64,000 nucleotides of DNA from contig JBDTLT010000011.1 of assembly GCA_039934635.1 (NCBI GenBank), positions 5,118-69,117 on the forward strand. Direction: 5' to 3'. Made by a program: the position numbers and the translations under genes. The first letter of the stretch is position 1; each line of letters opens with the position of its first letter. Positions 1 to 64,000 of this stretch are shown piece after piece. The notes under the pieces are model-generated. The model was given only the letters and a program-made list of their open reading frames with translations, did no database searches and had not been told where the DNA came from. The stretch comes from Acidimicrobiales bacterium (GTDB lineage Bacteria; Actinomycetota; Acidimicrobiia; Acidimicrobiales; WLNW01).

Positions 1-338
1 CGCAAGGTCGATTCGCCGCGCAACCCGCTGCCTTCGTAGAGCTTGCCGCCCGCCATCACCAACCCCTCGGTGAACGACCCTCGGTCGTGGGGCACTCGCG
101 CGACCACCTCGACGCGCAGCAGCTGGGCGTTAGCCGAAGCCGTGGTGGTGGGAGCGGTTGGCGTGGTCGCCGGTGCCGCGAGGGTCGACGGTGTCGAGGC
201 CGCGCTGCTCGTCGACACGGTCGCAAGCACCGTCGCCGATTTGTCCGCGGCGTCGCCGCACGAGATCACCGACACGGTGATGAGCAACGCCGCGACGACA
301 CGGCGTATCGAACTGTTCACGCGGGAAGCGATCGTCAT
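1..338 (-). CDS. Glutaminyl-peptide cyclotransferase (glutamine cyclotransferase) lipoprotein, partial (runs off the window start)
   Basis: Not in the ORF track because it has no stop in the window. Minus-strand translation from ATG at 338: MTIASRVNSSIRRVVAALLITVSVISC (signal peptide plus lipobox-like C), a T/P/A-rich linker, then LRVEVVARVPHDRGSFTEGLVMAGGKLYEGSGLRGESTL, matching the bacterial QC motif PHD..AFTQGL....LYESTG. Confidence 0.85.
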   Translation of the reverse strand, partial: MTIASRVNSSIRRVVAALLITVSVISCGDAADKSATVLATVSTSSAASTPSTLAAPATTPTAPTTTASANAQLLRVEVVARVPHDRGSFTEGLVMAGGKLYEGSGLRGESTL

Positions 339-366
339 AGGGTAAGGCGTCCGAAGAGGGGATCGC

Positions 367-1212
367 ATGCGCGGAGATGATCTGACCGGCAAGGTCGCGT
401 TGGTGGCCGGGGCCGTGCGCAAGCCGGGCATCGGGCGAGCGACGATCCTTCGCCTGGCAGAGATGGGCGCCGCGGTGGTGTGTGCCGACTCCGTCGCGGA
501 CGAGGCCGAGATCGATCCGCGCGGTGACACGATCAAGGTCAGCGCGAGCGACCTGCGCGCGGTCGTCGCCGAGGTCGAAGCGGCCGGCGGGCGCGCGGTC
601 GCGGTCAACCTCGATCAATCCGATCGTGAGTCGATCGACAACGCGGTGCGCCGCGCGGTGATGGAGTACGGGCGCCTCGACATCTTGTGTCATCTCGGCG
701 GCGGCACGTCGCCCGAACGTGACCGGCCGATCATGGAGCTCACGCCCGATGCATGGGATGACACCGTGGCGCTGATCCTCACGTCGGTGTTCCTCCTCAA
801 CCGTGCGGCGGCGAAGCAGATGATCACGCAGGGCGACGGCGGGGCCATCGTCAACCTGGGTTCGTTTGCCGGCGTGCGCCTGGCCGACGGTCCGCCGGCA
901 TTCTCGGCGCTCAAGGCCGGGGCCGAGGCGTTCACCAAGATGCTGGCCCGCGAACTTGCCCCGCACCGGATTCGCGTCAACATGGTGCATCCGCTCGGCG
1001 TCGATGCCGGCGATGGCGTCAAGAACCCGGGGCTGGCCCGCGCCGCGGAAAAGGCCGGGCGCTCGGTCGAGCAGTGGATGCGCGACATGATCCCGTTCGG
1101 GCGCTTCCAGGCGGCCGACGAGACCGCCGCAGTCGTGGCGTTCTTGTGCTCCGATGCCGCGTCGTTCACCTCGGGCCAGGCGATCTCCGTCGCCGGCGGG
1201 GCGACGCCCTAA
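367..1212 (+). CDS. SDR family NAD(P)-dependent oxidoreductase
   Basis: N-terminal GKVALVAGA..PGIG Rossmann motif, GRLDIL, IVNLGS, F-x3-K in place of YxxxK, IRVNMVHP, C-terminal FTSGQAISVAGG. Confidence 0.9.
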   Translation: MRGDDLTGKVALVAGAVRKPGIGRATILRLAEMGAAVVCADSVADEAEIDPRGDTIKVSASDLRAVVAEVEAAGGRAVAVNLDQSDRESIDNAVRRAVMEYGRLDILCHLGGGTSPERDRPIMELTPDAWDDTVALILTSVFLLNRAAAKQMITQGDGGAIVNLGSFAGVRLADGPPAFSALKAGAEAFTKMLARELAPHRIRVNMVHPLGVDAGDGVKNPGLARAAEKAGRSVEQWMRDMIPFGRFQAADETAAVVAFLCSDAASFTSGQAISVAGGATP

Positions 1213-1278
1213 CCCCCAGGTAACCGGTGGCGACCATTTTCCGAGCGCTGTCGAATGTTGCGGTTCCTTCAACGTATC

Positions 1279-1307
1279 TTGACAGTTGTGTTACGAACCG
1301 CTAGAAA
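1279..1307 (+). promoter_or_regulatory. Candidate sigma70-type promoter (TTGACA-17 nt-TAGAAA)
   Basis: Perfect -35 TTGACA at 1279-1284, 17-nt spacer, TAGAAA at 1302-1307, upstream of the 1340 ORF. Confidence 0.4.
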
Positions 1308-1339
1308 ATCCTTCCGTGCTACGCGATCGAGGTCCAAAG

Positions 1340-1654
1340 ATGCGACCATTTGACCCGCGCTCGTCCCTTCGGGAACCGGTGAGCCCGGCCGACATCGATG
1401 CCGCCATCGAGCAGTGGGACGTCGAACTCGCCCTCGAGATGGCGTTCCTCGCCACCGAGCGCGTCTCCGTCGCCCGTCGCATCGTGGGGTTCTTCGCCGC
1501 GCTGCTGGCATTCGTGGCCGGTGTCGCCGGCACGATCTGGGCGTTCCACAACGTCGGCCTCGGTTTGGCCTTGCTCAGCGCGTACTCGCTGCCGTTGTTC
1601 GTCCTACTGGTGATGCTCGGCGTCGAGCGCACGGTGCCACTCGGTAAGAACTGA
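1340..1654 (+). CDS. Small hypothetical membrane protein (2 TM)
   Basis: ORF 1286..1654; ATG 1340 preferred. Two hydrophobic stretches (IVGFFAALLAFVAGVAGTIWAF; VGLGLALLSAYSLPLFVLLVMLGV). Confidence 0.6.
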   Translation: MRPFDPRSSLREPVSPADIDAAIEQWDVELALEMAFLATERVSVARRIVGFFAALLAFVAGVAGTIWAFHNVGLGLALLSAYSLPLFVLLVMLGVERTVPLGKN

Positions 1655-1734
1655 GGCCCGAGCGGCCTGCAGATCGGAAACCCCAGCGGGCACGCTGCTT
1701 CGACACAACCCGCACTGCGAGCGAGACTGCGGCG

Positions 1735-2913
1735 ATGCGCATCGGTTACAGCGATGACAGTGAAGCGTTGCGGCAGACGCTGCGTTCGTATTACGACGAG
1801 TTGCTGAAACCCGAGGTCCGCGAACGACTCTCGCATTCGGAGGGCATCGGCCCCGACATGCGGGCGGTCGTGCGCCAGATGGGCCGCGACGGGTGGTTGG
1901 GCATCGGCTGGCCGCCCGAGTACGGCGGCCAGGGTCGCACGCCGATCGAACAGTTCGTCTTCTTCGACGAGTCGATGCGGGCGCAAGCGCCCGTGCCCAT
2001 GCTGACCGTCAACACGGTCGGCCCGACGATCATGCACTTCGGCACCGCCGCCCAAAAAGAGTTCTTCCTGCCCAAGATCGTCGCCGGCGAGATTCACTTC
2101 TGCATCGGCTACTCAGAGCCCGGCGCCGGTACCGATCTCGCGGCCTTGCAGACACGCGCGGTCAGGGATGGCGACGAGTACATCATCAACGGACAGAAGA
2201 TCTGGACGAGCTTGGCCTCCGATGCCGACTACTGCTGGCTGGCGGTGCGCACCAACGCCGAAGCCAAGAAGCACAAGGGCATCTCGATGATCATCGTCGA
2301 CATGAAGAACACGGACGGCATCACCGTTCGGCCCCTCGACCTGCTGCCGGGGCACAACGTATGCGAGGTCTTCTTCGACGATGTGCGCGTGCCGGTCGCG
2401 AATCGCGTCGGTGAGGAAAACGGCGGCTGGAATCTCATCACCAACCAGCTCAACCACGAGCGGGTCACGCTGTGCTCGCCGGGCATGATCGAGAATCACC
2501 TCGACGAGGTCAAGGCCTGGGCCAAAGCGACGGTCGGTGCGGACGGTCGCCGTGTGATCGACGACGAATGGGTACGCATCGCGTTGGCCCGGCTCTACGC
2601 GCGCCTCGAGTTCTTGCGGCTCATCAACTGGAAGGTTGCCTACAACGCGACGCAGAACACGCTGCATCCGGCCGACGCGTCGGCCACGAAGACGTTCGGC
2701 ACCGAGTTCTATCTCGAGGCCATGCGGTCCTTGATGGAGATCGTCGGTCAGGCGTCGTATCTGACTGCAGGCACCGCCGGCTCGGTGTTGCATTCACGAC
2801 TCGAGGCCGCGTACCGCGGCCTGTTGATCTTGACATTCGGAGGCGGCACCAACGAACTGCAACGTGATTTGATCGCGATGTTCGGCTTGGGCATGCCGCG
2901 GTCCGATCGATGA
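1735..2913 (+). CDS. Acyl-CoA dehydrogenase, FadE26/FadE29-like catalytic (alpha) subunit
   Basis: GWLGIGWPPEYGGQG, FCIGYSEPGAGTDLA, INGQKIWTS, catalytic-type LNHER, C-terminal TFGGGTNELQR. Confidence 0.92.
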   Translation: MRIGYSDDSEALRQTLRSYYDELLKPEVRERLSHSEGIGPDMRAVVRQMGRDGWLGIGWPPEYGGQGRTPIEQFVFFDESMRAQAPVPMLTVNTVGPTIMHFGTAAQKEFFLPKIVAGEIHFCIGYSEPGAGTDLAALQTRAVRDGDEYIINGQKIWTSLASDADYCWLAVRTNAEAKKHKGISMIIVDMKNTDGITVRPLDLLPGHNVCEVFFDDVRVPVANRVGEENGGWNLITNQLNHERVTLCSPGMIENHLDEVKAWAKATVGADGRRVIDDEWVRIALARLYARLEFLRLINWKVAYNATQNTLHPADASATKTFGTEFYLEAMRSLMEIVGQASYLTAGTAGSVLHSRLEAAYRGLLILTFGGGTNELQRDLIAMFGLGMPRSDR

Positions 2914-2923
2914 GGGGACATTG

Positions 2924-4027
2924 ATGGATTTCTCACTGAGCGAAGAACAAGAGACCACGCGTTCGCTGGCGCGCCAGATCCTCTCCGATCTCGTCACGCC
3001 CGAGCGCCACAAGGAACTCGAAGCCGACGGCCAATGGTTCGATCGCAAGGCGTGGTCTGCACTGGCCGACGCCGGGCTGCTCGGCATCGCGGCACCCGAA
3101 GCGCATGGCGGCTCGGCACTCGGGTTCCTCGAGGTCGCGCTCGTGCTCGAAGAAGTCGGGCGCACGGTCGCCAAAGTGCCCTATCTCGCATCCGTGGTGA
3201 TGGGCATTTTGCCGATCGCCCGCTTCGGTGACGCGACGGTGCAGGGCCAGTGGCTTCCGCGGCTCGTCTCGGGTGAGGCCATCGCCACGACCGCGCTGGT
3301 CGAAGAGCGCGCATCCGCCCGGTCGCCGGCCACGTCCGCCCGCAAGAAGGGCTCTGCTTGGGTGCTCGACGGCACGAAGACGTGCGTCCCGGCGGGCCTC
3401 GACGCCTCGATCGTGTTGGTGCCCGCGATGACGGGCAACCGCCGGGTCGGCGTGTTCGTCGTCGAGACCGACGGGCCCGGCGTCGAGATCGAGCGCCAGG
3501 ACACCACGACCGGCATTCCCGAAGCGCGGGTCGTGCTCGCGGGCGCCAAGGCGACATTGCTCGGCGACACCGTCGCGGGTGCAGAGATCGTCGATTGGAT
3601 CACGCTGCGGGCGACTGCGGCGCTGGCCGCCACCGCGGTCGGTGTCTGCGAAGCCGCCCTGCGCATCACCGCGGAGTACACGAAGACGCGCGAGCAGTTC
3701 GGCCGCCCGATCGCCACGTTCCAAGCAGTCGGCCAACGCGCCGCCGACGCCTACATCGACACCGAGGCGGTGCGGCTCACCGCGCTGCAGGCCGCGTGGC
3801 GCATCTCCGCCGATCTCCCGGCCGAGGCCGAGGTGGCCATCGCCAAGTTCTGGGCGGCGGACGGCGGGCAGCGCGTCGTGCACGCGGCGCAACACCTGCA
3901 CGGGGGCATGGGTGTCGACCGGGACTATCCCGTTCACCGCTATTTCCTGTGGGCCAAGCATCTCGAACTCTCGCTCGGCGGCGCCACCGAACAGCTTCTG
4001 CGCTTGGGCGACATCTTGGCCGGGTAA
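2924..4027 (+). CDS. Acyl-CoA dehydrogenase, FadE27/FadE28-like partner (beta) subunit
   Basis: MDFSLSEEQ start, REQFGRPIATFQAV, AQHLHGGMG..RDYPVHRYF. Adjacent to the alpha subunit, as in alpha2beta2 steroid ACADs. Confidence 0.9.
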   Translation: MDFSLSEEQETTRSLARQILSDLVTPERHKELEADGQWFDRKAWSALADAGLLGIAAPEAHGGSALGFLEVALVLEEVGRTVAKVPYLASVVMGILPIARFGDATVQGQWLPRLVSGEAIATTALVEERASARSPATSARKKGSAWVLDGTKTCVPAGLDASIVLVPAMTGNRRVGVFVVETDGPGVEIERQDTTTGIPEARVVLAGAKATLLGDTVAGAEIVDWITLRATAALAATAVGVCEAALRITAEYTKTREQFGRPIATFQAVGQRAADAYIDTEAVRLTALQAAWRISADLPAEAEVAIAKFWAADGGQRVVHAAQHLHGGMGVDRDYPVHRYFLWAKHLELSLGGATEQLLRLGDILAG

Positions 4028-4079
4028 CGGCGGAGGGAACCAGAGATACCCCGGCCCTCGTCGGGGAAATCCCGGGGCT

Positions 4080-4106
4080 ATTTGTTACTATGGCCGTAGT
4101 GGAAAT
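4080..4106. promoter_or_regulatory. Palindromic operator-like motif upstream of sufB
   Basis: ATTTGTTACTAT-GGCC-GTAGTGGAAAT; related motifs lie at 5969-5994 and 11818-11843. Confidence 0.6.
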
Positions 4107-4143
4107 TCTGGATTCCCGACGCGACGCAAAAGGAGCCTGACGC

Positions 4144-5541
4144 ATGGCTGACATTGGCGTTGATCTGAGCCGCTACGCCCTCGGGTGGCACGACGAAGTT
4201 GTTTCCGTCTTCGAGCCCAAGCGTGGCTTGAACGCCGACATCGTCAAAGAGATCTCCGGCATCAAGGGCGAGCCCCAGTGGATGCTCGACTTCCGGTTGA
4301 AGTCACTGCGCCAATTCGAAAAGCGGCCCATGCCCAATTGGGGCGGCGATCTCTCCGAGATCTACTTCGACAACATCTTCTATTACATCAAGCCGACCGA
4401 CCATCAGGTCGACGCGTGGGATGCCTTGCCCGAGTCGGTGAAAAAGACCTACGAAAAGCTCGGTATTCCCGAGGCCGAGCGCAAGTACCTCGCGGGGGTC
4501 ACCGCGCAGTACGAAAGCGAAGTCGTCTTCCATCGCAATCGTGAAGATCTCGCCGGTCTCGGTGTGATCTTCTGCGACATGGACACCGCGCTGCGCGAGT
4601 ACCCCGATGTCGTCAAGAAGCACATGGGCAAGATCATCCCGTCGAACGACAACAAGTTCTCTGCGCTCAACTCCGCCGCGTGGAGCGGTGGCTCGTTCAT
4701 CTACGTCCCACCGGGCGTCAAGGTGCCGATGCCGTTGCAGGCCTACTTCCGTATCAACTCGGAGAACATGGGCCAGTTCGAGCGCACGTTGATCATCGCC
4801 GACGAGGGCTCCGAAGTGCATTACATCGAGGGTTGCTCGGCACCGGTCTACACGACCGATTCATTGCATTCGGCGGTCGTCGAGATCTTCGTCGGCAAGT
4901 CGGCTCGAGTGACCTACACGACCATCCAAAACTGGTCCAACAACGTCTTCAACTTGGTCACCAAGCGCGCCCGGGTCGAGGCCGAGGGCCACATGGAGTG
5001 GATCGACGGCAACATCGGTTCGCGTCTCACGATGAAGTACCCCGGTGTCGTCATGGTCGGCCCCAAGGCATCCGGTGAGGTGCTGTCGGTCGCCTATGCG
5101 GGGCAGGGCCAACATCAAGATGCCGGCGCCAAGATGGTGCACGCCGCGCCCGAGACGACCTCCAAAATCGTGTCCAAGTCGATCTCCAAGGACGGCGGGC
5201 GCACCAGCTATCGCGGTCTGGTGCGGGTCGAAGGCGACGCCTACGGCTGCAAGAGTCATGTGCAGTGCGACGCGCTCATTCTCGATGACCATTCCATCTC
5301 CGACACGTTCCCCTACATGGAGATCGGCGCCAAAGATGCGGTCATCGGCCACGAGGCGACGGTGTCCAAGGTCGCGGACGATCAACTCTTCTACTTGATG
5401 AGCCGCGGGCTCTCGCACGAACAAGCCATGGGCATGATCGTCAACGGCTTCATCGAGCCGGTGACGCGCACGCTGCCGATGGAGTACGCGGTCGAGTGGT
5501 CACGCCTCATCGAACTACAGATGGAAGGCAGCGTCGGCTGA
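4144..5541 (+). CDS. sufB: Fe-S cluster assembly protein SufB
   Basis: [62 protein letters not shown]...LQMEGSVG. Confidence 0.98.
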
Positions 5542-5607
5542 GCCTGCGAAGCAGCGTGCCATGCCCCCCGCGTGCCGTGCACGCGGCGGGTTTGGCAAGA
5601 TGGGGTG

Positions 5608-5967
5608 ATGCCCATGCGGGAAGAGTGCAAGTTCTTCGAGAGTCGGACCTATAAGAACGGTGAGACCGTCCGCAAGTGCGACCTCGACCTTGCCCCCGAG
5701 GCGCCGTGGCGTTGTCCGGAGAACTGCGCGGCGTTCACGCCGCGGATGGCCGACGTCAATTGGGCCCACGGCACGCTCGTGACGCCGCCGACGCCCGCCG
5801 AGCCGAAGAGCCTCGAAGAAGATCCCGAATCGGTGGCCCGTCTGCTCGACGAAGCCGAGGACATCCTCAACGAAGCCGGACCGCGCATCGTCGACGAGGT
5901 CAATCGCCAGCAGGGTCGAGACCCGGCTCGGCGAAAGTGGTGGCCGTTCGGTCGCGCCGGGCGCTGA
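5608..5967 (+). CDS. Uncharacterised protein with a C-x16-C-x11-C-x3-C motif, between sufB and sufD
   Basis: ORF fills the sufB-sufD gap with typical codon usage; four Cys in the N-terminal 40 aa, acidic helical middle, basic/aromatic tail (RRKWWPFGR). Confidence 0.8.
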   Translation: MPMREECKFFESRTYKNGETVRKCDLDLAPEAPWRCPENCAAFTPRMADVNWAHGTLVTPPTPAEPKSLEEDPESVARLLDEAEDILNEAGPRIVDEVNRQQGRDPARRKWWPFGRAGR

Positions 5968-5968
5968 T

Positions 5969-5994
5969 ATTTCCCCTACGCGGATAGGATTATT
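5969..5994. promoter_or_regulatory. Degenerate copy of the suf operator-like palindrome directly before sufD
   Basis: ATTTCCCCTAC-GCGG-ATAGGATTATT, ending 3 nt before the sufD GTG. Confidence 0.45.
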
Positions 5995-5997
5995 TCC

Positions 5998-7266
5998 GTG
6001 GTTTCGGTCTTTGCCCCCGATGTAGCGCGCTCGCTCGACGGGCCCCAATGGCTTCGCGAATTTCGCCGTGGCGCGGCCGAGCGGGTTGCAGCGGGTTCCT
6101 TGCCCACCGCCGACGAAGAGGTGTGGCGCTACACCCGCATCGGTGATCTCGCCATCGACCGCTTTCACCTGAGCGACGGCGTCAGCGGTGATGCCCGCAC
6201 CGTTGCCCAGGTGCAGACCGTGCTCGGCGCCTACAGCGACACCGCCGCGGTAGTCGTCGTGCACAACGGACGGCTCGCGCATGTCTCGCAATCGGTCGCT
6301 CGCGGGCTCTACGTAGGGCCGCTGACCGGCTATCGCGGTGGCGAAACGCTGCTCGGCTCGGCGTCGCCCGCCGCCACCGATCTCTTCGCGGAGATGAACA
6401 ACGCATTCGCCGCAGAGCCTCTCGCAGTGGTCGTGGACGCGAACGCCGAGATCGACGCGCCGATTGTGGTCGTGCACTGGAACGACGGCGCCGACGCTGC
6501 GGTGTTTCCCCGTCTCGTCGTGCGGGCGGGCGCCAACAGTCACGCGCTGCTCGTCGAGCACGCGTTGTCGTCGGGCGACACGTTGATGCTGGCTCCCGTG
6601 GTCGAGATGGTGATCGAGCGCGACGCTCGCTTCGGCTATCTCAACGTGCAGCAGTTGGGTGCGAGCACCTGGCAACTGGCATCGCATTCTTCGACCGTCG
6701 ACACCGGTGCCACATTGACCGCGTCAGCCGCGGTTTTCGGTGGCGACTCGGCGCGTCAACGCACCGACTGCCGGCTCATCGGGCGGGGCGCCACCGGCGT
6801 GCTGCAAGCCTTGTATTTCGGCAGCGGTGACCAATTGCTCGACTTCCGCACCTTTCAAGATCACGCGGCGCGCGACACCACGAGCAATCTGTTGTTCAAA
6901 GGCGTCATCGACGATCGGGCCCGCTCGGTCTACACCGGGCTCATCCATGTGCGACCCGATGCCCGGGGGACCAACGCGTTCCAGACGAACCGCAACATCA
7001 AACTCTCTGACGAAGCATGGGCCGAGTCCGTGCCCAACCTCCAGATCGAGAACAACGACGTCAAGTGCAGCCACGCGTCGACCGTCGGCCCCGTCGACGA
7101 AGACCAACGCTTCTATCTGGAGAGTCGCGGTTTGCATCCCTCGCGAGCCGAGCGTTTCATCGTCGCCGGCTTCTTCGACGAGGTGCTCCACGCCCTGCCG
7201 GTCGCCGCCGCTCGTCCGATCGTCGCCGCGGCAATCACCGCCAAACTTGGCGAGGAGTCGAAGTGA
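5998..7266 (+). CDS. sufD: Fe-S cluster assembly protein SufD
   Basis: PTADEEVWRYT, LLFKGVI, AFQTNRNIKLS, SVPNLQIENNDVKCSHASTVG, FYLESRG. Confidence 0.95.
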   Translation: MVSVFAPDVARSLDGPQWLREFRRGAAERVAAGSLPTADEEVWRYTRIGDLAIDRFHLSDGVSGDARTVAQVQTVLGAYSDTAAVVVVHNGRLAHVSQSVARGLYVGPLTGYRGGETLLGSASPAATDLFAEMNNAFAAEPLAVVVDANAEIDAPIVVVHWNDGADAAVFPRLVVRAGANSHALLVEHALSSGDTLMLAPVVEMVIERDARFGYLNVQQLGASTWQLASHSSTVDTGATLTASAAVFGGDSARQRTDCRLIGRGATGVLQALYFGSGDQLLDFRTFQDHAARDTTSNLLFKGVIDDRARSVYTGLIHVRPDARGTNAFQTNRNIKLSDEAWAESVPNLQIENNDVKCSHASTVGPVDEDQRFYLESRGLHPSRAERFIVAGFFDEVLHALPVAAARPIVAAAITAKLGEESK

Positions 7267-7589
7267 AGCAGTTCTTATTGTGCGCCGTTGACGATCTCGC
7301 GCCCGCGACGGCGCGGCGCTTCGACGTAGACGCACACCGCATCGCGCTGGTGCGCATCGACGACGACTTCTACGCCATCGGCGACACGTGTTCGCACGCG
7401 GACTACTCGCTCTCCGAAGGCGAGGTCAACCTCGAAGAACGCACGCTCGAATGCTGGAAGCACGGCAGCCAGTTCAGCGTCGAAGACGGACATCCGGTGT
7501 CGCTACCCGCCACGCGGCCGGTGCCGGTCTACAAAGTCGTCGTCGAAGACGGCTCGGTCTACGTGTCGATCGAGGCCGGCGATGAGTGA
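7263..7589 (+). CDS. Rieske-type ferredoxin (non-heme iron oxygenase ferredoxin subunit)
   Basis: GTG start overlapping the sufD stop; CSH..(x17)..CWKHGSQF Rieske motif. Usual member of actinobacterial suf operons. Confidence 0.92.
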   Translation: MKQFLLCAVDDLAPATARRFDVDAHRIALVRIDDDFYAIGDTCSHADYSLSEGEVNLEERTLECWKHGSQFSVEDGHPVSLPATRPVPVYKVVVEDGSVYVSIEAGDE

Positions 7590-8370
7590 GCTCGTGATCA
7601 GGGGCCTGTACGCGTCGGTGCGGGGCGCGCCCATTCTGCGCGGCGTCGATCTGGTCGTGCGCAGCGGCGAAGTGCACGCGGTGATGGGCCCCAATGGGTC
7701 GGGCAAATCGACGTTGGCGCATGTGCTGATGGGTAAGCCCGGCTACGAGGTCACCGAGGGTTCGATCACGCTCGATGGTGTCGACCTCGTGGGCCTTGCG
7801 CCGTGGCAGCGGGCCCGGGCGGGGCTGTTCCTCGGCCTGCAGTATCCCGTCGAGGTACCCGGCGTGCACGTGGGCGAGGTTCTGGTCGAGGCCCTCGCGG
7901 CGGGCGGGCTTTCGCACGAGGCCGCCGACGAACGCATCGCGTCGGAGGCACCCCGCCTCGGACTCGACGACATGTTCTTCACGCGTGCGCTCAACGTCGA
8001 TCTCTCGGGCGGCGAGAAGAAGCGCGTCGAGACCTTTCAGCTCGCGGTGCTGCGGCCCAAGATCGCGGTGCTCGACGAGCTCGATTCGGGCCTCGATATC
8101 GACGCGTTGCGCCTCGTCAGCCGCCGTGTCGAAGACGCGACCAAAGAGTTCGATCTCGGCGTGCTCGCCATCACGCACTACCAGCGCCTGCTCGAAGTAC
8201 TGCACGCTGATCACGTGCACATCTTCGCCAACGGTCGCATCAAGGCCAGCGGCGGCCCCGAGCTGGCGTCCGAGCTCGAACGCACCGGCTATGCCGCGTG
8301 GGCCGACGCCGAGGCCGCGACCGTCGTCGCCGATCCGTTCGCGGATCCCTTCGCGGATCCCTTCGCCTGA
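7582..8370 (+). CDS. sufC: Fe-S cluster assembly ATPase SufC (copy 1), C-terminal (ADPF)3 tail
   Basis: Walker A GPNGSGKST, QYPVEVPG, LSGGEKKR signature, Walker B DELDSGLDID, ITHYQR. Confidence 0.95.
   Translation: MSELVIRGLYASVRGAPILRGVDLVVRSGEVHAVMGPNGSGKSTLAHVLMGKPGYEVTEGSITLDGVDLVGLAPWQRARAGLFLGLQYPVEVPGVHVGEVLVEALAAGGLSHEAADERIASEAPRLGLDDMFFTRALNVDLSGGEKKRVETFQLAVLRPKIAVLDELDSGLDIDALRLVSRRVEDATKEFDLGVLAITHYQRLLEVLHADHVHIFANGRIKASGGPELASELERTGYAAWADAEAATVVADPFADPFADPFA
8329..8364 (+). repeat. 12-nt tandem repeat x3 encoding (ADPF)3 at the SufC1 C-terminus
   Basis: gccgatccgttc gcggatcccttc gcggatcccttc, followed by gcc tga. Confidence 0.9.
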
Positions 8371-8433
8371 TTCGAACGCGTCGCCGCGGCTCGCCGTCTG
8401 GACGTACCGCGAACGTGTCGTAGGCTCGAAACC

Positions 8434-8733
8434 ATGCCGGTAGATCGCCGTCCCCTGTCCTCCGCCGAGGTCGCCCACCTCGTCGCGCCACTCGACGGAT
8501 GGGAGCTCGACGGCGACACGTTGCGGCGTCAGCTGGTCTTCGACTCGTTCGTGCAGGCCTTCGGCTTCATGGCCCAGGTGGCCCTCATCGCCGAGCGCCT
8601 CGACCATCACCCGAACTGGTCCAACGTGTACAACCGCGTCGACATCGCCGTCACGACGCACGATGCGGGCGGCTTGACCGCGCTCGACTTCGAGTTCGTG
8701 CGCCGGGTCGACGCGGTCTTGTCGCGAGCCTGA
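8434..8733 (+). CDS. phhB: Pterin-4-alpha-carbinolamine dehydratase
   Basis: F..AFGFM..VALIAERLDHHPNWSNVYNRV.I..TTHDAGGLT.LDF. Confidence 0.92.
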   Translation: MPVDRRPLSSAEVAHLVAPLDGWELDGDTLRRQLVFDSFVQAFGFMAQVALIAERLDHHPNWSNVYNRVDIAVTTHDAGGLTALDFEFVRRVDAVLSRA

Positions 8734-8734
8734 C

Positions 8735-9256
8735 ATGCGCCACGAAATCGAAGGCAGCATCGTCCGTCTGCGCGCGATGGAACTCGCCGATGTCCAGTGG
8801 TACGACAACTTGCCGATCACGAGTGAGTACGACGACTTTGGCCAGCAGCCGCCGTACAACTCAGTCGATCGCTGGCGCGCCGACAAGCTCGTCACCGCCG
8901 ACAACGGGTTGCTACTGGTCGAACAGATCGCGTCGCGCGAGCGACTGGGTTCTGTCGGGTGGCGCACCGTCACGTGGGGGCCGTCGTGGCTGTCCCGTTG
9001 TATAGAGATCGGCATCTCGCTCATTCCGAGTGCGCGGGGCCGCGGCCTCGGTACCGAGGCGCAGCGGTTACTCGCTCGATTTCTCTTCGCCGAGACCAAT
9101 GTGCAACGAATCCAGGCGGTCACCGACGTGACCAACCTTTCCGAGCAGCGTGCGCTCGAAAAAGCGGGCTTCATCGCCGAAGGAGTGCTGCGCAGCGCGC
9201 AACACCGGCGCGGCGACTATCACGACTTGGTGATCTACGCAGTAGTACGCGAATAG
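8735..9256 (+). CDS. GNAT N-acetyltransferase, RimJ/RimL family
   Basis: EIGISL..SARGRGLGTEA, RIQAVTDVTN..EQRALEKAGF..EGVLR. Confidence 0.88.
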   Translation: MRHEIEGSIVRLRAMELADVQWYDNLPITSEYDDFGQQPPYNSVDRWRADKLVTADNGLLLVEQIASRERLGSVGWRTVTWGPSWLSRCIEIGISLIPSARGRGLGTEAQRLLARFLFAETNVQRIQAVTDVTNLSEQRALEKAGFIAEGVLRSAQHRRGDYHDLVIYAVVRE

Positions 9257-9280
9257 TGCGTGCTAGTGGGGTGGTCTAAC

Positions 9281-9321
9281 CGCGGCGGCAGCCGCCCAGC
9301 GTTGCGGCGCCGCCGCACCAG
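9281..9321. repeat. Degenerate copy of the REP-like double-hairpin repeat (between convergent GNAT and sufU)
   Basis: cgcggcggcagccgcccagcgttgcggcgccgccgcaccag resembles 62357-62397 and keeps both GCGGC..GCCGC stems. Confidence 0.65.
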
Positions 9322-9332
9322 AACGACCGCCG

Positions 9333-9803
9333 CTAGGCGGTCGCGTCGTCGAGGCCGATGGCGAGGGTGTTCCAGGCCAACGTCGCACACTTGATGCGCG
9401 ATGCGAACTTGACCACGCCGCGGAGCGCTTCGAGGTCACCGAGCTTGATCTCGGCACCGTTGTCGTCGGTCTCGCTCGTCGTGCCGTCGAGCTCGTTTTC
9501 GTGGATCGACATCATCCCTTTGAAGGCACGCGTGGTCGAGCGCGCCTCGTTGACGCTCTTGCCCTTGACCGCGACGCTCATCATCGAGGCCGACGCCTTG
9601 CTGATCGAGCAGCCCTGACCGGTGATGCGCACGTCTCTGACACGGCCGTCGGCGACGTCGACGTAGACCGCCACCTCGTCACCGCACAGCGGGTTGAACC
9701 CCTCCGCACGATGCGCGGGCGGACACTCGAGGGTGCCGTTGTTACGGGGATTGCGGTAGTGATCGAGGATGATCTCGCGGTAGAGATCTTCGAGCCCAGG
9801 CAT
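9333..9803 (-). CDS. sufU: SufU (SUF system NifU-like scaffold / Zn sulfurtransferase)
   Basis: LYREIILDHYRNPRN, NPLCGDE, GQGCSISKASAS, F.SRIKCATLAW; ATG at 9803. Confidence 0.96.
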   Translation of the reverse strand: MPGLEDLYREIILDHYRNPRNNGTLECPPAHRAEGFNPLCGDEVAVYVDVADGRVRDVRITGQGCSISKASASMMSVAVKGKSVNEARSTTRAFKGMMSIHENELDGTTSETDDNGAEIKLGDLEALRGVVKFASRIKCATLAWNTLAIGLDDATA

Positions 9804-9819
9804 TTGTGACCTCGCGACG

Positions 9820-11049
9820 TCAGATGGCAAAGAATTGGCCGGCGGCCTCGAGCGCATCGGCGAGCCGATCGACATCGGACTCGTCGTTGTACACGTAGAA
9901 CGAAGCGCGGGCGGTTGCGGTGATACCGAGCTTGCGCATGAGTGGCTTTGCGCAGTGATGGCCCGCACGTACACAGACACCGTATTGATCGAGCACTTGG
10001 CTGATGTCGTGCGCGTGGATGTCTTTGTAGGTGAAGGAGAACACGGCACCGCGCTGCGCCGGCTCGGACGGGCCGTAGATGTGCAAGTCGTCGCCGAAGC
10101 GTTCGGTCAGTGTGCGCATGGTGTAAGCGGCGAGGGTGACTTCGTGCTCGCGCACCGCGTCCATGCCGAGGCCGCGGAGGTAGTCGACCGCCGCGCCCAG
10201 CCCGATGATCTCCGCGATGGGGGGAGTGCCCGCTTCGAATTTCCACGGCACGTCGTTGGTGGTGAATCCGTCGAAGCGCACGTCTCGGATCATTTCGCCG
10301 CCGCCCAAGAACGGCGGCATGGCGTCGAGGATCTCTTGGCGACCCCAGAGCACGCCGATGCCCGTCGGGCCGCACATCTTGTGTCCGCTGAACGCCAACA
10401 GGTCGGCGCCGAGTGCGTGCACATCGGTGGCGAGGTGGGGCACGTACTGGCAGGCGTCGATGCACACGGTGGCACCCGCGGCGTGCGCGGCGTCGGCGAT
10501 GCGGCGCATCGGAGTGAGCGTGCCGAGGACGTTGGACATCGCAGTGATCGACACGAGCTTGGCGCCGTCGAGGTAGCGATCGAGCTCGTCGACGCACAAC
10601 ATGCCGTCGTCCCGAATCGGTAGCCACCGCAGCTCGATGCCGCGCTCGGCGGCGAGCATGTGCCACGGCACGATGTTGGCGTGGTGCTCCATCTCGGTGA
10701 GCACGACGGCGTCGCCCTCTTTGAGGTTGGCCCGGCCCCAGGAATGCGCCACGAGGTTGAGCGACTCGGTGGCGTTCTTGGTGAAGACGACCTCGTTGTA
10801 GTCGCCACCGATGAACCCGGCGACCGCGCGGCGCGCGCCTTCCATCTGGTTGGTGGCTTCTTCGGCGATGCGATACACACCGCGGTGCACGTTGGCGTTG
10901 ATCGTCTCGTAGTAGGTCGTCATCGCGTCGATCACGACCCGCGGCTTTTGCGACGTCGCGGCGGAGTCGACGTAGACGATGGGGTGCCCGTCGACCTTTT
11001 GGTCGAGCAGAGGGAAGTCCTTCTTGATGCGCTCAGTGTCGAGTGCCAT
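9820..11049 (-). CDS. sufS: Cysteine desulfurase SufS
   Basis: YVDSAATSQKP, ANVHRGVY, MEHHANIVPW, FSGHKMCGPTGIG (PLP Lys), VRAGHHCA (catalytic Cys). ATG at 11049 overlaps the sufC2 stop. Confidence 0.97.
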   Translation of the reverse strand: MALDTERIKKDFPLLDQKVDGHPIVYVDSAATSQKPRVVIDAMTTYYETINANVHRGVYRIAEEATNQMEGARRAVAGFIGGDYNEVVFTKNATESLNLVAHSWGRANLKEGDAVVLTEMEHHANIVPWHMLAAERGIELRWLPIRDDGMLCVDELDRYLDGAKLVSITAMSNVLGTLTPMRRIADAAHAAGATVCIDACQYVPHLATDVHALGADLLAFSGHKMCGPTGIGVLWGRQEILDAMPPFLGGGEMIRDVRFDGFTTNDVPWKFEAGTPPIAEIIGLGAAVDYLRGLGMDAVREHEVTLAAYTMRTLTERFGDDLHIYGPSEPAQRGAVFSFTYKDIHAHDISQVLDQYGVCVRAGHHCAKPLMRKLGITATARASFYVYNDESDVDRLADALEAAGQFFAI

Positions 11050-11789
11050 CACCGCCAGCTTTCGTAGCCGTCTCTCTCGAGCCGCTCTACGAGCTCGAGG
11101 CCGCCGGTAGCGACGATGCGGCCGTCGATCATGATGTGAACGACATCGGGTACCAGCTCTTCGAGCAAGCGCTGATAGTGCGTGATCGCGAGCACGCCCA
11201 TCGAGGGGCGGTCGCGGTGAACTTCGTTGACGCCTTGGGCGACGATGCGCAGCGCGTCGATATCGAGACCCGAGTCGGTCTCGTCGAGGATCGCCAACTC
11301 GGGCTCGAGGATGGCGAGTTGCAGGACCTCGTTGCGTTTCTTCTCGCCACCGGAGAAGCCCTCGTTGAGGTAGCGATCGGCGAAGGACGAATCCATGCCG
11401 AGGCGTTGCATCCACTCCATGATCGACAGCCGCAACTCGAGCACCGAGAGATCGAGGCCCTTGCGGGCGGACAGCGCCTGGCGCAAGAAGTTGATGACCG
11501 AGACGCCGGCGATCTCTTGCGGGTACTGGAAAGCGAGGAACATGCCGGATTTGCCACGCACGTCGGCCGGCCAACTGGAGATGTCGTCGCCCTTGAAGAG
11601 GATCGAGCCTTCGGTCATCGCGTACTCGGGGTTGCCGAGTAGCACATTGGCCAGCGTCGACTTGCCCGAGCCGTTGGGACCCAAAAGCGCGTGGATCTCG
11701 CCGGGGGCGATCGTCAGGTCGACGCCCCGCAGGATCGGGGTGGAACCAGCGCCGGCATGCAGGTTGCGCACCTCGAAGAGCGGGGTCAT
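11049..11789 (-). CDS. sufC: Fe-S cluster assembly ATPase SufC (copy 2)
   Basis: GPNGSGKST, FLAFQYPQEI, RYLNEGFSGGEKKRNE, LDETDSGLDIDAL, ITHYQRLL. Start MTPLF at 11789 with TAGACT 7 nt upstream (leaderless-type). Confidence 0.96.
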   Translation of the reverse strand: MTPLFEVRNLHAGAGSTPILRGVDLTIAPGEIHALLGPNGSGKSTLANVLLGNPEYAMTEGSILFKGDDISSWPADVRGKSGMFLAFQYPQEIAGVSVINFLRQALSARKGLDLSVLELRLSIMEWMQRLGMDSSFADRYLNEGFSGGEKKRNEVLQLAILEPELAILDETDSGLDIDALRIVAQGVNEVHRDRPSMGVLAITHYQRLLEELVPDVVHIMIDGRIVATGGLELVERLERDGYESWR

Positions 11790-11817
11790 GGCCCGAAGTC
11801 TAGGCAAATCCGAGGGC

Positions 11818-11843
11818 ATTTGCACTATGCCGGTAGTGGTAAT
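11818..11843. promoter_or_regulatory. Best copy of the suf operator-like palindrome, over the predicted -35 of sufC2-sufS-sufU
   Basis: ATTTGCACTAT-GCCG-GTAGTGGTAAT; the minus-strand -10 TAGACT is at 11797-11802. Confidence 0.65.
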
Positions 11844-11872
11844 TGCGGTGTCGAGCGGGCGCGTCGCCGGCC

Positions 11873-12313
11873 TCAAACCGAGGCGAGCAGGTCTTGCTTC
11901 CACGCCCGGAATCGCTCGTGGTGACTGCCGCTAGGCCCCTCACCTTCGGCGGATCCGTCGGCATGCAGACGGAACAAGAACTGGCGCGTGAGGTCCTCGC
12001 GGTCCACCGCGAAATAGCGGGCGTCGGCCTCGACTGCAGGCCCAGCGCGCCAGAGCAACCAGCGGCCGATGCGGCGCTTGTACATCGCGACTTGGAACTG
12101 CGGGTCGCTGTGGCCGAGGTCGTCGCCCAATGTGAGTAGGGCGGCGGGCGCTTCGATCCATGCCGTCGCGGGGATGTTGCGGTCGCGAGTGGGGGTGTCG
12201 GGGAGGTCGGCCGTATGCCGCAACGTGTTGTCGATGGGGCGTTCGTCGTAGCGCAAGGCTCGTTCCACCCGGCCAGTCTGCCGCGCGATGAGTGGAGTAC
12301 ATCTCGGCGTCAT
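11873..12313 (-). CDS. Hypothetical protein
   Basis: Open frame filling the gap, globular-looking C-terminus (YKRRIGRWLLWRAGP...HERFRAWKQDL). Start uncertain. Confidence 0.6.
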   Translation of the reverse strand: MTPRCTPLIARQTGRVERALRYDERPIDNTLRHTADLPDTPTRDRNIPATAWIEAPAALLTLGDDLGHSDPQFQVAMYKRRIGRWLLWRAGPAVEADARYFAVDREDLTRQFLFRLHADGSAEGEGPSGSHHERFRAWKQDLLASV

Positions 12314-12381
12314 AGTAGAAAGTGCCAGCAGAGACGAGCGCACGCCGGCGTGGTTCCGGTGACGCAAGGAGCCCGACACGC

Positions 12382-13497
12382 ATGAATTTCGCGTTCAGCG
12401 AAGAACAAGAAGAGCTTCGGCGCATCACGCGCCAGTTCCTCGACGACAAGTCGGACGAACAGGCAGTGCGCGCATTGATGGCGACCGAGAAGGGTTTCGA
12501 CGACGCCGTCTGGCGGCAGATGGCCGATCAGATGGGCCTGCAGGGCCTCATCGTCCCCGAGGACTGCGGGGGCTCGGGCTACTCCTACGTCGAATTGATC
12601 GTCGTGCTCGAAGAGATGGGCCGGTCGTTGCTGTGCGCCCCCTACTTCTCGACCGTGGTGCTCGCGGCCAACTCGTTGATCCACAGCGGCGACGACGCGG
12701 CGAAGAAACAACACCTGCCGGGCATCGCGTCGGGCGAGACGATTGCGACGCTCGCGTTCACCGAGGACAACGGCCGGTGGGACGAGTCGGGCATCACGAT
12801 GGTCGCCACGGCGGCCGGTGACGGGTGGACGCTCAACGGCCACAAGATGTACGTGCTCGACGGCCACGTCGCGAACCTCATCATCGTCGCGGCACGCACC
12901 GGTAAGGGTGTCTCGTTGTTCACCGTCGATGCCGATGCCGCCGGACTGTCGCGCACTGCGTTGCAGACGATGGACCAGACCCGCAAGCAAGCCCGGCTCG
13001 AGTTCGACAACACACCGGCCAAGCTGCTCGGCGCGGATGGCGACGGTTGGAAAGTGCTCGAGCGAGTGCTCGATCTCGCGGCAGTTGCGCTGGCGGCCGA
13101 ACAGGTCGGTGGCGCGCAGAAGTGCCTCGACATGAGTGTCGAATACGCCAAGGTGCGCGTGCAGTTCGGTCGCCCGATCGGGAGCTTCCAGGCCATCAAG
13201 CACAAGTGCGCCGACATGCTGCTCGAGGTCGAGTCGGCCAAGTCCGCCGCGTACTACGCCGGCTGGTGTGCGTCCGAGCTCAACGACGAATTGCCGTCGG
13301 TGGCTTCGCTCGCCAAGGCCTATTGCTCCGAGGCCTACTTCCATGCGTCTGCCGAAAACATCCAGATTCATGGTGGTATCGGGTTCACCTGGGAGCACCC
13401 CGCGCACCTCTACTTCAAGCGGGCCAAGTCGTCAGAGCTGTTGTTCGGTGACCCGACGTATCACCGCGAGCTCCTCGCGCAGCGCATCGGTATCTAA
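12382..13497 (+). CDS. Acyl-CoA dehydrogenase, beta-subunit type (FadE27/IpdE2/FadE18-like)
   Basis: MNFAFSEEQEELR, RVQFGRPIGSFQAIKHKCADM, QIHGGIGFTWEHPAHLYFKRA; SD aagga upstream. Confidence 0.92.
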   Translation: MNFAFSEEQEELRRITRQFLDDKSDEQAVRALMATEKGFDDAVWRQMADQMGLQGLIVPEDCGGSGYSYVELIVVLEEMGRSLLCAPYFSTVVLAANSLIHSGDDAAKKQHLPGIASGETIATLAFTEDNGRWDESGITMVATAAGDGWTLNGHKMYVLDGHVANLIIVAARTGKGVSLFTVDADAAGLSRTALQTMDQTRKQARLEFDNTPAKLLGADGDGWKVLERVLDLAAVALAAEQVGGAQKCLDMSVEYAKVRVQFGRPIGSFQAIKHKCADMLLEVESAKSAAYYAGWCASELNDELPSVASLAKAYCSEAYFHASAENIQIHGGIGFTWEHPAHLYFKRAKSSELLFGDPTYHRELLAQRIGI

Positions 13498-13518
13498 CTT
13501 GGCGCAGCGGACGCGACG

Positions 13519-13974
13519 ATGACGATCGTCTTCGTCGTCATCGCCATCGTGATCGTGTTTGCGATCGCGGCGGCCACCGTCGGTACGGTCGTCGCCCGGC
13601 TCGCCGACGCGCCCCGGCCGACGGTGCTGAAGGTCGACGAATCGGTGGCGTGGATCGCCGAACGACTGCCGTTCGAGATCGCGGCCGAGGTCTCTTACGA
13701 GGACGTGCGCCGCATCCTCGACTGGCATCTCGACTACTTCGCCGATGTGGGCCTCGTGACCGACCACGGCCAGGAACTCGGTGGCGCCGCGGTCCCCGTG
13801 GGGCATGCCCCGGTCATCGGCTCGACCGAAGAATCGATCGATTACGTCGTGTCCCGGGCACTTGCTGCCGACTCGGAGATCACATCACTCCACGTCGTCG
13901 TGGTGCTCGACAAGCAGATGGAGTACTGGCAAGAAATTGGCGTTATCGGACCTCCCGCCGAGCCCGACGCATGA
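13519..13974 (+). CDS. Hypothetical protein with N-terminal membrane anchor
   Basis: Hydrophobic first 25 aa followed by an acidic soluble domain. Confidence 0.75.
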   Translation: MTIVFVVIAIVIVFAIAAATVGTVVARLADAPRPTVLKVDESVAWIAERLPFEIAAEVSYEDVRRILDWHLDYFADVGLVTDHGQELGGAAVPVGHAPVIGSTEESIDYVVSRALAADSEITSLHVVVVLDKQMEYWQEIGVIGPPAEPDA

Positions 13975-13989
13975 CACAATATTGGCACC

Positions 13990-14200
13990 AAGAGAGAGGA
14001 GGTGGTCCAAATCAGTAGTAGCAGTTCATTTGGGACCTTGGAGGTGGCTGGCCGCTAGTCGGCCGCTGGTCCAGCTGGCGAATCCCTGCCAGACCACCGC
14101 TATCGAAACCCGTCGAGTCCTGTCCCGCTCGGCACTGAAGGCGTTTCGATGGTTCACCAGAAATCCGAATTGCCGCGGGGGAGGGTTTACCCTCCCCCGT
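13990..14200 (+). ncRNA. Candidate structured RNA / micropeptide leader with two strong SD-like motifs
   Basis: AGGAGGTGG (13997-14005) and GGAGGTGG (14040-14047), plus a series of hairpins (14004-14037, 14050-14064, about 14067-14097, about 14103-14150, 14176-14199). No long ORF. Confidence 0.4.
14176..14199. other. Perfect 11-bp inverted repeat (hairpin/operator) 10 nt before the 14210 ORF
   Basis: cgggggagggt-tt-accctcccccg. Confidence 0.7.
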
Positions 14201-14209
14201 GTGCACGTT

Positions 14210-14419
14210 ATGGGAAGGAAATACGTGGTGGATCGACCGATCCGGTACGAACACAACCGCTTCCTCGGCGACAAGCGCCGCCAGTTCGTCTACGACCTCG
14301 ACGACGTGACCGAACGAGCCGTGATCGACGAACTCGTCGCGTCCGAGCAAGTCGCCACGTTCGGCCCCGACACCCTCTCCGAAGCGCGCAACCGCGGCTA
14401 CCGCCTGCGCCGAGCCTGA
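14210..14419 (+). CDS. Small hypothetical protein (69 aa)
   Basis: MGRKYVVDRPIRYEHNRFLGDKRRQFVYDLD...EARNRGYRLRRA, with strong GC3 bias. Confidence 0.7.
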   Translation: MGRKYVVDRPIRYEHNRFLGDKRRQFVYDLDDVTERAVIDELVASEQVATFGPDTLSEARNRGYRLRRA

Positions 14420-14426
14420 GGCGCGG

Positions 14427-15191
14427 ATGGCGGTGGCAACGGTCGACGTCGGCGGGCTGCGGCTCGCCGCGCACGTCGCTCGTCCCACCGGCGGCCCCCG
14501 CACCGGGCTGCCGGGTGTCGTTCTCGTACCCGGCTACCCGTCGGGCGCCGATCGGGGGGCGTCGGCGCCGGCGACGCATCCCGCGCTGGCCGACCGCATC
14601 GCCCAAGAGATGGGTTGGGTCGCACTGGCCCTCAATCCCCGCGGTACCAGCGGATCGCAGGGCAACTTCTCGCTCGACGGCTGGTTCGACGACGTGTTGG
14701 CGGCGGCCGAGCACCTCAACCGCACGGAGCGGGCCAACGGAGTGTGGCTCGCCGGGTTCGGTACCGGCGGCGCGATCAGCATCTGTGCCGGCGCCCGCGA
14801 CCTCCGAGTACGCGGCGTTGCGGCGCTGGGTGCGCCGGCCGATTTCGATGACTGGGCGCGGCACCCCAAGCGCCTCGTCGAGCACTCCCGGCTCGTCGGC
14901 ATCATCCGCGATGCGGACTTTCCGCCGTCGATCGACGAGTGGGCGGTCGGATTGCGCGAGCTGCGCGCCGCCGAGCACGCGGGTGAGCTCGCCCCCCGCG
15001 CGTTGTTGCTCGTGCACGGCAGCGAGGACCAGCTCGTGCCCGAGGCCGACGCCCGGACGATCGCCGAGGCCCACGGCACCGCCGATCTGCGGATCATCCG
15101 GGGCGCCGGTCACAACCTGCGCCAGGATCCACGGGCCATGGCCGTGTTGCTCGGTTGGCTCGACCGGCAGCGGCGGAGGGTTCCCTTCTAG
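14427..15191 (+). CDS. Alpha/beta hydrolase fold protein
   Basis: NPRGTSGSQG, nucleophile-elbow-like AGFGTGG (no canonical Ser), LLVHGSEDQLV, GAGHNL. Confidence 0.8.
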   Translation: MAVATVDVGGLRLAAHVARPTGGPRTGLPGVVLVPGYPSGADRGASAPATHPALADRIAQEMGWVALALNPRGTSGSQGNFSLDGWFDDVLAAAEHLNRTERANGVWLAGFGTGGAISICAGARDLRVRGVAALGAPADFDDWARHPKRLVEHSRLVGIIRDADFPPSIDEWAVGLRELRAAEHAGELAPRALLLVHGSEDQLVPEADARTIAEAHGTADLRIIRGAGHNLRQDPRAMAVLLGWLDRQRRRVPF

Positions 15192-15289
15192 CCCTCAACG
15201 ATGGGCGGAACTGGTCGCTCGCCTCATGCCCCGGCCGGGGCCACGCGGCATCATTGAGGTGACTTCAAACGCCGTAAGGGTCCTGGATC

Positions 15290-16111
15290 GTGACAGCACA
15301 GCCGACTACTCTCGGTGGATTACGTAGAGCGGCAGTGAACTTGCAACAGGACACCAGGCATTACACCGACCGGGCAAGGGAGGAGAGCGACGTGCCAGAG
15401 GCTTCTACGGCCGACGGGGTCGTATCGGTTCGCCGTGATCTGAACCCTGTTGCTGCGGTGGTCAACGGCGTTGCGCCGAGCTCGTCGGCCGATACCAACA
15501 TCGTTCGCTATGTCGGTGCCTACGATCGATTCTTCAAGCGCTGCATCGACCTCGTCGGTTCGGGCATCGCCCTCGTGATCCTGTTACCGGTCATCGCCGG
15601 TGTCGCTCTTGCGGTGCGCTTGATGCTCGGCCCCAACATCTTCTTTTGCCAAGAGCGCGTCGGTCGCAACGGCAAGACCTTCCGCATGATCAAGTTCCGT
15701 TCGATGCAGCACGACCGCCGCTCCGACAGCGCGGATTTCACGGGCAGCGATCGCCGGCAAACGCACAAAAGCCTCAACGATCCGCGCCACACTCCGGTGG
15801 GCCGCTTCATTCGCAAGTGGAGCCTCGACGAGTTGCCGCAGTTGTTCAATGTCCTCAAAGGCGACATGAGCCTCGTCGGCCCGCGGCCAGAGTTGGTGCG
15901 TGTCGCACAGGCCCACAATCTCATCGGGCATCCCCGCCATCTCGTGCGCCCAGGTATCACCGGCCTGTGGCAGGTCTCGCGTGAACGCAGTTCGTTGTTG
16001 CATGAGAACGTGCACATCGACACCGAGTACGTCACGCACGTGACCTTCCTCGGTGATGTAAAGATCTTGCTACGCACAGTGGGCGCAGTACTGCACGCAC
16101 GCGGACGCTGA
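15290..16111 (+). CDS. Sugar transferase (undecaprenyl-phosphate glycosyl-1-phosphate transferase family)
   Basis: KRCIDL, one TM, QERVG.NGK.F.MIKFRSM, GRFIRKWSLDELPQLFNVLKGDMSLVGPRP, RPGITGLWQV. True start probably downstream of 15290. Confidence 0.92.
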   Translation: MTAQPTTLGGLRRAAVNLQQDTRHYTDRAREESDVPEASTADGVVSVRRDLNPVAAVVNGVAPSSSADTNIVRYVGAYDRFFKRCIDLVGSGIALVILLPVIAGVALAVRLMLGPNIFFCQERVGRNGKTFRMIKFRSMQHDRRSDSADFTGSDRRQTHKSLNDPRHTPVGRFIRKWSLDELPQLFNVLKGDMSLVGPRPELVRVAQAHNLIGHPRHLVRPGITGLWQVSRERSSLLHENVHIDTEYVTHVTFLGDVKILLRTVGAVLHARGR

Positions 16112-16157
16112 GTGGTCTGCGGCGGCTTCCGCCACGCTTGGAAACTATCTGCTCGCG

Positions 16158-16182
16158 AAAACACACACGGAGTGTGCGTTTT
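16158..16182. terminator. Bidirectional intrinsic terminator between the sugar transferase and gmd
   Basis: aaaacacacac-gga-gtgtgcgtttt: stem flanked by A and T tracts between convergent genes. Confidence 0.6.
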
Positions 16183-16200
16183 TGGACGAAAGCGGCTGAT

Positions 16201-17235
16201 TCAATCGGGGGCTGCGAGGTCGGCGTCGACCATCATCGCCACGAGCTGATCGAATTTGACGGTCGGCTCCCATCCGAGATCGCGCTTCGCCTTGGCTGCG
16301 TCACCGAGCAAGATCTCGACTTCGGAAGGGCGGTGGTAGCGCGGGTGCACGCGAACGTGCTTTTCCCAGTCGAGCCCGACATGGCGGAACGCGGCTTCGC
16401 AGAACTCGCGCACCGTGTGTGCCTCGCCGGTGGCAACGACGTAGTCGTCGGGCGTGTCGACTTGCAGCATGCGCCACATCGCGTCGACGTAGTCGCCGGC
16501 GAAACCCCAGTCGCGACCCGCATCGAGGTTGCCGAGATAGAGGTGCTCTTGCTTGCCCTGCACGATGCGAGCAACGCCGCGCGTGATCTTGCGCGTCACG
16601 AATGTCTCTCCGCGTCGCGGACTCTCGTGATTGAAGAGGATGCCGTTCACCGCGAACATCCCGTAGGCCTCGCGGTAGTTGATCGTCGCCCAATACGCGA
16701 ACACCTTGGCGACACCGTAAGGACTGCGCGGATGGAACTTCGTGTCCTCGTTCTGCGGTGGCGGAGACGAGCCGAACATCTCTGACGACGACGCTTGGTA
16801 GAAGCGCACTGGTCCGCCGTATTGCCGGATGGCCTCGAGCACGCGCGTGGTGCCGACCGCGGTTGCCTCGGCCGTGTACTCGGGCATCTCGAAGCTGACC
16901 GCGACATGGCTCTGTGCTGCGAGGTGGTACACCTCGTCGGGCTGAATCTGTGCGAGCAGTCGCGTCAACAACGTCGAGTCGGTCACGTCGCCGTAGTGCA
17001 AGTAGAGGCGACGGTCTTCGTGATATGGATCTTGGTAGATGTGATCCAGGCGATGGGTGTTGATCATCGAGGACCGCCGGATGACGCCGTGGACCTCGTA
17101 ACCCTTTTGCATCAACTGTTCGGCGAGATACGAGCCGTCCTGGCCACCGATGCCGGTGATCAGTGCCCGCCGGCCGATCAGACCTGAACGCCGCTCGTGC
17201 CCCGCAGTTGCTCTTGGGTCTGACTGAGATACCAC
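16201..17235 (-). CDS. gmd: GDP-mannose 4,6-dehydratase
   Basis: [64 protein letters not shown]. Start uncertain (GTG 17235 or CTG 17181). Confidence 0.96.
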
Positions 17236-18149
17236 CGGTAGGTCTCCTCGATGCCTAGCCCTAGTCCAATCTTCGGCCCCCAGCCCAACTCCTTGAGCTT
17301 TGTGACGTCGAGAAGCTTGCGCGGCGTGCCGTCGGGCTTGGACAGGTCGTGTTCGATCGTTACCGACGGATAGACGATATCGCGCACCATGTGGGCCAGT
17401 TCGAGGATGGTGACGTCCTCACCCGTACCCACGTTGATGTGCTTGTCGCCGGTGTAATGATCCATGAGGAACATGCAGGCATCAGCAAGATCATCGACAT
17501 GTAGGAATTCGCGGCGAGGGCTGCCGGTGCCCCAGATGACGACGGAATCGGCACCGCTCACCCGGGCATCGTGGAATTTGCGGATCATCGCGGGCAACAC
17601 GTGGCTCGACTCGAGGTCGAAGTTGTCGTGGGGTCCGTAGAGGTTGGTGGGCATGGCCGAGATGAAGTCGCAGCCGTATTGGTGGGCGTAGGCCTGACAG
17701 AGCTTGATGCCCGCGATCTTCGCGATCGCGTAGGGCTCGTTGGTCGGCTCGAGTTGGCCGCTGAGCAACTCGTCTTCACTGATCGGCTGATGCGCGAGCC
17801 GCGGATAGATGCACGAGCTGCCGAGGTACAACAGCTTGCGCACGCCGGTCAGATACGAGGCGTGCACGACCGTGGCATGGATCATCATGTTGTCGTAGAG
17901 GAACTCGGCCGGATACGTCGCGTTGGCGAGGATGCCACCGACCTTGCCGGCGACGAGGAAGACGTACTCGGGCCGGTTCTGCTCGAACCAGACGTTGACC
18001 GCGGCCTGATCGCGGAGATCGAGCTCTCTGCGCCGCACGAGGAGCAGGTTGTCGTAGCCGGCGGAGCGGAGACGGCGCACGACGGCCGAGCCGACGAGGC
18101 CAGCGTGCCCGGCCACGAAGATCCGGGCGTCTTTCGGCATGGCGTTCAT
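17178..18149 (-). CDS. fcl: GDP-L-fucose synthase
   Basis: [66 protein letters not shown]. Confidence 0.96.
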
Positions 18150-18272
18150 AGCCATCTCAGAGTAGCCACGCGGCGCGGAATTTCGACACGGGCCGAACGG
18201 CTCTGCCGGGACCACCCAGGTGGGGTCGTGTCCCATTCGCCGCCCATGGGCCAAACGTGGTCTACTTTCGCC

Positions 18273-19262
18273 GTGAGCGAGACAATCGATACCGTCAACA
18301 CGCTCGAGTACCCCTACACCCGCACGACCGGCCCGTATATGGGACCGTTCCTCACCGCACTCCGTGACGGCAAGTTGATCGCCAACAAGATCGATGGCCG
18401 CACGTTTTGCCCGCCGCTGGAATACGACCCCGCTACCGGGGCCACGGCGCCGGCAGAGTTCGTAGAGGTCGGCCCGGGCGGTACGGTCGTCGGTTGGACG
18501 TGGATCGCCGAGCCGTCAGAAAAGCATCCCTTCGCGCATCCCTTCGCGTTTGCGTTGATCAAGATCGACGGGACCGACGTGCCGATGGTGCACGCGATCG
18601 ACGCCGGCTCGATCGACGAGATGGCAACGCTGATGCGGGTCTCGGCGCAGTACCGCGACGAGCGCCATGGCGCCATCACCGACGTGTACTTCGTGCCGTT
18701 GGCCAAGGCGCAGGCCCAGACGATCGCGCCCGGTGAGGGCACCGTCGAGATCACCGAGCATCTGATCTCACTCAAGGTCCGCGAGCAGCTGTACCCGCAC
18801 CGCCGACGCTTTGCCAACGGGTTGCTGGCCGGCAAGATCATCGGCCAGAAGAGCCCGGTGTCGGGCAAGGTCTACGTACCGGGTCGTGGCTACGACAATC
18901 TCGAGCGCGTGCCGCTGACCGAAGCCGACGAGGTCGAAGTTCCCTCCCGTGGCACGGTCGTTGCGTTCACGGTCATCACCCCGGTGCAGTACTACGGACA
19001 GAAAGAGACCGAGCCGTACATCCGTTGCTCGGTCCTGCTCGACAACAGCGATCAACCGATCATGGGGGTCGATGTGCGCGACATCCCGCTCGACGAATTC
19101 CGAGTGGGCATGCGACTCGGCGCCGAATGGAAGAAGCCAGAAGAGCGGTCCGTCGCCGGGCTCGACAACCGCGGCGGCGTATGGGATCAGGTGATCGATC
19201 GATGGACGCCCACCGGCGAGCCCGACGTCGATTTCGAGACGTTCAAAGAACATACGTGGTGA
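18273..19262 (+). CDS. Tandem DUF35/OB-fold protein (Rv3521-like partner of thiolase-like aldolases)
   Basis: Two repeats of (Y/E).Y...GP..F..L..G....V.VP...V...GTV..(W/F)T; directly upstream of two thiolase-like genes. Start 18246 or 18273. Confidence 0.85.
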
Positions 19263-19269
19263 CTGGCTG

Positions 19270-20340
19270 ATGACTGCATCCAACAACACCGACATCGCGA
19301 TCGTTGCGGTCTCACAGACCCCATCGCATCGTCGTTTCAACGACAGCGAACCGCGCCTGATCATGGACTGCGTCAACGACCTGTTGACGCAGACCGGCCT
19401 TGATCGCCACGACATCGGCTTCACCATCGCGGGTAGCTGCGACTACCTCTCGGGCATGCCGTTCGCCTTCGTGCAGAACATCGACGGGGTAGGCGCCTGG
19501 CCTCCGGTCTACGAAAGCCACGTCGAGATGGACGGCGCGTGGGCACTATTCGAGGCGTGGATTCGCCTGCAGTTGGGCGACATCGACATCGCGCTCGTCA
19601 GTGGTTCGGGCAAGTCATCGCCGGGCACCCCCCGCCACGTCTTCCCGTTGCAGTCCGACCCCTACGTGATGGCGCCGCTGGGCCTCGACTACGTGTCGCT
19701 GGCCGGCATCCAGGCGCGTGCACTCATCGAGGCGGGCAAGGCGACCGAACGTGATTTCGCCGAGGTCGTGTCGCGCAGCCGAGCCGCAGCGATGAACAAC
19801 CCCTACGCGCAGGTCAAGAACAACGTCTCGGTCGACGACTTGTTGGAGCGGCCGTACTTCGCCGCTCCGTTGCGCTTGCACGACCTGCCGCCCATCTCCG
19901 ATGGTGCTGCGGCCATGATCATCGCCCGCGGCGATCGGGCCCGTGAGCTCAGCGACAATCCGGTCTATATCCGCAACATGGATCACCGCATGGAGTCGCA
20001 CTATCCCGGTCTGCGTGATCTCACCACATCGGTTTCAACGAAGATGGCCGCGGCCAACACCGGCGTCAGCGATGGTCCGATCGACGTGGCCGAGTTGACG
20101 GTCAACTACAGCCACGAAGAGATCATCTTGCGTGAAGCGCTCGGTCTGCTCGATCACGCCAACGTCAATCCATCGGGCGGGCCGCTGGCCGGTCATCCCG
20201 TGATGGCAACCGGGCTCATCCGTGTCATCGAGGTTGCGCAACGAATCAAGAGCGGTGCGGCCAATCGAGGCGTCGCGCATGCTTCGAGTGGCGCCTGTCT
20301 TCAGCAAAATCTGGTCTGCGTGTTGGAAGGGAGCAACTGA
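19270..20340 (+). CDS. Thiolase-domain lipid-transfer protein (Ltp4-like)
   Basis: GSCDYLSG.PF.FV..ID..GAWPP.YESHVEMDGAWAL.EAW, DGAAA, VNPSGG.L...P.MATGL.R, HASSGACLQQN. Confidence 0.88.
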   Translation: MTASNNTDIAIVAVSQTPSHRRFNDSEPRLIMDCVNDLLTQTGLDRHDIGFTIAGSCDYLSGMPFAFVQNIDGVGAWPPVYESHVEMDGAWALFEAWIRLQLGDIDIALVSGSGKSSPGTPRHVFPLQSDPYVMAPLGLDYVSLAGIQARALIEAGKATERDFAEVVSRSRAAAMNNPYAQVKNNVSVDDLLERPYFAAPLRLHDLPPISDGAAAMIIARGDRARELSDNPVYIRNMDHRMESHYPGLRDLTTSVSTKMAAANTGVSDGPIDVAELTVNYSHEEIILREALGLLDHANVNPSGGPLAGHPVMATGLIRVIEVAQRIKSGAANRGVAHASSGACLQQNLVCVLEGSN

Positions 20341-21497
20341 TGGCTGTTCCTTGTGCAGTGATCGGCATCGGCCAAACGAAGTACAAGAGTCGCCGGCCCG
20401 ACGTTTCGCTCGAGGGTCTGGTTCGCGAAGCAGTTTTGCGGGCGCTCGACGACGCAGAGCTGACGTTCAAGGACATCGACGCCATCGTGGTCGGCAAGGC
20501 GCCCGACGCGCTCGAAGGTGTGATGATGCCCGAGCTGTCGCTGGCCGACGCGATCGGCGCGGTCGGCAAGCCCGTCCATCGCGTGCACACCGCAGGTTCG
20601 GTGGGCGCATCGACCGCGGTGTCGGGCGTGACCCTCGTCGAATCCGGTCGCTACGAGCGCGTCTTGGTGGTCTGCTACGAGAAGCAATCCGAAGGCAATG
20701 CCACCTGGGCGCTGTCGGGTGGGCGATCGGGCGGTCAAGGCGCGGGCGGCACGTTCGCACCGTGGATTCGCAACTACATCCAGCGCTCCAAAGCACCTGA
20801 GCACATCGGTTGGATGGTGGCCGTCAAAGACCGCAAGAACGCGCTCAAGAACCCCTATGCGCACTTGCAGCTGAAGGACATCTCGATCGAAAAGGTCAAA
20901 GAGTCCCCGATGCTGTGGGACCCGCTGCACTACCTCGAATCGTGCCCTTCTTCCGACGGCGCCGCGGCAGTCGTGCTCGGCAGCGAAGCCGCCGCCAAGA
21001 AAGCACCGCGGGCACCGGCGTGGGTCATCGCGCACGCCAAGCGCACCGAGTTCGGCCAATTCCCCGGCCGCGACACGGTCAAGCCTCAGGCGGGCGTCGA
21101 CTGCGCGCTCGAGCTCTACAAGAAGGCCGGCATCACCAACCCGCTCAAACAGGTCGACTGCGCCGAGCTCTACGTGCCGTTCTCGTGGTACGAGCCCATG
21201 TGGCTCGAAGGCCACCTCATCGTCGAGGAAGGCGAAGGTTGGAAGGTGACCGACCGCGGCGACACCGAGATCGGCGGGGCATTCCCCGTCAACATGTCCG
21301 GTGGTGTGTTGTCGTCCAACCCGATCGGCGCGTCAGGTCTCATCCGTTGTCTCGAGGCGGCCAATCAGGTGCGGGGCACCGCGGGCGACTACCAGGTCGA
21401 CGGAGCCAAGGTGGCCATCGGCCACGCCTACGGGGGTGCAGCGCAGTACTTCGCGATGTGGATCGTCAGCTCCGACCTGCAGCCGACCTTCAAGTAA
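20340..21497 (+). CDS. Thiolase-domain protein (Ltp3-like)
   Basis: GKAPDALEGVMMPEL, TAGSVG, ESCPSSDGA, AELYVPFSWYE, VNMSGGVLSSNPIGASG, GHAYGGAAQYF. Confidence 0.9.
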   Translation: MAVPCAVIGIGQTKYKSRRPDVSLEGLVREAVLRALDDAELTFKDIDAIVVGKAPDALEGVMMPELSLADAIGAVGKPVHRVHTAGSVGASTAVSGVTLVESGRYERVLVVCYEKQSEGNATWALSGGRSGGQGAGGTFAPWIRNYIQRSKAPEHIGWMVAVKDRKNALKNPYAHLQLKDISIEKVKESPMLWDPLHYLESCPSSDGAAAVVLGSEAAAKKAPRAPAWVIAHAKRTEFGQFPGRDTVKPQAGVDCALELYKKAGITNPLKQVDCAELYVPFSWYEPMWLEGHLIVEEGEGWKVTDRGDTEIGGAFPVNMSGGVLSSNPIGASGLIRCLEAANQVRGTAGDYQVDGAKVAIGHAYGGAAQYFAMWIVSSDLQPTFK

Positions 21498-21530
21498 CCG
21501 GCGTCAATAACCGGCATTCAAGTAACCGAC
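21489..21530 (+). repeat. Three 14-nt-period direct repeats spanning the ltp3-like stop codon
   Basis: TTCAAGTAACCGGC / GTCAA-TAACCGGC(A) / TTCAAGTAACCGAC. Confidence 0.7.
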
Positions 21531-21549
21531 GGCAGCAAGGTGCACACAC

Positions 21550-22449
21550 ATGGGTAGTTGTGACGGTCGCGTGGTCATCATCACCGGCGCCGGCCGCGGG
21601 CTCGGGCGCGCACACGCACTCGCGTTCGCGTCAGAGGGCGCGCGCGTCGTCGTGAACGATCTCGGCGTCGAACGCGACGGCACCGCAGCCGGCTCCGCCC
21701 CCGCGCAAGAAGTCGTGGCGGAGATCAAGGCCCAGGGCGGACAAGCCATCGCCAACGGCGCCGACGTCGCCGACTGGGATCAAGTCGGTGCGATGGTGCG
21801 CCAGGCGATCGACACGTTCGGGCGTCTCGACACCGTCGTCTGTAACGCGGGGTTCCTGCGTGATCGCATGCTCGCCAACATGTCGGTCGACGAATGGGAC
21901 GCGATCATGCGCGTGCACCTGCGCGGTCATTTCATACCGGCTCGCCACGCCATCGCCCATTGGCGCGATCTCGCCAAGGCGGGCGAAAGGGTCGAGGGTC
22001 GCATCGTCAACACCAGCTCCGGTGCGGGGCTCATGGGTTCGATCGGGCAGGGCAACTACGTGGCCGCCAAGGCCGGCATTGCTGCGCTGACCGTGCAGGA
22101 AGCCGCGGAGTGGGGCCGCTACGGGGTGCTCGCCAACGCCATCGCACCCGATGCGCGTACGCGTATGACCGAAGGCGTATTCGCGGACATGGCCGAACCT
22201 ACGGCCGACGAATTCGACATCAAAGATCCGGCCAACGCCTCACCACTCGTCGTTTGGCTCGGCTCGCCGCAATGCGACGTGACCGGCCGCGTCTTCGAGA
22301 TCGTCGGGGGCCGCGTCAACGTATGCGACGGATGGCAACACGGTCACGTCGTCGACATCGGTCGGCGCTACGAGGTGTCAGAGGTCGGCCCTGCGGTGCA
22401 CGAGTCGATCGCCAAGACGCTGTCGCCCGCGCCCGTCTACGGCACGTAA
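21550..22449 (+). CDS. SDR oxidoreductase (Rv3548c / 3-hydroxyacyl-CoA dehydrogenase-like)
   Basis: ITGAGRGLG, VVNDLG, NAGFLRDRM, NTSSGAGL.GS.GQGNYVAAK (YxxxK). Confidence 0.92.
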   Translation: MGSCDGRVVIITGAGRGLGRAHALAFASEGARVVVNDLGVERDGTAAGSAPAQEVVAEIKAQGGQAIANGADVADWDQVGAMVRQAIDTFGRLDTVVCNAGFLRDRMLANMSVDEWDAIMRVHLRGHFIPARHAIAHWRDLAKAGERVEGRIVNTSSGAGLMGSIGQGNYVAAKAGIAALTVQEAAEWGRYGVLANAIAPDARTRMTEGVFADMAEPTADEFDIKDPANASPLVVWLGSPQCDVTGRVFEIVGGRVNVCDGWQHGHVVDIGRRYEVSEVGPAVHESIAKTLSPAPVYGT

Positions 22450-22477
22450 GCGCATCGCGGCGCGAGAGGGACACGCG

Positions 22478-23704
22478 ATGGATTTCGACGACTCACCACA
22501 AGAGCAGGCGTACCGGGCCGAGGTGCGATCGTTTCTCGACGCGCACGCGGCACCGAAGACGGGTTCGAGCCTCGCCGACTCGTATTACGCAAAGGCGCCC
22601 GCCGCCGGTGAAGAGTCCGAGCACGTGCGGCAATGCAAGCATTGGCAACACCTGCTCTTCGACAACGGCTGGGCCGGCATTGCATGGCCGAAGGCCTATG
22701 GAGGCAGGGGCGAGACGGCCCGCCATCAAGGGATCTTCAACCAAGAGCAAGCGCGCTACGACGTGCATGCCGGCATCTTCTCGGTCGGCATCGGCATGAC
22801 GGGCCCGACGCTCATCGCCCACGGCACCGAAGAGCAAAAGCAGCGCTACCTGCGTCCGATGTTGGCCGGCGACGAAGTGTGGTGCCAGCTCTTCTCCGAG
22901 CCCGGTGCCGGATCCGATCTCGGTGGGTTGCGCACGACGGCCGTGCGTGACGGCGACGAATGGGTCGTCAACGGACAAAAGGTCTGGAACTCCGGGGCGC
23001 AATACAGCGACTGGGGCATCCTGCTGACGCGCTCCGACCCCGACGTGCCAAAGCACCGCGGCATCACCTACTTCGTGGTCGACATGCGCAGCGCGGGGGT
23101 CGACGTGCGGCCCTTGCGCCAGATCACGGGCGCCGCGCACTTCAACGAGGTCTTTCTCACCGACGTGCGTATCCCGCACGAGAACATCGTCGGTGAGATC
23201 AACGCAGGGTGGGGTCCGATGATGACCACCCTCGCCAACGAGAGGACGCTCATCGGGTCGTCGCAGTCGATGGTCACCTTCGACGACATCGTGGCGTTCG
23301 CCCGTCATCAAGGCGTCGCGGGTGATCCGGCGATCCGCCAAGAGCTCATTCGGCAACTGTCGTTCGCGGAGACCATCAAGTACTTGGGCTACCGCACGCA
23401 GACGGCCGCGTCACGGGGCAAGCTCCCCGGCCCCGAAAGCTCGGTCATCAAGCTGGCGGCGTCGCGACGGCTCGAGCATCAGGGCAACCTCGTGATGAGC
23501 ATTGCCGGCGCTTCGGGCATGTTGTGGGAAGAAAGCGCCTATCTCGGTGGCTTCTGGCAGAACCAGTTCCTGGGCCAGTGGATGTCGCGCATCGGCGGTG
23601 GCACCGATCAGATCCAGCGCAACACGATCGGCGAAAAGGTGCTCCAGCTCCCGCCCGAGCCGAGAGTCGACAAGGGCATCCCGTTCAAGGACGTCCCCAA
23701 ATAG
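22478..23704 (+). CDS. Acyl-CoA dehydrogenase (alpha type; tandem paralog A)
   Basis: WCQLFSEPGAGSDL, NGQKVW, HFNEVF, TTLANER, IGGGTDQIQRNTIGEKVL. Confidence 0.93.
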   Translation: MDFDDSPQEQAYRAEVRSFLDAHAAPKTGSSLADSYYAKAPAAGEESEHVRQCKHWQHLLFDNGWAGIAWPKAYGGRGETARHQGIFNQEQARYDVHAGIFSVGIGMTGPTLIAHGTEEQKQRYLRPMLAGDEVWCQLFSEPGAGSDLGGLRTTAVRDGDEWVVNGQKVWNSGAQYSDWGILLTRSDPDVPKHRGITYFVVDMRSAGVDVRPLRQITGAAHFNEVFLTDVRIPHENIVGEINAGWGPMMTTLANERTLIGSSQSMVTFDDIVAFARHQGVAGDPAIRQELIRQLSFAETIKYLGYRTQTAASRGKLPGPESSVIKLAASRRLEHQGNLVMSIAGASGMLWEESAYLGGFWQNQFLGQWMSRIGGGTDQIQRNTIGEKVLQLPPEPRVDKGIPFKDVPK

Positions 23705-23762
23705 CAGTGCGCGTTCAGGCGCCGTTGGCACGGTTCGTCGACGTGGTCGTAGGTTGCTGACC

Positions 23763-24986
23763 ATGGACTTCGATGAGACTCCGGACGAAGCAGCGTTTCG
23801 GGCCGAGGTGAAGGCATTTCTGGACGAGCACGTGCCGGCGTCGCGGTCGAATGAACGGGACCAGAACTCGATCTTCATCACCGATCACGACAAGGAGCTC
23901 GCGCACGTGCAGCGTTGCCGCGATTGGCAGCGCGTCAAGTTCGATCACGGCTGGGCGGGCATCACGTGGCCCAAGGCGTATGGCGGTCGCGGCGGCACGT
24001 CCATCCAAGACGGCATCTTCAAGCAGGAAGAAGCCAAGGTCATCGCGGCGTCAGGCGTGTTCGCCGTCGGCATCGGCATGGCGGGCCCGATGTTGATCGC
24101 CCACGGCACCGACGAACAGAAAGAGCGCTACCTGCGTCCGATGTTGCAGGGCGAAGAGGTGTGGTGCCAGCTGTTCTCCGAGCCCGGTGCCGGATCTGAT
24201 CTCGGCGGGTTGCGCACGACGGCCGTGCGCGACGGCGACGAGTGGATCGTCAACGGACAAAAGGTCTGGACATCGGGCGCGCACTACAGCGACTGGGCGA
24301 TCTTGCTGACCCGCACCGACCCGTCGGCGCCCAAGCACCGCGGCATCACCTACTTCCTCGTCGACATGCGCGCGCCGGGCATCGACGTGCGGCCGCTGCG
24401 CCAGATCACCGGCGCCGCGCACTTCAACGAAGTGTTCCTCTCGGACGTGCGTATCCCGCACGAGAACATCGTCGGCGAGATCAACGCAGGGTGGGGTCCG
24501 ATGATGACCACGCTGTCGAACGAGCGCACGCTCATCGGTGGCGGGCAGGGTCGCACGGGCATCGAAGATCTGATCGGGCTCGCGCGCGACACGGGCACCG
24601 ATGACGACGCCGTCATTCGTCAAGAATTGGCCAAGGCATACACGCGCATGCAGATCCAGACCTACCTCGGCTACCGCGTACGCACCGCTGCTTTGCGGGG
24701 CGAACAACCCGGCCCCGAGAGCTCGGTGATGAAGCTCGCCGTGTCACTGCACCTGCACGAGATCGGCAATTTGGTCATGGCCATGCAACACGCTGCGGGG
24801 ATGTTGTCCGGTGCGAGCGCGATCGACGACGGGCGCTGGCAGATGGAGTTCCTCGGCCAGTTCGGGGCGCGTATCGGCGGCGGCACCGACCAGATTCAAC
24901 GCAACACGATCGGCGAAAAAGTTCTGCGCCTGCCTCCCGAGCCGCGCGTCGATAAGGGCATACCATTTCGCGACATACCAGGTTGA
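23763..24986 (+). CDS. Acyl-CoA dehydrogenase (alpha type; tandem paralog B)
   Basis: Same motifs as 22478, with long near-identical DNA blocks; ATG at 23763. Confidence 0.93.
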   Translation: MDFDETPDEAAFRAEVKAFLDEHVPASRSNERDQNSIFITDHDKELAHVQRCRDWQRVKFDHGWAGITWPKAYGGRGGTSIQDGIFKQEEAKVIAASGVFAVGIGMAGPMLIAHGTDEQKERYLRPMLQGEEVWCQLFSEPGAGSDLGGLRTTAVRDGDEWIVNGQKVWTSGAHYSDWAILLTRTDPSAPKHRGITYFLVDMRAPGIDVRPLRQITGAAHFNEVFLSDVRIPHENIVGEINAGWGPMMTTLSNERTLIGGGQGRTGIEDLIGLARDTGTDDDAVIRQELAKAYTRMQIQTYLGYRVRTAALRGEQPGPESSVMKLAVSLHLHEIGNLVMAMQHAAGMLSGASAIDDGRWQMEFLGQFGARIGGGTDQIQRNTIGEKVLRLPPEPRVDKGIPFRDIPG

Positions 24987-25015
24987 GTCATTCACCGGGA
25001 CTAGGGGGACAGCGC

Positions 25016-25807
25016 ATGCGTGATGTGAAGATTCTCGTCGCCGAGTTGGTCGGAACGATGATCCTGATACTCGCAGGACCGGGCAGTGCCATCCTCGCGG
25101 CCGACAGGATTCACACTGCCGGGGTCGCTGTCGCATTTGGTCTGGCGCTGCTCATTGCGGCGTACACGATCGGTCCGATCTCCGGTTGCCACATCAACCC
25201 GGCGGTGACGCTGGCGATGTGGATCGCACGCAAGATTCCGACGCGCACCCTGCCGGCGTACATCATCGGACAGATCCTCGGTGCGTTCGCCGGCGCAGCG
25301 GTGATCTTCTCGATCGCGAACGGCATCGACGGGTTCAGTGCAAAGAACAATTTCGCGGCCAACGCGTGGGGATCGAAGAATGGCTTCTATCCGGTCGGTT
25401 CGATGATCATCGTCGAGATCGTCTTCACCGCACTGCTGGTTTTCGTCGTGTTGTCGACGACGACGCAGAAGTTCACGGCGTCGCAGGGCGGCCTCGTCAT
25501 CGGCCTCACGCTGACCTTGATCCACTTGATCACGATCCCCGTCGACAACACGTCGGTGAATCCTGTGCGCAGTCTTGCGACGGCTGTGTTCCAACGAGGC
25601 GATGCCCTCGAGCAGGTCTGGGCATTCGTCTTGTTCCCGCTCGTCGGTGCCGTCGTCGGCGTGTTGGTGTGGCTCGCGGTCGACGATGCCCGCCTCGAGG
25701 ACACGTTGCTCAAGAGCGATGTACTCGTCAGCGCGCGCGACCAGATGACCAAGGTTGCCGACTCGGTCGAGGGTGCACTCGACAAAGCCGGCGACGAACT
25801 CAGCTGA
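25016..25807 (+). CDS. aqpZ: Aquaporin (MIP family)
   Basis: ISGCHINPAVT (NPA1), LIHLI.IPVDNTSVNPVRS (second motif NPV), six hydrophobic helices. Confidence 0.92.
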   Translation: MRDVKILVAELVGTMILILAGPGSAILAADRIHTAGVAVAFGLALLIAAYTIGPISGCHINPAVTLAMWIARKIPTRTLPAYIIGQILGAFAGAAVIFSIANGIDGFSAKNNFAANAWGSKNGFYPVGSMIIVEIVFTALLVFVVLSTTTQKFTASQGGLVIGLTLTLIHLITIPVDNTSVNPVRSLATAVFQRGDALEQVWAFVLFPLVGAVVGVLVWLAVDDARLEDTLLKSDVLVSARDQMTKVADSVEGALDKAGDELS

Positions 25808-25828
25808 CCCCGCGACCGTCGGTTCAAT

Positions 25829-25881
25829 CCGTTCTCGCTGTCAAACGTCGCTAGATGCGCGACGTTCGACAGCGAGAACGG
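25829..25881. terminator. Long hairpin (23-bp stem, 1 mismatch, 7-nt loop) between convergent aqpZ and nitroreductase
   Basis: ccgttctcgctgtcaaacgtcgc-tagatgc-gcgacgttcgacagcgagaacgg. Confidence 0.7.
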
Positions 25882-25894
25882 GCGGTTTTGGCGG

Positions 25895-26550
25895 TTACCA
25901 GTTGTCCCAGTGCAGCACCCGGTCGAGGGGTTCGCGCGTGGCTTGCTTGAAGTTGGTGCCGACGGTGTAACCGAAGGGGATCAACGCGACCTGTGAGACC
26001 GACGGATAGGGGATGCCCAAGAGTTCTGCGATCTCGCCTTCGAGCGCGAGGTGCACCGTCGTCCAAACGGTGCCGATGCCGCGGTTACGGGCGGCCAGCA
26101 TGAAGCTCCACGCTGCTTGGATCACCGAACCGGCGAGGCTGAACAATGGTGCGCCGGAGAGCTCGGCGAAGTTGCCTTCGACGCACGGGATGAGTACGCC
26201 CGGCACACGATCGATGATCTCGCCGAGATAACTCGCGGAGTCCATGACGCGTGCCGTTTGTGCGTCGTAGTACGACGCGTTGCTCGGCTCGATGCGCCCC
26301 AGCACACTCACTTGTTGCTTGGCCAGCGTCATGGCGCGCCGATAGATGTCGCCGAGTTTGGCGATCGTCGCGGGATCGGTGACTACGACGAAGTGCCAGA
26401 CCTGTCGGTTGGATCCGGTCGGTGCCTGCAACGCGATCTCGAGGCAATCACGGATGTCGACAGGATCGACGGAACGACCGAGTTCGAGCCGTTTGCGCAC
26501 GGCCCGCGTGGTCGTGAGCACTTCGTCGGCCGAAAGGTTGAGGTGCATGT

Positions 26551-26554
<4 letters not shown>
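25895..26554 (-). CDS. Nitroreductase family protein
   Basis: LTTTRAVRKRL, ALQAPTGSNRQ.WHFVVV, SFMLAARNRGIGTVWT, R.PLDRVLHWDNW. Confidence 0.9.
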
Positions 26555-27486
<932 letters not shown>

Positions 27487-28341
27487 TCAGCGGCCTTGCA
27501 GTAGTTCCTTGCTGGCATCCCACAGTCGACCTGCGGCGGTCATATCGATCGCCTGCCGGTTGGTGGGTGCCGGCATGGACTCTGCGAAATACGCTCCGGT
27601 GATCGATTCGAGTTCGGGCGCGGACGCGACATAGATCGACGTCCGCGCTCCCTGCTCGGGAGTCTTGAAAAAGGGCCGAGCGAGTGTCATCGCAAGATCG
27701 CCGATTCGACCCGTGTCGCCGTCACTTGCGAGCCGAGTGGCCACGACGCCCGGATGAACTGCATTGGCGGTGACACCCGAGCCGTCGAGACGCCGAGCAA
27801 GCTCACGCGTGAACAAGATGTTGGCCAGCTTCGAGCGGCAATATGCCCGGAACGGACCATAGCGGGTGTGCTCGAGGTTGAGGTCGTCGAAGTCGAGGCC
27901 CCGCCGGGCTCCCTTGTAAGCCTCGGACGCCACGACGACGATGCGCGACGGTGCTCCTCGCTCGAGGAGATCGTGGAGGAGTTCGGTCAGTAGGAAGTGG
28001 CCGAGATGATTCACGCCGAACGTCATCTCGAAGCCGTCGCTCGTGGTCTGACGATGCCGCAGGATGACGCCGGCGTTGTTGATGAGCACCGAGACGTGGT
28101 CGGTGGTAGCCGTGAGGGCCGCCGCGAAGTTGCGGATCGACGTGAGCGACGCAAGGTCGAGGCCCAATTGCTCGACCGCAGTGGAACCGCTGCGCGCGAC
28201 GATGTCATCGACCGCCGCCGCCCCGCGTGCCGGGTCGCGGACCGCGATGATCACACGGGCACCCTCTCGGGCGAGAGCGATCGCAGTCTCCTTGCCGAGA
28301 CCGCTGTTACCTCCGGTGATCACCACCGTCTTACCCTGCAT
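27487..28341 (-). CDS. SDR oxidoreductase (retinol dehydrogenase/WWOX-like)
   Basis: VITGGNSGLG, LDLASL, LINNAG, FGVNHLGHFLLT, YCRSKLANILF, HPGVVAT. Confidence 0.92.
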   Translation of the reverse strand: MQGKTVVITGGNSGLGKETAIALAREGARVIIAVRDPARGAAAVDDIVARSGSTAVEQLGLDLASLTSIRNFAAALTATTDHVSVLINNAGVILRHRQTTSDGFEMTFGVNHLGHFLLTELLHDLLERGAPSRIVVVASEAYKGARRGLDFDDLNLEHTRYGPFRAYCRSKLANILFTRELARRLDGSGVTANAVHPGVVATRLASDGDTGRIGDLAMTLARPFFKTPEQGARTSIYVASAPELESITGAYFAESMPAPTNRQAIDMTAAGRLWDASKELLQGR

Positions 28342-28421
28342 GCGTGTTCCCTGTGGAAGTTGGCGGCTCGCTAGGTCGAGGGTACGGTGCGCGCAGCATC
28401 GATTGTGCGATCCGAGGCCCG

Positions 28422-29600
28422 ATGTATCTCCAAGAGACGACCGAGCAACGCGCGTTGCGCACGACATTGCGCGAGTACTTCCGCGGCCTCATGACCCCTG
28501 AGGTCACCCGAGCGCTGCGCGACGATGGCGAGTCGGGCCCGGCGCGCCGTCGTGTGTTGCGCCAGATGGGCGCGGACGGGATGCTCGGCATCGGTTGGCC
28601 CAAGGAGTACGGCGGGCAGGGCCGTCCCGCCACCGATCAGTTCATCTTCTTCGACGAAGCACAACGGGCCCAGGCGCCGCTGCCGTTCGTCACGCTGAAC
28701 ACGGTTGGGCCGACGCTCATCGAATACGGCACGGACGAGCAGAAGCAGCGTTTCCTGCCGCGGATCCTCGCCGGCGAGATCGTGTTCGCCATCGGCTACA
28801 GCGAGCCTTCTGCCGGCACCGACCTTGCGTCATTGACGACGCGTGCCGTGCGCGACGGCGATCAATGGGTCATCAACGGGCAAAAGATCTTCACCTCGGG
28901 AGCTGACGGCGCGGACTACGTGTGGTTGGCGTGCCGCACGAATCCCGACGTTAAAAAGCACCAGGGCATCTCGATCATCATCGTGCCGACGGCATCGCCC
29001 GGGTTCAGCTCGACGCCGATCAAGACGGTCGGCAACCCCACCACGACGTCCACCTACTACGACGAGGTGCGCGTGCCGGTGGGCAACCTCGTCGGCGACG
29101 AAAACGGCGGTTGGAAGCTCATCACGACGCAGCTCAATCACGAGCGAGTCGGGCTGGCCGCGCTCAGTGCTCGCGCGTTCGAGCTCTACGACGCCGTGGT
29201 TGCGTGGGCGGCGGCGACCGACTCGGGCGAAGGCGGGTTGATGATCGATCTGCCGTGGGTGCAGACCGAACTCGCAACGTGTCGCGCCAAGCTCCAAGCG
29301 ATGTATTTGCTGAATTGGCGAATGACGCTCGACGTCGGTCGGGGCCAGCTCAAACCGCAGACCTCGTCCGCGGTAAAGGTCTTCGGCACCGAGGCGACCG
29401 CTGACGTTTACCACCGCTTGTTGAACATCCTCGGTCCTGAAGCGCACATGAGAAGCGGAAGCGCCGACGCACCCATCGACGGCGAGGTCGAAGCGATGGG
29501 CCGCACTGCGCAGATCAACACGTTCGGGGGCGGAGTCAACGAAGTCCAGCGAGAGATTGTCGCTTGGGTGGGTCTCGGCATGACCCGCGTCTCGCGCTGA
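28422..29600 (+). CDS. Acyl-CoA dehydrogenase, FadE29/FadE26-like alpha subunit
   Basis: GIGWPKEYGGQG, FAIGYSEPSAGTDLA, LNHER, NTFGGGVNEVQRE. Confidence 0.92.
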   Translation: MYLQETTEQRALRTTLREYFRGLMTPEVTRALRDDGESGPARRRVLRQMGADGMLGIGWPKEYGGQGRPATDQFIFFDEAQRAQAPLPFVTLNTVGPTLIEYGTDEQKQRFLPRILAGEIVFAIGYSEPSAGTDLASLTTRAVRDGDQWVINGQKIFTSGADGADYVWLACRTNPDVKKHQGISIIIVPTASPGFSSTPIKTVGNPTTTSTYYDEVRVPVGNLVGDENGGWKLITTQLNHERVGLAALSARAFELYDAVVAWAAATDSGEGGLMIDLPWVQTELATCRAKLQAMYLLNWRMTLDVGRGQLKPQTSSAVKVFGTEATADVYHRLLNILGPEAHMRSGSADAPIDGEVEAMGRTAQINTFGGGVNEVQREIVAWVGLGMTRVSR

Positions 29601-29614
29601 CGGAGGGTCGAAAT

Positions 29615-30754
29615 ATGGATTTCTCGTTCACCGAAGAGCAGCAGGCCCTGCGCGGCCTGGCTGCGCAGATCTTTGCGGACAAGGCGACCGTCGAGCGCGT
29701 CGTCGAAATCGAACGACATACCGACGACCGCATCGATCGCGAACTCTGGGCGGCGCTGGCAGAGGCACAGTTGCTGGGCGTCGCCATACCCGAGCAATTC
29801 GGGGGATTGGGCTTCACGATGCTCGAGTTGACGTTCGTGCTCGAGCAGCAAGGGCGATTCGTCGCTCCTGTTCCGCTGCTGCCGACGCTCGTACTCGCGG
29901 CGCCGGCGATCGCCGAGTTCGGCACCGCTCACCAAAAAGATCAATGGCTGCGCGCGGTGGTAAAGGGCGGTGCCGTGCTCACTGCCGCGTTCGCCGAACG
30001 CGGCGCGAACAACGTGCGTCGATCATCGGTTCGGGCAGTGCCAGTGGCGGGTGGCTGGGCGCTGTCGGGCCACAAGATCGCCGTGCTCGCGGGTCACGTC
30101 GCGGACGCCGTACTCGTGCCCGCGGAGACTCACGACGGCCTCACGGTGTTCATCGTCGACCCGAACGCGCTGGGTGTACGACGAACCCGATACGAAACGA
30201 CGGCGCGCGACGTTCAATGCTCGTTGCAGTTGTCGAATGTGTTCGTCAGCGACGACGACGTTCTCGGTGCCGTGGGGCAAGGCACCGCGATCGCGGCATG
30301 GTCGATCGATCGCGCCGACATCGCCGCTGCGGCCATCGCCGTCGGCTGTTGTGAACAGGCACTCGCGCTCACTGCGAAATACGTGTCGGAGCGACAGCAG
30401 TTCGGACGCCCGCTGTCGACCAACCAGGGCGTTGCGATCCGGGCCGCCGATGCGTACATCGACATCGATTGCATGAGGGTCACGATGTGGCAGGCGGCAT
30501 GGCGACTCGCCGAAGGGCTACCAGCGCGCGAAGAGATCGACATCGCGAAGTACTGGTCGGCCGAGGCAGGGCAGCGCGTCGTACACGCGACGCAACACCT
30601 CCACGGTGGGATGGGTGCCGACATCGACTACCCGGTGCACCGCTACTTCCTCTGGGTGAAGCAACTCGAGAACATGTTCGGCAGTGGGCCCCAACAACTC
30701 GCTCGCCTCGGCCGATCGATCGCCGAGGCCGCTACGACCGGTCAGCCCGCCTGA
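29615..30754 (+). CDS. Acyl-CoA dehydrogenase, FadE28/FadE27-like beta subunit
   Basis: MDFSFTEEQ, RQQFGRPL...Q.V, QHLHGGMG.DIDYPVHRYF. Confidence 0.9.
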   Translation: MDFSFTEEQQALRGLAAQIFADKATVERVVEIERHTDDRIDRELWAALAEAQLLGVAIPEQFGGLGFTMLELTFVLEQQGRFVAPVPLLPTLVLAAPAIAEFGTAHQKDQWLRAVVKGGAVLTAAFAERGANNVRRSSVRAVPVAGGWALSGHKIAVLAGHVADAVLVPAETHDGLTVFIVDPNALGVRRTRYETTARDVQCSLQLSNVFVSDDDVLGAVGQGTAIAAWSIDRADIAAAAIAVGCCEQALALTAKYVSERQQFGRPLSTNQGVAIRAADAYIDIDCMRVTMWQAAWRLAEGLPAREEIDIAKYWSAEAGQRVVHATQHLHGGMGADIDYPVHRYFLWVKQLENMFGSGPQQLARLGRSIAEAATTGQPA

Positions 30755-31994
30755 CGGCGCGGAGTGTTGCTCGCGTGATCAGCCCGACGGCGATTGCTGC
30801 AGCGCCCGTGGCGATCGACGCGCCCGGCAGGGTGACCGCAAGCACGACACAACCGACGAGGCCGAAGACAGCGATCGCCGGGGGCCACCGTCGTTGATCG
30901 CGTGGCAGACGCAGCGCCGCGGCGTTGGTGACCGCGTAGTAGCCGAGCACGCAGAAGCTCGAGAAACCGATGGCGTGGCGCACATCGCTCGTGAGTACGA
31001 CGATGAACACGATGGTGCCGACGGCGATCTCGGCGAGGTCGGGCACTTTGGTGCGCGGGTGGACGTGGACGAGAACATGAGGCAGATCTCGTTCGGCGGC
31101 CATGGCGAACATCGTGCGGCTCACACCCACGAGTAACGACAGCAATACGCCGAGCGAAGCGGTACTTGCTCCGATGCGCACGAGCGGTACCAACGCGTGC
31201 CACGAACCTGCATCGATCACCGTCGCCAGCGGCGCCGAACTGCGCGCCAATGCGTCAGATCCGACGGCCGAGAGAGCGGACAGCGCGACCAACGCGTAGA
31301 CGATCAGTGTGATGCCGAGTGCGATCGGTATGGCCCGCGGAATTGTCCGCGCGGGGTCTCGTACTTCTTCGCCGAGCGTCGCGATGCGCGCGTAGCCGGC
31401 GAACGCGAAGAACAACAGTGCGCCGGCGCGCAGGCAGTCGTACGGCGATGCACCGCCGAGGCCGATGCGATCGATATCGGCAGTGCCGCCGCCAAAGCCC
31501 GCGCCGACGACGACGGCGAGGACGCACAAGACGACCACCACGATGACCCGTGTCAGCCACACGGTCTTGGTGACCCCGGCCAGGTTCACCGCGACGAGGG
31601 CGACCACGGCCAGCGCCGCCGTGAACCGCGGATGATCGGGCCACGCATAGGAGCCGAAGGTGAGAGCCATTGCCGCGCAGCTCGCGGTCTTGCCGACGAC
31701 GAATCCCCAGCCCGCGGCGAACCCCCACACGGGCGCGAGTCGCGCTCGACCGTAGACGTAAGTTCCGCCCGCCTGAGGATGGAGCGCCGCGAGTTGTGCC
31801 GACGACGTGGCGTTGGCGAACGCCACTGCCGCGGCGATCGCCAGGCCGACGAGCAGTCCGCCTCCCGCGCTCTGTGCCGCGGGCGCGAGCGCGGCGAACA
31901 CCCCGGCGCCGATCATCGATCCGAGTCCGATCACTACCGCATCGGCGGTGCCGATGCGACGGTCGAGCCGCGTCGGTGGTTGCGGTGTAGGCAC
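30732..31994 (-). CDS. APC family amino acid permease
   Basis: GLGSMIGAGVF, P.AGG.Y.Y, LFFAFAGYARIATLGEEV, about 12 TM segments. Start approximate. Confidence 0.9.
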   Translation of the reverse strand: MPTPQPPTRLDRRIGTADAVVIGLGSMIGAGVFAALAPAAQSAGGGLLVGLAIAAAVAFANATSSAQLAALHPQAGGTYVYGRARLAPVWGFAAGWGFVVGKTASCAAMALTFGSYAWPDHPRFTAALAVVALVAVNLAGVTKTVWLTRVIVVVVLCVLAVVVGAGFGGGTADIDRIGLGGASPYDCLRAGALLFFAFAGYARIATLGEEVRDPARTIPRAIPIALGITLIVYALVALSALSAVGSDALARSSAPLATVIDAGSWHALVPLVRIGASTASLGVLLSLLVGVSRTMFAMAAERDLPHVLVHVHPRTKVPDLAEIAVGTIVFIVVLTSDVRHAIGFSSFCVLGYYAVTNAAALRLPRDQRRWPPAIAVFGLVGCVVLAVTLPGASIATGAAAIAVGLITRATLRAVRRADRS

Positions 31995-32022
31995 GGAGGC
32001 AGCGTCGTCGCCGGGGATGGGC

Positions 32023-33693
32023 TCAGACCTTGTCGAGTTCGCCCAGGCGATCACGCGCCGCGAACTCGGCGCGGATGGACTCGACGTCGTCTGGTGTGAG
32101 GCGGCGTAGCGGCTCGCCCTTCTTCGGGCGGAAGTAGACGGGGTCGGCGCACTGCCAGCGTTGCGCCCGCAGCTGTCGCTTGATGACCTTCGACGTTTCG
32201 GTCAGCGGCAACTCGGTCGCGACGCGGACATAACGGGGCGACCATTTGGTGCCCAAGTCGCTTTGATTGACAAGGAACTCGTCGAAGTCCTCGGGGTCGA
32301 AGGCCGACGGATCGGCAACCTGCAGCGCGACCATCACCTGATCGCCTACCTCTTCGTCGGGCACTGCATAGACGGCGTCGAGAATGACGCCCGGATAACT
32401 GGCGACGATGCGTTCGATCGGCGCGGCCGCGAAGTTTTCACCGTCGACGCGCAGCCATTCGTAGTCGCGGCCGGCGAAGTAGAACCAGCCGTCCTTGTCG
32501 CGGTAGCCGAGGTCGCCCGACCAGTACCACCCGTTGCGGATGCGTTGCGCGTTTGCTTCTTCGTTCTTGTAGTAGCCCTCGAAGCTGACGGCGTTGCTCT
32601 TGTTGACGATCTCGCCGATGCACTGGTCGGGATTGAGCAACCGGCCGTTGGCGTCGAACTCCGCCGGCGGCTTCTCTTCGAGCGTCTCCGCGTCGAGTAC
32701 GACCGTGCCCTCGGGACCGCGCCCGAGTGCCCCTTTTGGTTGCTCGGGTACGCGCTGGACCGACGCGCCGGATTCGGTCGAGCCATAGTTGTCCTGCACG
32801 GGCACGCCGAACCGGTCGCTGAAACGTTTCAGATCTCTCTCCGCGCCTTCGTTGCCGAAGACGCTGCGCAGCGCGTGGTTCTTGTCGTCGGGGGACTCGG
32901 GTGTGGCGAGGATGTACGTCAGTGGTTTGCCGACATAGTTGAAGTAGGTGGCTTTGAACTTGCGGATGTCGGGCAGGAATCCCGACGCCGAGAACCGCCG
33001 CCGCAGTGCGAGCGTGCCTCCCACGTAGACGACCGGGCTGAAGCCGGCGAACAGCGCGTTGGAATGGAACATCGGCATGGCCATGTAGCCGACCGACTCT
33101 TCGTCGAGGTCTTGCGTCATCGAGATGGTGCGCCCGGTGCGCGCCCACTTGCCTTGCGACGTGATCACGGCCTTTGGCGCGCCCGAGGTACCCGAGGTGA
33201 AGAGCAGCAGCGCGGTGACGCGTGGGTCGACGGCCGCGTCGGGCAGGCCCGCGTTGGCATAGGGGCGCAGCGCCACGTCGTACTGCGGCGTGTCGACAAC
33301 GAGTATGCGGTCGTCGGTGAGCCCGAGGTCGAGGCCATGCAACATGTCGTAGAAGCGTGACTCGGTGACGATCATCTGACAGTCGGTGTAGGTGATATCG
33401 CGCGCGAGCTCACCGCCCTGACGAGTGGGGTTGATGCCGACCATCGTGGCGCCGCTCACCGAGCCGGCGGCCAACCACAGGCACAACTCGGGAATGTTCT
33501 CGAAGAGAAATCCGATGTGGAACGGTCCCGGTCGCTTGGTGTCGATGGCGAACGCGGCGCGGGTGGCTGCAGCCTGCACCGTCTCGCGCCAGCTGTATGA
33601 CTCGTCCTCGAACAAAATCGCGGCACGCTCGGACTGCGCGTGCGCTCGGATCATCTGATCGACGGTGTCGAATTCATTGCGTGTCATCGGCAT
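32023..33693 (-). CDS. Acyl-CoA synthetase, FadD17/FadD1-like
   Basis: LLLFTSGTSGAPK, LRRRFSASGFLPDIRKFKATYFNYVGKPL, DNYGSTE, WYWSGDLGY, RVDGENF. Confidence 0.92.
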   Translation of the reverse strand: MPMTRNEFDTVDQMIRAHAQSERAAILFEDESYSWRETVQAAATRAAFAIDTKRPGPFHIGFLFENIPELCLWLAAGSVSGATMVGINPTRQGGELARDITYTDCQMIVTESRFYDMLHGLDLGLTDDRILVVDTPQYDVALRPYANAGLPDAAVDPRVTALLLFTSGTSGAPKAVITSQGKWARTGRTISMTQDLDEESVGYMAMPMFHSNALFAGFSPVVYVGGTLALRRRFSASGFLPDIRKFKATYFNYVGKPLTYILATPESPDDKNHALRSVFGNEGAERDLKRFSDRFGVPVQDNYGSTESGASVQRVPEQPKGALGRGPEGTVVLDAETLEEKPPAEFDANGRLLNPDQCIGEIVNKSNAVSFEGYYKNEEANAQRIRNGWYWSGDLGYRDKDGWFYFAGRDYEWLRVDGENFAAAPIERIVASYPGVILDAVYAVPDEEVGDQVMVALQVADPSAFDPEDFDEFLVNQSDLGTKWSPRYVRVATELPLTETSKVIKRQLRAQRWQCADPVYFRPKKGEPLRRLTPDDVESIRAEFAARDRLGELDKV

Positions 33694-33702
33694 CTCTGCA
33701 TT

Positions 33703-34683
33703 TCAGTAGTTGAGGGCGAGTCCGGCACGCGGCCATTCGACTTCGAGCACTTGACCCGAGCCGGACAGTGTCACGAAAGCAGTGCGACGATCGGGTCCAC
33801 CGAAGCACACGTTGGTGGTCATGGGATCAGGCATGGCCACGTAGTGGAGGTCGGATGCGTCGGGCGCGATCACGCACAAACCATCGGAGATGGCCGCGAC
33901 GACGATGTTGCCCCCGGCTTCGACCGCCAGCGAATCGAAGTGCCCGAGCGTGTTGGCCAGACAGCGCCCTCCGTGGCCTCGCTCGGCCGGAGCGATGACG
34001 CCAGGACCAGCGAGGTCGAACGCCCACAACCGTCCGGTCATGGACTCCGCGACGTACAACGTGGAGTCGTCGGGCGACAGGCCTACCCCGTTGGGCATCC
34101 ACATCGGCCATATCTTGCGTTCGACCATCGACCCGTCGGGCTGCGCGTAGTACACAGCGCCCTTGTCGATCATTCGTTCATGGCTCTTGCCCAGATCGGT
34201 GAACCAGAAGCCGCCCTGCGCGTCGAACACGATGTCGTTCGGCCCGGTGAATCGATGACCATCGCAGTCGCGGTACAGGACCTGTGCCTCGCCGGTGGCG
34301 AGGTCGACGCGATTGATCCAACCCCCCTCGTAGGTGGGCGGCAGATTGGCACCAGTGACGAAGTTGGTCGGGATCTCGATGCCATTGCGCTCAGACCAGT
34401 AGAAGCCCCCGTTGTTGGTGATGTACACCGCACCGTCGGGGCCGATCGCGGCACCGTTGGCACCGCCGAACCCGGCGGGATTGACCTCTGCGACGACGGT
34501 GACGCTGCCGTCGGGAGCGCACCGGCTGAGGGTGCCTCCGCGCACCTCGACCGCGAGCACCGAGCCGTCGTCCATCGCCACCGGCCCTTCGGGAAAGCGC
34601 AGGCCACGGGCAAAGACTCTGTTTTGGGGCGTCGGTAAGCGGCGAATCGAAGTGTCGGTCATCACGGCCCCCGTCGACGTCAT
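33703..34683 (-). CDS. SMP-30/gluconolactonase/LRE family protein
   Basis: FPEGPV, GPNDIVFD..GGFWFTD, PNGVGLSPD, TTNVCFGG. Confidence 0.9.
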   Translation of the reverse strand: MTSTGAVMTDTSIRRLPTPQNRVFARGLRFPEGPVAMDDGSVLAVEVRGGTLSRCAPDGSVTVVAEVNPAGFGGANGAAIGPDGAVYITNNGGFYWSERNGIEIPTNFVTGANLPPTYEGGWINRVDLATGEAQVLYRDCDGHRFTGPNDIVFDAQGGFWFTDLGKSHERMIDKGAVYYAQPDGSMVERKIWPMWMPNGVGLSPDDSTLYVAESMTGRLWAFDLAGPGVIAPAERGHGGRCLANTLGHFDSLAVEAGGNIVVAAISDGLCVIAPDASDLHYVAMPDPMTTNVCFGGPDRRTAFVTLSGSGQVLEVEWPRAGLALNY

Positions 34684-34737
34684 TTCGGCAACGGGCGGAG
34701 ACTAGCCTGCGGCCGCTGTCGAGACGGAGGTCGTGCA

Positions 34738-35553
34738 ATGGCTGTCGAAGAAGATCTGCTGTACCGCATCGAAAATGGTGTTGCCTGGCTGACGATGAAT
34801 CGTCCGCAGGTCGGCAACGCGATGACGCCCGAGGTCCGCGATCGCATGCGCGACATCATCAACGACCTCAACGTCAGCTACGAAGCGCGCGCGATCGTCA
34901 TCACCGCGACGGGCGAAAAGATGTTCTGCCCTGGCGCCGACATCTCCACTGATCGCGCGGTGGTCCGGCCCCAAGGCGCGCCCGAACGCATCGTCGGACA
35001 GAACCGGCGCATGATGCTCAACGGCCAACTGCAACTGATGCCGGCGATCATCAATTCCGAGTTGCCCATCATCGCTGCGGTCAATGGCACGGCCGCCGGC
35101 GTGGGCGCGCACCTGGCGCTCGTGTGCGATCTCGTGATCATGGCCGACAACGCCAAGTTCATCGAGGTGTTCGCCCGCCGCGGTCTGATTCCCGATGGTC
35201 TCGGCACATGGATCCTGCCGCGGTTGATCGGTCTGCAGAAGGCCAAAGAGCTCTGCTTCTTTGCGGACGACGTGCCCGCGCAACGAGCCCTCGAGATCGG
35301 CCTGTGCAACAAGGTCGTGCCCAAGGCGGAATTGCAGTCGACGGCGCGCGAGTGGGCCGAACGGCTCGCCGGTGGCCCTACACGGGCGTACATGCTGATG
35401 AAGTGGTTGCTCAATCGCAGCCTCGACGTCGACATGCGCACCATCATGGAAGAAGAAGCATGGGCGGTCGAGGCCGTGACCCAGACCCAGGACATGACCG
35501 AAGGCGTGGCCAGCTTCCGGGAGAAGCGCCCGCCGCAGTGGACCGGCTTCTGA
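34738..35553 (+). CDS. Enoyl-CoA hydratase/isomerase family protein
   Basis: FCPGADI, IIAAVNGTAAGVG..LALVCD, F..RGLIPDG, EGVASFREKRPP. Confidence 0.92.
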   Translation: MAVEEDLLYRIENGVAWLTMNRPQVGNAMTPEVRDRMRDIINDLNVSYEARAIVITATGEKMFCPGADISTDRAVVRPQGAPERIVGQNRRMMLNGQLQLMPAIINSELPIIAAVNGTAAGVGAHLALVCDLVIMADNAKFIEVFARRGLIPDGLGTWILPRLIGLQKAKELCFFADDVPAQRALEIGLCNKVVPKAELQSTAREWAERLAGGPTRAYMLMKWLLNRSLDVDMRTIMEEEAWAVEAVTQTQDMTEGVASFREKRPPQWTGF

Positions 35554-35599
35554 CCCGGAAGTCGCTCATGAGAGGCCTCTGCAGGCCGATATAGCGGGG

Positions 35600-36496
35600 A
35601 TGGTGTTCGCACTGCTTCTGCGACAGGCGTCCGGCGCGGAGCCCACCGAGACTGCGTTCGATCGGATGCCGACCTGGGGCAAGTACGGCATCCTCGCGCT
35701 CCTGTTGTTGTTCGCCGTCGCGATGATCGAGACGGTCCGCCGCCATGGCTTGCGGGACCGCGAGGTGAAGCTGGCCGCGCTCAGCGCCGGCTTTCAGTAC
35801 AACCAGACTGATCCAGCCGGTGTCGGCGAACTGCGCTTTGCTGCATTCGGTCGCGGCAAGGGTACGCGCATCAGCAACGTGGTGAGCGGCAAGTCGCATA
35901 CCGGTGCCGTCGTGCGCGCGTTCGACTTCTCGAGCTACATGGAACACGCCGTGTCCGAGAGTCAGCGCGAGTCGGAGTTCGTCGACTACCTGTGGGGCAT
36001 GGACGGCTGGGGCGAGAGCAGCGGATATTCCAGCAACAAAATGAGGACTTACTCGAAGGCACGATCCGGGGCGGTCGTCAAGCTCGACGCCTTCCTGCCG
36101 TCGATGGTGGTTGCTCCGTCGAATCTGATCACGCGTGCGTTCGAGATGGTGGGTGCGGAGGACATCGACTTCGAATCCGAAGAGTTCAACCGTGGCTACG
36201 ACGTGCGCTGCTCGGACAAGCGGTTTGCGTCGTTGTTCCTCGACGCGCAGATGATCGACTTCATCCTCGGCTTCGACCGTCACTTCGCCTTCGAGACGTT
36301 CGGTAACTACGTGCTGTGTCACGCCAAGATGTGTGAACCTCGTCAACTGCCGGCGCTCGCGGCGAAGATGGGCGAACTGCTGCCGTTGGTCAACCAACTG
36401 GTCTACGACGAGTATCCGACCGTGGCCGGCGTCGAGTACCGCGACGCGATCAGCGATTGGAACCATCGCCCGGGCGGAGCTCGCGGCTACTACTGA
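35600..36496 (+). CDS. Hypothetical membrane-anchored protein (DUF3137-like)
   Basis: One TM near the N-terminus; D.DFESEEFN..Y.V...D..FA....D motif. Confidence 0.7.
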   Translation: MVFALLLRQASGAEPTETAFDRMPTWGKYGILALLLLFAVAMIETVRRHGLRDREVKLAALSAGFQYNQTDPAGVGELRFAAFGRGKGTRISNVVSGKSHTGAVVRAFDFSSYMEHAVSESQRESEFVDYLWGMDGWGESSGYSSNKMRTYSKARSGAVVKLDAFLPSMVVAPSNLITRAFEMVGAEDIDFESEEFNRGYDVRCSDKRFASLFLDAQMIDFILGFDRHFAFETFGNYVLCHAKMCEPRQLPALAAKMGELLPLVNQLVYDEYPTVAGVEYRDAISDWNHRPGGARGYY

Positions 36497-36810
36497 GGCA
36501 CGGGCCGGTGCAGCACTGCCTTGGTCGGCGTCATCCGCAACTGCGAACCTTCGACGGCGGCGTCGGCATCGACGATGAGGCTGAAGCCGTCGGCTTCGTG
36601 AGGGGGCCAGAGCACGGCGATCTGTGCGCGTGTGGCCGCGTTCTCGGCGCTGCGCCGGCCGACCGTGCACGTCAGCACGCCGCCGTCGTGCGTGACAACC
36701 ACGTGGCTGATGTGGGGGCGCCCGTCGTCGCTGGTGGTGAGTACGAAGGCACTGGCGCCGAAGCGCGCCATCTCGTCGCCCAGGTGATCGAGCGCGACGG
36801 CGATGCTCAT
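36490..36810 (-). CDS. Pyridoxamine 5'-phosphate oxidase-like (split barrel) protein
   Basis: FVLTTSDDGRPHISHV, SAENA......LWPP....FSLIVD. Confidence 0.75.
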   Translation of the reverse strand: MSIAVALDHLGDEMARFGASAFVLTTSDDGRPHISHVVVTHDGGVLTCTVGRRSAENAATRAQIAVLWPPHEADGFSLIVDADAAVEGSQLRMTPTKAVLHRPVPQ

Positions 36811-37439
36811 CGGGGCGCCGCGGCCTTGCGAGCAATGCCGATGTAGTGGGCGACGAATGGCTTGGGACCCTTGCCGTACTCGCGGTCGAGTCGTTCGATC
36901 TCGAAACCCGCGTCCGTCAGTTCGCGGTCATGCGCCCGAGTGAGTTGGCAGCCGCCGAAGACGCGACTGCTGATGGGTTGGATGCGATGCTGCCACTTGT
37001 TCACGTTGTCGTCGGGCGACAGGCCGTGTTCCACGAAATGCAGCGCGCCACCCGGTTTGAGCACGCGGTGCACTTCGCGCAGCGCGCGCCCTTCGTCGGG
37101 GATCGTGCACAGCGTGAAACTCGAGACGGCGTTGTCGACCGATTCGTCGGCGAGTGGAATGTCCTCACCGTCGAGGCCGATGAACTCCACCGGGATTTCG
37201 GATCGACCGATGCGGTCGGCCGCCAGCTTGCGCCCGATGGTCGCCGGATCGACCGCGTAGACCTTGGTGACCGCGGGTGGATAGAGCGGCACATTGAGCC
37301 CCGAGCCGAAACCGATCTCGAGTACTACGCCGCTGATGCCCTCGAGCGACTGGCGCCGCAGCGCGCGGATGTCGTCGTTGTCCATCACCTTGTCGATCAG
37401 CCGAGGCAGGACCTGGTCGCCGTAGACACCCACGGGCAT
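36807..37439 (-). CDS. Class I SAM-dependent methyltransferase (PmtA-like)
   Basis: VLEIGFGSGLN, AVDP, FTLCTIPD...AL.E..RVLKPGG..HF.EHG. Confidence 0.9.
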   Translation of the reverse strand: MPVGVYGDQVLPRLIDKVMDNDDIRALRRQSLEGISGVVLEIGFGSGLNVPLYPPAVTKVYAVDPATIGRKLAADRIGRSEIPVEFIGLDGEDIPLADESVDNAVSSFTLCTIPDEGRALREVHRVLKPGGALHFVEHGLSPDDNVNKWQHRIQPISSRVFGGCQLTRAHDRELTDAGFEIERLDREYGKGPKPFVAHYIGIARKAAAPR

Positions 37440-37505
37440 GAGTCTGACACGTCGCCGCGGGCAGGGCCCGAGCGGCCCTCGGAGCGGGAGCTAGGGTCAG
37501 CCCCC

Positions 37506-39365
37506 ATGTACGTGCGGGTGGATCTGGGCTCGGGCGCCGTCGCACTGGCCGAGCCCGACAACTTCAAGCAGTTCCACGTGACGGCGAGCGGGCCTGGCCT
37601 CGACGACGATGTCGCGGACGCGCTCGGTGACGGTGGGCGCCGGTGTGACGAGCCGAGCCACGTCTACGTCGCGATCGAACTCGTGCGACGGCTCGCGGCC
37701 CCCCAAATGGGTGACGAGTGGGAGGCGGGATTCGACAAGATGCTGGGTTTCGCCCAGAAGATGGGTTGGATCGACCCGAGCGGCGAGTTCATCAAGGCGC
37801 ACACCGAGTGGCCGCTGTGCGACGGCCGCAACCTCTGGGAGTTGATCGAGGCGCGGGTCGCGGCCACGCCCGATATCGAGATGGCGTGCGACGAATCGGG
37901 CAATCGCCTGACGTTTCGGCAATTCGAGGACCGGGCCGAACGCATGGCGGCGGGCCTCATGACGATGGGCATCGCCGCGAACGACGTCGTCTCGTGGGAG
38001 CTGCCCAGTTGGATCGAGTCGATGGTGTTGAGCGCGGCCATCAATCGGCTCGACGCGGTGCAGAACCCGATCATCGCGATCTACCGGGAACGCGAGGTCG
38101 CGTTCTGCACGAAGCAGGCCGGCGCCAAGCTGTTGATCGTGCCCGGCGTCTGGCGCGGCTACGACTACACGGCGATGGCCAACGCTGTCGCGGCGGCCAA
38201 CGACGGTCTCGAAGTCCTCACGGTCGAGCGGGGCGCGTTTCCCGATGGTGATCCGACGACATTGCCGCCGCCCCCACGGCCGTTGGCGTCGGGCGAACTG
38301 CCGATGCGCTGGTTGATGTACACGTCCGGTACGACCAGCGATCCCAAGGGCGCGCGGCACACCGATGCCGCCAATGCGATCGTGGCTCGCACGACCGGTC
38401 AGCGCTTCGATGTCCGTCACGGTGACCGGCCCTCGCTCGTGTTTCCGTTCCCGCACATCGGCGGCATCATGTGGATGGTGCTGTCGTTGCAGTTCGGGGC
38501 AACTCTGCTGTTCGAAGAAGCCTTCGACGCCAATCGCACGCCGCGGTATCTCTCGCGCGAGGGGTGCACGCATCCGGGGTCGGGCACGCCGTTCCATGTG
38601 GCGTATCTCAACGTGCAGCGCGAGCAGCCCGACGTGCCGTTGTTCCCGCGGGCGAAGTGTTTTCCGGGAGGCGGTGCACCCAAGCCGCCGCAACTGACCT
38701 ACGAGGTCAAGGACGAGTTGGGCGCAGTGGTCGTGTCGGGCTGGGGTCTCACCGAGGTCCCGATCCTCACGATGGCGTCGACCAAGGATTCGCTCGAACG
38801 GCTCGCGCAGACCGAAGGTTTCGTCATGCCGGGTGTCGAATTGATCGTCGTCAAGCTCGACGGCACACGGGCTGCCCCTGGCGAAGAGGGCGAACTGCGC
38901 GCGAAGGCACCACAGATGATGTTGGGCTATCTCGACGAGCGCCTCGACGCGGAGGCGTTCGACGAAGAGGGCTACTTCCGCACCGGCGACCTGGGCACGC
39001 TCGATGCCGACGGCTACGTGGTCATCACGGGCCGGTCCAAGGACGTCATCATCCGCAACGCGGAGAACATCTCGGCCAAAGAGGTCGAAGATGTGCTCTA
39101 CACGCACCCCAAGGTGCACGACGTCGCCGTCATCGGATTGTCCGATGCGAAGACGGGCGAACGCGTGTGCGCGGTGGTGTCGAGCACCGACGTCCAGGAT
39201 CCGTTGACCTTTGCCGCCATGCGCGATTTCCTGATCCAGCACGGCTTGCGCAAGCAGGCGATTCCCGAGCAGTTGGAGCTGGTCGACGTCATTCCCCGCA
39301 ATGCGGCGGGCAAGATAACCAAGAACGTGCTGCGCGACCGATTCAATGGTGCAGATCGACAATGA
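37506..39365 (+). CDS. AMP-binding acyl-CoA ligase (cyclohexanecarboxylate-CoA ligase-like) fused to an N-terminal ~100-aa uncharacterised domain
   Basis: ATG 37506; N-domain ending WEAGFDKMLGFAQKMGW...IKAHTEW runs in frame into LWELIEARV..TPD; YTSGTTSDPKG, GWGLTE, YFRTGDLG, RNAAGKI.K. Confidence 0.85.
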   Translation: MYVRVDLGSGAVALAEPDNFKQFHVTASGPGLDDDVADALGDGGRRCDEPSHVYVAIELVRRLAAPQMGDEWEAGFDKMLGFAQKMGWIDPSGEFIKAHTEWPLCDGRNLWELIEARVAATPDIEMACDESGNRLTFRQFEDRAERMAAGLMTMGIAANDVVSWELPSWIESMVLSAAINRLDAVQNPIIAIYREREVAFCTKQAGAKLLIVPGVWRGYDYTAMANAVAAANDGLEVLTVERGAFPDGDPTTLPPPPRPLASGELPMRWLMYTSGTTSDPKGARHTDAANAIVARTTGQRFDVRHGDRPSLVFPFPHIGGIMWMVLSLQFGATLLFEEAFDANRTPRYLSREGCTHPGSGTPFHVAYLNVQREQPDVPLFPRAKCFPGGGAPKPPQLTYEVKDELGAVVVSGWGLTEVPILTMASTKDSLERLAQTEGFVMPGVELIVVKLDGTRAAPGEEGELRAKAPQMMLGYLDERLDAEAFDEEGYFRTGDLGTLDADGYVVITGRSKDVIIRNAENISAKEVEDVLYTHPKVHDVAVIGLSDAKTGERVCAVVSSTDVQDPLTFAAMRDFLIQHGLRKQAIPEQLELVDVIPRNAAGKITKNVLRDRFNGADRQ

Positions 39366-39378
39366 GGAGAAGGCGACA

Positions 39379-39741
39379 ATGGCGAAAGTGACCATCTACC
39401 ACAACGGCAATTGAAACTCGTCCAATAGCGCCTTGGCGGTCGCCAAGGATCTGGGTGTCGATGCCGAGATCGTGCAATACCTCAAGACTCCACCCGACAA
39501 AGCGACGCTCGAAAAGATCATCGGCATGCTCGAAGATCCCGTGGAGGACCTCGTCCGCAAGGATGCCAAATTCGAAAAGCTGGGCCTCGACCCCGCCACG
39601 TTCGTGGGCAAGCCGAAGGCGGTCGTCGACATCTTGTTGAAGCACAAAGAACTGATGCAACGACCGGTCATCGTCAAAGGCAACAAGGCGATCATCGGCC
39701 GACCGAAGGACAAGGCCGCAAAGTTCCTCGAGGCCAAATAG
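39379..39741 (+). CDS. arsC: ArsC-family arsenate reductase with in-frame TGA at catalytic Cys12 (probable selenoprotein, UxxS)
   Basis: SD gaggag, then ATG 39379: MAKVTIYHNGN-TGA(39412-39414)-NSSNSAL...LVRKD...LMQRPVIV...IIGRP. His8, Ser15, Arg60, Arg95 and Arg108 line up with R773 ArsC H8/C12/S15/R60/R94/R107. Confidence 0.9.
39412..39448 (+). other. UGA-Sec codon plus bacterial SECIS-like hairpin
   Basis: CCTTGGC-GGTC-GCCAAGG (39431-39448); apical loop starts 23 nt after the UGA; the GGUC loop resembles the E. coli fdhF SECIS apical loop. Confidence 0.8.
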
Positions 39742-39755
39742 AAGGGCTCGCACCT

Positions 39756-41096
39756 ATGGCGATCACCGAGTACACCGACGATGCACCGGTCGGCACGACC
39801 ATCACCACGGTCGCGCGCCGGCGCACCCCGGTGCGCATTCCTGCCGCGCGCTACACCGACCCTGCGTGGGCCGAGCTCGAAGAGCAGCGAGTGTGGACCA
39901 AGACATGGCAACTGGCGTGCACACTCGACCACTTGGCCAATGCCGGCGACTGGTTCGAATACACCGTCGCCAAGTACTCGGTGCTCATCGTGCGCGATGA
40001 CGACGGCGCGTTGCGGGCCTATCAAAACGTGTGCCTGCATCGTGGCAACGAGCTGTGTCACGGCGCGGGCAGTGGGCTCACCGAGATTCGCTGCCCCTAC
40101 CACCGGTGGTCGTGGGATCTGCAAGGTCGGTTGCGGGAGGTGCCCTCGCGCAAAGGGTTCGGTGCTTTGCGCAACGAAGAGTTCCCCCTCATCTCGGTGC
40201 TCGTCGACACGTGGGGACCATTCGTCTTCGTCAACCTCGACACCGACGCCATGCCGTTGGGCGAATACCTCGCACCGGTGCCCGACGACATCGCGTGGGC
40301 AGGCATCGACGAGTTTCGTTGCCGCGCCCTCGTCACGGTGCCCTTGCCGGCCAACTGGAAGGTCTGCATCGAGGCGTTCAGCGAGACCTATCACGTGCAG
40401 GGCATCCATCGCGAGATGCTGCCGATGTGCGACGACGTCAATTCTCCGCAGGCAATCTGGGAGCATTCCGGCCGCTTGGTGCAACCCTACGGGGTGCCGT
40501 CACCTCGCCTGCGGCAGAGGCCGGACGATCAGCAGGTCTGGGATGCGTTCATCGAAGTGATGGGCGGCCGGATCGGCATCTCCGACAAGGCGGCGGCCGG
40601 CACCGTGCCCGAGGTTCCCGCCGGGCAGACGCTGCGCGATGTCCTCGCTCAAGGCGTGCGCGACGTAGGAGCGGCACAAGGGCTCGACTTCACATTGTTC
40701 AGCACGACGGAGCTGATGGATCTCAACCAGTACAACTTCTTCCCCAACATCACCGTGCTCGTGTTCCCCGATCTGTTGAGCGTCATCCGCGCCCGGCCGG
40801 GCGCGAACCCCGATGAATGCTTCATGGATTCGTTCGCGTTCGTACGCGTGCCAAAGGGCTCGACCGCACCACGCGTCCAACCGGCGGCGCTCACCATGAG
40901 CCCCGATCAGCCCGTCTTCGGCCTCGTGATCAACCAAGACGTCGGCAACTTGCAACACGCGCAGCGGGGTCTGCACCAACCGGGCTTCACCCACCTCGCG
41001 ATCTCGGGCGAGGAGTGCCGCATCATCAATCTGCACCGCAACCTCGAGAAGTACATCGGCGTACGCGAGATGTACGGCGGTGACGAAGGGGACTAG
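39756..41096 (+). CDS. Rieske non-heme iron oxygenase alpha subunit (aromatic ring-hydroxylating family)
   Basis: NVCLHRG...CPYHRWSWDLQG Rieske motif; ANWK...EAF.ETYHV..IH mononuclear Fe motif; late D..N...Q.G. Confidence 0.92.
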   Translation: MAITEYTDDAPVGTTITTVARRRTPVRIPAARYTDPAWAELEEQRVWTKTWQLACTLDHLANAGDWFEYTVAKYSVLIVRDDDGALRAYQNVCLHRGNELCHGAGSGLTEIRCPYHRWSWDLQGRLREVPSRKGFGALRNEEFPLISVLVDTWGPFVFVNLDTDAMPLGEYLAPVPDDIAWAGIDEFRCRALVTVPLPANWKVCIEAFSETYHVQGIHREMLPMCDDVNSPQAIWEHSGRLVQPYGVPSPRLRQRPDDQQVWDAFIEVMGGRIGISDKAAAGTVPEVPAGQTLRDVLAQGVRDVGAAQGLDFTLFSTTELMDLNQYNFFPNITVLVFPDLLSVIRARPGANPDECFMDSFAFVRVPKGSTAPRVQPAALTMSPDQPVFGLVINQDVGNLQHAQRGLHQPGFTHLAISGEECRIINLHRNLEKYIGVREMYGGDEGD

Positions 41097-41108
41097 TCGT
41101 GCGGCCGA

Positions 41109-41149
41109 CTTGTGCGGCTCCGCCGCAACGGATTGGCGGCTTCGCCGCG
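41109..41149. repeat. REP-like double-hairpin repeat, exact inverted copy of 62357-62397
   Basis: cttgtgcggctccgccgcaacggattggcggcttcgccgcg; 41/41 match to the reverse complement of 62357-62397. Confidence 0.9.
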
Positions 41150-41185
41150 GAATGAAGTCGCGGGAATCAGATCGTGAACACTCTG

Positions 41186-41222
41186 GTAGCAAGAGTGCAC
41201 GGTGGGAGTGCACTCTTGCTAC
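41186..41222. terminator. Perfect 15-bp hairpin between the convergent Rieske oxygenase and DUF445 genes
   Basis: gtagcaagagtgcac-ggtggga-gtgcactcttgctac. Confidence 0.7.
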
Positions 41223-41277
41223 GAAAGATCGGGGCGCAGCCACCCCGCGGTTGTGAGACGGTCCCGCGAGTGCACCG

Positions 41278-42537
41278 TCAGCCGATGAGGCGGCCGAAGG
41301 AGTAGATGGCGAGGCCGGCGAGACCGCCGACGAGCGTGCCGTTGATGCGGATGAACTGGAGATCGCGGCCGACCTGCAACTCGATGCGCTCCGCGGCTTC
41401 GTCGGCGTCCCATTTGGCGACTGTCGTCTCGATCAGGTCGGCGACCTCGTGGCGGTAGGCCTCGATGATGTAGCCGGCCGCACCTTCGATCCAACGATCG
41501 ACCTTTGCCCGCAGCGATGGGTCGTTGTTGAGGGACGTGCCGAACGCCAACGCCGTTTGTTCGATGCGACGGCGCAGTTCGGAATCGGGATCGTTGCTCT
41601 GATCGACGAGCGAGCGTTTGAGATCGCCCCACAGCGAGCCCATCCAGTTGCGTACCGCCGGATGCTCGAGGATCTCCTCTTTCAACTTCTCGCCCCGGGC
41701 GATGAGTGCGGGGTCCGACCCGAGCCGTTCGACCAGATCGGCCAATCGCGTGTCGAGGTGTTGGCGTAGCTCGTGTGACGGGTCGTCGATGACCTGTTGC
41801 AAGAACGTCGCCAGGCCGCGGTAGATCTTGTCGAAGATGCGATCATCGATCGGTTCGGGAACCCACCACGGCGATTCGCTGGAAAAGCGTCCGCGCAGCT
41901 CGCCCCGGTTCTCTTCGAGGAACCGAGCAGCGCCCTTTGCCAGCGCGTCGACCAGTTCGCGGTGGCGACCGTCGGCCGTCGCGATGGCGAGTACACGAGC
42001 GGCGGCTCGTGATGCCTCGATCTGTCGCAGACGCGATGTGATGCCGTGTTCGAGTGCGCTCTGCACATCGTCGTCGTGAAGCACGTCGAGTGCGCCCGCC
42101 AACGCCGCGCTCGTGTGTTGGCTCACGGTCTGCGCATGCGTGCTGTCGCCGAGCCAGACGCCGAGGCGCTCGCCGATGCGGGCGTGGCGCAGTTTCTCGG
42201 CGACCACTTCACGAGCGAGGAAGTTCTCTTGTACGAACTCACCGAGGCTGTGACCGAGTTGTGCTTTGCGCGTCTTGATGACCGCGGTGTGGGGGATGGG
42301 CAGGCCGAGCGGATGGCGAAACAGTGCGGTCACTGCAAACCAGTCGGCGAGCCCGCCGACCATCGAGGCCTCCGCGGTTGCTCGGATGAACCCCAACCAC
42401 GAGTGATCGGACTCGAAGATGCGGGTCACGACGAACACTGCCGCGGCGACGATGAGCATGCCGGTGGCGCGCCACTTCATGCGGCTCAGTTGCCGGGCGC
42501 GTTCGCTGTCGCGCTCCATGGTCGTGACCGTCTTCAC
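41278..42537 (-). CDS. DUF445 family membrane protein
   Basis: AEASMVGGLADWFAVTALFRHPLGLPIPHTA.I...K, C-terminal VGRDLQFIRINGTLVGGL.G; leaderless TAGGCT 6 nt upstream. Confidence 0.92.
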   Translation of the reverse strand: MKTVTTMERDSERARQLSRMKWRATGMLIVAAAVFVVTRIFESDHSWLGFIRATAEASMVGGLADWFAVTALFRHPLGLPIPHTAVIKTRKAQLGHSLGEFVQENFLAREVVAEKLRHARIGERLGVWLGDSTHAQTVSQHTSAALAGALDVLHDDDVQSALEHGITSRLRQIEASRAAARVLAIATADGRHRELVDALAKGAARFLEENRGELRGRFSSESPWWVPEPIDDRIFDKIYRGLATFLQQVIDDPSHELRQHLDTRLADLVERLGSDPALIARGEKLKEEILEHPAVRNWMGSLWGDLKRSLVDQSNDPDSELRRRIEQTALAFGTSLNNDPSLRAKVDRWIEGAAGYIIEAYRHEVADLIETTVAKWDADEAAERIELQVGRDLQFIRINGTLVGGLAGLAIYSFGRLIG

Positions 42538-42546
42538 CGGGGCAGC

Positions 42547-45018
42547 CTACGGCGCGCGCCTCGGCCGTTTGACGCCTCGCGACGGCGCGGCCTTGGTCGG
42601 GTCCTCGGGCCAATCGTGCTTGGGATAGCGCCCGCGCATCTCGGCCCGGACTTGCGGATACGAACCTTGCCAGAACCCGCCCAGATCGGCTGTGACCTGG
42701 AGCGGTCGCCCGGCCGGCGAAAGCAGATGCAGTACGACCGGCACCCGCCCGCCGGCCACTCGTGGTGTGTCACTCCAACCGAATACCTCTTGAAGGCGTA
42801 CTCGTAACACCGGCTGGTCGCTGCCGTAGTCGAGCGCGATCGTCGAGCCGCTCGGCACCGTGAGGACGCGGGGCGCGAGCGTGTCGAGCTGAGCGAGGAG
42901 CGCCCTCGGCACGAGCGTCTGTAGCGCTCGCGTCACGTCGATGCGCTCGAGGTCGGCGCGTCGGCGGGCTGTCCCGACGAACGGCGTGAGCCAGGTGTCG
43001 AGCGTCGCCAACAGGGCGTCGTCGGACAGGTCGGGCCACGCATCGTTGCCCAGCATCCGTCGACAGAACGTCACGCGAGATCGCAGCGCGTCGGCTTCAC
43101 CCAGACGCGTCAGCAGGCGCAGACCGTCCCGGCCGACGCCGTCGAGAAGGGCGGATTGCGCCGCGCCGGCGTCGTCGAGGGGCTGGCGCGCAACGACGAT
43201 GGCACCGAGTCGCCGATCGCGCGTCGCTCGCACGTCGTGCGTTTGCTGATCCCACACGACTTCGTCGACGGCTGTCATCTGCTCGGAGAACAGCTGCTCG
43301 ACGTCGTCTCGGTCGATGGCCGCCGCCGCGAATATCCGCGCATCTTGTGCGCGCGCTTCGACGTCGGCGACGGCGATCCACTCGGAAGCGGCCAGAGGAT
43401 CGTGCGGAGGTAGCACCGCCCCGATGCCGTTGGCCAACAGATAGCGCAACGAACCGGTCTTCGCTCGGCGTCGCGCAACGCGGTCGGGATACGCGAGCGC
43501 GACGACCACTCCCGTCGCCGTGACATCGACAGGGCTGTCGACGACCTTGATGATCGACCGCACACGCCGCGCGATGGTGTCGGCCCGTCGCTCGATCTGC
43601 GGTCGCCGCCGCGCTTGCGCCACCTGTTCGGCAAGGTCGGCCGTGGCCGTCTTGGTCGGCAGCCGATCGCTCAAGAGGGCCGCGATCGTGCACGCGAGCG
43701 AACCATGGCCCAACGCGTATGCGCCGAGCACACAGTGCGCGAGCCGCGGATGAAGCGGTAGTGCGGCGCAGTGCCGGCCGTGCTCGGTGAGTCGGGCATC
43801 GGCGTCGATGATGCCGAGTTCGCGCAGCAGTCGCTGGGCTTCGTGCAAACCGTCGGGCGGAGGCGCGTCGAGAAACCGTAGATGGGTGCCGGCGGCGTCG
43901 CCCCATGAAACGAGGTCGAGGGCGAGCGACGCCAAGTCGGCGTGGGCGATTTCGGGAGTCGTCTGCTCGCGCAATCGCTCGTGCTCGAGTTCGGACCACA
44001 GGCGATAACAACGGCCGGGCGCCGTGCGACCGGCCCGTCCTCGCCGTTGATCGGCCGATGCCCGTGAAACACGGACGGTCGTCAGCCCGCCCATGCCGCG
44101 GCGTGGATCGAAACGCGACGTTCGGGCGAATCCACTGTCGACGACGGCACCGACCCCCTCGATCGTGAGGCTCGTTTCGGCGATCGACGTCGCGACGATC
44201 ACTCGGCGCCGCGACGGCGACGGCGTGAGCACGCGGTCCTGTTCGGCGGGTGGCAACGAACCGTGCAGCGCGAGGACCTCGACCGAAGCGTCGTTGGAAT
44301 GGTCTCGCTGCAACGACCGCATGACCTGACCGATCTCGTACACGCCGGGCGCGAACACGAGCACGTTGCCGTCGCCTTCACGCAGGGCTTGCCGGGTGGC
44401 CCGGGCGACGTGGTCGGCGTCGAACGATGCCGACGTCGATGCGAGGTAGGTAGTGGTGATCGGATATTGGCGCACGGTGCAGTCGATGATCGGTGCATCG
44501 TCGAGCAACCGCGCGACTGCCGCACCGTCGAGCGTGGCCGACATGACGACCACGCGTAGCTCCGGATGCAGCGCGGCGCGTGCGTCGAGCGTGAAGGCCA
44601 ACCCGATATCGGCGTCGAGGCTGCGTTCGTGGAACTCGTCGAAGACGACCGCCGAGACATCGCTGAGTGCGGCATCCGAATGGAGCATCCTTGTGAGCAC
44701 GCCTTCGGTCACGACTTCGATACGCGTGGTCTTCGAGACGTTTGTGTCGTCGCGCATGCGCCAGCCGACTCCGCGGCCCACTCGTTCATTGCGCAGCGCG
44801 GCCATGCGCGTCGCCGCCGCGCGGGTCGCGACGCGCCGTGGCTCGACGACAAGAACTTTGCCGTCACACCATGCCTGCTCTTCGAGCAGGAGTGGGACGA
44901 TCGTGCTCTTCCCCGCTCCTGGCGGGGCCACGATCACGGCGGCCGAGCCGGGCGGGCGAAGCGCGTGAGCGATCTCGTCGAGGACCGCCTTGATCGGAAG
45001 GTCGGTCGAGAGCATCAC
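42547..45018 (-). CDS. hrpB: ATP-dependent RNA helicase HrpB
   Basis: APPGAGKST, EPRRVATRAAA, DEFHERSL, MSATL, ATSIAETSLTI.G, QRRGRAGR..PG, LQE.FG, LLSPAGRP.QVT.DL..FW. Confidence 0.96.
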   Translation of the reverse strand: MMLSTDLPIKAVLDEIAHALRPPGSAAVIVAPPGAGKSTIVPLLLEEQAWCDGKVLVVEPRRVATRAAATRMAALRNERVGRGVGWRMRDDTNVSKTTRIEVVTEGVLTRMLHSDAALSDVSAVVFDEFHERSLDADIGLAFTLDARAALHPELRVVVMSATLDGAAVARLLDDAPIIDCTVRQYPITTTYLASTSASFDADHVARATRQALREGDGNVLVFAPGVYEIGQVMRSLQRDHSNDASVEVLALHGSLPPAEQDRVLTPSPSRRRVIVATSIAETSLTIEGVGAVVDSGFARTSRFDPRRGMGGLTTVRVSRASADQRRGRAGRTAPGRCYRLWSELEHERLREQTTPEIAHADLASLALDLVSWGDAAGTHLRFLDAPPPDGLHEAQRLLRELGIIDADARLTEHGRHCAALPLHPRLAHCVLGAYALGHGSLACTIAALLSDRLPTKTATADLAEQVAQARRRPQIERRADTIARRVRSIIKVVDSPVDVTATGVVVALAYPDRVARRRAKTGSLRYLLANGIGAVLPPHDPLAASEWIAVADVEARAQDARIFAAAAIDRDDVEQLFSEQMTAVDEVVWDQQTHDVRATRDRRLGAIVVARQPLDDAGAAQSALLDGVGRDGLRLLTRLGEADALRSRVTFCRRMLGNDAWPDLSDDALLATLDTWLTPFVGTARRRADLERIDVTRALQTLVPRALLAQLDTLAPRVLTVPSGSTIALDYGSDQPVLRVRLQEVFGWSDTPRVAGGRVPVVLHLLSPAGRPLQVTADLGGFWQGSYPQVRAEMRGRYPKHDWPEDPTKAAPSRGVKRPRRAP

Positions 45019-46007
45019 GAAGAGTCACCAGCGACCAATGCGTACTCGACGATGATCGGGCGATGGTCGCTGCCTCGCCCCGTGCCGTAGGTTGCTTTGA
45101 CCGGTACGAGTTGCTTCGAGCTCAACGCGTGATCGATGCGAAGAAGCGGCGGGAAGGGTTTGTCGCGGGGCCACGTTCCGGTGAGGCCGGTGCCACGCGC
45201 CGAATGTGCGTCGGTGAGCCCCGTGTCGAGGAGATCGTCGAATCGAGAGTGGTAAATGGTCGCGTTGAAATCGCCGATCAGCAGCAGCGGTGTTGTTCGT
45301 TGTTCGGCGAGGCCGTGAAGCGCATCGAGCATCTGACGCCATCGCCTGATGGACTTGTCGTCAGTCGGCGCAATGGTGTGAACGGCGACGATTTCGACGG
45401 TGCCTATGGCCGTGGACACGCGGGCGCGAGCCATCGGTCTCGAGGGCTCGTACCAGATCTCGCTCGATTCAAAGGGCAACCGCGAGAACAGAGCGGTGTC
45501 GCTGTCGCTCGAGATGACGCGATTGGTGAAGGCGGCCAGGGCGGGATCTCGCTCCAGGCGCGAGCGGAAGGCGCGCGTCACCTCATGAAATACGGCGATG
45601 TCGGGGTCGTTGCTGCGCACTTCTTCCATGATCCCCGACAGGTCGGGGTTGCCGTAAAAGAGGTTGGCGGAAAAAGTACGGAGTCGAGGCGCTCCTTTGA
45701 CCTCGGCGCTGAGACGATCGGGAGGCTTGATGTCAGGCCAGACCGTCACGACATGCACCATCACCACGACGACGGTCAATGCGAGTAGGAGCCAGCGCCG
45801 AGCGCTGAACGCGAACCCGACTGCGAAGTACACGGGCAGGAATAGCCAGGGGGTGATGCCGTAGAGGGCGAGTGCGGCCTCGCCCTCGTACCCGGCCGAG
45901 CGGACGTAGGCGAACAAGAGCAAACACGCGCAGCCGAGATACGCCATCGCGCTCAGTTGTCTGAGGATGAGTAGCTCGCGTCTCGTTGCCGGGGCCGCAG
46001 AACTCAC
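45015..46007 (-). CDS. Endonuclease/exonuclease/phosphatase family protein with N-terminal TM helices
   Basis: SANL, FHEV, LLIGDFNAT, LRIDHAL, GSDHRPI; TAGCCT 6 nt before the GTG. Confidence 0.88.
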   Translation of the reverse strand: MSSAAPATRRELLILRQLSAMAYLGCACLLLFAYVRSAGYEGEAALALYGITPWLFLPVYFAVGFAFSARRWLLLALTVVVVMVHVVTVWPDIKPPDRLSAEVKGAPRLRTFSANLFYGNPDLSGIMEEVRSNDPDIAVFHEVTRAFRSRLERDPALAAFTNRVISSDSDTALFSRLPFESSEIWYEPSRPMARARVSTAIGTVEIVAVHTIAPTDDKSIRRWRQMLDALHGLAEQRTTPLLLIGDFNATIYHSRFDDLLDTGLTDAHSARGTGLTGTWPRDKPFPPLLRIDHALSSKQLVPVKATYGTGRGSDHRPIIVEYALVAGDSS

Positions 46008-46056
46008 CGATGCAGGCTAGGCCCGACCGGCCCTCAGCTTGCGTCGCGCTCCGCGG

Positions 46057-47346
46057 TCACCGATGGCCGTAGCCCGCCTTGTCGCCGGTGGCGGCCGACC
46101 CGAGTCGATCCATCGGCTGCGTGTTCGTCGATGGCGTCGGTGTGTATTGCACGGGCATGTGCTTGACGCCACCGATGAAGTTGGACCGCAGATACTGCGG
46201 TTCGCCGGCAAGCGAGATGTCGGGTAGGCGTTCGGCCAGCTCGCGGAACATCAGGCGCAACTCCATGCGGGCGAGGTTGGCCCCCAAGCAGAAGTGCGGG
46301 CCGCCCCCACCGAACGCGACGTGCTCGTTGGGATGGCGCTCGATGTCGAATCGGAACGGGTCGGCGAAGTAGCGGTCGTCACGGTTGGCCGAGATGTGCC
46401 AGATGACGAGCTTGTCGCCTTCTTTGATCTTGACGCCACCGAGGTCGTAGTCGCGTAGAGCGGTGCGGCGGAAATGCAGTACGGGCGTCGCCCAGCGCAA
46501 GATCTCTTCGAGGGCGCCGGCCATGTGGCGATCGGGGTCGTTGCGGAACTTCTCCCATTGGTCGGGATGCTGGATGAAGCCATGCATCCCGTGGCTCATC
46601 GAGTTGCGGGTTGTCTCGTTGCCCGCGACCGACAGCAGCAGGAAGAACATGTCGAATTCGATCTCGCTGAGCTTGTCGTCGTCGATCGATGCGTTGAGCA
46701 ACGTGGTGACGATGTCTTGCGCCGGCTTGTCGCGCCGGTCCATCTGCAGCACATGCGAGTACTGGTACAGCTCGAGGAAGGCTTGATCGACTTCTTCGTC
46801 AGACCCGACGAACTCGGGGTCGCTGCGGCCGATCATCTTGTTGGTCCAGTCGAAGATCTTCATCCGGTCTTCGACCGGCACACCCATCATCTCGGCGATG
46901 GCCTGCAGGGGTAGCTCGGCGGCGATGTCGGTCACGAAGTCGCACTGGCCCTTGTCGGACACCCCGTCGACGATGATCCGCGTGCGGTTGAGGAGATAGT
47001 CGTCGAGCAGTCCGATCATCCGGGGGGTGAACCCGCGGTTGACGAGCTTGCGATAGCGCGTGTGCTTGGGCGGGTCCATGTCCAGCATCAGGTAGTCGCG
47101 GTTGACCGCGGCGCGCATGTCGCCCGGAGGAGGGTCGGCGATCTGCGTGCCGCCGGCATTGGACGAGAACACGTCGGTGTTGCGGTTCACCTCGTGGAGA
47201 TGGTCGATGCGGGTGACTGACCAAAAGCCGGTGCCGCCCGGCTCGTCGTGCCAGTGGATGCCAGGGTCGGTATCGCGCAGGACCTTGAACATCTCGTGGT
47301 GTTCGCCCCGCTGGAAGCGATCAGGATCGAGTAGGTCGATGTCCAT
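46057..47346 (-). CDS. Cytochrome P450 (CYP125/CYP142/CYP124-like)
   Basis: MDPPKHTRYRKLV, AGNETTR (I-helix), EEILR (ExxR), FGGGGPHFCLGANLAR (heme Cys); ATG 47346. Confidence 0.95.
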   Translation of the reverse strand: MDIDLLDPDRFQRGEHHEMFKVLRDTDPGIHWHDEPGGTGFWSVTRIDHLHEVNRNTDVFSSNAGGTQIADPPPGDMRAAVNRDYLMLDMDPPKHTRYRKLVNRGFTPRMIGLLDDYLLNRTRIIVDGVSDKGQCDFVTDIAAELPLQAIAEMMGVPVEDRMKIFDWTNKMIGRSDPEFVGSDEEVDQAFLELYQYSHVLQMDRRDKPAQDIVTTLLNASIDDDKLSEIEFDMFFLLLSVAGNETTRNSMSHGMHGFIQHPDQWEKFRNDPDRHMAGALEEILRWATPVLHFRRTALRDYDLGGVKIKEGDKLVIWHISANRDDRYFADPFRFDIERHPNEHVAFGGGGPHFCLGANLARMELRLMFRELAERLPDISLAGEPQYLRSNFIGGVKHMPVQYTPTPSTNTQPMDRLGSAATGDKAGYGHR

Positions 47347-47387
47347 CGTGGTCCCCTCACCGTCGATGACCGCGCAGAATAGCGGAG

Positions 47388-48395
47388 TCAGTCGTCGCGA
47401 AAGGCCGTGACCAGCGCGGCGAGTGTTGCCGGTGCGATGCGGTAGGGGACCGACAGCGATACGCGGTCGGCGATACCCGCGTAGCGCTGGCGCAGGGCGC
47501 GACCCGCTTCGGCCGGGGTGCCCCGGACGCACAGGGCATCGAGGAGGGCATCGTCGATGAGTTGCGGCATCTCCGCCCATCGACCGGTCTTGGTCATGCG
47601 GTTGAGTTCGGGTTGCAGCTCGCCCCAGCCGTGCACGTCGAGCGTCACGCGATACGACGGCGTCGACGCATAGAACGCGAGGTTGGTGCGACAGCCGTTC
47701 TCGGCGATGACCCTCTCCGCTTCGTCGCCGTAGACGCACGCCATGACGTCGATGCCGAGTGTGAAGTCCGCCCGGCTTCGTCCGGTGGTAGCCAGCCCGG
47801 CCTCGACGCGCGGCATCGTCACGGTGCGCAGGAACCGTTCGCTGTTGAACGGATGAATGAGCACGCCATCGGCCACCTCGGCTGCCATCTGCGTCATGCG
47901 CGGACCGAGGGCACCGACCCATATCGGAGGCGGCTCGCACCCGAGGGGCGCAGGGATGAACGTCGGCGTCATCAATGTGTGCGTGTAGTACTCGCCTCTG
48001 AACTCGAGCCGTTCGCCTTCGTGAAAACAACGGAAGATGGCGTGCAACGCCTGCACCAGCTCCTTCGTGTGCGCGACTGGGTTGCCGAAGCGGGCGCTGA
48101 AGCGCTTTTCGATGTGCGGTCGGATCTGGCTGCCGATGCCGAGCGCGAAGCGTCCGTTGGACGCCCGTTGCAGGTCGAACGCGGCGTAGGCGAGATGCAT
48201 CGGGCTGCGGGGGAACGCGATCGCCACGTTCGTGTAGATGTCAACGGCGGCGGCCTGCGCCGCCAACAACAACGGGAAGGTCACGTCGCTGTTGGCTTCC
48301 TGCGTATAGACGCCGTCGAACCCCATCGCGTGCAACTGGCGGGCCTGATCGGCCACTGCGTCGAGGCCGGCGTTGAGCACCATGTCGATCTTCAT
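47388..48395 (-). CDS. F420-dependent LLM-class oxidoreductase (TIGR03617-like)
   Basis: T.VAIAFPRSPM..AY.A.DLQ..S.GRF.LG.GSQI..HIEKRF, ADG...HPF, FYASTPSY. Confidence 0.9.
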   Translation of the reverse strand: MKIDMVLNAGLDAVADQARQLHAMGFDGVYTQEANSDVTFPLLLAAQAAAVDIYTNVAIAFPRSPMHLAYAAFDLQRASNGRFALGIGSQIRPHIEKRFSARFGNPVAHTKELVQALHAIFRCFHEGERLEFRGEYYTHTLMTPTFIPAPLGCEPPPIWVGALGPRMTQMAAEVADGVLIHPFNSERFLRTVTMPRVEAGLATTGRSRADFTLGIDVMACVYGDEAERVIAENGCRTNLAFYASTPSYRVTLDVHGWGELQPELNRMTKTGRWAEMPQLIDDALLDALCVRGTPAEAGRALRQRYAGIADRVSLSVPYRIAPATLAALVTAFRDD

Positions 48396-48485
48396 CGCCC
48401 CGATTCTGAGCGAAATCGCCCGCAACGTCACCTTCTACGGCCTATGGATGTCTCTCGGCCGCTTCTGCACCGCTAGGTTGCGGCG

Positions 48486-49241
48486 ATGTCGTCGCGCCGC
48501 ATGCCGCCGTCGCAGGCGCGGGCAGCGGTCTCGCTGACCCTCCTGCTGCTCGCCGCCGCCGGCTGCGCGGCGTCGGCGGCTCCATCGAGCGCCCCGCCCA
48601 TATCGGCCGCGTCGTTGGCCGTTTCGCGCGAACTGGCGGTGGCCGACCTGCTGCCGGCGTTCGACTGGCCCCCCGCGACGACGGTCTCGCAAGAAGTTGC
48701 GGCCGCGCCAGTTGCGGACGCGCCGGCCACCGTCGCGCCCACCACGACTGCCGCCGCGAGCGCAGCGCCGGCGACCGTCGTCGACGAAGCGGCGGTGACC
48801 GGCGATCCCCGCGGCACCGACGCGATGGCGCTGATCACGTATGCCTGGCGCCGCACATTGCCGGGATGGTCGATTGTCTTCCTGCCGTCGCGTGTCGGGC
48901 TGCGCGGGCTGACCAAGGTGGACGATCGGCGCATCGAGATCTATGTGCGAGACAGTGATTCGGCCCCGTCGTTGGCCCACGTCGTCGCCCACGAGTTGGG
49001 CCACGCCGTCGACGTCGAGCTGAATTCGCCCGCCGACCGCGACCGATGGCGCGCGCTCCGCGGGGTGGGGCCGACGGTGAGTTGGTGGCCGGGTAACGCC
49101 GTATCCGACTTCGACACGCTGGCGGGCGACTTCGCCGAAGCGTTCGCGACGATGTTGACCGCGTCGGTGAGCCTGTCGCGTGTGGCGCCGCCGCCGCAGC
49201 CCGCGGAGTTGGCGGTCTTGGCCGAGCTCGCGGCTCGCTGA
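48486..49241 (+). CDS. Putative lipoprotein with a zincin-like HExxH domain
   Basis: Signal peptide with LAAAGC lipobox, A/P/T linker, AHVVAHELGHAVD, later GDFAEAFA; TAGGTT 6 nt upstream. Confidence 0.75.
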   Translation: MSSRRMPPSQARAAVSLTLLLLAAAGCAASAAPSSAPPISAASLAVSRELAVADLLPAFDWPPATTVSQEVAAAPVADAPATVAPTTTAAASAAPATVVDEAAVTGDPRGTDAMALITYAWRRTLPGWSIVFLPSRVGLRGLTKVDDRRIEIYVRDSDSAPSLAHVVAHELGHAVDVELNSPADRDRWRALRGVGPTVSWWPGNAVSDFDTLAGDFAEAFATMLTASVSLSRVAPPPQPAELAVLAELAAR

Positions 49242-49308
49242 AAAAGGGCGACGACCAGGTGGAAAATGTAGGCCGTTCGGCTCAAGGCACCCGCGGAACG
49301 GCCGATGG

Positions 49309-49539
49309 ATGTGCGTGAAGATCTTTCGAAAGAACGATGATCTGCGCCAGCTCGTAGAGCATCAACGTCTCCTCCGTGCGCTCGGGACCATCGTTGCGCC
49401 GGCCCCACCAGTGGAGCCACCGGCCCCCGTCGCAGCTGAGCTCGCGCCGGTGGTTTCTCTTGCCGCGTTGCGAGCCCGTCGCGTGGGGCACCCGTCGGCC
49501 GGCGGCCGATCCAGCGCACCGGTTACCGCTCGCAGCTGA
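49309..49539 (+). CDS. Small hypothetical protein (low complexity)
   Basis: Open frame in the gap (VKIFRKNDDLRQLVEHQRLL...VVSLAALRARR); no recognisable motif. Confidence 0.35.
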   Translation: MCVKIFRKNDDLRQLVEHQRLLRALGTIVAPAPPVEPPAPVAAELAPVVSLAALRARRVGHPSAGGRSSAPVTARS

Positions 49540-49603
49540 GCGAGCGCCCCTTCACGCTGCGCGCGGACTACGCTGCCGCCGCGCGAGAGCAAATGAGGGG
49601 ACC

Positions 49604-50686
49604 ATGCACGCTGCAATCCTGCGTAAAGTCGGTGACACCGACCTCGACATCGTCGATGACTGTGAGCTGCGGGCCATGGGCCCCGGCGACGTCAAGGTAC
49701 GCATAACCCACTCCGGCGTATGCCATTCCGATCTGTCGGCAATGAACGGCACCATCCCTCAGCCGCCGCCGGCAGTGCTCGGTCACGAGGGTGCCGGCAT
49801 CGTCGAAGAAGTCGGCGAAGGCGTCACGACCGTCGCGCCCGGCGATCACGTGATCATCGCATGGTCACCACCATGCGGCGCATGCAAGTACTGCGTCGAC
49901 TTCAAACAGCCCAATCTGTGCCTCAACATGATGTTCGTCATGGGCGGTAACCCGCAGTTCCGCCATCGCGGCGACACGATCGGCGCAATGGCCGGCGCGG
50001 GCACGTTCGCCGAATACACGATCGTGCCGCAGCAGGCATCGATCAAGATCGATGCCGACATTCCGCTCGAAGTTGCCGCCTTGATCGGGTGCGGCGTGAT
50101 GACCGGCGCGGGTGCCGCGATCAACACAGCCAAGGTTCGCCCGGGCTCGTCGGTCATCGTGTTCGGCGCCGGCGGCGTCGGCATCAGTGCGATCCAGGGT
50201 GCGCGCATCGCGGGCGCCGCCGAGATCTTGGCGGTCGACGTCAACGTCGCCAAGCTCGAAGAGGCCAAGGCCTTCGGTGCGACGCACGCGTGCACGCCGG
50301 AGCAGGTCAACGACCTCAAAGTGCAGATCACCGGGGGCGACGGTTTCGACTACGCGCTCGAGTGCATCGGCAAGCCGGTCACCATGCGAGCGGCGTACGA
50401 CACGACCCGGCGCGGTGGCACGTGCTGCATCGTGGGCGTCGGTCGCATGGAAGAGATGGTCAACTTCTCTGCATTCGAGTTGTTCTTCAACGAGAAGATC
50501 CTCGTCGGTTCGTACTACGGCGGCACCGACGTGCGGGTCGACTTCCACCGCTTGCTGCGTCTCTACCGTTCGGGCAAGCTCGACCTCGATCGTATGATCT
50601 CGCGGCGCATCAAGATCGGCGAGGTCAATGACGCCATGCGCGAAATGGAAAAAGGTAACGTCGTGCGCCAAGTGATCGAATTTTGA
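49604..50686 (+). CDS. Zn-dependent alcohol dehydrogenase (class III-like)
   Basis: GVCHSD, LGHEG.G, CG.C.YC...PNLC, LIGCGVMTG.GA, GAGGVG; SD gagggg. Confidence 0.94.
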   Translation: MHAAILRKVGDTDLDIVDDCELRAMGPGDVKVRITHSGVCHSDLSAMNGTIPQPPPAVLGHEGAGIVEEVGEGVTTVAPGDHVIIAWSPPCGACKYCVDFKQPNLCLNMMFVMGGNPQFRHRGDTIGAMAGAGTFAEYTIVPQQASIKIDADIPLEVAALIGCGVMTGAGAAINTAKVRPGSSVIVFGAGGVGISAIQGARIAGAAEILAVDVNVAKLEEAKAFGATHACTPEQVNDLKVQITGGDGFDYALECIGKPVTMRAAYDTTRRGGTCCIVGVGRMEEMVNFSAFELFFNEKILVGSYYGGTDVRVDFHRLLRLYRSGKLDLDRMISRRIKIGEVNDAMREMEKGNVVRQVIEF

Positions 50687-50735
50687 GATCGCCCGGCAAG
50701 CACAGCATCGAGTTCTGAGGAGAACGGCCGTGGGA

Positions 50736-50930
50736 ATGCGAATCGTGGTCGATTACGACCTGTGTGAGTCCAACGCGATCTGTATGCAGGTGGCACCCGA
50801 CATCTTCGAAGTGCGCGATGACGACTTCATGTACGTCCTCAACGAGACGCCGGCCGAAGAAGCCCGCGCCCGCGTCATCGAAGCTGTGCAACGTTGCCCG
50901 AAACAGGCCATCAAAGTCGTCGACGAGTGA
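50736..50930 (+). CDS. Ferredoxin (3Fe-4S, P450-type)
   Basis: VDYDLCESNAICMQVAPDIF...CPKQAI. Confidence 0.92.
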   Translation: MRIVVDYDLCESNAICMQVAPDIFEVRDDDFMYVLNETPAEEARARVIEAVQRCPKQAIKVVDE

Positions 50931-51442
50931 TCTCTGGCGAACTCGTCGAGGTCGTCGACCTCGACGGGCGAGTCGTCGAGATCGTGTCACGGGCCGAGAT
51001 GCGTCGCCGCAACCTGGCGCACCGTGCGACGTACGTGATGGTGTTCGCGGCTCGCGGTGACCTGCTTGCCCATCAGCGAGCATCGTGGAAGGACATCTGG
51101 CCGAGCCGGTGGGACCTCGCGTTCGGCGGCGTCTGCGCGGTCGGCGAGCCTTGGGACCAAGCTGCGTCGCGTGAGCTCGCCGAGGAAGCAGGCGTGAGGA
51201 CACCCTTGCGAGCGCTGTCCGACGTCGTGTTCGACAGCGACGAGACGCGTGTCGTCGGACGGCTCTACGAGACCACTCACGACGGTCCGTTCGACTTCGC
51301 CGACGGAGAAGTGGTCGATCACTGCTGGGTGCCGCTCGACCAACTCGACACCTGGGCCGCGACGCACCAGCTCTGCGACGACACCCGCGCTGTCGTGCTG
51401 CCGTATCTCCGCAGTCGCGGTGGCGCCCGAGCGAAGAGTTAG
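50927..51442 (+). CDS. NUDIX hydrolase (YfcD/IPP isomerase-like)
   Basis: HQRASWKD.WP..WD...GG, Nudix box AASRELAEEAG; GTG overlaps the ferredoxin stop. Confidence 0.85.
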   Translation: MISGELVEVVDLDGRVVEIVSRAEMRRRNLAHRATYVMVFAARGDLLAHQRASWKDIWPSRWDLAFGGVCAVGEPWDQAASRELAEEAGVRTPLRALSDVVFDSDETRVVGRLYETTHDGPFDFADGEVVDHCWVPLDQLDTWAATHQLCDDTRAVVLPYLRSRGGARAKS

Positions 51443-51445
51443 CCG

Positions 51446-52648
51446 ATGCCCGACTCGATCACGATCGTGGGCGCCTCGCTCGCGGGGCTCCGCGGTGCCG
51501 AGGCACTGCGCAACGATGGCTACGACGGGCGCATCACGGTGATCGGTGACGAGACCGGGGTTCCCTACGACCGGCCACCGCTGTCGAAGCAGCTGCTGGC
51601 GGGCAAATGGGAGATCGACCGCACGACGCTCTACCGCCCCGAACGATTGGCGGAGCTCGACCTCGACCTTCGGCTCGGTGTGCGGGCGACCGGTCTCGAT
51701 CTGCGCGATCGATCGATCGAGCTCGATGGCGGCCGGCGACAACCATTCGACGCGTTGCTCGTGGCCACTGGCTCCTCGCCGCGACAACTGCCCAACACGC
51801 CTTCGTTCGCCGGGCTCTACACGCTGCGCACGCTCGCGGACTCGTTGGCGATCCGGGGCGAGTTCGAGCGCGGCCCGAAGGTGGTGGTCGTCGGGGCCGG
51901 GTTCATCGGCGCCGAAGTCGCGGCGACGGCCCGCGAGCGCGGGCTCGATGTCACGATGATCGAAGCGCTACCCGTGCCCCTCGGGCGGGTGTTGGGCGAC
52001 GAGTTGGGCGCGTTGTGCGGGGACATCCATCGCGATCACGGGGTCGACCTACGTCTCGGCGTCGGTGTCGACGGCTTCGACGGCCACGAGCGGGTCGAGC
52101 GCGTGCGCCTGTCTGATGGCAGTGTCGTCGAGGCCGATGTCGTCATCGTCGGTGTCGGTGTTGCTCCGAACACCGCGTGGCTCGAAGGTTCGGGCCTCAC
52201 GATCGACAACGGCGTCGTGTGCGACGCGTCGTGTCTCGCGGCGCCCGGGGTCACCGCCGCGGGTGACGTTGCTCGTTGGCCGAATCACCGTTTCGACGAA
52301 GTGGCGAGGGTCGAACACTGGGACCACGCGATCGAGATGGGCGCGCACGCGGCACGTCGTCTTCTCCAAAGCGACGACGAAGCCACTGCGTTCAGCCCGG
52401 TTCCGTTCTTTTGGAGCGACCAGTACGACCGCAAGATCCAACTCGCGGGCCGCCCGCGCCCCGACGACACGGTGCACATCGCCACGGGGTCGCTCCAAGA
52501 GCGACGCTTCGCCGCGCTCTATGGGCGCGGCGGCAAGTTGGTGGCGGTGCTCGGTATCAACCGGCCGCGCCACGTAGCGCAGTACCGCCAACTCATCGTC
52601 GACGGCGCCAGCTTCGACGACGCGTTGGCGTTCTCGCGCGAGAGCTAG
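51446..52648 (+). CDS. FAD-dependent ferredoxin reductase
   Basis: IVGASLAG, YDRPPLSK, VVGAGFIG.E.A, AAGDVA, EHW, FFWSDQY. Confidence 0.93.
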   Translation: MPDSITIVGASLAGLRGAEALRNDGYDGRITVIGDETGVPYDRPPLSKQLLAGKWEIDRTTLYRPERLAELDLDLRLGVRATGLDLRDRSIELDGGRRQPFDALLVATGSSPRQLPNTPSFAGLYTLRTLADSLAIRGEFERGPKVVVVGAGFIGAEVAATARERGLDVTMIEALPVPLGRVLGDELGALCGDIHRDHGVDLRLGVGVDGFDGHERVERVRLSDGSVVEADVVIVGVGVAPNTAWLEGSGLTIDNGVVCDASCLAAPGVTAAGDVARWPNHRFDEVARVEHWDHAIEMGAHAARRLLQSDDEATAFSPVPFFWSDQYDRKIQLAGRPRPDDTVHIATGSLQERRFAALYGRGGKLVAVLGINRPRHVAQYRQLIVDGASFDDALAFSRES

Positions 52649-53763
52649 CCCCAGCGGTGCACGAAGCACCGGTCACGGAGCGCGCCGGGAGAGAACATCT
52701 TCCACGCGCCGAGCATCACGCTACGGGTCTTGTCGGTCCATTCGAGGCAGTCGGTGGGAGAGACGCGCCGCACGACCTGTCGCAGGCCACCCTCGTGCAC
52801 GACGTAGCCCGCCCATGCACCGGGGTAGTCCTTGACCGAGCCGACCTCGACGTGGGGCACTCCATCGATGAGGCGTCTGCGGTGACGGTGCGAGTGACCC
52901 GATGTGATCACGAGCTTCGGGTTGGCGCGCCGCAACCCTCGTACGAAGCGGTTGCCGCTGCGCGAGTCGATGCCAGGGGGCCAGAACGTCGGCACGGGCA
53001 GCCGCTGTATGTGGTGGTGGATCACGACGAGGCAGGGCAGCTTGGTCTCGCCGACCGCATCGGCGGCGGCCGCGGCGTCACGCACGCGTCCGTGGCCGCG
53101 GTCGTCGATGGCGGTCTCGACGAGCACCACGCGTAGCCCCGGAAGGTCGGTGGCGCGCACCGCGGCCGTCGGTAGCCCCATCTCGGTCAAGACGTCCTCT
53201 GCGCGCAGACGATCACGCTTCATCGTCTCGTGGTTGCCGAGCATCAGCGTCCATGGTTGGGGCACCGTGGCGAGCAGCGACGCCAGAGTGTCCCACTCGG
53301 CGCGCGTGCCGTGGTCGACGAGGTCGCCCTTGAACACGACGTGCCGCGAACCCCAGTGCGTCCATTCGTCGATCGCGGCAGACGCGCAGCGCATGGTGTG
53401 CGGCACTGCGGGTTCGGGGCGCTCGGACACCCGCGGCAACTGCCCGAAGAATCGCTCGCCGATGTGGATGTCACTGATCGTCGACAGGCGGGTGAGCTCT
53501 GCGCCGGGCAGTGTGGGCAGTGTGCGCACTTTGTGAGGCCGGGTCGCCTTTGCCCCTTTCGGGGTGACCGTGATGCGGTAGTCGGTATCGGCCTCGAGTT
53601 CGTCGACGACAACTGCACCCGGGCCGGCTTCACCAGTGGCCTCGATCGTTCGAGTCGAGCGTGCGTCGCTCACGGTGATCGTGACGGGACCGGTCGGTGC
53701 GCCGCGCCAGGTGAGCTGTACGGCGGTGTCTTCGGTTGCGAACACTTCGGCGCTGAACCGCAT
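52645..53763 (-). CDS. Calcineurin-like metallophosphoesterase with an N-terminal FN3-like domain
   Basis: SDIH, KGDLV, GNHE, IHHH, SGHSH motifs; beta-rich N-terminus. Confidence 0.85.
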   Translation of the reverse strand: MRFSAEVFATEDTAVQLTWRGAPTGPVTITVSDARSTRTIEATGEAGPGAVVVDELEADTDYRITVTPKGAKATRPHKVRTLPTLPGAELTRLSTISDIHIGERFFGQLPRVSERPEPAVPHTMRCASAAIDEWTHWGSRHVVFKGDLVDHGTRAEWDTLASLLATVPQPWTLMLGNHETMKRDRLRAEDVLTEMGLPTAAVRATDLPGLRVVLVETAIDDRGHGRVRDAAAAADAVGETKLPCLVVIHHHIQRLPVPTFWPPGIDSRSGNRFVRGLRRANPKLVITSGHSHRHRRRLIDGVPHVEVGSVKDYPGAWAGYVVHEGGLRQVVRRVSPTDCLEWTDKTRSVMLGAWKMFSPGALRDRCFVHRWG

Positions 53764-53805
53764 ACGTTGCCTATCGACCTTCTCGGCGTCGGGCTGAGGA
53801 CAGAT

Positions 53806-56343
53806 TCAGCGAATCAGGTTGATACCGAGGCGCTCCCGCTCGCGAATGCGCAACGCAGCTTGCACCAACAGTCGCTCTCGGTGTTGACGGATCTGCAGCT
53901 GACCTTGCTCGGGAGGATTTGCGTCGAGGAACGCCTCGATATTGTGCACCTGGTCCGGCTCGGCAAGGGCGACGATGCCGGCCAGCATGCGCGAGATGCT
54001 GTTGCTTGGGAACCGCGCGACGACGAGGTCCCACTTCGAAGTTACGAACAACCAGGCGTCGAATCCACAAAATCGATTCTGCATGGCGCGCGCAAGGAGG
54101 TAAGGGCCGTCTTGGGTTCGAATACGTCCGTCAGCGCACATTGCCAATGTGTTGGCGAACAACTTCGGATCGGCGACATCGGCAAGCGCGCTGCGGAAGC
54201 GCTCTTCGTCCTGTGGCGAGGTGGCGTGCTGCATGCGGCGAATCAACTCGCCATACTCGTCGCTGGTGGCGTGGATCGCGACGACACCGATCGATGCGGC
54301 CAGTAGCGCTGGGTCGTCGTCGCCGTCGCGGACCACGGTTCGTGCGCGATCGATCGTCGCCGGATCGTCGGCGAGGCGACCGAGTGCTCCGAATAGTGTG
54401 GCCCGAAGCTGTCTCGATCGATCGTCGCCGAGCGCGCGCTGCGACAGTGCGTCGTACGCTGGCCTCACCAGAGCATCGACACGCTGCTGGAACCGCGGCC
54501 GATCGCTCGGCGCGACGACTCGCCAGAGTGTGTCGAGGGCCCCGATTATGCGCTGCCAGACCGAGAGATCGCGGTCGTCGCGAAAGCCATCCAGGATCTC
54601 GATGAAGCGTGTCGCTTCGAGGCGGCTGGATACGGTCAACGCCCACGCGTCGTCGATGAAGCTGTAACGCTCGATTGGCGAGAGGCCACTCGGTCCGTTG
54701 GCGATGACGTCATCCAAAACGGCCTCGGGCAACTGCGCGCGGTAGAAGCCAGAGCTGTCGACGTTGAGATTGATGATGCCGTTACCCCGCACGCGTGCTC
54801 CTTCGGGCATGGCGATCGTCATCGAGCGATCTTCGAGCAAGACCCGCGACTCGTGAGGGCCCGAAGGGGTCGACACTCGCAGTCGCAGAGGGATCGACCA
54901 CCGCGAATCGTCGAGCGGGCTGTCAAACGCGAAGCGCGCCTGCTCCACGGTGATGGCATCGTCCGCGAGCGAGTTGATGGCGATCACGGGATAGCCACCT
55001 TGGAAAATCCAGCTTTCCATCGTGCGTCGTACCGGCTCGCCACTCGCCGCCTCGAGCGCGACCCACAAGTCGCTCGTCTCGGTATTGCCGTACGCATGTT
55101 GCTGCATGTACTGGCGGATGCCGAGACGGAACTGCTCCTCACCCAGAAATTGCTCGAGCATGCGGACGACCGCCGCACCCTTCTCGTAGGTCAAGACGTC
55201 GAACATCGCTTCGGCATCGGTTGGCGAGAGCACTTCGAATTCGATCGGTCGAGTGGACACGAGGCTGTCGACGTCGAACGCCGCAGTACGCGAGAGGCCG
55301 AAGTCGGTCCATCGTTGCCAGTCGGGTCGATAGGCGTCGGTGGCCTTCATCTCCATGAAGGTGGCAAATGCTTCGTTGAGCCAGATGCCGTTCCACCATT
55401 GCATCGTCACGAGGTCGCCGAACCACATGTGCGCGAGTTCGTGCGCGATGACGTCGACCACGCGTTGCAACTCGGGTTGCGTCGCGGCGTCGGGGTCGAC
55501 GAGCAACGCCGTCTCGCGGAACGTGACGCAACCCAAGTTCTCCATCGCACCGAATGCGAAGTCGGGAATGGCGACGAGGTCGAGCTTGTCGCCCGGGTAT
55601 GGCCGGTCGAAGTAGTCGGCGAAGTAGCGCAGGCAGAACTGCGCGACGTCGAGTGCGAACGGCGTCAGGTGTGCGCGATCGGGACGAGCAACGACCCGCA
55701 GCGGCGTGCCGGCGACGTCGACCGCCGGCGTGACCGACAGCGGACCGACGATGAACGCCACCAGGTAGGTCGACATGGGCATCGTGGTCGCGAATTCGAC
55801 GCGGCGCCGGCCGTCCCCAGTGGGTGTGGAGCGCGTCTCGAGCGCGTTGGAAACCACCGTCGCCGATTCGTCGACGACCATCGTGATCGCGAAGGTGGCC
55901 TTGAAATCGGGCTCGTCCCAGCACGGGAAGGCGCGTCGGGCGTCGGTCGCCTCGAATTGCGTGGTGGCGAGGACCTGCTCGGTGCCTCCGTCGTCGACGA
56001 AAGTGCTGCGATAGAAGCCTCGCAGGCGGTCGTTGAGTCCACCGGCGAACTCGAGGTGGATGCGCAGCGGGCCAGGGGTCAGTGTGCGAGACGGATCGAG
56101 GTGGAGGCGCTCGTCGGCGGCGTCGATCGTGGGGCGCAGCGCCACGCGCTCACCGGCGACCTCGAGCCACGCATCGCGGATCTCGAGATCGAGCGCGTTG
56201 AGCGAGATCGTCGCGGTCTCGGTGGCAACCGTGGCGTCGATGTCGACGGTGCCGTCGAACACACCCGCTACGAGATCGGGGGCGAGTACGAGCGAGTAGT
56301 GCGAGGGAACGACCGCACGAGGCAGCCGGTAGGCGTTGGTCAT
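53806..56343 (-). CDS. pepN: M1 family aminopeptidase (PepN / ERAP1-C type)
   Basis: TQFEATDARRAFPCWDEP, GAMEN, HELAHMWFG..V...WW..IWLNE, YEKG. Confidence 0.96.
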   Translation of the reverse strand: MTNAYRLPRAVVPSHYSLVLAPDLVAGVFDGTVDIDATVATETATISLNALDLEIRDAWLEVAGERVALRPTIDAADERLHLDPSRTLTPGPLRIHLEFAGGLNDRLRGFYRSTFVDDGGTEQVLATTQFEATDARRAFPCWDEPDFKATFAITMVVDESATVVSNALETRSTPTGDGRRRVEFATTMPMSTYLVAFIVGPLSVTPAVDVAGTPLRVVARPDRAHLTPFALDVAQFCLRYFADYFDRPYPGDKLDLVAIPDFAFGAMENLGCVTFRETALLVDPDAATQPELQRVVDVIAHELAHMWFGDLVTMQWWNGIWLNEAFATFMEMKATDAYRPDWQRWTDFGLSRTAAFDVDSLVSTRPIEFEVLSPTDAEAMFDVLTYEKGAAVVRMLEQFLGEEQFRLGIRQYMQQHAYGNTETSDLWVALEAASGEPVRRTMESWIFQGGYPVIAINSLADDAITVEQARFAFDSPLDDSRWSIPLRLRVSTPSGPHESRVLLEDRSMTIAMPEGARVRGNGIINLNVDSSGFYRAQLPEAVLDDVIANGPSGLSPIERYSFIDDAWALTVSSRLEATRFIEILDGFRDDRDLSVWQRIIGALDTLWRVVAPSDRPRFQQRVDALVRPAYDALSQRALGDDRSRQLRATLFGALGRLADDPATIDRARTVVRDGDDDPALLAASIGVVAIHATSDEYGELIRRMQHATSPQDEERFRSALADVADPKLFANTLAMCADGRIRTQDGPYLLARAMQNRFCGFDAWLFVTSKWDLVVARFPSNSISRMLAGIVALAEPDQVHNIEAFLDANPPEQGQLQIRQHRERLLVQAALRIRERERLGINLIR

Positions 56344-56503
56344 ATCGGGCTCCTGCGCGCGGGGGCACGCGAAACCCTGAAGGCTACGGGCCTGGCGCGA
56401 CTGTCATCGGATATTCACACAATTGATGGTCGTCTGTGATCGAATAGAACGTAATAACGCCTGTTGGCACCGCCTTCTTCAACCGGACAAGAGTGAGGCA
56501 CCG

Positions 56504-56692
56504 GTGAAGCTCTTCCCTCGTAAGCGTCACCCTTCCATCGAGACCGACCCCGAACTACGCGCCGCGTTCGACGATCCTCGAGAAGCCACCCGCGAGGCCG
56601 CCGACGACTTCGACGACGACGCGTTCGCACGCGCCATCGAGGAAGGACGGGCCCGCGATCCCGAGGGCTACGGCGACCAAAAGATCGCCTGA
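56504..56692 (+). CDS. Small acidic hypothetical protein (62 aa)
   Basis: SD gagg then GTG; MKLFPRKRHPSIETDPELRAAFDDP... Confidence 0.5.
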   Translation: MKLFPRKRHPSIETDPELRAAFDDPREATREAADDFDDDAFARAIEEGRARDPEGYGDQKIA

Positions 56693-56748
56693 GGGCCGGT
56701 CGCCGTCTACCCTTCGTCCCCGGGCGAACGAGAGCGGAGACCGAGCCA

Positions 56749-57726
56749 GTGCAACAGAACAAGTTCGACGTGGTTGGCGTCGGCAACGCGATTGTCGATG
56801 TCATCTCCAACGTCGACGACGACTTCGTGGCTCGGCACGGGCTCAACAAGGGCGCGATGACGCTCATCGACCAGGAGCGCGCCATCGAGCTCTATGCCTC
56901 CATGCCACCGGGCATCGAGGCGTCCGGTGGGTCCGCGGCCAACACGATGGCCGGTCTGGCCTCCTTCGGGGGGCGAGCGGGCTACATCGGCAAGGTTCGC
57001 GACGACCAGCTCGGTGACGTCTTCCGCCACGACATCCGCGCGAGCGGGGTGGCCTACGACGTCGATCCGGGCAATTCCGGCCCGTCGACCGCTCGGTGCC
57101 TCATCCAGGTGACACCCGACGCGCAACGCACGATGAACACCTTTCTCGGCATTTCCGCGCTGTTGAGCCCCGACGACGTCGACGCCGACCTCGTCGCTTC
57201 GGCGAGCGTCGTCTATTGCGAGGGCTACCTGTGGGACGTCGACATCGCCAAACAGGCGATTCGCAAGGCGATGGACATCGCCCAGCAGGCTGGCCGCAAG
57301 GTCGCCTTGACGCTGTCCGACTCGTTCTGCGTCGACCGCCACCGAGGTGAGTGGCGCGAGCTCATCAGGGACAAGGTCGACATCGTGTTCGCCAACGAGG
57401 CCGAGCTCTGCGCGCTGTACGAATGCGACTGGACGAATGCAGCGCGTCACATCACGGCCGAGGTCGAGGTCGGCTGCCTGACGCGCAGCGAGCGGGGCTC
57501 CACGATCGTGGTGGGCCGCGAGCGCTTCGATGTCGACGCGCATCCCGTCCACCGCGTGGTCGATACCACCGGCGCCGGCGACCTCTACGCGTCGGGCTTC
57601 CTGTTCGGCTACACCCGCGGTTACGACATGCGCCGCTGCGCCGAGCTGGCCGGCCTCGCGGCGGCCGAGATCATCGGCCACCTGGGCGCCCGCCCGGCCC
57701 GGCCCCTCACCGCACTGGTCGGCTGA
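56749..57726 (+). CDS. Adenosine kinase (PfkB family)
   Basis: GVGNAIVD, GGSAANT, QRTMNTFLG, EGYLWD, FANEAE, VDTTGAGDLYASGF. Confidence 0.92.
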   Translation: MQQNKFDVVGVGNAIVDVISNVDDDFVARHGLNKGAMTLIDQERAIELYASMPPGIEASGGSAANTMAGLASFGGRAGYIGKVRDDQLGDVFRHDIRASGVAYDVDPGNSGPSTARCLIQVTPDAQRTMNTFLGISALLSPDDVDADLVASASVVYCEGYLWDVDIAKQAIRKAMDIAQQAGRKVALTLSDSFCVDRHRGEWRELIRDKVDIVFANEAELCALYECDWTNAARHITAEVEVGCLTRSERGSTIVVGRERFDVDAHPVHRVVDTTGAGDLYASGFLFGYTRGYDMRRCAELAGLAAAEIIGHLGARPARPLTALVG

Positions 57727-57740
57727 CCGCTCGCAGCGTG

Positions 57741-57761
57741 CGATAATAACCGTTATCATCG
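57741..57761. promoter_or_regulatory. Palindromic operator immediately upstream of the TetR gene
   Basis: CGATAATAAC-C-GTTATCATCG (9/10 arm symmetry), ending 5 nt before ATG 57767. Confidence 0.7.
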
Positions 57762-57766
57762 GGTCG

Positions 57767-58372
57767 ATGGACCCGAATGGTGACGACACCCGCGCCCGCC
57801 TGCTGCGGGCGGCGGCCGACGTGTTCGCCGAGCGCGGCTATGCCGGTGCGGGCGTCGCCGAGATCGCCCGCCGCGCCGGGCTGACCACGGGTGCCATCTA
57901 CAGCCAGTTCGCGGACAAGTCGGGGTTGCTGCTCGAAGCCATCGACGCCGTGTCGACCCACGAGGTGCGCGCCGTGCTGCAAGGCGCGCGTCCGCCGCAC
58001 GATCGAGCGACCGACATCTTGGCCACGATCGGCAGCCACCTCGTCGAGCCCGCCACCGACGGCGGACAGTCGCTATTGCTCGAAGCGTTCGTGGCTGCGA
58101 GACGTGATCCCGAGCTCGCAGCCATGTTGCGCCAGCGCATCGGCGATCAAGACCATTGGTTGGCCAAGTTGGTCGATGCGGCAAAAGCCGATGGCACCGT
58201 CGACCCCGCGCTCGATACCGATGCGATCGTGACGTTGTGCCATTCGATCGCGCTGGGCTTCCTGCTCTTCCGCTCGATCGAACGTGAACTGCCGTCGCCG
58301 GTGGCGTGGCGCGACGTCATCGATCGACTCGTCGTCGCCGCCGCGACCAATTCGTTACAGATGGAGACATGA
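57767..58372 (+). CDS. TetR/AcrR family transcriptional regulator
   Basis: TRARLLRAA..VFAERGY....VAEIARRAGLTTGAIYSQF..K..LL. Confidence 0.93.
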   Translation: MDPNGDDTRARLLRAAADVFAERGYAGAGVAEIARRAGLTTGAIYSQFADKSGLLLEAIDAVSTHEVRAVLQGARPPHDRATDILATIGSHLVEPATDGGQSLLLEAFVAARRDPELAAMLRQRIGDQDHWLAKLVDAAKADGTVDPALDTDAIVTLCHSIALGFLLFRSIERELPSPVAWRDVIDRLVVAAATNSLQMET

Positions 58373-58373
58373 C

Positions 58374-59480
58374 ATGTCCGAGCAATTCATGGACCGCGAT
58401 GTCAACGATGTCGAAGCGATCATCGCAGTCGTCAACACCGATGTCGATGCCGTCGAGCATTCCGTTGCCGATCATGCCGAGGCCATCTTCACGTGGGACT
58501 ACGAGAAGGGCGCGCGACCGGCGCTGCAAAAGCTTTACGAAAAGGCCAAGCGCAGTCAATGGAATGTCGAGACCGACATCGACTGGTCGATCGACGTCGA
58601 CCCTGCGCATGTATTGGCGTTCTTGACCGACGGCAAGGGCGAGGCGATACCGCGGTCGATTCGCGAGAACCCGGATCTGCCGATGCGGCTCTGGGGCGAC
58701 GCCGAATGGGTCGAGTTCGGTATCGAATCGCTCAACTGGCGTATCTCGCAGTTCCTGCACGGCGAACAAGGCGCGCTGATGTGCACTGCCAAGATCGTCG
58801 AGACCTGCCCGTGGATCGACGCCAAGTACTACGCGGCGACGCAGGTGATGGACGAGGCGCGCCACGTCGAGGTCTTCGCCAAGTATCAGCGAACCAAGCT
58901 CACCGGCTCGTATCCCGTAAACCCCCACCTTCGTTCACTGCTCGACGACATCATCTCGGACAGCCGCTGGGACGTGACCTACCTCGGCATGCAGATTATG
59001 GTCGAGGGCCTGGCGCTGGCCGCGTTCGGGTTCATGTACAACTTCGCCGACGACCCGTTGATCAAGCAGATCTTGAAGTACGTGATGAGCGACGAGGCCC
59101 GGCACGTCGCGTTCGGTGTCATCACGCTGAAAGAGTTCTACGAACAACTCAGTGCCGCGGAGATCAAAGAGCGCCAAGAGTTCGCGTTCGACGCCGCCGT
59201 GCGCATGCGCAACCGATTCCTGCAGCAGGAAGTGTGGGAGCGAATGGGCGTCGATGTGCGCCGCGTCGTCCACGGCATGCTCAACGTGCCGCCCGACGAC
59301 CTCATCTTCCAACAGATGTTGTTCTCCAAGATCGTCCCGAACTGTCGCAAGCTGGGGCTGCTCGATGCGGGCGACGGGTGGCTGCGCCAAAAATTCACCG
59401 AAATAGGTGTGATCCAGTACGAACACCACGCCGACACCGAGGAGGAGTACGAGACGTTCGAGGCGGTCACAGCGGCATGA
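58374..59480 (+). CDS. Ferritin-like diiron protein (AurF/N-oxygenase-like)
   Basis: QFLHGEQGAL, DEARHVEVF, IMVEGLA, DEARHVAFG: two ExxH diiron motifs. Confidence 0.88.
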   Translation: MSEQFMDRDVNDVEAIIAVVNTDVDAVEHSVADHAEAIFTWDYEKGARPALQKLYEKAKRSQWNVETDIDWSIDVDPAHVLAFLTDGKGEAIPRSIRENPDLPMRLWGDAEWVEFGIESLNWRISQFLHGEQGALMCTAKIVETCPWIDAKYYAATQVMDEARHVEVFAKYQRTKLTGSYPVNPHLRSLLDDIISDSRWDVTYLGMQIMVEGLALAAFGFMYNFADDPLIKQILKYVMSDEARHVAFGVITLKEFYEQLSAAEIKERQEFAFDAAVRMRNRFLQQEVWERMGVDVRRVVHGMLNVPPDDLIFQQMLFSKIVPNCRKLGLLDAGDGWLRQKFTEIGVIQYEHHADTEEEYETFEAVTAA

Positions 59481-60313
59481 GCAAACGCTGCTTCACCGTC
59501 GAGGTGACCGATCGCGTCGGGCACATCGTTCTTGCGCGACCCGACGAACTCAACACCATGATCCCCGCGTTCTGGAGCGAGCTGCCGACCATCGTCAACG
59601 AGCTCAGCGATTCCGGAGAGGTGCGGGTGATCGTCGTCTCGTCGAGCGGCAAGCACTTCACCGCCGGCATGGATCTGTCCGTGTTCGGTGGTGACCATTT
59701 GGCGGGCACGGGCGAAGTCGGTCGCGTGCGCGCCAACCTCCGGCTGAATGTGCTGCACCTGCAAGAGGCGTTCACCGCCTTCGAGCGCGCCCGCGTGCCG
59801 GTGATCGCCGCAGTGCAGGGCGGGTGCATCGGCGGCGGCGTCGACATGGTGTGCGCGTGCGACATGCGCTACGCGACCGCCGACGCGTTCTTCTGCATCC
59901 AAGAGATCAACATCGGCATGACCGCCGACGTCGGCACGCTGCAGCGCCTGCCCAAGTTGATCCCAGAGGCGATCGCACGCGAATACGCGTACACCGGACG
60001 ACGCCTGCCCGCGGCCCGCGCCTACGAGCTCGGGTTCGTCAACGGTGTCTACGACACGCACGACCAGATGATCGAAGGCGTGATGGCAGTCGCCCACGAG
60101 ATCGCGGCGCGCTCACCGCTGGCGGTGTGGGGATCCAAAGAGATGATCACCTACGCGCGCGATCACTCCGTGGCCGACGGCCTCAACTACATCGCGACAT
60201 GGCAGACGGGCATGTTCCAACCGGCCGACATGACCGAGGCGTTTGTCGCCCGTGCCGAGAAACGTGACCCGCTCTACGACGACCTCTACCCGGTGCGGCG
60301 CGGGCTCGAATAG
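59477..60313 (+). CDS. Crotonase family protein (dienoyl-CoA isomerase ECH1-like)
   Basis: FTAGMDL, VIAAVQGGCIGGGVD, EINIGMTADVGTLQRLP; ATGA overlap with the diiron gene. Confidence 0.9.
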   Translation: MSKRCFTVEVTDRVGHIVLARPDELNTMIPAFWSELPTIVNELSDSGEVRVIVVSSSGKHFTAGMDLSVFGGDHLAGTGEVGRVRANLRLNVLHLQEAFTAFERARVPVIAAVQGGCIGGGVDMVCACDMRYATADAFFCIQEINIGMTADVGTLQRLPKLIPEAIAREYAYTGRRLPAARAYELGFVNGVYDTHDQMIEGVMAVAHEIAARSPLAVWGSKEMITYARDHSVADGLNYIATWQTGMFQPADMTEAFVARAEKRDPLYDDLYPVRRGLE

Positions 60314-60321
60314 CGGACCGC

Positions 60322-60927
60322 TCAGTCTTCGTCGGATTGGTCAGGCGGGCGATAAGTGAACTTGAGGTCGCCGAGGCGAACGAGTGTCGAGCTGATCCAT
60401 CCGCCCATCGCGGAGAAGTCTTTGTCGAGCGCCGTGCCGTCGGACAGGCCTTCTTCTTCGAGCTCGTAGGTGCCCTCGTAGGAAACCTCGATGGCGTACT
60501 CGGGGTCGGTCTCGTCGCCGGTGAAGATGGTCTCGAGCGTGTGGCCGATGCGCGAGAGCGACTCGGTGCCGATCGGCGGGCTGGCTTCGGGAAGCACCGA
60601 CAGCACCTGCTGAGGGTCGACCGGCTCGGCCAGCCGTTGGATGCGCAGCACGATCTCGATGTCGATGCGCGGCGGCTCGTCGACCGATTCTCCGATGTAC
60701 CAGTTGCGATACGAGGTCTGCGACCACGTCGGCCACAGCAGGCTGATGTCGGCGCGAACGCGCGGGGGTAGGCCTTCACCGGGCAGGCCGTAGGTCGTTT
60801 CCCACGTGGTGTCACCGAGGAGGATGTCGGTCTGAAACCGTTCTTCGAATGCCTGGCGTTCGAGGAGGGCGTTTTCGAGCGCCTCGCGGAGCGCGCCGAT
60901 GGCATCGGTGAATACGTGGTCGAGCAT
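60322..60927 (-). CDS. Hypothetical acidic protein
   Basis: Clean 201-aa ORF with typical codon bias; no motif recognised. Confidence 0.75.
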   Translation of the reverse strand: MLDHVFTDAIGALREALENALLERQAFEERFQTDILLGDTTWETTYGLPGEGLPPRVRADISLLWPTWSQTSYRNWYIGESVDEPPRIDIEIVLRIQRLAEPVDPQQVLSVLPEASPPIGTESLSRIGHTLETIFTGDETDPEYAIEVSYEGTYELEEEGLSDGTALDKDFSAMGGWISSTLVRLGDLKFTYRPPDQSDED

Positions 60928-60970
60928 GCCGCATTGAGGCTACCGGTGCTGGCTGTGCCACGATGCGCGA

Positions 60971-61792
60971 ATGGCAACAGATCCTTTTCGGCTGGCCGAG
61001 GAGGCCGCAGAGTCGCTGCGCAGTCGCTTCAACGGTGCTCAGCCTGACGTGGCCGTGGTGCTCGGGTCGGGTTGGGGCCCGGCCGCGGACGGGCTGGGCG
61101 ATTCGTTGGCAGAGTTCCCCGCAGAAGAGATGCCGGGGTTCCTGCCGTCGACCGTGCCCGGCCATGGCGGCACCGTGCGGCTCGCGCGCGCGGGTCGACG
61201 CGACGTCTTGATTTTCAAGGGGCGTGTGCATCTCTACGAGGGGCACGATCCGTCGGTCGTCGTGCACGGCGTGCGCACTGCGATCCTCGCCGGTTGTCGC
61301 ATCGTATTGCTCACCAACGCCGCCGGGTCGATCAACGCGGACTTCCCGGTGGGTACACCGGTCACGTTGAGCGATCACATCAACCTCACGGCGCGCTCGC
61401 CGCTTTTCGGCCCGCCGCCACCATCGCCTTACGGCATTCGTTTTGTCGACCTCACCGAGGCGTACTCGTTGCGCTTGCGCGCGATCGCACGCGAGGTCGA
61501 CGCGGGCGTCGGCGAAGGCGTCTATGCCGCGCTGCTTGGACCCAACTACGAAACGCCCGCGGAGATTCGCATGCTGCGTCTGTTGGGCGCTGATCTCGTG
61601 GGCATGTCGACGGCGCTCGAATGCATCGCGGCGCGCCATCTCGGCGCCGAAGTGATGGGCCTGTCGCTCGTGACCAATCTGGCCGCCGGCCTCGGTGCAG
61701 CCACCCTCGACCACGCAGAGGTCGTCGAAGCCGGTGCCGCCGCGGGCGATCGAGTCGGCCGTCTGCTGCGCGGCGTCATCGACCGCGCATAG
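60971..61792 (+). CDS. punA: Purine nucleoside phosphorylase (PNP, family 2)
   Basis: VVLGSGWG, GH.G, GRVHLYEG, LTNAAG, GP.YETPAE, GADLVGMST..E, TNLAAG. Confidence 0.95.
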   Translation: MATDPFRLAEEAAESLRSRFNGAQPDVAVVLGSGWGPAADGLGDSLAEFPAEEMPGFLPSTVPGHGGTVRLARAGRRDVLIFKGRVHLYEGHDPSVVVHGVRTAILAGCRIVLLTNAAGSINADFPVGTPVTLSDHINLTARSPLFGPPPPSPYGIRFVDLTEAYSLRLRAIAREVDAGVGEGVYAALLGPNYETPAEIRMLRLLGADLVGMSTALECIAARHLGAEVMGLSLVTNLAAGLGAATLDHAEVVEAGAAAGDRVGRLLRGVIDRA

Positions 61793-61908
61793 CTATGGGC
61801 CGTCACTCGGTTGGCGGTTGATTTCTGAATTCCGGGAGCATGTCTGGCAACACGTCGGTCATCCGGTGCAATGTAACTACCAGCCTCAGTCACAGGAAGA
61901 GAGTCGAC

Positions 61909-62319
61909 ATGAGCACTGTCGTATGGCGTCGTCCCGATGGGGGGCCTTCGCTCGACCCGCGGACCGTGATCCACATCGATGAGGTGTTGCCGGCCGAGCA
62001 CGAAGGCGCTTCGGCCATCACCCTGCAGCCGCTGACCGGTCCCGAGTGCGGCCTCACCGTATTGATCTTCACGTTCCCGCCGAATTACGTGGGCAAGGTG
62101 CACTCACACCCGACCGATACCGTCTATGTGATCCGGCGCGGTGAGTTCATCGTGCACGGCGAGGGGACCTTCAGGGAAGGCGACATCCGGTGGGTCAAGT
62201 CGGGAACGCCGTACGGGCCCGAATCAGCCGGCCCCGAGGGCTGCGAAGTCATGCTGATCGGCGCGGGCAAGTTTCCACTGCCGACCCAAGTCGCCGACGC
62301 CGCCGCACCCCACACGTGA
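61909..62319 (+). CDS. Cupin domain protein (ChrR-like)
   Basis: HSHPTDTVYVI..G, GD.RWV..G..YGPE; SD aggaagag. Confidence 0.75.
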   Translation: MSTVVWRRPDGGPSLDPRTVIHIDEVLPAEHEGASAITLQPLTGPECGLTVLIFTFPPNYVGKVHSHPTDTVYVIRRGEFIVHGEGTFREGDIRWVKSGTPYGPESAGPEGCEVMLIGAGKFPLPTQVADAAAPHT

Positions 62320-62356
62320 AGCTGCGCGCGAATGGTGCCCGCCGCGAATCTCTTTT

Positions 62357-62397
62357 CGCGGCGAAGCCGCCAATCCGTTGCGGCGGAGCCGCACAAG
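62357..62397. repeat. REP-like double-hairpin repeat (between convergent cupin and Qng1 genes)
   Basis: cgcggcgaagccgccaatccgttgcggcggagccgcacaag; hairpins GCGGC-GAA-GCCGC and GCGGC-GGA-GCCGC. Confidence 0.9.
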
Positions 62398-62401
62398 AAG
62401 G

Positions 62402-63361
62402 TCAGTAGAAGACGGTGCGCGAGCGGTGGCGGGGGATGGCTTTGTAGCGCGCGCCGGCGCCGCGATTCCACAGCACAGAATCGATCTCGCCGGATGTCAT
62501 CGACGCGCCGAGTGCGGTGACCGTTTGTTGCAGCAATTCGACCGCGTGCAGGCCCACTGCGCGGATCTCGACTTCGGGTTCTGAGCCGGCCTCGATGTTG
62601 TCGACCCGCTCGATCCGCGCCAGGAGGTCGTCGGAAAAGCGAAGGACACCGTCGACACGCAACACGTGAGGGACGAGGTTGTCGGCGAACATCGTCAGGC
62701 GATGCAGATCGTCGAACCGCGCCAATTCGTTGTCGGCGAATGCCTGCGCGAGGTCGAACGCAGTGATCTGCGCGCGCTTGTACAGCGGCACCGACAGGCC
62801 TCGGTACGTCGCAACGTCACGAAAGAACGGCATCCGATCGAGTTGCTCGACGAGGCTTGCCGCGGAGTGATCCGCCGAACGCACGAACGTCACGAAGGAG
62901 TCGTCGAACCCGCCGACGAATTCGCCGAGGTCGCGCAGCGCGGTAGCGAAGAGCCTCATCAGTTCTTGTGCGAGCTCGGTATCGGGTTGGTCGAAAATCT
63001 CGTTGCAGGTGCCGATATCGACGCGGCGCAGCCAGGGGCCGGTGATGGGCCCGTGCCCGGTCACCCGATCGCGCAGCGCGGCGGCGACCGTGTGATACCC
63101 CGACATACCGTCGCGTTTGCGGAGGTAGGGAAAATAGCCCGATCCGAAGTTGATGGCGTCCAGAGCGATCACGAACGCGGCCGCAGACTCGTCGTCACCG
63201 ACGCGTTGCCGTCCCGGATCTTCGGCCGCGACCTGGCCGTCTGCCTGCAACAAGGTGCGCGCGTAGCGATCAAGTCGCTCGTGGTCGATGTGAACATACG
63301 TGGCTTGTGCGGTTACCTGAGCACATGCCGTGCGGATCCGCGCGAGCACATCCGTTGTCAT
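62402..63361 (-). CDS. qng1: Queuosine salvage protein (queuosine 5'-phosphate N-glycosylase/hydrolase, DUF2419/Qng1)
   Basis: LDAINFGSG, FRD...Y.G..V..YKRAQI, LTMFADNLVPHVLR..GVL, EVEIRA, D..LW; TAGCCT 7 nt upstream of ATG 63361. Confidence 0.85.
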   Translation of the reverse strand: MTTDVLARIRTACAQVTAQATYVHIDHERLDRYARTLLQADGQVAAEDPGRQRVGDDESAAAFVIALDAINFGSGYFPYLRKRDGMSGYHTVAAALRDRVTGHGPITGPWLRRVDIGTCNEIFDQPDTELAQELMRLFATALRDLGEFVGGFDDSFVTFVRSADHSAASLVEQLDRMPFFRDVATYRGLSVPLYKRAQITAFDLAQAFADNELARFDDLHRLTMFADNLVPHVLRVDGVLRFSDDLLARIERVDNIEAGSEPEVEIRAVGLHAVELLQQTVTALGASMTSGEIDSVLWNRGAGARYKAIPRHRSRTVFY

Positions 63362-63379
63362 TCGGGTAAGGCTAGGGGC

Positions 63380-64000
63380 ATGGACCTGCCCGACGACCTC
63401 AAACCGGCCGTACACGGATGGCTGGCGCACGATCCTGACCCTGTGACGAGAGCCGAGATCGAGTCGTTACTGGCGGCGAAGGACCTCGATGGCCTGCACG
63501 CCCGCTTCGACGAGCGACTGGTCTTCGGCACCGCGGGGCTACGCGGCGAGCTGGGCGCCGGCCCCAATCGCATGAACCGGGTGGTCGTGCGCATGGCGGC
63601 CGCGGCGTTGGTGCGCCATCTACTGGCCGAAGGCAAGAAGCGTCCGTCGATCGTCATCGGCTTCGATGCCCGTCGCAATTCACGCGTGTTCGCGCGCGAT
63701 AGCGCCGCGGTCATCGCATCGTTGGGTGGGCACGCGATCGCGCTCGAAGGCCCGTTGCCGACGCCGGTGCTGGCGTTCGCAGTGCGCCGTCTCGCGGCTG
63801 ACGCGGGCGTCATGGTGACGGCGTCGCACAACCCGCCGAAGGACAACGGGTACAAGGTCTACCTGGCCGATGGTGCACAGCTGATTCCGCCCCACGATGT
63901 CGAGATCGAGGAGCTGATCGCCAACTCGTCGCTGCCCGACGCTCATATCCCGCCTCCCTCGGCCGGCGGGCACATCGAGAACTATCGCGGCGACATCATC
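63380..64000 (+). CDS. Phospho-sugar mutase (PGM/PMM/phosphopentomutase family), partial
   Basis: FGTAGLRG..G.GPNRMN, IGFDAR.NS..FA, LPTP.LAF, VTASHNPPKDNGYKVY (catalytic Ser). Confidence 0.93.
   Translation, partial: MDLPDDLKPAVHGWLAHDPDPVTRAEIESLLAAKDLDGLHARFDERLVFGTAGLRGELGAGPNRMNRVVVRMAAAALVRHLLAEGKKRPSIVIGFDARRNSRVFARDSAAVIASLGGHAIALEGPLPTPVLAFAVRRLAADAGVMVTASHNPPKDNGYKVYLADGAQLIPPHDVEIEELIANSSLPDAHIPPPSAGGHIENYRGDII

Follow-up and report, generated by a model that had tools for sequence, protein, structure and literature searches.

A selenoprotein family of 'arsenate reductases' (COG1393) was introduced in 2005 by Zhang, Fomenko and Gladyshev from the Sargasso Sea metagenome, with 14 sequences that carried a UXXS motif and a predicted SECIS element, and with widespread Cys homologues (PMC1088965). 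In the GOS analysis of 2008, Zhang and Gladyshev held this UxxS family apart from the UxxC 'Arsenate reductase 2' (PMC2398784). Reviews of 2022 and 2026 have retained it in the selenoprotein catalogue as COG1393 / TIGR00014, UxxS (PMC9312934, PMC13188914), the latter adding that the biological functions of such predicted selenoproteins are untested (PMC13188914). The metagenomic reports of Sec-containing ArsC-like (UxxS) proteins, on which the initial annotation of the present locus had relied, are well documented (PMC1088965, PMC2398784).

The window analysed here is a stretch of 64,000 nucleotides from an Acidimicrobiales metagenome bin (G000; 6.56 Mb in 496 contigs, 96.5% complete, 4.7% contamination), located on contig C11. 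Within it lies a gene which very probably encodes an intact 120-residue selenoprotein of the ArsC family, whose UGA codon 12 would be decoded as selenocysteine by means of a SECIS, and for which an ArsC-type chemistry is predicted (Table 1). The gene belongs to the catalogued UxxS 'Arsenate reductase' family and, judging from its motif and from family models, would fall in the same sub-clade as the published sequences. It is a valid correction of the annotation and one of modest novelty, the family being already known from metagenomes since 2005.

Table 1. Position of the gene, its signals and its neighbours in the window.
Feature	Start	End	Strand	Details
AMP-dependent synthetase/ligase, upstream	36846	39365	+	PF00501, PF13193; maximal ORF
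Shine-Dalgarno-like GAGGAG	39364	39369	+	Spacing to ATG 9 nt; direct reading
ArsC-family selenoprotein CDS (predicted), 120 residues	39379	39741	+	ATG 39379–39381, TAG 39739–39741
UGA, predicted selenocysteine codon 12	39412	39414	+	U-x-x-S with S15; position of R773 ArsC Cys12
Putative SECIS hairpin	39431	39448	+	CCUUGGC 39431–39437, loop GGUC 39438–39441, GCCAAGG 39442–39448
TTG (Leu19)	39433	39435	+	Within hairpin 5' arm; start codon chosen by gene callers
Rieske [2Fe-2S] ring-hydroxylating oxygenase alpha subunit, downstream	39756	41096	+	PF00355, PF00848

Direct reading of the locus agreed with the gene structure first proposed, namely an ATG start preceded by GAGGAG and a frame that is intact except at codon 12. 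The GAGGAG overlaps the TGA stop of the upstream AMP-ligase gene (39363–39365), the frame is open to the TAG, and the TGA at codon 12 is the single in-frame stop. The protein begins with MAKVTIYHNGN-U-NSSNSALAVAKDLG... and its motif reads U12-N-S-S15. The mechanical ORF list, for which ATG, GTG and TTG are start codons and CTG and TTA are not, begins the gene at the TTG and gives a 102 aa product, which lacks the active site as had been noticed.

For comparison, DNA was fetched for the best 80 relatives among GTDB species representatives, giving 81 sequences with the window. The stop of the AMP-ligase gene precedes the ArsC ATG by 13 nt, and this gene is a neighbour in 8 of the 81 loci, as well as in L114, a locus with a Cys form of the gene. 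The Rieske oxygenase gene starts 14 nt past the ArsC stop and is a neighbour in 6 of the 81, and also in the Cys-form loci L114 and L115. The true start of the ligase is probably later than that of the maximal ORF. In contigs of two sequencing runs of the source community (X1 and X3), a 6-nt insertion (CGAGTG / CGAGCG) behind window position 39350 adds two codons near the ligase C-terminus, which represents strain-level variation in that community. Upstream of the ligase, a 463-aa ORF (35444–36835, minus strand) has neither a Pfam match nor a counterpart beside the gene in relatives, and may be a spurious high-G+C ORF.

Family scoring was done with Cys substituted at the TGA. The 120-residue protein matched Pfam ArsC (PF03960) with an E-value of 3.9e-12 and 46.7 bits, for a cut-off of 24. 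Its top NCBIfam match was TIGR00014, the glutaredoxin-type arsenate reductase, with 93.8 bits, under the curated equivalog cut-off of 106.05; the Spx/MgsR model TIGR01617 gave 40.8 bits, under its cut-off of 75.05. The CxxC redox switch of Spx/MgsR is absent, the motif being the UxxS of ArsC-family selenoproteins. The best PDB matches were glutaredoxin-type arsenate reductases; the fold of this type of ArsC is thioredoxin-like. Alignment by phmmer to R773 ArsC (1I9D/1JZW, E 9e-14) placed U12 on the catalytic Cys12, where the initial annotation had put it, and likewise confirmed the rest of the catalytic set that it had listed: H8, S15, R60, R95 (R94 in R773) and R108 (R107 in R773). The three arginines are invariant across the family alignment. 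Thus the pfam03960/COG1393 fold, a UGA within U-x-x-S, a SECIS and Cys homologues, which characterize the catalogued 'ArsC 1' family, were each found for this gene.

Arsenate reduction, the function originally assigned, is supported by family and catalytic residues but not by gene context. The gene does not lie in an ars cluster, and neither arsB, acr3, arsR nor arsM was found beside it in any of the 81 loci. The family shows no conserved neighbourhood: the most frequent cluster of neighbours accounts for 13 of the 81 loci. Neighbours vary by lineage (SerB-like phosphatase, GcvT/GcvP, enoyl-CoA hydratase, inositol-monophosphatase family) and are, in the close relatives of the window, the AMP-ligase and the Rieske oxygenase, 13–14 nt from the gene. 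A separate canonical ars cluster, unlinked to the Sec-ArsC, was found on C84 at about 11800–15700 (locus L118). It comprises a MIP-family channel, an LMW-PTP-type ArsC with an N-terminal phosphatase-like domain, Acr3 (425.5 bits), a glyoxalase-family gene and ArsR. Because the gene was never found in an ars operon, arsenate as its physiological substrate is uncertain.

It is quite possible, if on the whole doubtful, that the gene encodes a genuine selenoprotein which is not an arsenate reductase, and whose ArsC fold and Sec/Arg pocket serve a different, housekeeping redox reaction. The substrate could then be another oxyanion, a low-molecular-weight thiol adduct or a protein. The lack of the four arsenic genes at 81 loci with variable neighbours, the presence of the genome's arsenic genes (MIP channel, LMW-PTP ArsC, Acr3, ArsR) on C84, the TIGR00014 score under the equivalog cut-off, and the remark of the 2026 review on functions all lean this way, whereas the residues of the R773 arsenate site (H8, C/U12, S15, R60, R94, R107) do not vary across the family, glutaredoxin-type arsenate reductases are the top matches in both NCBIfam and the PDB, and stand-alone arsC genes occur. 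A wider proposal, which we make tentatively and consider rather unlikely, is that the whole widespread Sec-ArsC clade (Acidimicrobiia, Verrucomicrobiota, Pirellulaceae) represents a housekeeping selenol-dependent reductase with a non-arsenic substrate, standing apart from the ars operon and crossing phyla together with its SECIS.

The stem CCTTGGC/GCCAAGG with a GGUC loop, described from the sequence at the outset, was indeed present: it is a perfect stem of 7 bp, its first base follows a 16 nt spacer from the UGA, and it codes for A-L-A-V-A-K. As a single sequence, it folded only mildly better than shuffles (z = −2.3). Across the 81 sequences, the GGTC loop and the closing pairs are invariant (81/81), and 98.4% of stem cells are in standard pairs. 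Changes on both sides were seen in three of the seven stem pairs (UA to CG or GC, GC to AU, CG to UA), with a covariation score that was reached by 0 of 500 shuffles. As a control, the 3' arm was slid by 1–3 columns, and pairing was then 28–69%. Within the hairpin, four-fold codons are fixed or nearly so (GCG 100%, GTC 100%, GCC 95%), and in the flank codons all four synonyms are in use, the major one at about 40–50%. Changes that preserve the stem even bring amino-acid substitutions with them (Glu/Lys to Gly or Thr), and the constraint therefore acts on the RNA. Judged from this alignment, comparative support for the candidate hairpin is far beyond chance.

A lower SECIS helix was considered and rejected: the MFE structure pairs the UGA region with downstream sequence, yet the flanks vary freely in the alignment. 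An Rfam search of 39300–39600 gave no family match to the hairpin, its sole hit being a meaningless miRNA (E 0.23), and Rfam holds no model by which the hairpin could be scored.

A search of the genome for the Sec-decoding genes, as had been advised, revealed selA (394.7 bits) adjoining selB (271.2 bits) on C67, and selD (370.4 bits) on C23, all above curated cut-offs. Pfam confirmed SelA, as well as the C-terminal winged-helix domain of SelB (SelB-wing_3), which is its SECIS-binding part. A second selenoprotein gene, encoding a formate dehydrogenase alpha subunit (FdhA) of 703 aa, was found on C9 (48810–50081, minus strand; 880–2991, minus strand, in locus L108), with one in-frame TGA in the canonical site 'DSCNRT-U-HAPSVVG'. 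Inspection by eye showed, 12 nt past this UGA, a stem GUCGUC/GGCGGC capped by a GGUCU loop; the computed fold did not contain that stem. Another ORF ends directly upstream of FdhA on the same strand (L108, 1–879). The selA, selB, selD, fdhA and ArsC genes are linked only by binning and by similar G+C content (65.1–66.5% for C11, C67, C23 and C9, versus a bin mean of 65.5 ± 1.1%).

No tRNA-Sec was found by ARAGORN in the window, in the whole genome (43 tRNAs) or around selA, selB and selD, nor with RF01852 on the genome, where the best hit (43.7 bits) was a tRNA-Ser. Both genomes of the same genus possess a tRNA-Sec of 67.8 bits (L105, 1501–1596; L106, 1497–1592). Its place is the same in both, about 310 nt past the stretch matching the first base of C67, and in L106 the flank on its far side matches the extreme end of C187. 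Since the start of C67 and the end of C187 flank the tRNA-Sec of the same genus, that of the present organism would fall between these contigs, in a gap of some 1.4 kb. Its presence in the organism, at the C187/C67 gap, is predicted from synteny only. In one of the two genomes (G001), the DNA next to the tRNA-Sec (L105, 1777–2663) matches C178, C346, C168, C236 and C425 at 80–86% identity; it may be a multi-copy element or repeat, perhaps an insertion sequence, at which assemblies break off. The source runs contain tRNA-Sec-like contigs of about 93% likeness at the organism's depth, and a contig of run X3 (record 17) spans the tRNA-Sec into the selC flank of the same genus. That these contigs belong to the organism is only suggestive, as the metagenome ties are not firm. 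Of the initial proposal that this organism decodes Sec, selA, selB, selD and the Sec-type FdhA stand as support, whereas the tRNA-Sec is absent from the assembly and is placed in its gap by synteny.

Sec decoding had been presumed uncommon among Actinomycetota, which does not apply to this order, as a tRNA-Sec was detected in 12 of 20 same-order relatives. On this count, Sec decoding appears to be common in the Acidimicrobiales rather than rare. A strong TGA-form ArsC was found in eight relatives, and all eight have a tRNA-Sec above the Rfam cut-off. The eight genomes devoid of tRNA-Sec have no TGA-form ArsC, save one weak TGA match of 31% identity (one-sided Fisher test by our own arithmetic, p = 0.004 for 8/12 versus 0/8, and 0.025 with the weak match counted). 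This match (G007, C754, 3568–3903, minus strand) is an ArsC-family sequence with one TGA, in a genome that is 81% complete and in which no tRNA-Sec was found.

One might suppose that the UGA is read through without Sec, by a near-cognate Trp or Cys tRNA or under a reassigned code, and that the hairpin merely slows termination. The assembly without tRNA-Sec would fit such a scheme, but TGA is an ordinary stop here, the upstream ligase ending in TGA, and relatives with the TGA form have tRNA-Sec as well. Moreover, the invariant GGUC loop is also found at the apex of the SECIS of E. coli fdhF, and a full selA/selB/selD set is present with a Sec-type FdhA, so that read-through of this kind is very improbable.

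Cys relatives of the gene offered a natural control. Full-length proteins of 119–122 aa with Cys at residue 12 were found, such as P0002 ('HNTNCGSS', 87% identity), P0003–P0005, P0067 and others. Cys-form DNA was available for four metagenomic loci, L114–L117, all of which have TGC at codon 12. In L114, the AMP-ligase precedes the gene and the Rieske oxygenase follows it; the L115 sequence starts with the gene itself, and the Rieske oxygenase is its only visible neighbour. Because they share the neighbours of the window, L114 and L115 are true orthologues. In L114, L115 and L116 the loop is changed to GAUU or GAUA and the stem contains mismatches, and in L117 the hairpin sequence is lost altogether. 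The Cys/Sec alternation at residue 12, which had been named as a check, is thus seen together with decay or loss of the hairpin. The protein tree indicated repeated Sec/Cys switches within the subclade of the window.

In the same tree, 25 sequences from Verrucomicrobiota (in the range L020–L095) and one from Pirellulaceae are nested within the diversity of Acidimicrobiia (support 96/91), and their SECIS is almost identical to that of Acidimicrobiia. This suggests a transfer of the gene across phyla together with its SECIS, with mis-assignment of bins as the alternative.

The TGA itself was found at the homologous codon in all of the 80 best relatives, each from another species, hence in 81/81 sequences with the window. 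These relatives belong to three phyla, with Acidimicrobiia, many Verrucomicrobiota (Akkermansiaceae, Roseibacillus) and one Pirellulaceae. In the 11 codons before the TGA, the amino acids (V-T-I-Y-H) are kept while third positions drift freely among the 81 sequences, and these codons are therefore translated in the frame of the TGA. An assembly error hiding a TGC or TGT had been named as a possible refutation; Logan contigs from X1, X3 and X4, three distinct runs within a single study, covered the TGA with 0 differing letters. Close relatives keep both the TGA and a covarying hairpin, and Cys is what alternates with it at residue 12. The comparative evidence argues that the TGA of codon 12 is a true selenocysteine codon.

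Gene callers, and NCBI for the relatives, annotate the gene otherwise, as if the functional product were the 102-aa protein from the TTG, the upstream part being untranslated or an 11-codon leader peptide. In the protein search, about 60 near relatives were called at exactly 102 aa, two of which are NCBI records from Acidimicrobiales bins named 'ArsC/Spx/MgsR family protein', so that the mis-annotation by pipelines which had been predicted did occur. However, such a form is devoid of the entire active-site loop (H8, C12, S15), the 11 upstream codons are kept as amino acids and in every case share the reading frame of the TGA and of what follows it, and the Cys orthologues are continuous 120-aa proteins. 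Furthermore, the TTG lies inside the stem, and the codon is CTG or TTA in 16 of the 81 sequences. A functional 102-aa product is for these reasons most unlikely. That the gene is a nonsense pseudogene, or that codon 12 reflects a mistake of sequencing or assembly, which is how pipelines by default treat a lone in-frame stop in an intact gene, has a negligible probability in view of the 81/81 TGA codons from three phyla, the contigs of three runs and the purifying selection on the remaining frame. Taken together, the conservation of the TGA, the contigs and the constraint on the upstream codons rule out, for practical purposes, a pseudogene, an assembly error and a functional product of 102 aa.

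SelB-mediated insertion of Sec at a SECIS within the coding region is, at the level of sequence comparison, well supported, and would proceed as follows. The UGA of codon 12 would escape termination, the hairpin 16 nt downstream acting as a bacterial SECIS. The C-terminal winged-helix domain of SelB would bind the GGUC-type loop and bring in Sec-tRNA(Sec), made by SelA with selenophosphate from SelD. Selenocysteine would in this way be placed at the catalytic Cys12 position. In the folded protein, R60, R95 and R108 would make up an anion pocket, accompanied by H8 and S15, in which the U12 selenolate lies. This selenolate would attack an oxyanion, arsenate by homology to R773 ArsC, to give a covalent Se-As(V) adduct, which by the same homology a thiol partner would then resolve. 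Since the full R773 anion site is present, a Se-As(V) intermediate followed by thiol resolution is the natural model.

For annotation, the consequence is that this gene and hundreds of database relatives are recorded as 102-aa 'ArsC/Spx/MgsR family' proteins minus their active site; the 102-aa records would be complete selenoenzymes wrongly truncated at the N-terminus. To the known family, the locus adds a pair of Sec and Cys orthologues of which the Cys one shows a decayed SECIS, repeated switches between Sec and Cys, and separation from the ars operon. The syntenic orthologues (87% identity), one with Sec and a SECIS and the other with Cys and a decayed hairpin, constitute a clean natural experiment, useful as a benchmark for selenoprotein predictors and for testing the benefit of Sec to ArsC chemistry. 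With no ars genes around it and a separate ars cluster in the genome, the gene puts in question the physiological substrate of a family predicted 20 years ago.

Among known systems, the closest is the 'Arsenate reductase' or 'ArsC 1' selenoprotein family (COG1393, pfam03960, TIGR00014), with which the gene shares the Pfam family, Sec for Cys in UxxS, a downstream SECIS hairpin with an apical G, and abundant Cys homologues. Members of that family are known only from uncultured bacteria. Those described came from ocean metagenomes, whereas the present gene is from a soil or rhizosphere Acidimicrobiales bin, and nothing essential is different.

With R773 ArsC from the E. coli plasmid (PDB 1I9D, 1JZW), the protein has in common the fold family and H8, the Cys12 position, S15, R60, R94 and R107. 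In contrast to R773 ArsC, it has Sec for Cys12, its C-terminus is about 20 residues shorter, its gene lies outside any arsRBC-type operon, and its TIGR00014 score is below the cut-off. 'Arsenate reductase 2' or 'Arsenate reductase-like protein' (cd03032, NF041106; UxxC) and Spx/MgsR share the PF03960 superfamily with it, and in the UxxC selenoproteins Sec also occupies the first redox position. These groups however have a UxxC/CxxC pair, whereas the protein described here has UxxS and the three ArsC arginines.

Finally, the hairpin resembles the SECIS of E. coli fdhF in being part of the coding sequence and in following the UGA closely. The fdhF loop begins 18 nt after the UGA, that of the present gene 23 nt after it, within the usual bacterial range, and the stem of 7 bp is perfect, without the bulged U of fdhF.
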